64,000 nt of DNA from Eledone cirrhosa (taxonomy: Eukaryota): the NCBI GenBank assembly GCA_964016885.1, contig OZ024742.1, positions 39,122,001-39,186,000 of the forward strand, in the 5' to 3' direction. Each line of letters opens with the position of its first letter. The first letter of the stretch is position 1. Shown one piece after another: positions 1-64,000 of the stretch. The notes below the pieces were generated by a model, which made no database searches, was not told the origin of the DNA, and worked only from the letters and a program-made list of their open reading frames with translations. Both the position numbers and the translations under genes were made by a program.

Positions 1-322
1 CTAAAGTCATCGACCTGTTGTCAAACTCTCTCTCAGTCAAACGACCAGATTTCAACCCCAACATCTACAACAACAACACCGGCACTAATGTTTACAGCAA
101 CAACAGCTTCAGAATGAATTGAAATGAACATTTACAACAACAGCGGCATCAAACGATAAAAAAAATAACCCGCAAACAAACAAAAAAACTCAAAATAACA
201 AAACACACACACACACGCACACAACACAACAACAACATCAACTGCCACGACGACCACCACCACCACCACGCCATCACCATCACCAACGACCGGGCCTTAA
301 GAAAACAACTTTAATAATAATA

Positions 323-471
323 ATTTTTCTGCTTTTGGCACGGATCCAGCGACTGGTCCAGCGCATTACTGGTACTCTCTTTTGTTGACTCCGTGGGGAT
401 GAAAGGCAAGGTTGACCTCGGCGGGATTTAAGCTCAGAGCGTGGAGAGCCATAGCTCTATGCTGTAAAGCA
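323..471 (-). mobile_element. tRNA-derived SINE (family A), partial and diverged
   Basis: Reverse complement matches the family body (AAATCCCGCCGAGGTCAACCTTGCCTTTCATCC...GTACCAGT) seen in the more intact copy at 18828-19060. Confidence 0.8.
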
Positions 472-742
472 ATTATAATAATACTGGACTGTAATACGAA
501 CGGCTTCAACTATACAAACTCTTGAAAATCAACAGTTGACATAATCTTGTAATCTTGTATCAGTAATGACGGTAATATATATATATGTGTGTGTGTGTGT
601 GTAAGTGAGTAGCGTGTGTGTGTTTGTTTGTATGTATGAGTGTTGCTGTGTGCGCGCGTATGCATGCGTGTGTGCGCGCGCGTATGTATGCGCGTGTGTA
701 TGTCGTACGTAAAAGTGTCAATAAGTGAGTTTTTTTTTTTTT

Positions 743-3700
743 GCGCGGGGACATAAAAATAATCGGGCTGGATGCCCGATCGCGCAGTTAAACCACTGGG
801 ATTGAAGAACCCCTAGCCCTTGTCAGGGCATTCTTCTAGGAGAAGGCATCTCAGGAAACTGGGTTAACTCCGATATAAAACCTGCGGCTCAGTAGTTACC
901 GATGTTGTTGATCTTTTCTTCTTTTCGGTTTATAGCTACTGTCGCTCAGAGAGTGGGATTGGCTCAGTGCACAGTCTTTCCTCACTTTAAAAATATTCAT
1001 CACGCACAGGCATTGCACGAGTGCAATAATAATTATTAATAGTGTACTATTATTATTATTATTATTATTGTTACTATTATTATTACTTTTTTTTTTTTTT
1101 TCCAATTCAATGAAGTTCCAGAACAATATAAAAGAGATAATTGGCAATTTAGGTTCTGGAACAAAAAAGATAATTGGCAATAAGGGCAGGGGCCCAAGGT
1201 TATCACAGCCTGGGCCCGCTCGTCATCGTGCCATTGTAATAGAGCCAAACAAGGCATTTAGTCTTGGCTGCTGGAACGTACGAACGCTGCTTGACAGCGA
1301 TTCCTTGGGGCGTCCTGAACGAAGGACCGCTCTTGTTGCAAAGGAGCTTCGACGTTACGATCTTGACATCGTGGCTTTATCTGAGACGAGGTTAACTGGA
1401 GATGGTCATCTTACAGAATTTTGTGGAGAATATACATTCTTCTGGAAAAGAAGAGATGAAGGAACCAGAAGAGAGGCTGGGGTAGGATTTGCTGTTAAGA
1501 CTGTTCTTGTGAATAAATTAGAAGAATTCCCAGTAGGGATTAGTGAGCGTCTTATGTCCATGAGAATTCCGCTGGACAAACGAAGATATGCGACCCTGGT
1601 GAGTGTGTATGCTCCAACTATGATTTCTGTCGATGAAGAAAAAGTGTCCTTTTACCATGCCTTGAAAGGTGTTTTAAGAAATATCCCTCAAGCAGAGAAA
1701 GTCATCGTGCTTGGTGACTTTAATGCTAGAGTGGGTAGGGATTTTAACACATGGAATGTAATCGGAAGGCATGGGGTGGGAAAGTGTAACAACAATGGTA
1801 TGCTCCTGCTGCAGATGTGTGAGGAGCTGGATCTGTGTGTTACCAACACCATGTTCCAACAAAAGAACAAATTCAAGACCACATGGATGCATCCTGGATC
1901 TAAGGAATGGCATCTTTGGACTACGTCCTAGTCAGGATGCGTAACAGACAGGATGTGTAGTGTGTTCGTGCTCTTCGTGGAGCTGAGTGCTGGACGGACC
2001 ACCGACTGGTACGCGCAAAAGTGAAACTAATCACTAAACGTTAAATCCGGGCTCCTGGTGTTGCCCTGCCCAAAATATTGAATGCTGCTCGTCTTAAGGA
2101 TAAAAATGTGAAGAGGACATTGGAAGAAGAGATGCAGGCTGCAGATCTTGGTGAGGATTGGCCGACCCTTAAAAAGTCGGTTTATGATGTAGGCAGGCGT
2201 GTTCTGGCATTGGTGCAGAGAAAACATGTGGACTGGTTTAATGAGAATGATGTACATATAGAAGACTTGTTGGCTGATAAGAGGCGTTCTCTGTCACGCT
2301 ACTTGACGGCAAAACCACAGGAGACGAATACGTTTCATGAGGAACTCGAGGATGTAAAATCACGTGTTAGGCGGAGTCTTTCTCAGATGAAGGATCAGTG
2401 GTGGAGTGAGAAGGCTGGTGAGATACAAACTGCGTCAGATTCCAATAACACAAAGCTGTTGTACAGTCTCTTGCGTGAGGTTTATGGTGACACCGCTTCG
2501 CAGCAAGGATGGCAAAGAACTTCTTCGTGACTCACAAGGAATTCTACGAAGGTGGCGAGAGCACTTTGATGATCTTTTGAATCAGCCGTCTGTCGTCAGT
2601 GAAGATTTCCTCAATCTCATTCCAGAAAGTCCTGTGAAAGTAGCTCTCGCAGAACCTCCGACGCTTGTGGAGGTTGCAGTGGCTATCTCGAAGCTGAACA
2701 GTGGAAGGTCTCCAGGTATGGATGGGATACATGCTGAGCTCCTACAATATGGTGGTGAGAGACGCCTGCAACATCTTCACTCTTTGTTTGGCAGGATATG
2801 GGCTAATGCATCCGTACCTGAGGACTGGAGAGATGCAGTAATGGTGGTCTTGTACAAGGGAAAGGGTAACAGGAATGATTGTGGGAACTACAGAGGTATA
2901 TCATTGCTTTCTGTCGTAGGGAAAGTTTTATGTAGGGTGCTTCTGGACCGTCTGCTGACACACATTGCAGATTGTGTTCTTCCTGAAAGTCAATCTGGTT
3001 TTCGTGCTGGACGCGGCACTACTGTTATGATCTTCTCAGCTAGACAGCTCCAGGAGAAGTGCATGGAACAAGGCTTGGATCTGTATCAGGTTTTTGTCGA
3101 TCTGACAAAAGCTTTCGATACTGTTAACAGAGATGCATTATGGAAGGTTCTTCAGAAACCTGGTTGCCCTGATAAGTTCCTTGCTTTAGTTAGGTCTTTC
3201 CATGACGACATGAAGGCTTGGGTTAATGTCGGAGGTAACATGTTGGAGCCTATCTCAGTAAAAAATGGAGTGAAACAGGGGGATATTCCAGCACCGACCC
3301 TGTTTGCCATATACTTTGCAATGGTTTTCTGTATTGCATTCAGAAATTGCGAGCATGGTGTTTACATCCGATATCGAACCTCAGGCAGCATATTTAACAT
3401 CAGGCGCTTTGCTGCAAAGACAAAAGTATTTACATCAATCATAAGAGACCTCTTGTATGCAGATGATTGCGATCTTGTAGCGCACACAGAGAGTGATATG
3501 CAGCACATTTTGAATACATTTTCTGACGCTTGCACTGCCCTAGGATTGGCTGTCAGTCTCAAGAAAACCGTCGTCATGTACCAACCTGCCCCTGGTAAGC
3601 AGTACACTGAACCAAATATCTATGTGTATGGTAAACGACTTGGAGTGGTTGATCAGTTTGTCTACCTGGGAAGCACTGTCAATCGATACGGCAACCTTGA

Positions 3701-4369
3701 CAGTGAAATCTCACTTAGGATTAGGAAAGCAAGTTATGCTTTCGGAAAGCTAGAAAGGCGACTCTGGGGTCGGCGAGACATATGCAGGAGGACAAAGGTA
3801 AAGGTGTACAGAGCATATGTGCTCTCTTGTCTTCTTTATGCCTGCGAGACCTGGGTCATATGTCGACACCACCTTAAGCAATTGGAGCGTTTCCATCAGA
3901 TGTGTCTCAGGCGGATCCATGGCGTTCACTGGAGGGACCAAAAAAGAGGTATAAGGATTCCTTGAAAGCCTCTCTGAAAGACCCTAACATCTCTGCTGAT
4001 ACATGGGAAAATATTGCTGCTGATCGTAATAAATGGAGAATGACTGTATATGAGGGAAAAGTTGCCTTTGAGGCATCTAGAATCGCATACGAGAAAGTAA
4101 AGCGGGATGTGAGGAAGGGCATTGCTGTTGCACTTCCAGACGGCGAGGGTCCTCCTATGGTGCTGACATGCAGCGTCTGTGCGAGACTCTGCCTAAGCAA
4201 AGCTGGACTCGAAAGTCATCTTCGCAGTCATAAAGTAAGACCAGTGGTTGACTACCAGGCTGCTGTTGGAGATGTTACTCATCATGCTTGCCAAACATGT
4301 GGTAGAGAATGTAAATCAGCAGGAGGGCTCAAGCGACATGCAAAAGTACACGAACTCCAACCACAGCCG
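743..4369 (+). mobile_element. RTE-clade LINE, near full length, inactivated
   Basis: 5' UTR with an RTE-type CTAGGAGAAGG...AACTC motif; APE endonuclease, RT and C2H2 fingers in order; ends in (TATG)n. Confidence 0.93.
1110..4369 (+). pseudogene. RTE ORF (AP endonuclease + reverse transcriptase + 2 C2H2 zinc fingers), frameshifted
   Basis: EN motifs WNVRTL, ALSETR, SVYAPT, LGDFNARVG, TWMHP; RT motifs NYRGISLL, FVDLTKAFD, GVKQG, LLYADD, FVYLGS; fingers CSVC..HLRSH and CQTC..HAKVH (4169-4351); split over 4 ORFs. Confidence 0.92.
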
Positions 4370-4390
4370 TATGTATGTATGTATGTATGT

Positions 4391-4697
4391 ATATTTTCTC
4401 TTTCTCTTAATTTCGAGTATATTTTTTTTGACCGGCCACCTTCCTGGTGGCAAGGTTGTAAAAGAAAAGAAATCGTCATCCCTTGAATCGCAAGAATGTT
4501 TTGCAAATTTTGAAGGTGCCAGCTATCGCAGCCATTTGTAGACTATGAATTAGGGAGCTGCGCTTTTTGTCCGCAAATCCAAGTTCAGTCATACTTTGGT
4601 CCAAGCGGGTTGGTATATAACCCGTAGCTCCAATAATGATGGGTATGAAGCTAAAGATGTATCTTGGATACTGGATTTGTAAACTCCTCATATGTCT
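4391..4697 (-). mobile_element. R4/Dong-like (RLE) LINE, 3' fragment
   Basis: MRSLQIQYPRYIFSFIPIIIGATG...AAIAGTFKICKTF is homologous to the C-terminus of the element at 32277-34793 (MRNLQILHPDYTFRFMPVIIGAL...NGTVKICKTF); (TATG)n on both sides. Confidence 0.85.
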
Positions 4698-6627
<1,930 letters not shown>

Positions 6628-6985
6628 CATGGTGGCTGCCAACTCGTTTTCGAGTACGGCCACTACTTTATATCTATGTAGGAGAACCCCTACCGATGCG
6701 CTGAACGAGTGTGACTTTTTAGTCCAGCCAGCGACTTGAAAACTCTGGTACAAACACTACACATGTGACAATTATTGACACATAGTGCTAGGCTCATGGT
6801 ACCATGTGACGACAAGTGCAGAGAGATCTCCAGATATAAAGCAATGCCTGTGCCGTGAAGCTTTTATAGTGAGCAAAGGCACTGCACAAAGCCAGTCCCA
6901 CTCTCTTAACCAAGATGATATTTACCAAAAAGAAGAACAAGTCAACATCATTGGATATCATCAGGGTTGCAGGTGTTATAAACAG
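6628..6985 (-). mobile_element. Non-autonomous RTE-related element (family N1)
   Basis: Near-identical reverse complement of 15855-16263 and 31783-32195. Confidence 0.85.
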
Positions 6986-7227
6986 AGTTAATATGTATTT
7001 ATCATAATTCGAAAGAATTGTTAATCATATCATCAGGCGGGTGTGCAAATGGGATTTAGCGAAAACTCTCGTCGGAAAACATGAAAAAGTCAAAACAAGT
7101 TCAACGAATAGAAGTATGAGAGAGAGGTACGGAAAAATTTCTTTTCATATCAGAGTTATCCCCTCTGTTTCATTTCTACCTCTTCACGTTGTTTTACATA
7201 CTTTAACACAAGTTTCGCTAAATCTTC

Positions 7228-7471
7228 AGTATTTTGTCATGTCACCAGGGCCCAAACTTTGACTACCCATATCCTTGAGGGACGAACACAGTTGAAAAGG
7301 GCCAGGTGACGGCAGAAAAGGAAGCGGACAGATGATATTAAGGAATGGATAGGAAAGAGTTTGGTGGAATGTATGGCAATGGCAAGAGACAGGAAAAGAT
7401 GGAGAGTGCTGGTCCATAAGTCCATGTCCACCGACCCTCAGATATGACGATGGGATTAAAAGAAGAAGAAA
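7228..7471 (+). mobile_element. RTE-type LINE 3' fragment
   Basis: Translates YFCHVTR...ILEGR...RKRTDDIKEWIG...ARDRKRWR, a typical RTE C-terminus; (AAG)n tail. Confidence 0.75.
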
Positions 7472-7796
7472 TCTTTTCAACCAATTGTTTACATATTCGC
7501 CTTATGATATAACTAACAAACATGGCTTGTACTTATACAGGGATGTTAGCAAACGAAACCATTAGTAGCAATGTATTATTTTGTGAACGATGCATAATAC
7601 ACTCACATTCATTCATATATGTATACATATGTGCATATGTATACATATGTGTATATGTATATATATATGTATACATGCAAACACGCATGTATAGATGGCG
7701 AAATGAACAGACCTATTTCTCGAAGACATTTATTTTCCTTTCTACCCTTGATCACTCCCCTCTATATTTCTGTTTCATCTTTCATTTCTTATTCTA

Positions 7797-7832
7797 TTTT
7801 CTGAAGAAGGACTAGTGTCCAAAACGTTAAGA
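7797..7832 (+). ncRNA. Degenerate minimal hammerhead ribozyme motif in a Penelope-like LTR remnant
   Basis: TTTT-CTGAAGA-A-GGAC(TAGT)GTCC-AAAA-CG-TT-AAGA; GAAA is mutated to AAAA. Confidence 0.5.
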
Positions 7833-7914
7833 CATTTCCTACTATATTAAGCGTGAAACTAATATATATCTTCATTGTACTTCATCGTCTGTTGTCTTTT
7901 TTCGTTATACTTTT

Positions 7915-7979
<65 letters not shown>

Positions 7980-8139
7980 ATGTATGTGTGTATATATGTG
8001 TGTATGTATGTGTGTGACAAATATATTGATAGATAAATAGATACATGGATATATTTGGTGCGAGGCATACACAAGATCACGCACGCGTAATCAAACACGG
8101 GGTCACACACACATACTTATACATATGTATATGCATATA

Positions 8140-8223
<84 letters not shown>

Positions 8224-8484
8224 GGTATGAGTGTGGGTGTAAGTGTGTGTGTGTTTTGTTAGAACTCCAAAAACACAGCGTTATAGAAAGGCGGATCGTA
8301 TTCTATTCTATAATATAAACAAAATCCGTCTTCTTTTAAAACAGGAAATCTCTAAGAAAGGCCTTTATACCAAATTCTTGCGTGTATTTATTCCTTGATT
8401 TGCCCAATGAAATGTCAAGTAAGTATTAATTTCTACAAGCAAGATTCTTTATTTTGACTTTTGGAAATTTTTTGCACCATTCCC

Positions 8485-9153
<669 letters not shown>

Positions 9154-9524
9154 TTTCCTTCCCTTAGATCAACAAAGAAAGGACTATATTCCTGCTATGA
9201 GAGCAGCACGATTAACTTCTCAAGTTGCACTCATCAGAAATTCATATACATTATGAAGTAAACACATTTCGGCTGTAATGGCTTCTATATTTCTCTGTTT
9301 AAATCCATCACACAGTTTATTTCAATCAAATGTCCTCTCTATTTCAGAGATGTTGTTGTTATTGTTGTTGATACTTCATTTTTTTATTTTTATTTTATAT
9401 TATTTTATTTTTCTTCCACGTTTACACATATATTTTTTTGTTTTAAAAATCTCAAGATAAAAGGGAATATGGCTTGCTGCTTTGATATATTTCAATACCA
9501 TATCTTGGAGAGGCAGTTTAATAA

Positions 9525-9742
9525 TGATTTCTTATATAGGCACAAGGCCAGCAATTTTGGGGGGAGGGGAAAGTCGATTAAATCGACCCCTGAGCGTTAC
9601 TGGTACTTTATTTTATCGACTCCGTAAAGATGAAAGGTAAAGCTAACCACGGCGGGATTTGAACTCAGAATGTAAAGGGTCATAACTCTATGCTACAAAG
9701 CATGGTGTCTGATGCTCTACCTATGCTGCTAATCCATCACCC
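9525..9742 (-). mobile_element. tRNA-derived SINE (family A), full length
   Basis: B box GAGTTCAAATCC on the minus strand, conserved body and GGCCTTGTGCC..AGAAA tail. Confidence 0.88.
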
Positions 9743-9797
<55 letters not shown>

Positions 9798-10037
9798 TTT
9801 TCTTTATTAACCACAAGGGTTTACATAAAGTAAACATTAAGGACAGTACAGGACAATACAGGACGGTAGAAATGGGCATTTCTGCGTGTAAAAAACAGAG
9901 GATGTAATAAAATAACAAAGAAAAATTCCCAATAGGGGGGATACTTCCGAGGGACATTTGTGGAGAAAGCCCATTAAAAGACCACAGTGACCCTGACCAC
10001 CAGGGCAAGTATCCTCTCCCAGTTTTCCACCTTTAAT

Positions 10038-13000
10038 TTACAGACACATACTCAGAGAAGGCCCATTCATTCGGGCCATACTTGCTTCTCTCACCCATCT
10101 TTCAACAAAATGCTGGGAAGAGAGCACTTCCCTCTCTACCCTGATTTTCCTTTTCAAATGAAATTTGAAAAAGTTAATCAGGGCATCACCGAAGAGGTAA
10201 GTGCTCGTCTTCAGCCCTTTCAAACGTGTCCACCATACTATCTCTTTTGCCAGGGCCACCAGACAGATAAAAACTGCCTGCCCTTCCCGGCTAAAGGAAG
10301 AGGGCGGGGCAATCCTCACGATGGACTCAGCTGATAGCTGGATCCGTCCTACACGTGACAGCAGGTGTTCGACATAAACCCACAAGTCAGCAATGCTCGG
10401 ACATTGGACGAGTGCGTGCAGGACGGTTTCGTCGCCCTGTGCGCATCTCGGACATGCCTGGCTGACGGCACCTCCATGCCTGTAGAGTTTATCCCGAACT
10501 GGCAAAGCACCCCGGTAGCACTGCCAGGCCAGGGATTTCTGGAAGTTGTCCATAGGCCCCGGCCCGAAAGTCCTTCCGAAGAGATTGGCTAGTTGATTTT
10601 CGTCGACGCCTAGAGTTTCTCCAAGTACGTCGTCGCTCTTACCCTCCACTAATCCCCTATAGAACGCCAAGGTGGAGTTTCCACCGATCAGATTGCCCGA
10701 TTGGACGAGGGCTGTGAGCGCCTGAAGACATTCCAGTCTCCAAGCGCTCCCTCTCGGTCTTCGCTTGACCCAGGACTGCAGCTCCGTCAAGGAGACGAGT
10801 TGGGGAAAAACGTGTCTAGCAAACGGCGACCACACCTGCTTACCGTCGAGGAAGAGGTGGAGATGTCGTAACCTGAGCGCGTGTCTGCGCATCACCAGCC
10901 ACAGCATGCCCAGCCCTCCACGTAGCGGGTGTTGACAGCAGATGGACCGCCTGACCATCGGATCGCGTCCCTTCCACAAGAAGCGAAAGAGCAAACGCTC
11001 CAGCGTAGTCAAGCGGGGCTTAGGACAAGGTACGACGGTCAGGCGGTAGTAGATGACGGACGCGATGTACGCGTTAGCCACCTCCGCTCGACCTTTCAGG
11101 GATAGCTTCCTCTCGGCCCATTTCTGGGTGAGAGAGGCCACCCTGCTATTCACCTCGTCCCAGTTTTTGTCCGTCTGGAGGTCTGGACCGAACCAGACCC
11201 CTGGCAATTTAACCGGTCCGTCCGTCCAGCGCCCGACGACGCTGTTGGACGGCATGGACCTGCCTCTCCAGGTGCCGAGCTGCAGGCCCACTGACTTTTC
11301 CTGGTTGATCATTGCTCCTGTCACCGCTTCGTATTCTCTTAGTGTAGTGCCGATTGCATGAGGTGGAGGTTGTCGTGGATGGATCTGTCGGGAATGGCGC
11401 ATGTCTGCGCCTCTCCCACCAGACCATCAACGACAAGCGCCAACCTCATTGCTAGCACCTTGGCCAAAATCTTGAACTCTGTGTTTAGCAGAGTTATGGG
11501 CCTAAAATTATCTATGTTATCCCCCTTGTTCGGATCCTTTCTCAGCAGCGCCACCGCTCCTCGGCTCACAGAGCTGGGAATTCTCCCGTTCTGTTGCCAG
11601 TTGCAGTAGACGTCCGCCAAGAGGCCTCCTAACAAGTCTGGCATTTGTACGTAAAGTTCATAGGGCAGACCATCCAAACCAGGCGATTTACCTCTTGTGC
11701 AGCCAGTCATTGCCTCCCGTACTTCAGCGGTTGTTATCGGCTTTTCGCAACACTCCGCCTCAGTGGCCGAGAGCCGCGGCAGTCCGTCGAGGTAGACACT
11801 AAAGTCCATCCCCCGATCCGGCCCGCCACTGCCCCCGAACACTTGAGCGAAGTGTCGCTGAAAAGCTTCACACATTTTCCCGGGATCGAGTAGCATGCGC
11901 CCGTCGTGGTCCACCAAAGACCGGATCGTGGCTTTGTTGCCACGACGCGCCTCCGCCACTCGGGCCCATTGAACGGCTTTCGTCCCCTCGTGTCTGAGAG
12001 CACGCGCCCTAGCTCTGACAACGCAGCCTTCGTGCTTTGCATTGAAGAATTGGTCAAGGGCCAATTTCGCCGCAAGTACATCGGTCGCGATGCTTTTGCA
12101 AAGCGCCTCGTCTAATTTTCTAACTAATTCTCCCTCTGCTCTATTTTTCTCTATTGCTAAAGCCTTACTAAACCTAATGGACTCTATTCTAATTGCTCTT
12201 TTCAGAGCAAACCACCACTTGTTGTTGACGATGGCCCCCGTCAACGCCCGCTTAACTAGTTCGCTAATCCGGTCTCTGTAGGCCTTGCGCGCTGGTAACG
12301 ACGCGTTTAGCTTCCAGTAGCCGGGTCCTCGTCTATGAAGCCTATCTAAGTCAAGCACACAGATCACGAATTTGTGGTCCGTGTAGCTGACTATCTTGAA
12401 TTGTGGACAGCCTATGCTAGACCTATCTATTTCCCTACAAAATACTCTATCTAGATATGATCTGGATGACCCTATGCGGTTTGTCCAAGTCCACATTGGT
12501 ACATTCTGGAAATCCAATCGGTACCTGTCAGACAGTTCAAAACGCCTGAGCAGGTTGGTGAGACTCTTGCACCCTCCTCCCCTATCCACTAATCCCACAC
12601 AATCCCAGCGTGCATCTAAGATCCCGTTCCAGTCGCCCACTAACACTAAAGAGCGGGACGTTCCAAGAAAGGTCTCCAGACGCCGGAAGAAATCAGGCCG
12701 CCCTGCTCCTGTCGGGTCATAGACGGCCACTAACCTGAAAGCTTGCCCGTCTCCGCTGGTCACGTCCAGTACCACCAACTTACCTTCTGGGTCCAGGAAG
12801 ATGGCCCGTATGGCAAGATCAAAACCTCTCCGAAAAAGCACAGCAACTCCTACCCCCGATCCCGGACGGCTGGGAGATGCGTACACATCGTAGCCGCCGA
12901 AGATCGGTGCGAAGGCCCGTGCTTCGGAGATTCTGGTCTCGCTGATGGCCACTACATCTATGTTTAGTGACCTGAGGTCGTTGAGCAGGTGGCCCTGCTT

Positions 13001-13054
13001 CCATGACGACCCCAAGCCACGCGCATTTATGCTGCCTATTCTGAGTGAGGTCAT
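10038..13054 (-). pseudogene. Tx1-like ORF2 (AP endonuclease, partial RT, C-terminal CCHC)
   Basis: SINARGL, ISETR, GDWN, SYLDRVF, TDH, GPGYWKLN, KSPGLDGLPYE, NFRPITLLN, CPRC...HALVQC; RT core missing at about 11357. Confidence 0.92.
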
Positions 13055-13088
13055 GTTGAAAAGGAGTGGAAAAGATGGGAAAGACCAC

Positions 13089-15058
13089 TTACCTTACTTC
13101 TCGTAGGGGAAGGACGGTTTTTCCATCCTTTTCACTGCTTGTGGCCTCCTCAGGAAGGATGTCCTTATAAATCCTCCTGGAGAGTGCTTGTCGGAAGTCT
13201 CCGATATCTTTGGGGAATTTTTGTTTTAGTGTCATGTACGTTTTCTGTGTGATGCGAGTGATTTGTATGTGTGGAGATGGTGTGAATTTTTGGGTTGTTG
13301 TGTAGTCTTTTTCTGTGATGCTGGTGTTGTGTTGGATGTAGTGTAATAATTGGTTGTTGTTCAAATTTAATGCTGTGTAGTGTGTATCGTTTTGGTTGTT
13401 TTGTTTTGTTTGCGTTTGTTGTGGGTTTGTTTCTGTTTCGCATTTTGGTGACTTTTGTGGTGTAGGTGATGGTGGTGTTGGGGTTAATGATGGTGATGGT
13501 GTTGGTGTTTGGGGTGATGGGGTTGGTGATGCTGGTGTGGATGGTGGCATATCTGTCCTAACTTTTTTGTTTGTTAATTTATTTGTTTCCCTCTGTATTT
13601 TGTTTTTGGAGGGGGAAGGAAGAGAATTTTTTCTTTTTTGGTTTCTTTTTTTTTTCCTGATACCGTTTCCCACTCCTCGTCGTCACAATCTGTCTCCAGT
13701 TGTGATAGGCCGGGGAGTGGAAAATCCTCCACAGGCGTTAGTTTTGGTTGTGGCGTGGTGGATGGTGTAGGCGCTGGTGATAGTTCTGAAGCGTTGGGTG
13801 GTGGTGGTGTTGGTTTTGCTGGTGGTGGTGGTGGTGTTGGTTTTGCTACTGTTGCTGGGGTTGTTGCTGTTATAGTTGCTTCTGTTGTTGCTGCTACAGT
13901 TGTTGCTGCCATCTCTGCTACTGGTGGTGTTGAGGGTTGAGTCACTGGGGTGGGTAGGAGAGGTGGCCTCAACCTTTTAGCCTGAGGGCAGAAAGCCCTT
14001 AGGTGGGTTCCTTCACCACAAACGACACACCCAGGCCTTCTGCCCTCGACAATTACCTCTGGGATCTCCTCAATGCTTTTTTGGTCCACTTGGATCAGGA
14101 GCTCCATCCCAGATCCGGACCAGTTCTCCTGCTTTTCTTTTGCTATTGCTATTATCTTTGTGTTGGCTTCGATGCCGGCGAGGACGGCCGCTATTAGCCA
14201 GGTAATTTCGATGGCCGGTGGAACGTGGGTCACCCTGATCTTTACGAGTCTCTGGCCACAATAGCTTGGGACGAGTGTGAAGTCGTCACTTCTTAATGGG
14301 GCCATGGAGTGTTCTCTAGCCTTCTCTGGTGTTTCAAAGAACACGTCCACGGTTCCATACTTCTGCCCACGTCTGATGTGGGTTTTTCTTGCCCACACAT
14401 GTCCCAAAGCTTTTTGGATTTGGGACTCGGATGCCCGTTCCATTCGGCGCGATTTTACATTAATTGTTCGATACGACACGGTGCATAGGCGCCGATGCTA
14501 CATTTTATTAGGTGGAGGGAGGGGGGGCTTACCCTGTACCCATCTTTCTTTACCATTTTTTTTTGCCTTTTCTAATTCCTCCTGAGTTACCGTAAATGCT
14601 TCGCACTGTTTTGCTACTCTGGCAAAACTCAGGGTGGTTTTTTTAATGTCATTGTTGTTGTTGTTGTTGTTATCGTTATTTTTGTTATTATTAATTTTAG
14701 TTTCAGTTTTGGTGGTAGTGACGTCAGTCGTGTTCGGTGTGGAAGTGGAAAGGTCCATTTTGGTTGAAATTATTTCGACATCACGAGTTGATTTATTTTT
14801 TCCTTTTGTTTCTGTTGTCGCGGTGGTGGTGGGGGTGGTGGTTGTCGCGGTGGTCGTGGTGGTGGAGGCTTTAACACCTGCAGTCATTGGTAATGGCGGG
14901 AAATGAATGTCTGCCTGAGACAAATTAAAAATATTGCTACTGCTTATATTTTTTTTAGTGTTGGCAAACGTCGTAACATTTACAATGGTGGTGTCAGTGT
15001 AAGGTGTTAATTTGTGAGGAAGGCGTTCAGCTGCTTCGTGCAGAGGGGAATTAGCCAT
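13089..15058 (-). pseudogene. Tx1-like ORF1 (gag-like, CCHC knuckle, T/P-rich linkers), frameshifted
   Basis: Three adjacent or overlapping ORFs (14498-15058, 13574-14479, 13089-13673); SFARVAK motif; CVVCGEGTHLRAFC = CX2CX4HX4C. Confidence 0.8.
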
Positions 15059-15317
15059 TTTTTTTTCAAAGAAATTTTTTGATAATCATAAAAATTTAAA
15101 TTTTGGGCACAAGGCCCCAATCTTTTTGGGTGTCCTTTTCGGAAAACAATGTATGTGCGCTTATATATAGTTAACAATAAAATTTTTCCATAAATGGCAA
15201 TTTTTAACAAACGGAAATAACAAACCTTTGCGGAGCTCACGATGATAGGATTTACTACGTAGGTCGCCAATAATAATAATAATAATAATACACTCACACT
15301 CACACACACATATTTAT

Positions 15318-15362
<45 letters not shown>

Positions 15363-15432
15363 CTTGATTACTGGAAAATTTGGAATTTGAAATTTGAATA
15401 TATAGTCGCCACAATGCAGATAACTATAATAA

Positions 15433-15607
15433 TTGTTTCTACTTTTGGCACAAGGCCAGCAATTCCGCAGTACATTACTGGTACTTTATTTTATCGACCC
15501 CGTAAGGATGAAAGGCAAAGTTAACCTCGGCGGGATTTGAACTCAGAATGGCAAGGGCCGTAACTCTATGCGTCAAAGCATGGCGTCCGACCCTCTACCG
15601 ATACTAA
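15433..15607 (-). mobile_element. tRNA-derived SINE (family A)
   Basis: B box and body match the other copies. Confidence 0.88.
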
Positions 15608-15854
15608 CAATAGTAGATAACTCTATGATAGTTGTTTACTCTTCTAACAGACGCTTAAATCATTTGGCCACCTGTGGACATTTCGCATAGTAGTTAAGCA
15701 TGCTCACCCAACATATGAGAGCGATTGAGTCAGGTTCAATTCCCCGCAGACCTTCTATCCACTTTTCTTGCCTCACTTGAGGCCCTTAACTTCTTATTCA
15801 GTTGAATATAGTTATTGACTATTATAGGCATTGGCTATATATATGTGTGTATAG

Positions 15855-16263
15855 GAGAGATGACCCCTTAGCCTTTGTCAAGGCAGAATTCTAGGAGAAG
15901 GAACACTCTGATATAACACCTGCAACCCTGATGGTATCCAATGATGTTGAATTGTTCTTCTTTTTGGTAAATATCATCTTTGTTAAGAGAGTGGGACTGG
16001 CTTTGTGTAGTGCCTTTGCTCACTATAAAAGCTTCACGGCTCAGGCATTGCTTTATATCTGAAGATCTCTCTGCACTTGTCGTCACATGGTGCCATGGGC
16101 CCAGCACTATGTGTCAATAATTGTCACAAGTGTAGTGTTTGTACCAGAGTTTTCAAGTCGCTGGCTGGACTAAAAAGTCACACTCGTTCAGCGCATCGGT
16201 AGGAGTTCTCCTACATGGATATAAAGTAGTGGCCGTACTCGAAAATGAGTTGGCAGCCACCAT
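15855..16263 (+). mobile_element. Non-autonomous RTE-related element (family N1)
   Basis: Head CCCTTAGCCTTTGTCAAGGCAGAATTCTAGGAGAAGG resembles the RTE 5' UTR at 808-1020; ends GGCAGCCACCATG + microsatellite. Confidence 0.85.
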
Positions 16264-16496
16264 GTATATATATACTTGGTCGTTTATATATATATATATA
16301 CTTGGACGTATATATATATACACTTGGTCGTTTTTATGGCTATGCGGATGACGGTTTAACCATCGTCTCAGTGTGTTTGGTCTTAAACGTATGTTGTAGC
16401 TCTGGTTCGTCAGAATTATTGAGCGCTTGCCACACATCTCGTAAGTTGTTTTTCGTTAATTCCAAAGCCGAAATACGATTCTCGCTAATTTATATT

Positions 16497-16567
<71 letters not shown>

Positions 16568-16644
16568 GTGTGTAGATTGTTTCTGAGAATAGACGGCAGA
16601 ATGAATCTGCTTATTCGTGTCTTATAATATTGATTCTACTTAAT

Positions 16645-16687
<43 letters not shown>

Positions 16688-17081
16688 GAGATTTGAAAAC
16701 GTAATGATCCCATTTTAGTCCCCTCCTTTCCTTATACACACCGTCATCACCATACGGATATGCGTATGTATGTATGTTTGTGCTTGAGTGAGTATTTATA
16801 TGCACATACTATTGAATGTGTGATTCGCGTGTTTGCATGTTTCATGTACATTTAGAAGTTCGTTGGTGTGTATGTGTGTGTGTGACTGTGCGAGTGCATG
16901 TATGTGTGTGTGACTATGCGATTGTATGTATGTGTGTGTTTGTACGAGGCTCTTTATTCCACATCACATATTTTATACATCTCTCAAATCACTTGAATAT
17001 TCATCTATCATTTTTTATCTATTCATCTACTTTTTCATTTATCCATACATTCAACTCTCTACTTATTTTAACGTTTTAAAG

Positions 17082-17395
17082 CAGTAGCATGTAACGGGGG
17101 CCCGCGGGCCACAATCCGGCCCGCCAGACCAGTCAGAGTGGCCCGCGATGACTGCTTTTAGTTTTTACCTTGTAGACTTATTTAGAATTTTTTTCGTAAC
17201 CGTAATACAATTTTCTGTTAGTTGACCTATACTAAAGGGCTTCGTTGATAGGGTTATGTGTGTTATAATTTCCCAGTTCCATGTTATGGAAAGAAGTTGT
17301 TGTGAATCTTTGGAATAGTGCTTAATAAATATTAATGGCCCTAATAGTTCAATGTTCAAAAGTGGCCCGCCAATGGAATATGTTACACACCCCCG
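17082..17395. mobile_element. hAT-type MITE
   Basis: Degenerate TIRs (CAGTAGCATGTAAC / GTTACACACCCCCG), subterminal GGCCCGC repeats, 8-bp TSD TTTTAAAG/TGTTAAAG (7 of 8). Confidence 0.75.
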
Positions 17396-17912
17396 TGTTA
17401 AAGTCTTCTCGACTTTACCTTCAAAATCATAATGGTCGTACTTGTGGCGTATTGATTACGTGTTTAGCAATGGTCGTAAAGTATCATGGGAATTATAGGA
17501 GATCAAGGACGCCTGACTTAGAATTTCTCAAAGGTTGAAGTATGGCAGTCATATTTGATTTCGTCTACGTTGTATCTCTGTGTTAAATTTTCAGCTATGT
17601 TCTGATATTTGTTAATCCTCCATAGTTGTTCGCCCTTGTTTTGTGTTATCAACTAATGTAGTCATACCTATTTTTGTTCCAATGGTTCCTTACTCTAAGT
17701 ACATGGTTAACCGGCGGGAAAGTGTAGCCTAGCATGTAATTTACTCTGAGGCCGTGTGCTGAAACAGTACGGAAGAGGTTGCAGTGGAATTGCAGTGGAC
17801 CAGAGGGCAAAAATGTTGACACTAAAAGATAAATGTAAAGTGAAATTAATCGTTTTGGTGTATTTTTAAATAACGAAACTGACTCTTTGCACGCAGTAAT
17901 TCCTCCCTTCCT

Positions 17913-17973
<61 letters not shown>

Positions 17974-18117
17974 TCAAAACAATCAAAACTATGTTCAATT
18001 CATTTTATTGCTGACAATCGTTTCTTACAAATAGCCGTTTGAAGTCATCGGAGGATTGGCAAAGTTTAAATATATAATTAACCTCCTATTCTACAGAACA
18101 ATCATAAAGATAAGTTG

Positions 18118-18190
<73 letters not shown>

Positions 18191-18259
18191 TTATATATAT
18201 TTATATATAACATCTCTATCTGACGACCGATCCAGACGTATATATATATATATATATAA

Positions 18260-18292
<33 letters not shown>

Positions 18293-18337
18293 TATATATA
18301 TATACATATATATATATACACACGCACACACACACAT

Positions 18338-18370
<33 letters not shown>

Positions 18371-18624
18371 CATTCTTTCATCACTCGTACGAGATTAGAA
18401 ATACTAGTGACGCCATTTAACATGCTGGTCTTAACTACAATAGTTAAGTGGTATTTTTGTTATGTTTTCACCCAACCAATTAGTCAGCTGTCTGTAAACG
18501 AGTCACTCAGTCAGTCATTATTGCTTCTCTTTTCTCTCTCTCTCACACTTTTAATTACCTTTTTAACAACGTACGAAACAACATTACCAAACAACATTCA
18601 TTGTAAACAAGAAACATTAATAAC

Positions 18625-18812
18625 GGTTTCTACTTTTTTGGCACAAGGCCAGCAATTTTTCCAGTGTATTACTGGTACTTTATTTTATCGACCCCGTAAA
18701 GATGAAAGGCAAAGTTAACCTCCGCGGGATTTGAACTCAGACCATAAAGGGCCGTAACTCTTTGCTGCAAAGCATGGCGTCAGACCCTCTACCGATACTG
18801 CCAATCCACCGC
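18625..18812 (-). mobile_element. tRNA-derived SINE (family A)
   Basis: A box TGGCAGTATCGG and B box GTTCAAATCC on the minus strand. Confidence 0.9.
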
Positions 18813-18827
18813 ACTATGTTATTAATG

Positions 18828-19062
18828 TTGGTGGATTGGCAGTATCGGTAGAGGGTCGGACGCCATGCTTTACAGCAAAGAGTTACGGCCCTTTATGATC
18901 TGAGTTCAAATCCCGAGGAGGTTAACTTTGCTTTTCATCCTTACGGGGTCGATAATATAAAGTACCAGTCACGCACTGAGGTCTATTTAATCGACTTTTC
19001 CCCTCCCCCACAAAAAAAAAAAAAAAAAAAAATTGCTGGCCTTGTGCCTATATTAGAAACCA
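18828..19062 (+). mobile_element. tRNA-derived SINE (family A), full length
   Basis: A box TGGCAGTATCGG, B box GAGTTCAAATCC; central TTTCATCCTTACGGGGTCGATAA..AGTACCAG resembles the Meta-SINE domain as I recall it. Confidence 0.9.
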
Positions 19063-19084
19063 TTAATGTCACTAGTACCAACAT

Positions 19085-19244
19085 TGGTTTCTAATTTAGG
19101 CACAAGGCCTGCAATTTAAGGAAGTGCGAGAGAGATATAAAGAATCGACCCGTGTATTTGACTGGTATTTAATTCTATCGACCTCGGAAAGATGAAAGGC
19201 AAAGTTGATCTCGGCGGGATTTGAACTCAGGGTGTAAAGTGCCA

Positions 19245-19299
<55 letters not shown>

Positions 19300-19306
19300 A
19301 CTGTTG

Positions 19307-19341
<35 letters not shown>

Positions 19342-19357
19342 GCTGCTGCTGCTGTTG

Positions 19358-19390
<33 letters not shown>

Positions 19391-19625
19391 TTACTACTAC
19401 TACTGATATTGGTTTCTGATTTAAGCACGAGGCCAACAATTTTCGGGAGGGGGGGGGGGAGTCAGTTAAATCGACACCAGTGATTTACTTTATTTATCGA
19501 CCCCTTAAGGTTTAAAGGCAATATTGACCTCAGTGAGACTTGAAGTCAGAGCGTAAAGGGTTATACCTAATGGCCACAAAACATTTTGTCCGATGCTCTA
19601 ACGATTCTGCAAATACCACCAATAT
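19085..19625 (-). mobile_element. Two diverged family-A SINEs separated by (TAC)n/(TGC)n triplet repeats
   Basis: SINE bodies at about 19085-19243 and 19405-19625; triplet repeat at 19246-19403. Confidence 0.8.
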
Positions 19626-20017
19626 TGACTACTTTTTTTTGCACTTTCTGTCAATACCATCGTTATGTTCCACCTGACTCTTTTACACACACACACACTC
19701 GCACACACACACACGCACACGCACACACACACGCTTGCACGTACATACCTGCCCACCCACGCACACACACGCTCGCACGCACGCACACTCCCCACACACT
19801 TTCACGTACATCCCCACACTCCCCCACACACACGCACCCACCCACATGCTCGCATGTACACACAGACACACACACACGCTCGCACGTACACACCCACATA
19901 ATGTGATGCATGGATGTACCATGTTATCGAGAGTCCTCACAGTTTTATTGATGCACGCCTCACGTAACTTCGCATTTAGCAGCAGTAACAGTAATACTAG
20001 CTGTCGAAGTGACAGCA

Positions 20018-20842
20018 ATGTATGTATGTATGTATGTATGTATGTATGTATGTATGTGTGAATGTATGTATGTATGTATGTATGTATGTATGTATGTATG
20101 TATGTATGTATGTATGTATGTGTGAATGTATGTATGTGTATGTATGTATGTATGTATGTATGTATGTATGTATGTATGTATGTGTATGTATGTATGTATG
20201 TATGTATGTATGTATGTATGTATGTGTGTATGTATGTGTGAATGTATGTATGTGTATGTATGTATGTATGTATGTATGTGTATGTATGTATGTGTATGTA
20301 TGTATGTATGTATGTATGTATGTATGTATGTGTGAATGTATGTATGTGTATGTATGTATGTATGTATGTATGTATGTATGTATGTATGTATGTATGTATG
20401 TATGTGTGTGTATGTATGTATGTATGTATGTATGTATGTATGTATGTATGTATGTGTATGTATGTATGTGTATGTATGTGTGAATGTATGTTTGTATGTA
20501 TGTATGTATGTATGTATGTATGTGTGAATGTATGTATGTGTATGTATGTATGTATGTATGTATGTATGTATGTATGTGTATGTATGTATGTATGTATGTA
20601 TGTGTATGTATGTATGTGTATGTATGTGTGAATGTATGTATGTATGTATGTGTATGTATGTGTGAATGTATGTATGTATGTATGTGTATGTATGTGTGAA
20701 TGTATGTATATAGATAGACAGGTACACATGTACATGTGTGTATATATACATACACACACACATACACATACGCGTACACACACATACACACACACACTCA
20801 CACTCACATTATATGTATATAAATATAGAAATATATATATAA

Positions 20843-20904
<62 letters not shown>

Positions 20905-21017
20905 AAGTTAGTTCCACACACACACATATATATTTGTATATAAAAGTTAGTTCCATACATACACACACAAATGTATTTATATATATATATATAACAGTTA
21001 GTTACACACACACACAC

Positions 21018-21084
<67 letters not shown>

Positions 21085-21178
21085 TTAGTTCCACACATAC
21101 ACACACACATGTATATATATATATATAAAGGTTAGTTCCACACATACGCACACACACACACACACACATATATATATA
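20018..21178. repeat. (TATG)n tract followed by (TA)n/(CA)n with a recurring GTTAGTTCCACA motif
   Basis: Direct reading; motif repeated about 5 times at 20905-21145. Confidence 0.9.
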
Positions 21179-21561
21179 ACAGTATAAACTGTATATAAGA
21201 GTGAACAAGAATAGAAAGCAGGTTAGTTATAATATAATATATCTGAAGTATAAAATTTAAGAAGTCTGCGAAAACGTAACATATGGTGAAAAAAAGGGAT
21301 CAGGCATTTCTATCGAGGCGCGTCAAGCGTTGCGATAAATTTGGTTAAGTTTTGTTGGTTCATGGGCTGAGCATATGGTAGTCATTTAGTTAAAACCTTT
21401 GAAAACCTAGAACACTATATACACCGGGAAAGTTCTTCGTCTTAGATTTGCCCTTTAAACAGATTTTATTTCTCTTTTGCGTTCTGACAGATTTCAGCCT
21501 TGCTTTATATATTTGTCTTTGTTTGGTTGTGTGTATATTCTTAGATATATTTATATTTTTT

Positions 21562-21888
21562 GTGGTCGAACCATGGCCGAATTATTAACGAATTCGCTTT
21601 AAAACCATTAGATCCCGAGTTCGATACCACTACATGGCATCTTGGGCAAGTGTTAAACCATGCCTTTTGGAAATTGGGCAGAAGGAAGCTGTTTGGAAGC
21701 CCGTCGGATATTCTGTAACCATAATTCAAGGGAAAAACCTTGCCCCACACACTGTTGTATCATGCTGAGTCACCATGAGAAAGATCCATGTGTCTACGGA
21801 AGGCTCAGTCGCTTACACGTTGATTTCACGAGCAGACTGTTCAGATGAACGCATTAACTGGAACGCTAGTCGGTGCACCGGGCGGAGG

Positions 21889-21890
<2 letters not shown>
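21562..21890 (+). mobile_element. tRNA-derived SINE (family B, CORE-like)
   Basis: B box GAGTTCGATACC, then CTTGGGCAAGTG; 3' half shared with 56940-57268 and 60600-60915. Confidence 0.7.
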
Positions 21891-21930
<40 letters not shown>

Positions 21931-23114
21931 ATACACACACATACAGAGAATGACACACACACACACAATTAGTTAAAACTGCATACAGATTGGTATAGTT
22001 CTTTGCCTTATCTCTGGTCTTTAAACAGATTTTTTTCACATTCGTTCTTTCAGATTTAAGCCTTTCTGTGTAAGTTTGCCTTCTTTCTATATTTTTCTAA
22101 AAATAATATTTGCCTGTAATAGATGCGACATGTACAAGCAGGCTGGAAGATGAAGGGTGCTTTGTTTGAAGCAATTCCCGAGGGGTTCCAGGTTTGAACC
22201 TAGATCAGGAAATTACATAGGAATCTTAAATTCAAAAAAGTAATAGTAAAATTAAAACAGATAAAATGTTTACGAATAAATGAATAGTTCTAAATAGTGT
22301 AAATATTTTATGAACAACGGAATAAATTTTATTGGTGCAATTTTAGTGATAAACTGGAACCTTTAATATCGAGTAGAACATTCTGCATAATGACAATATA
22401 TAACTATTGTACGCTTAATAAAATATCCCATTTCAACATATATAAAATTATATGTACTTCATATGTTAATTTTTACCAGAACACGCTCCACTAATATATA
22501 TTTTATTTTCATTGATTATTCAACTACTATCAATGAAGTTTTATGTTGCAATCATCGATGATCAGTGTTACTTTCACTGATTTATGTGTTGTCTTCGTTG
22601 ACTTAGATTTTAAACTGATATGTCGTTGTTTTCACTAACATAAGTGGTCTTCAATAACTTGATTTTATGAATTTATATATATCTATATATATATTTATAT
22701 ATATTTGCACCAGCATTTACATTTCTGTAAAGGTGTGTGGCTTAGTCTTTAGATGTATTGTTTAGAGCAAGACACATTGTTTCAGATTGCTTTAGTTCAC
22801 TTGAAAAAAAGATTAAGTATAAATAAATATATATATATATATACCAACTCATAATATTTTAATATTATAAAATTAAATCAAAAAATGTTTAACACTACAA
22901 GTGAAGTAATTCTTTTCCTCTTTTTCAAATATACCTAACTGTACCAAGGATCAAATCACAAACTGGCGCCACACACAATTGTTCCCGAATGAGAGACACA
23001 TAGGAATATATACTTTTATTACTATTCTCCCCTACGGTAGAGAAATCTTTGGTTATTTGAACGGCTGCTATTTTTAGTAGCAGTACATTGACCTGTCCAC
23101 CTAGCCTTTGCTTT

Positions 23115-25283
<2,169 letters not shown>

Positions 25284-25379
25284 CAGTTCCTGACCAAAGT
25301 GCAACCCTGGTTAAGGAAATTTTGTGGAACACCAGCAGTCACCTATGCATGCCAATCTCCACTACCCATGATACCGTTG

Positions 25380-25552
25380 TTGCCCAATGTAGTTTAGTAC
25401 CTGCGTCGTCACAAATCATTTTCCAGGAAGGTAGACTGGAGCAGAAATAAAGCGTTTTGTTCAAGTACACAACGCGCCACTCGGTTTGAGAATCGCACTA
25501 ACAAACTTACGCGCTCATGAGTCCTTCACCCTGATCCCTAAGCCATGCGCCC
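25380..25552 (-). mobile_element. tRNA-derived SINE (family B) fragment
   Basis: Reverse complement begins GGCGCATGGCTTAG and continues to TTGTGTACTTGAACAAAAC, as in the other family-B copies. Confidence 0.6.
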
Positions 25553-26183
25553 TTTAACACTAATTTACCTAGAATACGTCATTTGTTTGTTTTTAACGGA
25601 ATACAGAAGTTCTGTGTTATAATGAAGGATTAACTGAAAGTAATCGTATACATATCTTTCCCCAAGGGCATTGTTAAAAGAAAATTGCTTCATCCGGAGA
25701 TTGAAACCTTTGCCATAGACTCGGCTTCCCAGGAGTTTGCTTTTTCTCTGTGATGTTAGCCGTATCCCACAGAAACTAATATCGTATCACTTCTGTTATA
25801 AATTGAATTAGCCTAACTCGTGTTAATTCGATTATAAACTTTAATATGTAATGGAAAATAGCGAATTTATTTGAAAAAGATACATAAGAGAAAAATTATT
25901 TAAAATAATTTATATGCTAATACGTAACTAATACCACTGCATAAGTTGCACAACATTGAACTAAATTTAAATTTCAGTGGAATTGAATTCCATAGTAGGG
26001 CCTTATTTAATCATAATAGCATGCATTTTCGAACAGAGTACTATACATCATTTGCTAAGAAAACCTGCAAAACGATAGATATAGACCTGTTGATCAACGG
26101 TGAAAACTTATAAGAATAATGAAACAAATGTTTGTCTATGGATACAGAAATTGAATATATATATATATATATATACATACACA

Positions 26184-26253
<70 letters not shown>

Positions 26254-26271
26254 TGTGTATATATATATATA

Positions 26272-26903
26272 TTCATTCTATTCCATTTATCGTTTTCGGT
26301 ACGCCTGGCCGACTGAACTCACTCGATATGCAAATTAGGCAACTCAGCCGTTAATTTTCATAAGGAAAGTATATACTTTCGGACGTTCAACCATCTGGCA
26401 GAAAGGTATACGGTGCTGACGATAGCTAATAAGCTTGAAACTAGTACATCGTTCCTGTGTCAGTGTTGAACAAAAAGGGGACGTGGTTGCCTAAACACTG
26501 TACGGCGTAATTCAGGCTGTTTGTTTGTTTACAAACGAATAAAACGAGCATTATAATAAATGTTCGGTAAACTGATACGTGCATATATATATGTGTGCCT
26601 GTATGTATATATATACATGCTACTGTACGTCTGTATACATGTATGTATGTACGTATACATACATACTTACATTTAAGCAAGTGCCGTACTAAGAGTGAGA
26701 AATGAAATTTCGTTTCATTCTATTCCATTTATCGTTTTCGGTACGCCTGGCCGACTGAACTCACTCGATATGCAAATTAGGCTACTCAGCCGTTAATTTT
26801 CATAAGGAAAGTATATACTTTCGGACGTTCAACCATCTGGCAGAAAGGTATACGGTGCTGACGATAGCTAATAAGCTATATATTGAGGGATAAATATAGT
26901 TGA

Positions 26904-26978
<75 letters not shown>

Positions 26979-27147
26979 ATATATATATATATATATATTT
27001 ATGTATATATATATATATACATATATATATATGTTTCAACTATATTTATCCCCTCAATATATAGCTTATTAGCTATCGTCAGCACCGTATACCTTTCTGC
27101 CAGATGGTTGAACGTCCGAAAGTATATACTTTCCTTATGAAAATTAA
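26272..27147 (+). mobile_element. Non-coding Penelope/retrozyme-like element: 442-bp direct repeat plus inverted partial copy
   Basis: 26272-26435 recurs at 26714-26877; 26793-26908 is inverted at 27031-27147; contains a hammerhead motif. Confidence 0.75.
26411..26451 (+). ncRNA. Minimal type I hammerhead ribozyme (family H1)
   Basis: CGGTG-CTGACGA-T-AGCT(AATA)AGCT-T-GAAA-CTAG-TA-CATCG; stem I CGGTG/CATCG; palindromic stem III ACTAGT. Confidence 0.75.
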
Positions 27148-27217
27148 TATATATATATACATATATATATATATCAATGATATTAATAAATGGAAACTAT
27201 ATTTATAAAACCATATT

Positions 27218-27278
27218 TATTCTATTATATATATTTCAAGCGTACCAAAACTTTGGTACGCCCTCATCAGATAACATA
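27218..27278 (-). ncRNA. Minimal type I hammerhead ribozyme (family H2)
   Basis: TATGTTAT-CTGATGA-GGGCGTACCAAAGTTTTGGTACGCTT-GAAA-TATATA-TA-ATAGAATA; long stem II, palindromic stem III. Confidence 0.8.
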
Positions 27279-27361
27279 CAAAGTTTGTTTTATAAATATT
27301 GACATATCCAGGAATGAGACCTTAACGGTTCAAGTTTATAAAATTTATAAAACAAACTTTG

Positions 27362-27422
27362 TATTTTATCTGATGTTGGCGTACCAAAGTTTTGGTACCC
27401 TTGAACTATATATAATAGAATA
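27362..27422 (+). ncRNA. Mutated hammerhead copy (family H2), right arm of the inverted repeat 27171-27469
   Basis: TATTTTAT-CTGATGT...GAAC-TATATA-TA-ATAGAATA; full 8-bp stem I but two core substitutions. Confidence 0.65.
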
Positions 27423-27557
27423 AATATGGCTTTATAAATATAGTTTCCATTTATTAATATCATTGATATTATATTCCAGAAAACCAGTCGAGTGCTTCGA
27501 ATCTGTTATAAATATATATATATTTGTTGAATTACCAACAAATTAAATATCCCTTTG

Positions 27558-27636
<79 letters not shown>

Positions 27637-27697
27637 ATGAAATCAAAAATGCAACTGGAGTCTTATTTAATAAAATATATATATATTTATTTGGTTC

Positions 27698-27733
27698 CTT
27701 TACCGGTTTCGCAGTTCTTCTGCTTTTCAAAAG
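27698..27733 (-). ncRNA. Degenerate hammerhead motif inside the inverted repeat 27633-27828
   Basis: CTT-TTGAAAA-GCAG(AAGAA)CTGC-GAAA-CCGG-TA-AAG; all stems present, CTGANGA box decayed. Confidence 0.5.
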
Positions 27734-27893
27734 TAGAGTTGAGATGGAGGGTCTGTGGTTTTTCTCACAAATAAATATATATATTTAAAAAAAAATAAGA
27801 CTCCAGTTGCATTTTCGATTTCATCTTTTTTTCTTTATACTTTCACTCGTGTAGGACACCTCAGTTATTTTTCATTTTGTAAAAAAACCTCAC

Positions 27894-27951
<58 letters not shown>

Positions 27952-27986
27952 GTGAGGTTTTTTTACAAAATGAAAAATAACCGAGG

Positions 27987-28033
<47 letters not shown>

Positions 28034-28264
28034 ATTTAAACTATTTAAACTTGATTGTCTAAACATAATCTTTTACTGGGTGATACAGCGGCAACACTTT
28101 CGCCATCTTGTCAATGAGACGCAGCTGTAATATACAATTCAGTCAAGGGCGTAGGGCTTGCCTCCTCTCTTATATTTTCTCTATTTCCCCTCTTCCTGTT
28201 TATTATTTTAGTGCCCTTTAAAAATACCCCCAAAACTTTCATCATTGTATACGTCTGTACGCTA

Positions 28265-28344
<80 letters not shown>

Positions 28345-28486
28345 GTATATATATATAAATATAAGTATGTATACGTACATACATATATGTATACAGACGT
28401 ACAGTAGTATGTATATACATACATACATGCACACATATATATATATATGTACGTATGGGTTTACCGAACCTTTATTATAAGGTATA

Positions 28487-28527
28487 CGGTGCTGATGACA
28501 GCTAATAAGCTAGAAACTAGTTCATCG
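28487..28527 (+). ncRNA. Minimal hammerhead ribozyme (family H1, diverged copy)
   Basis: CGGTG-CTGATGA-CAGCTAATAAGCTA-GAAA-CTAG-TT-CATCG within a copy (28480-28795) of the 442-bp unit. Confidence 0.72.
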
Positions 28528-28796
28528 TTCCTTTGTCAGTGTTGAACAAAAGGACAACGATGGTTGTTGAACACTCTACGGCTTAATTCGGGCTGTTTGT
28601 TTACAAACAAACCGAACATTATAATACATGTTCGGTAAACCCATACGTACATATATATATATATAAATATATGTGCGCATGTATGTATGCATATACATAC
28701 TACTGTATGTCTGTATACATATATGTATGTACGTATACATACTTATATTTAAGTATCAGCCGTACTAAGACTGAGAAATTAAATTTCATTTTTTCC

Positions 28797-28865
<69 letters not shown>

Positions 28866-29539
28866 TAAACGGAATAGAAAATGCTGACAAATTGTTCACA
28901 GTTGAAAAATGGTTTAATTAGGAATAAAAGAGTATTAGTGATTGTATGGGTTAGTATTCAGTTGTGGTTTTAAGTTTTATATATATATGTACATATATAT
29001 ATACATACACACACGCTCACAGATATATATATACATATATATCTTTCATTTAAATATTTAAAAAATAATGAAATAAAGATACAAATACTTGTTACTTTGA
29101 TGTAATACTCTCTCTTGTACAAAGAAGAAAACGAAAGGAGAATTTAATAGCAAAGAACAAGGCAACCAGAGACCAGCATATATTGAACTAAATGATTTAC
29201 AATATCTAGTTGAAGCAACGATGGCTGTGGATCGGAGTTCGGTATCTACAACGGATAAAAATACAAATTGCTCTGTGGTATTTCAATAAGCCATTTTTAC
29301 ACTCTTAATTCAAATCACGGGTGGGAAGGGGTGAGGTGGGGTGGGTCGACTTTAGCTTTCATATTTAATCCTTCTAGAGTCGGGAGAATAAAGTAACTGC
29401 CAAGTACTGAATAAATATGTGTATGAGGTGATATCCATATGTCTAACAAATATATATATTTAATTTCACAGCACTAAGAAATTAGATCACGTGGTTAATA
29501 CGCAGAGCTTTCGGCAAATTGGAATGACGATGTAACAAA

Positions 29540-31320
29540 ACATTGGAAACAAAGGAAAAATCCTCAATAGGGGGAAGACCACCGAGGGTTACTCATTGAG
29601 AAAACCCACAAAAGCCACGGTGATACTGACCGCTAGGGAAACACCCTCTCCCATTTGTCCTACGTTTATACTAGTCATACGCTCAGGGCAAGTCGAAACA
29701 CACGGGCCATTCTAGCCTCTCTCACATACATTTCAACAAACTGGCTGAAAGGCAGCACTTCCCTCTCCACCCTAATTTTCATTTTCAGGTGAAACCTGAA
29801 AAAGTTAATGAGAGTCTCCAAAGAAGAAAATGCTCGTCTTCAACCCTTTCAGACCCGTCGACCACACGACCTCTTTCACTATGACCATCAGGCAGATAAA
29901 AACTGTCTTCCCTTTCTTGTTAAAGGAGAGCGATGGGGCAATCTTGATGATGGACTCAGCTGATAGCCGAATCCGTCCTACACGCAACAGCAGATGTCTG
30001 ACATAAACTCACAAGTCAGCGATACTCGGACACTGGACGACTGCGTGCAGGACGGTATCGTCGCCCCGCGCACATCTAGGACAGGCCCGGTTGACGGCAC
30101 TTCCATGCTTGTAAAGTGGCACTGGACCGAAAGTCCTCCCGAAGATAATAGCTAGTTAGCTTTCGTCGACACCCAGAGTTTAAGGGCAGTGAGCGCTTGA
30201 AGACATTCCAGTTTCCAAGCGCTATTTCTCGGTCTCCGCTTGATTGCAACTCCGTCAAGGAGACAAGCTGAGTTAATCTCCCGTTCTGCTACCAGTTACA
30301 GTAGACGGCTTCGAGGAGATCGGAAAACAAGTCTGGCATATCTACGTAAAACTCATAGGGCAAACCATCCAAGCCGAGCAATTTGCACTTCGTACAGTGG
30401 CTAGGGCTTCCAGAGTCTCGGCTGCTGTTATCGGCTTTTCACAACACTCCGCCTCTGTCGCCAAGAGTTGCGACAGGCCGTCGAGTTAGGAACTGAAGTC
30501 CGCCACCGTCTCCGACCCCCCACTCTCCCCGAACAGTCATGCAAAATGCTGGCGAAAAGCTGCACATATCTGCCTGGAATCGACCAGGACCCGTTCACCT
30601 CGGTTCGTCAAAGAAAGAATTATGGTTTTTGGGCCACGCGGCGCCTCTGTTCCCCTGACCGATCGAACAACTTTCATTCCTTCGATTCTTAGAGTACGTA
30701 ACTTAGCTCTGACAATGCAACCTTCGTCTCACATTGAAACCATTCTTTCCACAGGCACCTCGGTTGCAATGTCACTTCTAATCACCTCTTCTAATTTAAC
30801 AACGATTCTCCTCTTTTGTATTTTTGTCTATAGCTACTTCTTTACTAAACGCTATTGATTCTACTCTAATCTCTCTCGAGAGAAACCCATCACCTGTTGT
30901 TGACGACTCCTCCAGTCAAATTTCGCTTAACCGGTCTCAGCAGGCTTTATACGCCGAGAACGACTCCTTTCAGTAACTAGGTCCCTGTTCTATCTAGGTT
31001 GACTAAGCAAATCACGAATTTGTTGTCTAAATAGGCGACCGTTTGAAAATGTGGACACCCTATGCTATCCCTATTTGCTAACGTAATGAAAAACCTATCT
31101 ATATCGGATATAGATGACCCTATGCGGTTGGTCCAGTTTGACACGGGCACATTCGGGAAATCTAGTCGGTACCTGTCAGACAGTTGGAACTGCCTGATCA
31201 GGTTCTTGATGCTTTTGTACCCCCGCTTCTATCTGCTACACCCACACAATCTCAGCGTGCGTCCAAGATGCCGTTCCAGTCCACAGCTAATAATAAAGAG
31301 CGAGACGTTCCAGGCCAGCT
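29540..31320 (-). mobile_element. Tx1/L1-clade LINE, old and multiply deleted
   Basis: Collinear patches homologous to 9900-12670 (3' UTR, RVGRIRLSAESI, SPGLDG region, EN region). Confidence 0.85.
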
Positions 31321-31394
31321 CAGAGATACGAAGATCTCATAGTTGTCAAAAATTCATATTGATAAATACACACATCTATTACTTTATTATAATT

Positions 31395-31585
31395 TGTTTC
31401 TGATTCAGGCCATCGATTTGGGGGGGTGCGGAAAATCGATTAAATTGACCCCAGTGAGTCATTGGTACTTTATTTTATCGAACCCCTAAGGATAAGAGAC
31501 AAAGCTAACCTTAGAACGTAAAGGGCCGTAACTTTATGCCGCGGAGCATGGTCTCAAACGCTCTACTGATACTTCCAATACCCCG
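31395..31585 (-). mobile_element. tRNA-derived SINE (family A), diverged
   Basis: GTACTTTATTTTATCGA body and GGGCCGTAACT head segment. Confidence 0.75.
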
Positions 31586-31717
31586 ATAATGAAGTTAGTT
31601 CTCTCTTGAAGGACTAATTATAATTACTAACAGAGTTGAAACAATTATAGTTATGGAAGGCATGTTGAAATGTCATTCAGGAGGTCGTCTTTCATTGCGT
31701 GCTTATTGGTAGCATAT

Positions 31718-31749
<32 letters not shown>

Positions 31750-31782
31750 TGTATGTATGTATGTATGTATGTATGTATATAT

Positions 31783-32195
31783 CCGGGAGAGATGACCCCT
31801 TAGCCTTTGTCAAGGCAGAATTCTAGGAGAAGGAAAACTCTGATATAACACCTGCAACCCTGATGGTATCCAATGATGTTGACTTGTTCTTCTTTTTGGT
31901 AAATATCATCTTGGTTAAGAGAGTGGGACTGGCTTTGTGCAGTGCCTTTGCTCACTATAAAAGCTCCACGGCACAGGCATTGCTTTATATCTGGAGATCT
32001 CTCTGCACTTGTCATCACATGGTACCATGGGCCCAGCACTATGTGTCAATAATTGTCACAAGTGTAGTGTTTGTACCAGAGTTTTCAAGTCGCTGGCTGG
32101 ACTAAAAAGTCACACTCGTTCAGCGCATCGGTAGGGGTTCTCCTACATGGATATAAAGTAGTGGCCGTACTCGAAAACGAGTTGGCAGCCACCAT
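31783..32195 (+). mobile_element. Non-autonomous RTE-related element (family N1) with (TATG)n tail
   Basis: Near-identical to 15855-16263 and 6628-6985. Confidence 0.87.
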
Positions 32196-32276
32196 GTATG
32201 TATGTATGTATGTATGTATGTATGTATGTATGTATGTATGTATGTATGTATGTATGTATGTATGTATGTATGTATG

Positions 32277-34793
32277 TTCTTCTGGTTTTATAATTTCACA
32301 AAGTTTTACCAATAGAGAGAGAGTCGGTTTCTAACATAGACACAAGACTCTCTCATTGGAATTTACACAACATCAACTAGGTAGATATGTATGTATGCAT
32401 GCATGTGTAGATATGGATGTTATTGTATGTGTGGATGTGTATGTTTTGAGTTGTATGTGTGCATGTGTATATGCTTTGTATCTGTACATGTGTATATGCA
32501 GTTATTAGATGCAAAATCTTTGGAATGTTTTACATATTTTTACTGTTCCATTAATGGATTGTACTTGTAATTTCCTAACTAGTTGTGTTCTTTCTGTTCC
32601 TGTGAAGCCTAGCTTCTCAAGATTTGTATTGAGGCAGTTACTAACATATCTCAGTGCCCCGATAATCACAGGCATAAATCTGAAGGTGTAATCAGGGTGG
32701 AGTATCTGCAGATTTCTCATCAGTTCTGCATAAATATTCTCCTTTTCACTAATCTTTGATATTATATTGGCATCTGCTGGGCAGCTAATTTCCACTACTG
32801 TGCATGTTTTCTTCTCCCTGTCCCATATCATAATATCTGGTCTGTTATGCCTGCATTTTATTGGGGTTTTTACTGGAACATTCCACCAGTACTCTTTCAT
32901 ATTATGTATATATGGAGGTCTTCCACATTGTTGTAGCTTTTAATGTGTTTATTATCGGGGCTATCTTTTTTACGAACTGCATTGTACAGTGTTTTGGCCA
33001 CTACATCATGCCTCATAGGTAGATAGTACCGCGATGACATCTTTGGGCAGCTGATGATGACATGGGTGATATCCTCGATGTTAGTTCTGCAGAGTCTGCA
33101 CTTGTTATCACATCTAGGTGTTTTGCCTGCTTCCCTATCTCTTTTGTGAATCAGGTATTTCGTGCTAATCTCCTGTTCTTGGATTGCAAAAGCGTATCCT
33201 TCAAAGTGGGAGCCAATATAGTGGTTGTTGGTCCAAGATAGACTACTTTCCTTATCTATATTACTCTCACTTTGGAGCTTCCTGGCAACATATCCATGCA
33301 TGATTTTTTGCTGATAGGCATGCAGTTTTTCATCCATGGATTCACTGCGATACTGCTGAGCGACATCCCTGGGTGTGAGTTTTTGATTATCACACAGGGA
33401 ATATCTCTCAAGGAGTTCCTTCCCAACTCTCATGATCTTATCTGTTTCATGCAGATAGACTTGATCGAGAAGCGGGCTCCTACGCTTCGAGGTTCGTAGA
33501 TGTTGTCGGAGAGATATGATGCGACATTCAAATGTTCTCTGGACTGATGTTATGCCTCTGCCTCCCTGCTTACGTTTCAAGTAAAGGCGGTCTATGTCAC
33601 TGTTGATGTGGAAGTTTCCGGTGTTGTTCAGTATTTTTCGAGTTCCAACATCAACTGCTCGGATTTCGTCTATCGTCCAATTGAGTATTCCAAACGTTGG
33701 TGTTAGGACAGGCACAGCAAACACATTGTGAGCCACTGTTTTGTTTTGCGCAGAGAGTTCCGATGACCAGATCTTTCTTAATCGGGTGTAGTATTCCCTG
33801 GTTACGCGTTCTTTATTACAGATACCATTATAGGATATGTTCTCATCTATCCCCAGGTATCTGTAGCAGTCCTCATCAGATATCGGTGAAACAGTTAGAC
33901 CATGATGACAATGTTGCTAGATTGGGTTGTTGTTTCCCCCCGCTTTACAGTCATGTATGAGCATTTATCCTGGCCAAACTCCATTCCTATATCCTTTGAG
34001 AACGTTGTAACCAGGTCACGATTTTTCTTCATCCCATCCATGTTCTTGGCATAGAGTTTCAGATCGTCCACAAAGAAGTTATGGGTTAGGTTCGTATTTC
34101 TGTCCTCCTGTGAGCCAATGATGTATCCCTCACATTTCTTGAGCAGAAAGGACAAGGGGTTTAATGACAAGATGAACAATATCACTGAGAGACTGTCCCC
34201 TTGAAATATACCCCTGCAATATTTTATTTTATCAGTGAAAATAGAGTCCTCCCTCTCTGTCTTTAACCTTAGGATAGTAGCCCAAGAAGAAGACAGCCTC
34301 TTTATGGCTCTGACAATAATGTCTGGGACTTTAGCAAGTTGGAGGGCCTCTATCATCCAAGAGTGGGGAACAGAATCGAAAGCTTTCTTGTAGTCCAGCC
34401 AGACTGTAGTCATATTCCTCCTAAGTTGTCGCACCTCCGACATCGCAGTTTTGTTGATTAGGAGTTGTTCAGCACATCCACAAACCCTTTTCTTTCCAGC
34501 TGCTTGTTCATCTGTGATGATGTTATTATTTTCACAGTGATCTTGGAGGAATAGGTTCAGGCAGGTTGTATACATCTTATACATCAGGTTCTGGCATGCA
34601 ATGGGTCGGTAGTTCTTTGCTAAGTGGGTGTCTTTGTTCTTGGGGACCACTAACGTTTGTGCTAATGTCAACCATTCTGGTATAAGTGTATCTCCCTTAA
34701 GAACTTGTTGGTAGAGGTCAGTAAGATACCTCCGATAGAATATCAGTTTTTTTTACCAGTAGCCGACAATCATGTCTCTTCCTGGTGTTTTCT
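32277..34793 (-). mobile_element. R4/Dong-like LINE (RT + CCHC + restriction-like endonuclease), 5'-truncated and frameshifted
   Basis: NYRPIAC, LDYKKAFDSVPH, RGIFQGDSLS, FFVDDLKLY; CRLC..EDITHVIISC; RHD; NRPDIMIWD...VVEISCP (PD-E nuclease); (TATG)n on both sides. Confidence 0.9.
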
Positions 34794-34871
34794 TATGTAT
34801 GTATGTATGTATGTATGTATGTATGTATGTATGTATGTATGTATGTATGTATGTATGTATGTATGTATATG

Positions 34872-35201
34872 TGCGGGGACATAGAAATAATCGGGCTGGA
34901 CACCCGATCGCACGGTTAAACCAGTGGGAGTGAAGGACCCCTAGCCTTTGTCAGGGCATTCTTCTAAGATACGGCAACTTAGGAAACTGGGATAACTCCG
35001 ACATAAAACCTGTTGATCTTTTCTTCTTTTCGGATTTTAGCTACTGTCGCTCAGAGAGTGGGATTGGCTCAGTGCACAGTCTTTCCTCACTTTAAAACAA
35101 ATCTTCACGCACAGGCATTGCACGATAGCATTAATTGATAATCATTAATAATGGTATATCGTGCAATGGCCATACTCGATAACGCGGGGGCAGCCATCAT
35201 G
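34872..35201 (+). mobile_element. Non-autonomous bipartite derivative of the RTE at 743 (family N2)
   Basis: 34872-35125 matches the RTE 5' UTR at 745-1020, joined to a short 3' end GCCATACTCG..GGCAGCCATCATG(TATG)n. Confidence 0.85.
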
Positions 35202-35229
35202 TATGTATGAATGTATGTATGTTTGTATG

Positions 35230-35742
35230 TATGTATGAATGTACTGGGTTACATGTTATCAGTAGCACTCATGGTCGGGTCATCGGCGATTAAACCGGCA
35301 AACGCATCAAGCTTGCTTGGTGAGGAGGGTGATATTTGGACACCGTGCGGGATGAAATACAAGACCCGGCGAAGGATGGAGAAACTCAGCAGAGTCAACG
35401 GCCATCCAAATAGAACTTTTTTTTTTCACCTGAGAGTGAAAGGCCCCCAGTTGTTGTCACAACACCTTTCTAAGAGAGGGAAACTGAAAAAAAAAACCTG
35501 CGGCTTCGGAAGCATCCAATGATGTTGACCAGTTCTCCTTTTCGGGTAGTATTTTCGATGCTCAGAGAGTGGGATTAGTCGAGTGCAAAGCCTTTCCCCA
35601 CTTAAAAACCCTTCGAAGTATAGGGATTGCTTATTCAGGTTATATTACAGGTTCATGTGGCTGGCTGTAGCTTAAAGGTGCACCATTTTCTCTAATCTGA
35701 CAAGCGATTGCAATACTCTTAGCAGAGTTTGCAGTCATCATG
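35230..35742 (+). mobile_element. Non-autonomous RTE-related element (family N3)
   Basis: Shares AAACCTGCGGCT, GATGTTGA and CTCAGAGAGTGGGATT blocks with the RTE UTR; ends GCAGTCATCATG(TATG). Confidence 0.7.
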
Positions 35743-36059
35743 TATGCATGTATGTATGTATGTGTGTGTCTCGTACTCCGACACCTACACGCGCACATAC
35801 ATACATAATTTTATTGGTTTAAGTCAATAGACTGTGACCATGCAGGGGCACTGCTTTGAAAATAGAAATCTATAGCTTCCTAAATATAAGTTCAGCTGGC
35901 CCCTTACGAGGCATCTTCTCATCGAATCTTTCTTTAATTATTTATTAATAGGGGCTCCAGCACTTTGACGAAAAGCAAGAACAAAACGCACCGCTCATCC
36001 AGGAATCAAGCCCACAAACTTATGATCCTGAGTCCAATCCTTCAACCACAAATAATATA

Positions 36060-36138
<79 letters not shown>

Positions 36139-36286
36139 GTACAGCATATTCGAAGTTCGATCAGCAGCTAAGCCAACGAATGCCTTCAGCAGTGCAGCCA
36201 AGCACTCGACGAGGAATAGATCTCAGAGGGCTTTGCAAATTGAAAATAGCGACCGCTAATTCAGCCGCGTGATCTGTAGCAACAAA

Positions 36287-37035
<749 letters not shown>

Positions 37036-37106
37036 ATATATATATGTATATATATATATGTATATGTATATGTATATATGTATATATATATATATATGTA
37101 TATATG

Positions 37107-37200
<94 letters not shown>

Positions 37201-37394
37201 TATATGTAATTTAATACAATAACAGAGATAGCTTAAAGCTAAACTCCGACTGGTAACCATCTCACTCAACAAACATTAGGTTATATGTTAGTATAAACCC
37301 AATTTAAGTGTTTGGGGTGCTAACTATATGTATTATGTGGAAAGCCAGTTGTATTATTTTATGAGATATAATTAAAGTTAAAATATATCTCTCT

Positions 37395-37519
37395 TTCCAA
37401 ACAATTGTTTCATTATAAGTTTTCTACAAATTAGGAGAATGTTTCCAGTTTATGTAGAAGCCTAACATATATTCATGTAAGAATATATTTAGGTGGGCGT
37501 TTATAAATCATCAGTGGAA
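37395..37519 (-). ncRNA. Hammerhead ribozyme candidate with extended branched stem II (family H3)
   Basis: TTCCA-CTGATGA-[96 nt]-GAAA-CAATTG-TT-TGGAA. Confidence 0.6.
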
Positions 37520-38381
37520 GCCCATTAAACTTTGATATAAGAAAAAATTCTTACCGCAGTTAAAAATCGTGTCTCCTAAGCTGCTCCCTCACGCATCGAA
37601 TGACCGCCAAATTTGAAATTCCATCAGTTTTTGACTGAGGAAGTATTATAGCGTCACGAAGCGGGAAGGGGAGACAACCAATACACGAGAAAAGAAAAAA
37701 TAATATTCACGCGGGTTAATTAGTTTTTTCAAAAACATTATCAATCCAACGTGTTAAGAACTCAATTGAAATTAAAAAAATAAATGCATGCGTGTATTAA
37801 TTACACACGCATATAGATATTTTCTTAGGCTAAAAACAGAAGTTGTACCCGAATAACAAACCGCATTTCATAACCGTAGTAAATACGGAAAGTTACGCTT
37901 TAAAGGGCAATCGGGAATGTAAATCTCTGGCCGAATTAAGAGTAAAATATTAAATATACGCGGGTTAATTAGTTATTTCAAAACTAATATCAATTCCACG
38001 TGTTAAGAACTCAATTAATTAAAAAAAATAAAAGTATGCATGTAATTATTTACACAGGCATATATATATTTTCTTAGGCTAAAAACAGAGAAGTGACAAC
38101 CAAAAAACCATCATATCGCACAACAGTAATAAATACGGAAAGTCATATTTATAAGGTACCTGGAAATAAAACCTCTGGCCAATCAAGAGTAAAATATTTA
38201 ATACAATAACAGAGATAGCTTAAAGCTAAACTTCGAGTGGTAACCATCTCACTCAACAAACATTAGGTTATATGTTAGTATAAACCCAATTTAAGTGTTT
38301 GGGGTGCTAACTATATGTATTATGTGGAAAGCCAGTTGTATTATTTTATGAGATATAATTAAAGTTAAAATATATCTCTCT

Positions 38382-38506
38382 TTCCAAACAATTGTTTCAT
38401 TATAAGTTTTCTACAAATTAGGAGAATGTTTCCAGTTTATGTAGAAGCCTAACATATATTCATATAAGAATATATTTAGGTGGGCGCTTATAAATCATCA
38501 GTGGAA
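38382..38506 (-). ncRNA. Hammerhead ribozyme candidate with extended branched stem II (family H3, second copy)
   Basis: Same motif; basal stem II TTATAAG/CTTATAA is a perfect 7 bp in this copy. Confidence 0.62.
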
Positions 38507-38570
38507 GCCCATTAAAAAATATATATGTATATATATATATGTATATATCTATATATATGTATATATATAT

Positions 38571-38629
<59 letters not shown>

Positions 38630-38666
38630 CATATATATATATACATATATATATATACATATATAA

Positions 38667-38753
<87 letters not shown>

Positions 38754-38847
38754 TATATATAATATATATAACGAAGGAAGAGTAGTAAGGAACCAGGTGG
38801 ACCATAAGGCACCAGAGCACTCGATACTTTGGGTAGTAGAGTTGGTA

Positions 38848-38962
38848 ATAGGAAAAGAGTCAGGATCCCGACGGCAGAGCTCAAGCCGTTTCGACGGCTA
38901 TTTCTGGACTCCAGAAATAGCCGTCTTGAGCTCTGCCGTCGGGGTCCTGACTCTTTTCCTAT
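38848..38962. repeat. Near-perfect GC-rich hairpin (about 54-bp arms)
   Basis: TAGGAAAAGAGTCAGGATCCCGACGGCAGAGCTCAAG..GACGGCTATTTCTGGA followed directly by its reverse complement. Confidence 0.9.
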
Positions 38963-39179
38963 ATATATATAAAATTGAAAAAGTGGAGAATAACATGGAA
39001 AACAGTACAACAAAGGAGATTTATTTACAGTCTAACAATTGTTTCACTGATAGAGTTGTCTAAAAATGACTAAACACTGAAAGTAGGGCCACTCAATTTA
39101 AAATACTTGTTAGCTCCATCATATCCTCAGAGACTGAGAGAAAATAAATAAATAAATATATATATATATATATATATGC

Positions 39180-39251
<72 letters not shown>

Positions 39252-39619
39252 TATATATATATATATATATCGTATATATATTCATAACTTTAATCTTTAC
39301 ATACAAAATATATATCGATTATGTTTCTCAAAAAAAACCAAAAAAACTCAATGAACATTACACTCAGAGCATCAATTATACAAATTTAAACGATATATAA
39401 TTTTTTTCATATATCAAGTTGAGGTGCTAGTAGTATTACGTAGACATATATAAACACAAACAATAAATATACTAAGATAGAATCTAGCCAAAATCACTTA
39501 AAGCTATATATAGTAGGTCAAACATATTTGTAATTATTTATTGAGCATATTGACTTTAGGCAGTATATCTCTGTAGTATATTTATGTGTGTTTGTGTGTG
39601 TATGTGTATGTGTATGTGA

Positions 39620-39790
39620 GCTCGCAGCAGAGAAAGGGGGCATAGCTCCCCAGCGGAAGCTACCCCCCATTTGGTCCTGCAGTACAGCACGTGTTAGTGG
39701 AGCCCGTATTGCACTTTTCAAGCATGTGTGCACATCGCCGGCTGTCATGAAGACAAACATCACCGTCGACTTCGACAGACTACAAAGAAA
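39620..39790 (+). mobile_element. RTE-type LINE extreme 3' fragment (decayed C2H2 finger)
   Basis: CSTARVSGARIALFKHV resembles CxxCxRxCxSRIGLFSH; ends CATCACCGTCGACTTCGACAGACTACAAAG. Confidence 0.5.
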
Positions 39791-39999
39791 TGTTTATGTG
39801 TGTATGTGTGTATGTATGTGTGTATGTGTATGTGTGTATGTAGGTGTGTGTGTTTTGTATGTGTGCCACATATGTATCTAAACGGCAAGTGCTCAGCCGT
39901 TGGGCCCCGACCCATTTCTAATATAGCCCCACTCTACTCCCAAGTATTGAGTACTCTGCTGAATAATGGTCTTACTAGTTTAATACTGGTTTAATCCAA

Positions 40000-40115
<116 letters not shown>

Positions 40116-40123
40116 TATATATA

Positions 40124-40195
<72 letters not shown>

Positions 40196-40199
<4 letters not shown>

Positions 40200-41267
40200 C
40201 AACTAGAAATTGATTAACATATAAATAAACATATGAAACAATCACAGGGGATAATTTGTACAAGTGTGTAAGCACACATAACCAGGTAGGTAACTAAATA
40301 AAGTTAACTAGAACTTCAAAAATAGATACCTTATAATATGATTAATCTTCCTTGTATATATTCCATTAAAGAAATATATTTCACCAATTAATCGATTGGT
40401 AAACAACAGTGGCCAGTACTTGGATTCTCAACAAGGAAGGAGTCCAGCGATCTGTGTTTAGGCATTAAGTTCAAATCAGCGACTGGCCAGTAACACGTGC
40501 TGTATCTACTAAAAATACACAGATCATACCAGCTTCGTCCCAGTGGCGTGAATAGGGTTATCGACAACTAGAAACAGCAGTCAAGTCCTTTCAACAGAGT
40601 TAGCTCTACAATTAAGGAGCCGTATTTATATATATATATATCCAAAATTAAGATAAATCAAAATGAATTTAATCTAAATCAAATTATGGATCTCATGCCA
40701 GAAACTCATGCGCCATATCACCCGTAAAATAAGCTCTAACATTCTAATGAATAGGTCCGAGCATTTTATAACAACTAGAAATTGATTAACATATAAATAA
40801 ACATATGAAACAATCACAGGGGATAATTTGTACAAGTGTGTAAGCACACATAGCTAGGTAGGTAACTAAATAAAGTTAACTAGAACTTCAAAAATAGATA
40901 CCTTATAAGATGATTAATCTTCCTTGTATATATTCCATTCAAGAAATATATTTCATCAATTAATCGATTGGAATATATACAAGGAAGATTAATCATCTTA
41001 TAAGGTATCTAATTTTGAAGTTCTAGTTAACTTTATTTAGTTACCTACCTAGCTATGTGTGCTTACACACTTGTACAATTATCCCCCGTGATTGTTTCAT
41101 ATCTTTATTTATATTTTAATCAATTTCTAGTTGTTATAAAATGCTCGGACCTATTCATTAGAATCTTAGAGTTTATTATACGGGTGATATGGCGCATGAG
41201 TTTCTGGCATGACACCCATAATTTGATTTAGATTAAATTCATTTTGATTTATCTTAATTTTGGATAT
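40196..41267. repeat. About 572-bp direct repeat followed by an inverted copy (Penelope-like arrangement)
   Basis: 40196-40399 recurs at 40768-40971; 40969-41267 is the reverse complement of about 40635-40937. Confidence 0.85.
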
Positions 41268-41364
41268 ATGTTGTAGCTCTGGTTCGTTAGAATCTATTGA
41301 GCACTTGCCACACATCTCGGAAGTTGTTTTTCGCTAATTTCCAATAGCCGAAATACGATTCTCG

Positions 41365-41424
<60 letters not shown>

Positions 41425-41470
41425 TGTGTGTGTGTTTGTGTGTGAGTGTGTGTATGAATATACACATATT

Positions 41471-41519
<49 letters not shown>

Positions 41520-41683
41520 TTGCTGGGTTATAGTCCACTCACTAAGTATTAGTCAAACTGAAGCTAAAGTAAAACGAAACCGATGTGCCGCCCAATGGAA
41601 TTACGAAGCAGCATACACGTGGTTGTGAAGGGAATTTCTTAAGTACACACCCACGTTTGCACCCCTATCTATCTCTCTATATG

Positions 41684-41753
<70 letters not shown>

Positions 41754-41843
41754 GTTGTATTATAATCCTTTTCCCCTTCAGTTTGGCAGTTGCGATTCGT
41801 TACAATTGAGGTTATTCTCTTCATAATACTTACACACACACAG

Positions 41844-41879
<36 letters not shown>

Positions 41880-41992
41880 ACACACATACACATACACACA
41901 CACATACACACATACACACATACGCACACACATATATTCATATGAATGTTTATATGCATGCATGTAAGGATGTAAGGATGTATGTATATGTA

Positions 41993-42037
<45 letters not shown>

Positions 42038-42129
42038 GGCAGAGTCAACTTGACTTTCCTGAAAAAAACAACAAACGTAAATATAAACAAGAAAATAATC
42101 TAAGTATTTGAAACACCTTCAAGATATTA

Positions 42130-42285
42130 GCATCATCATCATCATTAACATCATCACCATCATCATCATCGTCATCATCGTCATCATCGTCATCATCAAC
42201 ATCATCACCATCACCATCACCATCACCATCATCATCAACATCATCACCATCACCATCACCATCATCATCATCATCACCATCTCCA
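42130..42285. repeat. (CAT/CAC)n triplet repeat
   Basis: Direct reading. Confidence 0.95.
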
Positions 42286-42385
42286 TCTCAGCCTATTTAA
42301 CTCTATTTCACTATAGAGATACTTCCCTCCTTCTAGTCAACACCCCACCCCATCTTTCTTTTGTTTTGTTTCAGTTCCTATGGTA

Positions 42386-42812
42386 GTCGGACGCCATGCT
42401 TTCCAGCATAGAGTTGCGTCCCTTTATGATCTGATTTCAAATCCCGCCGAGGTTAACCAGTGCATTACTGGTACTTTATTTTATCGACCCCGTGAGGATG
42501 AAAGGCAAAGTTAACCTCGGTGTGATTTGAAATTAGACCTTAAAGGGACGTAATTCTACGCTGGAAAGCATGGCGTCCGACCCTCTATCGATACTGCCAA
42601 TCCACCGCCCTATACATATGTATATAATTGTTTCTACTTTTGGTACAAGGCCAGCAATTACCCAGTGCATTACTGGTACTTTATTTTATCGACCCCGTAA
42701 GGATAAAAGGCAAAGTTAACTTCGGCGGGATCTGAACTCAGAATGGAAAGGGCCGTAACTCTATACGTCAAAGCATGACGTCCGACCCTCTACCGATACT
42801 GCCAATTCACCA
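42386..42812 (-). mobile_element. Two tandem family-A SINEs, the first preceded by an inverted copy of its own head
   Basis: SINEs at 42458-42610 and 42628-42812; 42386-42457 is inverted relative to 42510-42581. Confidence 0.85.
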
Positions 42813-42858
42813 TATAATAGACGTAAAACGGTGATGATATATATATATATATATATAC

Positions 42859-43376
42859 AAAATTAAACGAATTTAATCTAAATCAAAATTATGGGTGTTT
42901 ATGCCAGATTTATCGTTTGATTTATCTTAATTTTGGATATAGATATATAAATATGGCTCCTTAATTGTAGAGCTAACTCTGTTGAAAGGACTCGACTGCT
43001 GTTTCTAGTTGTCGATAACCCTATTCACGCCACTGGGACGAAGCTAGTATAATGTGTGTATTTCTAGTAAATACTACACGTGGTGATGGCCAGTCGCTGA
43101 TTTGAACTTGAAGTGTAAACACGGATTGCTGGAACTTCTTCCTTGTTGAAAATCCAAGTCTCCTCTTCTGTGGTTTACCATCTGATTAATTGGTGAAATA
43201 TATTTCTTTAATGGAATATATACAGGGAAGATTAATCATATTATAAGGTATCTATTTTTGAAGTTCTGGTCAACTTTATTTAGTTACCTACCTAGCTATG
43301 TGTGGTTACACACTTGTAAAAATTATCTCCTGTGATTATTCATGTTTATTTATATGTTAATCAATCTCTAGTTATT
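42859..43376 (-). repeat. Diverged inverted copy of the 40196-40700 unit
   Basis: Reverse complement is collinear with 40196-40660. Confidence 0.85.
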
Positions 43377-43527
43377 ATATATATATATATATATGTAGAA
43401 GTTATATTTAATTTGTTGGGATACAACAAGCAAATATTTTTATAACTGATATAAAGCACTCAACAAATTTTTGGAGTAAAAATACAATATATTAACAAAA
43501 GGAAACTATATTTATAAAACCATATTT

Positions 43528-43590
43528 ATTTCATTATACATATTTCAAGGACACCAAAGCAAATTATGGTGCGCTTTCATCAGATAAAAT
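43528..43590 (-). ncRNA. Minimal hammerhead ribozyme (family H2, diverged copy, intact core)
   Basis: ATTTTAT-CTGATGA-AAGCGCACCA(TAATTTGCTT)TGGTGTCCTT-GAAA-TATGTA-TA-ATGAAAT; flanks match 27190-27300. Confidence 0.78.
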
Positions 43591-44267
43591 TTAATATAGA
43601 TCAGTTTTATAAAGAAATATAGACATACCCTTAAAGAATGCGACCATGTCGGTTGGATATATATATATATATATAGGTGTGTGTGTATGTGTGTGTGTGT
43701 GTGTGCGTGTGTGTGCGTGTGTGCATATGATTGTATAAATAGTTTGATATATTTATGCATTACCAGCGGTTTTGTAGACGTATACAACCACATCCATCAC
43801 CTGAAAACCAATAGAAAATAAGTAGGAATCTTAATGAGTCACCATTGGTTGGTTCAGACCACGTGGTTAAGCTGAAAACTGGAGCGGCAACACATTTTCT
43901 TAGTTGTTGACCCACGTATAGAAGTGGCGCCAATTTGTCAAACGATTTAGTCACAACATTTAGTTGTTTTGCGACAGCAGTCTGTGTAGTGGCTCTTTGG
44001 TTGGATCGTCCAAAAGATTGGGAAATCTGTGTATCTTATACTGCCTCGGTCTTTCTCGGACCCATGTGTCTCCTTACTGGGTGTTAGAGTTAGGATTATT
44101 TATTATTCTTCAAATATGGATTATTTTTGCTTCACACACACACAGACACACACACACACACACACACATACACACACACGCACACACACACACACACACA
44201 GACACACAGACGCACGTACACACACACAAACACACACACACACACGTATATATATATACATATGGTT

Positions 44268-44784
44268 GAGAGGAAGAGCAAAGCTTGGGCGGCGTGCCAC
44301 AGCTTGAGATCGGTGTGGAAGTCGGACCTTCGTAAAGACCTGAAAATCCGCCTCTTCATTGCTGTAGTGGAGTCTGTGCTGCTATACGGGTCTGAGACTT
44401 GGACACAGACCAAGAATCTCACTCAGATGGTGGATGGGTGCTATACGAGAATGCTGAGGATGGCTTTGAACGTTAATCAGTATACACTGAGGATGAAAAA
44501 CTCAGAGCTATATGAGAGCCTCCCAAAAGTCAGCTCAAAAGTGACACAGAGGAGACTGAGGTTAGCTGGACATGCTCACCGACATCCAGAGTTGACATTG
44601 CACTCAGTGCTCCTGTGGGAGCCCCTGCATGGACACACTGGAAGAGGAGGACCAAGGTTAATGTATGTTGATGCCCTAAGGACAGACACTGGTCTGTTGG
44701 AGACGCAGGACATGGCAGCGATAATGAGGGACAGAGACCGCCGGAGAGAGCTCGTCCATGGATCTCGGGAATTTTACCCGCCCT

Positions 44785-44786
<2 letters not shown>
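44268..44786 (+). mobile_element. RTE-type LINE 3' fragment
   Basis: KIRLFIAVVESVLLYGSETWT...MLRMALNV...RRLRLAGH...LLWEP..GRG.P...DR..R; (TA)n tail. Confidence 0.88.
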
Positions 44787-44828
<42 letters not shown>

Positions 44829-44835
<7 letters not shown>

Positions 44836-44962
44836 AGGAAAGCACTAACGGGGGACAGTCCCTTCCTTAGTTGTCTGCTGGAGGTAATGCGTTGAAATGT
44901 CCGTGAGCTCCAGCAGACAACTGGAGAAGGGACTGTCTCCCGTTTGTGGCTTCCTTTTATTT
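44829..44962. repeat. Imperfect hairpin / small foldback element (about 55-bp arms)
   Basis: AAATAAAAGGAA..GACAGTCCCTTC..AGTTGTCTGCTGGAG pairs with CTCCAGCAGACAACT..GAAGGGACTGTC..TTCCTTTTATTT. Confidence 0.85.
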
Positions 44963-45869
44963 CTAAATACGCTTCATCAAATAACCACACAGCCCTTTAT
45001 TTCTTCTAACTTTATATATATATATATATATTCAGCATTCTTTTCTAGTAACGAAACGCACGAAGAAAGAGGAAAATATTCTCATCCATATACATATTAA
45101 TGTTCTTTGTTTTGTTTGTTGGCTTCTATGAAAGTTTTTATGCAAGTTGAGTTGTTTTATGAGAAAAAATGAGGTAATGAATAACATATAGAGTAAATAG
45201 TTTAGTTTAGATGGGAGATAATAACTTCTTCGTTTTTATCTTTAGTTCTTGGCTAACTGAATTTATTACATCAAACTTATTTTACGGGATTTTTCACATG
45301 AGAAATGGGATTTAAAAAGAAGTGAATGAATTAATTGAAGAAAAACATATTTTAAAGTGTATTTAGACTTCATGCAAGGCTACCTAACTATAAAATAGTT
45401 GAATATAACTCTTTGAGACAGAAAAAAAAAAGGATAAAATCACACGCAGGTAATTCTGTTTTTATTTACACATCAAGAGGCTTATTCCCGACATTTTATT
45501 TTCCAATTATTTTATAGTTAAAATTATGCGTTGCGGTAGCTTACTATACAAGCAAGACATAGTTTGAAATTCCAATCTTACTACTCGCTTCGTAAAACTT
45601 TTCATATATTTAGCTGAGCTTTAAATACCCGTAAATCTCGTGATAGCTATTTCCGGTTGTGGCGTTACGGCTATTTTAAACTGCAGTTCCATATCTGCAG
45701 ATTTATTAGTGATTGTCGCTACATATGCATAAAACTTGACAAGGGCGCCTGGATTAGTGGGAGGATGGGGCAAAGTGGCAGTCCATAAGTAAATCCGATA
45801 CTGCTTATAGTGGCCTACTTTCAGCGGAAGATTTACATAATGGTTAGGGGTAAGTTGCTTATAACAACA

Positions 45870-46020
45870 ACAACACTTGACTTTATTTTATTGACTCAGG
45901 GAGGATAAATAGCAAACTTGACCTTAGTGGAATGTTTGATGTCAGAATGTAAAGAGCCATAACAAATACCACGAAGCGTTTGTCCAACGTTCTAATGATT
46001 CTGCTAATACATCGCCCTTA
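45870..46020 (-). mobile_element. tRNA-derived SINE (family A), old
   Basis: Degenerate body and head. Confidence 0.6.
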
Positions 46021-46186
46021 GATGTTTTATTCATTATCCTAACTGTTTCCTTTCTTTATGCTCCAGTATGGCCTTTCTATTTAGTTTTATACAAAATTGA
46101 CCTTTTCTTTCGACCGCCTCCTAATTTACCCAAATATTGTAGCTTTCACCGTAAGTATTCCCAATAAATATTTTAAATCCACTAAA

Positions 46187-53669
<7,483 letters not shown>

Positions 53670-53724
53670 GACCCGGCTCCAGCCCGATTTCCTTATACAG
53701 GACCTTAATGTGAAACATCGCTTT

Positions 53725-53843
<119 letters not shown>

Positions 53844-54202
53844 TTATGTATGCATGTGTGTGTATGTGTGTGTGTATGTTTGTATATAATTTTTCCTTAA
53901 ACAACCCTTCCAAACAACTAAATACAACAAACTTAAACTAGTGAAAAAGTCATCACACAAAATGCAATTATCGAATTAAATTAAAATTAGAGCTGCAACA
54001 TTAAAAAGCCTTTCGTACCTGAGACTTTTCATCGAGGATTTTAATCCATAGTATTAGAGGCGTGATACAATATATATAGTTTTTCCTTACAGAACTCTGT
54101 CCAACAAATAAATACAACAGACATAAACTAGTCAAAAACATACCACACAAAATACAATTACTCAATTAAATATAATTAAAACTAAAACACTTTTTCCATA
54201 CT

Positions 54203-54370
54203 GGTAGGCGGTGAATGGTGAAAGTCGTTAGAACAGCGGATAGAATGCTTCGCGGTATTCGTTCCGGGTCTCTGCTTTCTTAGTTCAAATCTCACCGAAG
54301 TCGTCTTTGCCTTTCATCCCTTCGAGGTCGATAAAAAAAAGTACCAGTCTTGTATTGGTGTCGATTCTTC
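54203..54370 (+). mobile_element. tRNA-derived SINE (family A-related)
   Basis: AGTTCAAATC B box, GCCTTTCATCCCTTCGAGGTCGATAAA..GTACCAGT. Confidence 0.8.
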
Positions 54371-55531
54371 TTCTATATATCTTTCAACCCTTCCCTGGAA
54401 GGAATCTCCGTGTGTTCTGACTTAGAAGAGGATGGGATCCACCAGTCTTAATAATACCCAACAAACATGCGCATGCCATTACGACTCCTGCAGGAGTTAC
54501 GGGGACCATACCATATTATACTGGTACTAAGAGAGCGAACTCTATCGGGTCACAATTGCCCTCAATATCTGGTTTCTTTCGATTTATGGATACCAGATAA
54601 ATTAGGACCATATACACTGTAGTGCACTAAATCATATCATCAGAAAAAAAATATAGGTTAGATGTAATAATAATTAAAAACATGTAAGCTTCTTGCCCAT
54701 TATATCGAAATATTTTAATGAATAATGAATATTTGTTTTTGAACGAAGGCGGCGGTACTATGAAGTATTAATTAATTGATAAATTTAAGATTTACATTCG
54801 AATGATGTTTATCTTTATTTTGTACCGATGCTATTAAAGCGTTTTCTTGTCGGCTATATTGTCTTAAAATTGTTTAAGTTGGTATTTTAGTACTTGAACA
54901 CGATAAACATTTATTGATAAAATATGGTTTTATATTCATAATGTATAGAATAACATATAAAAATATGAAAATATAAAATTAACGGATATTTTTTTCTTTA
55001 GATTAGTTGTTTAGATATTATATAGAAAATCTACATTTTATTCGAATTATCGACAAAAGACTTTATAAATACATTATAAGTACAATACGTACAAAATCAA
55101 ATACACACACACACGCATATATATTACACACACACATACACACACACACACATATATATATATATATTGCGTGTGCGAGCGTGCGTGTTTGTTTCGGTGA
55201 GAGAGTGCTAATATGTTTTAAAATCTGCTGATATTTAGAGTAAGACACGGATTTCTAACAAGTTACACGACGTGTCTCGGGCATTTAAACCAAGAGAGTC
55301 CCATCCTTTCTCAGATCTAAACACAGCCGAGTTGTTCCACAGAAGGAAACGGAGAGAGAAAAGAAAAAGAAAGAGATATAGAGGAAAATCGTTCACAGTA
55401 TGGAACTAACTGGTACTTTATTTATCGTCATTTGACTACAGAACGTACAAAGCTGGGACGAATACTGCAAAGTATTTTATCCGATGTATAGGATAGGCAA
55501 CAAAAGTATAAAGAGTTGAGGGTCTATTTAT

Positions 55532-55775
55532 GGTGGAGGCGCGTGGCCTAGTGGTAAGGGTTTTGAACTTACGATCATAATGCCGTAAGTTCGATTCCTG
55601 GACTGGGTTGCGTTGTGTGTTCTTGTGCAAAACACTTCATTTTACGTTACTCTAGTATACTCAGCTGAAAATGAGTACCAGCAATAGCTGGGGGTTTAAA
55701 CCTGTGATGGACTGGCGTCCTGTCCAGGGGGGACGGAGTCTTGTATTCTCAGTCGCTTTACGCCTAAACACCAGC
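55532..55775 (+). mobile_element. tRNA-derived SINE (family B-related)
   Basis: GGCGCGTGGCCTAGTGGTAAGG A box, AGTTCGATTCC B box, CTCAGCTGAAAATGAGTACC. Confidence 0.8.
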
Positions 55776-56039
55776 CTAACGAGCTTTTGGCTTAAGACAG
55801 ACTTTATTTTACATAATGAAAGCTTATACCCATTTTCACAAGAGAAGGTATCTCTCACCCACCCCAAAGTGGGTGGGAGATCTCACCGTCGGACGGGGAA
55901 AGTTGACAGATCTGCAATCTTATCATCCAGTTTCTTATTTGATTATGAAGTAGACAGCAATTTTTTTCTTAGATTTTATTTCAATTAAATCATATAATAT
56001 TAGCAATAAAAAAACTAAATAAATATTCAAAATTAGTTT

Positions 56040-56320
56040 ATCTCAGCTGCCCTTCACGGACAATATTGAGAAAGAGACCAGCCAATGACACCCACTGTAT
56101 TAGCCACTTAACCCCACAGCACACCCTCCTTAGGCGGAATGCACTCCGCACCAATATTTTGGAAGAAAGCGGTAGTTCGGAGTACACCTGAAATCTTGAC
56201 GGCGCCCAGCACAAAAAGAAACTGTCGGTCAACTCCTGGTATTTGGATAACTTCCGTTCTCCTGCGTAACGGGTGCCAGGGGTTGTGGCCGAAGCAACAA
56301 AGTCTTCCAGATAATTCAAC
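56040..56320 (-). mobile_element. Decayed RLE-type (CRE-like) LINE C-terminal fragment
   Basis: RYAGERKLSKYQEL..FF, then a frameshift to AVKISGVL, then KWLIQWVSLA; resembles the AExRKxxKY..F.P.AVET.G..WL.QR.S.A pattern. Confidence 0.45.
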
Positions 56321-56939
56321 GACTATAGACTCTCCTTAAATTTACAGTCAGTACATTAATTCGGCTTATTGATTAGAGTATTGAACTTTCAGACAGCGTG
56401 TTGCATTTTGATGTATGACGTTTCATTTCATGTTGTTTATCGTTATACGACTAAGATTTCTATCATTAAAATACTCGGAAAACCTTGTATGAGAGCAGCC
56501 AAACCTACATAGGAGTGAGCTATAAATTTCCTTTTCTCTCCAACCCCAAACCTTCGTATTAACGATAAGAATCTTATAATATATCTTTTTCTAGATAACA
56601 ACAAATTATCAAAAACAATGTAACCTCCTCCATCGTGGGTGGCAGTATTAAACTGAACAGCCGGAAGCTTGGAGTAACCGGAAATGTATTTTTAGGGTAT
56701 AGCTTCACCTTCGTCATTTCCATCATCAACGTCATCATTTCCCCACCAAAACCACCATTAACCACTTCTAGATTCACACCAGCACCCCTCTCCTACCATT
56801 ACCACCGTCCACACAGAGACACCATGTATGGACGTTAATATTTGTTTATCTTAAGAAAAGATAATTTAGTAAATAGGGTGTTTAGATATGTTTTTCACAC
56901 ATTTGCTGATACACTCCTTTAATACAATTTTGGGTCTGA

Positions 56940-57268
56940 TACCGTGTGGCTTATTGGTTATAGTGTTAGGTTTACGACCGTAAGGTCATGAGTTCAATTC
57001 CCTGACTAGGCTGTGCGTTGCGTTTTTAAGAAAAACATTTTATTTCAGGTTGCTCCAGTTCATTCAGTTGTTAAAAATGAGTTACACCTGTAATCCAAAG
57101 GTCCAACCTTGTTACACACTGTATCACGCAGAATCTCCCTGAAAACTACATTAAAAGTGCACGCGTCTGTGGAATGCTCAGCTACTTCCACGTCAAATCC
57201 CCGAACAGGATGTCCCGTTATTCAAACGATTAGAACACTCGTCGAAGGAACTAACAGAAGTACAACAT
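56940..57268 (+). mobile_element. tRNA-derived SINE (family B), full length
   Basis: GTGTGGCTTATTGGTTA A box, GAGTTCAATTCC B box; body shared with 60600-60915. Confidence 0.8.
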
Positions 57269-57757
57269 AGCCTTTAATACAATTTTAGATTCAATTTTTT
57301 CCTATTTAAAATATTTCCCCCTTTATTCAAAATGTAGTTGTCCTAACGCAGATGACTATAATGATAGTTTGAAAAATTGGATAAAGTGCCCTGTGGGACA
57401 GAAAATGTGGACAGAGATGCCTGCGATGAATTAAACCCCGCCTCTCTCGGATGCCGAGTGACTATGCTAAACATTACACTAAGCTGACCCTGCCACTGAA
57501 TGCCGTTGGATAGATTATTTTAAGCCTGCAGCTAGAAGCGTAAAAATCCGGTTTGTTTAAGAAGCATTACAAAATTTGAAATGCAGTCGACCCAACACAG
57601 TGACTATAATAATAGCCGATCACTATAAATAGTAGTTGAAAATAATCGGGTAACATACTCTAGTTATAGTAATCGACTATTATTATTGTCATCTGCCTTG
57701 AGACGACTACATTTCAAATTGCAAATTTTCCCAATGCTTCTTAAGTCAAGCGGATAT

Positions 57758-57788
<31 letters not shown>

Positions 57789-58235
57789 TTCGGTTTAGCA
57801 ATGTTAAATTGATAAAACTGAGATGTTTTCATAAACAAGTCATTGAGGACGAAGATTTAGAAACATTTGAATTCAAAGTAAATCCACGACGAACGGTATT
57901 CAAATTAAAATTCCAATATTAGTTATTTTTTATTTTTACTTTCTATTCGATTCCACCATCGCCACCACAATTCTTCGTGTGAAGTTACAACGAAAATATC
58001 TCGGGTTTTATCAAGATTGAATTATGTTTTGCGAAAATATCTCTGAATTATCAAAAAGAAAAGGAAAACAAGTAAAAACAGAAGAAAACACGTGGAAATA
58101 ATTTTAATCAAAAATCATCCAGACCGATATTAATTAAATCTCAAAAATCATTTATTTCTAGGGTGGGGATGTGGCAGTGGATAGCTGGAAGAATCGGTAA
58201 AGTGTTGGACAAAAATACTTTGAATACTTTTACTT

Positions 58236-58563
58236 ACGTATTTTCCATTATGAGTTCAAATCTCTCTCCTTCATTCACTCTCTCCTTTCACGACGAAGGA
58301 ATACTGTCCGAAACAACGTATTTTCCATTATGAGTTCAAATCGCTCTCCTTCGTTTACTCTCTCCTTTCACGACGAAGGAATACTGTCCGAAACAACGTA
58401 TTTTCCATTATGAGTTCAAATCTCTCTCCTTCATTCACTCTCTCCTTTCACGACGAAGGAATACTGTCCGAAACAACGTATTTTCCATTATGAGTTCAAA
58501 TCGCTCTCCTTCGTTTACTCTCTCCTTTCACGACGAAGGGCTACAGTCCCAAACATCGTATTT
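58236..58563 (+). repeat. 80-bp tandem repeat x4 (160-bp dimer x2)
   Basis: Unit starts at 58236, 58316, 58396 and 58476; alternating TCTCTC..CATTC / TCGCTC..CGTTT variants. Confidence 0.95.
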
Positions 58564-58644
58564 ACTCTCTATTACATCCTTACAGCGGGATACCAAAAGC
58601 TATGGAAGAGATATGGAATGAATGACGGACAGTAAACAAGAGAT

Positions 58645-58770
58645 GGATAGCACCCTGTTGTTGGATAGCACCCTGTTGTTGGATAGCACCCTGTTGTTGG
58701 ATAGCACCTTGTTGTTGGATAGCACCCTGTTGTTGGATAGCACCCTGTTGTTGGATAGCACCCTGTTGTT
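58645..58770 (+). repeat. 18-bp tandem repeat x7 (GGATAGCACCCTGTTGTT)
   Basis: Direct reading. Confidence 0.97.
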
Positions 58771-58787
58771 GGTCGAATGTTTTATAA

Positions 58788-59005
58788 CTGTTTCTACTTT
58801 AGGCACAAGGCCAGCAATTTGAAGGGGAGAGGAAAGTCGATTAAATCTACCCCAGTGCATTACTGGTCCTTTATTTATCAACCGCGTAAAGATGAAAGAC
58901 AAAGCTAACCTCGGCGAGATTTGAACACAGGACGTAAAGGGCCGTAACTCTATACTGCGAAGCATGGTGTCCGACGCTCTACTGATACTGCCGATTCACC
59001 ACCCT
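58788..59005 (-). mobile_element. tRNA-derived SINE (family A), full length
   Basis: A and B boxes, body and tail as in the other copies. Confidence 0.88.
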
Positions 59006-59982
59006 AATATTTTATAAAATAACAATCCGACATACGTTGCCGTAATGTCAACACATTGAAAGATTGCTTCAAACACAAACACAACCATACAAAAATGTCT
59101 AACAACTTTTAGTTACGTCCCTTTACGTTTTAATTTTAAACTTGCCAAGATCGATTTTAGTTAGTTTTAATCATCACAGCTAAGGCCTTGATGGAGCACT
59201 GCCTTCGACATTGGTTTTTATCTCTTTAAGCTTGATGAAATAAGTACCAGTCAGACATTAGGCGTTCGATATAATTAAATCTGAACCGATTAAAAAATGG
59301 GTGGCTTTCGTCAAAATTAGAAATCATTAGGGAACTTTTCTAGAATAAGGAGCTCTACCTTAGCCTTAATATTCCATGTGCTCGAAGTTTTAACTGTCGT
59401 AGTAGTTTTAATTGAAAGATTACATGAGGAGCTAAAAAACCCATACACACTACCCCTTTGTCCAGAAAAGGGTTGTGAGGACTCTTCAGTTATGTCAACG
59501 GTACGATAGTCTCGCTAATGCTGCTGATCTATATGATAAAAGCGCCCATTACACTCCGTAAAGTGGTTGGTGAGAGAAAAGACATCCAGCTATAGAAAAT
59601 CTACCAAAGAAAAGTTCGGGAGGACTCTTCAGCTGTGACAAAGACAAGACAACCTCTCTAATGTTAGTGACACGATAAAATGCACTCAGTAGAGCGCCGG
59701 AGGTAAACAGTACATTTCCGCTCATTTGTTTAAGGTATAATCGCTCTACTAGTTCGTATATGCTACTTTTATACACATTTAAAGAGTATGTTTATATCAA
59801 CGAGATTTTTGTGAGGTATTTGACTAAGACTTTTAGTCGGATATTAAACATTTGAAATCGATAAAACAGTAAGCCTTTCAGGACAACCCAGTGTGGTTTC
59901 ACGCATCAATATTCATAGAAATACTTCACTGAAGCCCCATTCTTTATTTTTCTCTTCAAACACCCCCACCCCCACACACACA

Positions 59983-60029
<47 letters not shown>

Positions 60030-60219
60030 TGTCTGTTTCTGTCTGCTGTTCTCTCTCATACACATACACATACACTTTTGCCTCTTATCTCTCTGTCTCT
60101 CCTTCATACACATACATGCTACCTCTCTCACACACAGGCATGTATACATATACTCTCGCTCTCTCTCTCTCTCTCATAGACACTCGTATTCACACATTCT
60201 CTTCCCCCCTCTCTCTCTT

Positions 60220-60309
<90 letters not shown>

Positions 60310-60599
60310 GCGCGCACACACACCTATTTCTTTTACATTTTCTGTTGATTTCTAGTCCCATAACTGAAAATGTTGGTCCCTGAGACAGGTTTTTTGAATT
60401 CCTACTTGTTGAATCCACACCTTATAATACCTCTCTTTATATGACCTCATAAACGTGTTTTTGTGTTTTTGCGTGCATGTGTGTATGCGTGCGTGCGTGT
60501 GTGTATGTGTGCGTTTGTGCACGTGTGTGTGTGAGCGTCTGCGATTGTGAGCGCGCGTGTACATATTTTAAAACAATGTTTTCAGCAGTTATATAAAGT

Positions 60600-60915
60600 C
60601 GGCGTTGTGAAGGTGAGTGGCTAAGGTGTTTGGCTTACGATAGTAAACTCGTAAGTTCGATTACCGACAGCTTACTGTTGAGAAAAACTACTTATTTGGC
60701 ATTGCTTCAGTTTACCTAGTTGAGTGGATAAAATGAGTTGTACATGTACTTCAAAGGGCCAGCCTTGTTACACTATATCAAACTGAATCTCTGAGAACTA
60801 CATTAAGAGTACACTTATTTGTAAAATATTCAGTTGATTTTCTGTTAATTTCGTAAACAGGCTATTCCATGTTTGAACAACTGTAATATCCGTCACTAAC
60901 GGAAGTTCAACAACA
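60600..60915 (+). mobile_element. tRNA-derived SINE (family B), diverged
   Basis: AGTTCGATTACC B box; AAAGGGCCAGCCTTGTTACAC body; (CAA)n tail. Confidence 0.75.
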
Positions 60916-61862
60916 ACATTTTATCCTTAGATAATCTGGACCCCTCTCACAAATAAACAAATAAACAAACAAACTAATAAAGTCTTTCTTTAAACATATT
61001 GTTAATTTAGGCTTTGTAGAGTTAAACTAAAACCGATTTAAACATCTAGATAACATATTTTAGAAATACTCACAACATCGATTCCCTTCGCCTTGTCACA
61101 GTATAAAATTTATGCCAATAGTAATTAAAATAAATCAACGAAGCGGCTCTATTTTAATTGATGATCGGCGTCACATTCATTCATTATCTGTCCAAAACGA
61201 CTCTTTCTTTAATTACTAAAATGTTAATGTATATTCAGTCTGTCCGGCTATTGAAAACCTGACATGATTTTTCTCCTGTTTATGACATATAGATTAGTTG
61301 CTTTTCGTAGTATCTGTTGAGCGTTGTGTTCTCTATCTCGTGTGGCCATTAACAGATCTTCTGGTTTCTAATTTAGGCACAAGACAAGACATTCTTCTTT
61401 TGGGGATAGTTGGAGCGTTGTCTCCTTCAGCAAGACGCTTATTTCACGTTGCTCTTTCTGCCAGGAGTTGCGACCAGTAGATAGTGTCCGCAATGGAAAG
61501 ACCAATGAAAATATTGTTTTCTTGGTCTGATCTAACGAGTTCCACCTCACACAGTAAGAGAATGAGGTCTGGAATCAAAGAATTGTAGAATCTGCAGAAG
61601 TCTGAAATCAAATCCTTTGTTCCGTTCTTTTATGCTTTGAGTTCATGCGGTTTATAAAATTAATACCAGTCATATGCTAAGGACAAGTCGATCGAATACA
61701 CCAGCTCCCTCAAAAACAAGGCCTTCAATAATACGTTCGACATACATTATATATGTGTTGTTTTTCTTGTTGTTGTTGTTGGACATTCGTCGGTTCTAAC
61801 GACGAGTGTTCCAGTTGTTTGAACGGCGGAACGGCCTGCTCGGGAAATTAACCTGTATACAT

Positions 61863-61947
<85 letters not shown>

Positions 61948-61950
61948 TTC

Positions 61951-63311
61951 AAGAGAAACAGTAGATAATTTCAAGAATTTAAGAAAAATTTGAGAATTTT
62001 ATTTAAGTAATGACCACTTTCTTATGTCTGTTGCCATAGAGACCTCAGAAGTCCTTGGTCTCCAAACTGCATTTTGTATCCAGCTCTCCAGACATATGGT
62101 TCTGCATTAGCTACTTCTCTAAATCATTTCTCCATCAGAACATTGGCTCTCTGTCATGCGCACGCAATACTCACACACATGTACGCATGCGCTTACACGC
62201 ATATTACATGTTAATTTGGTTTAAATTTGATTGCAGTTTAATATATATATATTTACTCAATACTTGAAACACAGACGCGCGCGCATACACACACACACAT
62301 ATACTCACACACACACACATACACACAGATACTCACACACACACATACACACGGGGACAGACAAGCTCTCTAATTCTCTCCCTCTCACCCTCTCTCTCCC
62401 TCTCATACTGACATACTTTCACATGTCTCAAGACACAGAAATACTTACACACACATACATACACACATTTATAGCAAATAATAATTTATATAATTAGGTT
62501 CGAGTACAGAAAGTAAATTAAAACCAGACGTGGCTTCGTAATATTATATGCAGTTATGGTTTTGATGACGGTGGAGATGAGTGTGATGATGATGAGGATG
62601 AAGGAGAGAAAGAGTATGAGGGGAAGGGGGGGGGGGAGAAGGATATGAATTTGATATTGTAGATGATTATTTTTATTTTTCTCTTTATTTACTTCGGCCA
62701 AGAAAGCAGTGTCCACATTTTTACTATGTTTATTTTGTACGACTATACGTATAGAATATTTATATATTCCCTCAGTTTATTCCCACGTCAATACTTGGGC
62801 CAGTACGATGATGTCTATGCTTCGATGGAAAGGTTTCATAATATCGAAACATGTCCAATATTGTCTCATCTACTTGCCGAAAAGTTTAAAATATTTTAGT
62901 CATTAAGCTATGTTGTTCTTTCCTGATCATATAGCATTTCTAATTAAAGTTATAAAGCTCACTGCTTTAAATTAGCCAGAAATTCTTCAAAGGTACAAAA
63001 CAGCACCAATATAGTATCACATTGAAAAAACATTGTGGCAAATTTTCACAAGGATCTGTTCATTAGTAAAGTTGACAGATTCAGGATAATATGAGCAGGG
63101 AGGGATTTCCAGAGAGCCAATGTTCTGATGGAGAAATGATTTAGAGAAGTAGTTAATGCAGAACCATATGTCTGGAGAGCTGGATACAAAATGCAGTTTG
63201 GAGACCAAGGACTTCTGAGGTCTCTATGGCAACAGACATAAGAAAGTGGTCATTACTTAAATAAAATTCTCAAATTTTTCTTAAATTCTTGAAATTATCT
63301 ACTGTTTCTCT
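61951..63311. repeat. Long inverted repeat with about 202-bp arms (61951-62152 and 63110-63311), poly-T left and poly-A right
   Basis: Arms are reverse complements with about one visible mismatch; spacer about 960 bp. Confidence 0.92.
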
Positions 63312-63329
63312 TTAAAAAAAAAAAAAACA

Positions 63330-64000
63330 CACCTCAGACACACAAATGAAAACAACCCCTCCCCAAAACATAACACTGACACCAACACAAAAGAGCTCAC
63401 AACAACAGCAAACAAAAAACACCACACAAAAACAAAAACATGCATACACATACATAAACACAAGAAACAAAAAACTGTTAAACATTGTGTACAACAACAA
63501 TCTAATAAAAACACAAGGGCCTAACTTCACCCAGGCAGGGGATTTCCCCCACCTCAAAATGATTAAGGCCCCACAGGACAACTATAAAACTTTAAAAAAC
63601 AACTTTAAAGAGGACGTGGGTCCCCCCTGCGTCGGGCCCATTAACCGCGTCCTCCTAAAAAACTACCCCACCGCCTCCCCAAACACCCACACAACTCCAA
63701 ACTCCCCAACCACACAACACATTGATGCCCCTACACCTCCACAAACCACCACCCCACCCAACAACCCATCCCCCACCCTAATGGAAATTGTGCAGCCCGA
63801 TACCCGGGACGCAGAGAAGTAAGTGCCTTTTCTCTTCACCACCAACATGGCCATGCTAAGAGTAGGCTGTTTAAATGCGCGTGGCCTGGGCTCAACTTGG
63901 AAGCAAGCAATGCTTCTAAATGACCTCAGGTCACAACGTACAGATGTGATGGTTATTTGCGAGGCCCGGATCAGCAACGTGCGACAGCTGGCCCCCCCAC
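63330..64000 (+). mobile_element. Tx1/L1-clade LINE: end of ORF1 and start of ORF2 (runs off the window)
   Basis: ORF ends at 63822; ATG at 63847 gives MAMLRVGCLNARGLGSTWKQAMLLNDLRS..VICEARIS, homologous to MTSLRIGSINARGLGSSWKQGHLLNDLRS. Confidence 0.9.

Follow-up and report, generated by a model that had tools for sequence, protein, structure and literature searches.

The 64,000-nt stretch of Eledone cirrhosa DNA analysed here (the window; contig OZ024742.1) contains at 37209..38516 two near-identical direct repeats around a non-coding interior, and the question that this locus raises is what kind of element it is and whether the large hammerhead motif in each repeat is real. The repeats (37209-37529 and 38196-38516) are offset by 987 bp and differ at 4 of 321 positions. 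On the minus strand both read TTCCA-CTGATGA, a 96-nt insert, and then GAAACAATTGTT-TGGAA, which places both hammerhead core boxes around the insert, and (TA)n tracts lie on either side of the element, as a preliminary description of this DNA had stated. Its claim that the element lacks an ORF was also borne out: no frame of at least 100 aa lies inside it, while frames touching its ends begin in the (TA)n flanks; three units of the family contained no ORF remnants; and tblastn of 121 Hydra-type proteins against the unit gave no convincing match, the best one covering 42 aa at E 2.7e-4 on the A2 unit. The body of the element contains an internal duplication of about 250 bp (about 37690-37950 and 37938-38197, 78% identical). 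The reading that we consider quite probable is that the element consists of a full unit joined to a 5′-truncated second unit, is non-coding and likely trans-mobilised by Hydra-clade Penelope retrotransposons, and carries type I hammerheads with a 96-nt stem II that forms a three-way junction and with predicted self-cleaving activity.

Table 1. Positions of the element, its hammerhead motifs and neighbouring features in the window
Feature	Positions	Strand	Remarks
Downstream pseudo-LTR	37209..37529	minus	contains the fixed 3′ end (37209) of the family; 69/73 insertions, among the matches listed, share this end to within 6 nt
Upstream pseudo-LTR	38196..38516	minus	5′-truncated second unit, of which only the final 321 of 987 nt are present; length locus-dependent across the family
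Hammerhead motif 1	38382..38510	minus	core boxes, covariation
Motif 1, GGGC	38510-38507	minus	
Motif 1, stem I	38506-38502/38386-38382	minus	
Motif 1, CUGAUGA	38501-38495	minus	
Motif 1, GAAAC..GUU	38398-38387	minus	
Motif 1, predicted cleavage	between 38387 and 38386	minus	
Motif 1, 96-nt stem II domain	38399..38494	minus	basal helix and two hairpins (three-way junction), conserved GCCC in the junction
Hammerhead motif 2	37395..37523	minus	insert 37507-37412; one A-C mismatch in the basal helix
Motif 2, predicted cleavage	between 37400 and 37399	minus	
Non-coding unit body	37530..38195	minus	666 nt, diverged internal duplication
Predicted 987-nt monomer	37400..38386	minus	cut site to cut site, from the coordinates
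(TA)n target microsatellite, 3′ flank	36966..37208		
(TA)n target microsatellite, 5′ flank	38517..38761		
Hammerhead motif of a separate 5′-truncated element, second family	39028..39136	minus	element at 38972-39160; stem II insert of 78 nt, stem I of 6 bp, stem III palindrome as in the element at 37209..38516

The surroundings of the element are repetitive. A strong 110-bp hairpin repeat at 38850-38960 recurs beside (TA)n tracts at several loci and has a weak MIR7127 match, far under the gathering score. Another non-coding repeat family in (TA)n is present at 40195-41200 as a partial duplication (205-bp repeats, 572 apart); visual inspection also placed it next to elements in L086 and L148, and no hammerhead was seen in it. 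Two satellite arrays with 22/42-bp and 35-bp periods cause strong GC skew at 46186-53669, and the window is otherwise rich in retrotransposons, as 7 of 10 scanned frames match Pfam, six of these being RT, endonuclease or zf-RVT.

Conservation of the hammerhead was measured in 62 repeats, which were picked solely by their 3′-tail motif, with mismatches counted against the majority. The 11 core positions contained one mismatched cell in 677, and the counts were 5/496 in stem I, 6/741 in basal stem II and 4/372 in stem III, as compared to 193/5,136 for the remaining insert positions and 2,057/38,106 (5.4%) for the remainder of the unit plus the tail. The free position N7 varied in 27 of 61 repeats. 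When 14 subfamily rows were compared, none of the 11 core columns varied, while 36 of the 41 flanking columns did. The preliminary description had named core boxes no more conserved than the flanks as a finding that would speak against the motif, and the opposite was observed. The compensatory changes, which it had proposed as a check, were searched for in 16 members spanning the sequence clusters, with the structure drawn from the same rows. In this set 91.7% of cells could pair, and changes on both sides were present in 11 of 42 pairs (shuffles 0/500; slid partners 2-5), although, because the rows are related, these represent only a few events, and the shuffle counts should not be read as probabilities. 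The double changes were distributed over stem I (one), basal stem II (two, including 10.1/11.1), hairpin 1 (four), hairpin 2 (three) and stem III (one), where the palindrome switches from ACAATTGT to ACGATCGT. In an old subfamily (L148, L166, L178, L196) a one-base insertion in stem III breaks the palindrome and permits a 3-bp hairpin.

The features of a type I hammerhead are present in the motif, namely the CUGANGA and GAAA boxes, A15.1-U16.1 and NUH, and G was absent from H17, which was U, A or C in each of 204 distinct long motifs (131 from the family of this element, the others from the remaining families). The U-U mismatch at 10.1/11.1, which had been noted as a caveat, turned out to be an ordinary feature. 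It is found in the young subfamilies, while older ones have G-C or A-U; it is the usual state among the Hydra-clade hammerheads collected in File S2 of Craig 2021 (PMC8557442), and it has been reported in active ribozymes (Perreault 2011; Cervera 2020, PMC7229834). The pattern of changes indicates that the core and helices of the motif are under selection. Together with the double changes, the conservation of the core supports the proposal of a real type I hammerhead motif in which stem II is branched and stem III palindromic; its self-cleavage is predicted.

Folded by itself, the insert forms a three-way junction with a free energy of -23.1 kcal/mol (family median z -4.9). Hence, the branched fold described earlier was recovered, but its basal helix TTATAAG/CTTATAA is complete in the 38.4-kb copy only, since the 37.5-kb copy has an A-C mismatch in place of G-C; in the majority of the family this helix has 8 bp. 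When the flanks were included, the nested MFE structure (-28.8) paired GGGC with GCCC and contained no hammerhead, and the probability of stem I was 0.01-0.06. The enforced hammerhead fold had values of -25.1 and -22.4 in the window copies, so that the nested MFE structure was better by 3.7-6.4 kcal/mol. Unguided RNAalifold recovered both hairpins, stem III and the GGGC/GCCC helix, while it missed stem I and the basal helix. The 4-bp GGGC/GCCC pairing is nearly invariant amid variable neighbours (1/8 columns vary) and shows no covariation, and by eye a similar pairing was not consistently seen in other families. The pairing could be a pseudoknot contact between stem I and stem II, as known from other hammerheads (Perreault 2011), or alternatively a competing off state. 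The stem III 8-mer is worth -6.4 kcal/mol as a duplex and forms no hairpin alone.

The motif was not found by the standard database search. Between window positions 36,000 and 40,000 Rfam gave no hammerhead match, even at E values of up to 10, and in six loci that included short-stem forms no match reached the gathering score. The expectation that length-limited searches would miss the variant fits the limits given in the portion of Craig 2021 (PMC8557442) compared here, which are 7-17 nt for spacers and 35-50 nt for half-cores; however, because Rfam also misses the short forms, its failure here is not attributable to length alone. In the portion of the squid genome paper compared here, the hammerheads listed are those of Rfam only.

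To see the element among its relatives, the 3.0-Gb genome was searched with it at the DNA level, which gave 2,090 candidates, the best 40 at 98-100%. Exact-motif counts for the family were 2,521 for the 3′ tail, 1,921 for the tail of the window subfamily and 1,233 for an insert-internal motif, with 0 for controls. The anatomy of insertions was read from 82 loci among the first 100 matches listed for the window-subfamily tail, which corresponded to 73 insertions when rows sharing an identical 3′ context were counted once. Among these listed matches, (TA)4+ was present within 30 nt of the 3′ end in 63 of 73 insertions and at the 5′ end in 52 of 73; 14 insertions were shorter than a quarter of a unit, 43 reached up to one unit, and 16 exceeded one unit, by 65-609 bp and in one case by 1,514 bp. 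The 5′ ends were scattered across the unit, with a variable truncation point, and a short run into the next unit was seen in a few copies (L231, L235, L259 and L262); Penelope elements may have an optional tail of 30-40 bp, which derives from two RT start sites. The predicted cut site is located 191 nt from the 3′ end, inside the pseudo-LTR. Across the family, unit sizes range from 730 to 1,009 nt, and related subfamilies have 730- and 743-nt units, which contain a single copy of the duplicated segment and are arranged head-to-tail. The fixed 3′ end, variable 5′ truncation and partial tandems are the pseudo-LTR anatomy of Penelope elements, and the same tandem layout is described for the Penelope-like elements in the parts of Craig 2021 (PMC8557442) and Frangieh 2024 used for comparison. 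Hence, the upstream repeat, on which the description of the element as LTR-like had been based, is a 5′-truncated second unit of 65 to more than 600 bp depending on the locus, and, as repeat length differs from locus to locus, 321 bp is a property of this insertion alone.

Sister repeats of the same locus differed by a median of 1.9%, compared to 6.9% between loci (14 loci, p=0.003), with exceptions at two of the 14 tandem loci, L224 and L249. The greater similarity of sister repeats than of other copies indicates that both come from one template lineage. Recurrent differences between sister repeats amounted to 0/106 in 15 tandem loci, a comparison of low power. As judged from these sequences, independent homing is ruled out as the rule; the data match a circle or a re-copied monomer, and the read-through of a homogeneous tandem would also be compatible. 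In contigs of three sequencing runs of unknown kind from one study, the family appeared only as a high-copy polymorphic repeat, in which ends and circles are not resolvable.

The abundance of enlarged hammerheads was assessed with a genome pattern scan, in which the core boxes and the stem III palindrome were fixed and the spacing between the boxes was binned. The scan gave 8,598 matches for a spacing of 8-38 nt (control 28), 3,629 for 39-69 nt (control 29), 5,986 and 2,292 for 70-100 nt (controls 6 and 5), and 11,219 for 101-131 nt (control 32), where the 70-100 bin used two exact palindromes and the other bins a slightly looser pattern. In total, about 23,000 pattern matches had 39-131 nt between the boxes (controls 72) versus 8,598 short ones, although some of the long ones are in fact short hammerheads in which a further box occurs upstream by chance; stem I was checked in about 240 long motifs. 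For the set of 5,986 matches the control was the reversed pattern, and its 6 matches indicate that the window motif is not a product of chance. The long motifs sort into about 20 unrelated insert families of 48-116 nt. Most of their inserts fold as one long irregular hairpin with a closed base, while branched inserts were found in the family of the window element and in the single case of L074. In most long-insert families 10.1/11.1 is U-U, C-A or A-A. The largest family (L347-L358, on C1) has a 105-116-nt stem II forming a near-perfect rod of about 33 bp (-39 to -44 kcal/mol) and a stem I of up to 10 bp; its members often occur in inverted pairs, and L349 and L351 contain Hydra-type ORFs.

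Some of the long-insert families are autonomous. In L062 and L086 the order is hammerhead, ORF, hammerhead with a period of about 3 kb, and many copies of this clearly autonomous family contain open frames of 778-784 aa. The single 760-aa ORF of L086, which is shorter than 3 kb, encodes RT followed by a C-terminal GIY-YIG and has the RWK, DKT and CxCx5C linker motifs. The Pfam search with this ORF gave no match, while its motifs, read against the published criteria and alignment rows, point to a Hydra-clade sequence. The hammerhead of L086 has a 90-nt insert rather than the canonical short form. Four further families have, in at least one locus each, a Hydra-type ORF that ends 370-830 nt upstream of the hammerhead, so that in several families the motif lies in the 3′ UTR of a Hydra-type RT/GIY-YIG ORF; in the flanks examined of the remaining long-insert families no Hydra-type ORF was seen. 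Overall, autonomous Hydra-type elements of this genome have stem II inserts of 78-116 nt. The second family, whose hammerhead at 39130 is located 630 bp from the window element, has a related 77-nt form in L080, which lies 420 nt behind a Hydra-type ORF. A metagenome scan gave four loci, two of them being the same Hydra element with a 25-nt insert, and this value, together with the roughly 12-25 nt of published elements, indicates that the expansion of stem II is not general to the clade.

Several other arrangements were seen in the same genome. A 562-bp tandem array of at least three units in L079 (833-1957, plus strand), whose stem II has 51 nt and whose stem III palindrome is longer, resembles a satellite-type retrozyme by its sequence. 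In a family with a 20-nt stem II (e.g. C1:21369192) the first core box often reads CCGATGA or CAGATGA, and CTGAAGA occurs as a second box about 45 nt upstream; these could represent core variants or a second motif. At C4:204.1-204.6 Mb (L083, L091, L092, L098, L099, L101, L103-L105) there is a cluster of tandem full-length autonomous Hydra-type copies with several intact 778-aa frames.

These observations can be combined into a proposed mechanism. A tandem locus would be transcribed, and two hammerheads, paired with each other by way of the stem III palindrome, would cleave at GUU; cleavage of dimers through a palindromic stem III has been established for related motifs (Cervera and de la Pena 2014, PMC4209133). 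A Hydra RT/GIY-YIG protein would nick (TA)n, and reverse transcription would begin at an internal point of the RNA some 190 nt beyond the cut, a kind of start that was shown in vitro for another Penelope element (Frangieh 2024). From the cut linear RNA short copies of about 185 bp would arise, while uncut or re-ligated (circular) RNA would give longer, more-than-unit copies such as 37209..38516. As no autonomous copy sharing the sequence of the family was seen among 137 motifs, we infer from the autonomous elements in the same genome that Hydra-clade Penelope retrotransposons are the likely mobilising partner. In this mechanism, the enlarged stem II would probably be an appendage of an ordinary core, one that is tolerated but also under selection.

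A stronger proposal is that stem II is a functional domain. It posits that Hydra-type elements of this lineage have repeatedly built 60-116-nt structures, such as the three-way junction with a pseudoknot in the window family and the rod of about 33 bp in the largest one, and that binding of the element's protein or a host factor switches cleavage on or off and so chooses between linear, circular and uncut templates. We regard it as possible but rather unlikely. If it were true, protein-gated hammerheads would outnumber short ones in the Eledone cirrhosa genome, and such forms could hide in Penelope groups reported without hammerheads.

Another explanation, to which we assign a low probability, is that the RNA is not cut at all, and that the hammerhead-like fold is a structural or protein-binding signal for the Penelope protein, with tandems arising from uncut read-through transcripts. 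The advantage of the GGGC/GCCC helix over the active fold in the nested MFE structure is in agreement with this explanation, as is the fact that most copies traverse the cut site (59/73, among the matches listed, exceed a quarter of a unit). In addition, hammerhead mutations had no effect on insertion in vitro in the one Penelope element so tested, where cleavage was not needed (Frangieh 2024). The main reading is also weakened by the failure of eight out of nine dimers of frog retrozymes to cleave (Li 2026, 10.64898/2026.07.22.740005). On the other hand, the pattern of changes tracks catalysis, as N7 is free, H17 is never G and all 11 core columns are fixed. The 5′ ends also bear on this point, as they were enriched at an ATATAT run at +11 from the cut relative to equal or longer AT runs, both in the window subfamily (11/82 vs 4/148, p=0.002) and in the other subfamilies (12/63 vs 3/60, p=0.016). 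Ends at +0 to +6 from the cut numbered 3 versus 0.7 expected and 3 versus 0.8 expected, and ends exactly at the cut site 1 of 68 and 1 of 49 at risk, with about 0.1 expected each (P 0.09 and 0.11). However, a sliding 14-nt scan showed 12/79 at +0 to +13 and a similar hazard at the duplicated motif elsewhere (4/26 and 5/38), and the pile-up at +0 to +13 overlaps the ATATAT microhomology, which may explain much of it given that other sites reach similar hazard. The truncation pattern is thus suggestive of cleavage, while its use as a proof was rejected, because two other sites match its hazard.

It is also conceivable, but in our judgement very unlikely, that the family has its own autonomous parent outside the sampled copies, and that the units of 730-1,009 nt arose from it by internal deletion and continue to be copied together with it. 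Other long-insert families of this genome are autonomous, and the sample comprised about 140 tail matches out of more than 2,500, both of which would leave room for such a parent. However, the copies that extend beyond the unit start enter another unit or flanking DNA, none of them a Hydra-type ORF, and the three units are free of ORF remnants. An autonomous partner sharing the sequence of the family was found neither among 137 motifs nor by tblastn; one of the 137 has an upstream Hydra ORF, which belongs to a neighbouring insertion. The family and the autonomous families share only the core and the stem III palindrome.

The idea of a true LTR retrozyme, Gypsy-mobilised and with two LTRs around an internal region as in plants, agrees with the two near-identical, ribozyme-bearing terminal repeats around a non-coding interior, but it is largely refuted by the anatomy of copies and is extremely improbable, as each locus has repeats of a different length, the 5′ ends are ragged, a single repeat is present in most copies, subfamily units run head-to-tail, the ribozyme is type I instead of type III, and the (TA)n flanks show no target-site duplication.

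The comparison with known systems places the family of 37209..38516 among Penelope-dependent elements. It is similar to the Hydra-clade Penelope-like elements in the portions of Craig 2021 (PMC8557442) compared, which also have (TA)n targets, pseudo-LTR tandems and type I hammerheads about 90-200 nt from the 3′ end, with a 3-bp stem III of the form ACN..NGT and a frequent U-U at 10.1/11.1. In contrast, the published hammerheads have about 12-25 nt between the core boxes versus 58-116 nt in the verified Eledone cirrhosa motifs, and the window family is non-coding. The minimal Penelope hammerheads, as described in the parts of Cervera and de la Pena 2014 (PMC4209133) compared, are alike in the short stem I, the palindromic stem III region and the low predicted stability of the monomer; their largest helix II is 7-8 bp, and G10.1-C11.1 is called highly conserved.

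Metazoan non-LTR retrozymes, as presented in the portions of Cervera 2020 (PMC7229834) and Li 2026 (10.64898/2026.07.22.740005) that were compared, are also non-coding and AT-rich, with a type I hammerhead and a short palindromic stem III in each repeat, and have been proposed to be non-autonomous Penelope derivatives. They are mostly multimer arrays of 200-400 nt (51-972 nt in Li 2026) with canonical small stems, whereas the window family has units of 730-1,009 nt, at or above the published size range, occurs mostly as single truncated or partial-tandem insertions, and has a branched 96-nt stem II. Circular RNA was shown for metazoan retrozymes (Cervera 2020; Li 2026), while the window family is known here from DNA. 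The earlier description of the family as retrozyme-like therefore stands as far as a non-coding retroelement of the Penelope/retrozyme kind with a hammerhead in each repeat is concerned, but not in its LTR aspect. The plant LTR retrozymes have a type III hammerhead, LTRs of fixed length and a 4-bp target-site duplication, as opposed to the type I hammerhead, variable repeat length and (TA)n flanks found here.

Stem II of the hammerhead tolerates large engineered inserts, so the chemistry of the enlarged stem is not surprising. A natural hammerhead interrupted by a long insertion is said to exist in the discontinuous Clec2 ribozyme, which is reportedly an mRNA ribozyme split in stem I by an unstructured insert, rather than a structured stem II domain in a retroelement. 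The nearest published forms in the portions of Craig 2021 (PMC8557442; Files S1 and S2) compared are two spike-moss elements, PLE-X1_sMoe and PLE-X1_sTam, with about 50 nt between the boxes, and eight Naiad half-cores with 35-50 nt. These are about half as long as the window family and are single cases marked as deviating, for which those portions report neither branched structure nor covariation. The mostly open-access full-text literature searched contained no report of Penelope hammerheads with a structured stem II of 60-116 nt.

What is surprising is the number of such forms, their repeated expansion and the selection on the added domain. Penelope hammerheads are described as minimal. One genome contains about 23,000 oversized pattern matches in many families, and in the window family the added domain is under selection as well as the catalytic core. 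The known natural architecture of the best-studied small ribozyme is thereby widened, searches with short-spacer descriptors are shown to undercount it, and the absence of hammerheads reported for some Penelope groups is perhaps open to doubt. Ready constructs for studies of domain function are available in this genome, in which young subfamilies with natural compensatory changes coexist with short-stem families and intact Hydra ORFs. Hence, the family is of a known kind, a non-autonomous Penelope derivative working like a Penelope-dependent retrozyme, and what is new is its enlarged, structured stem II.
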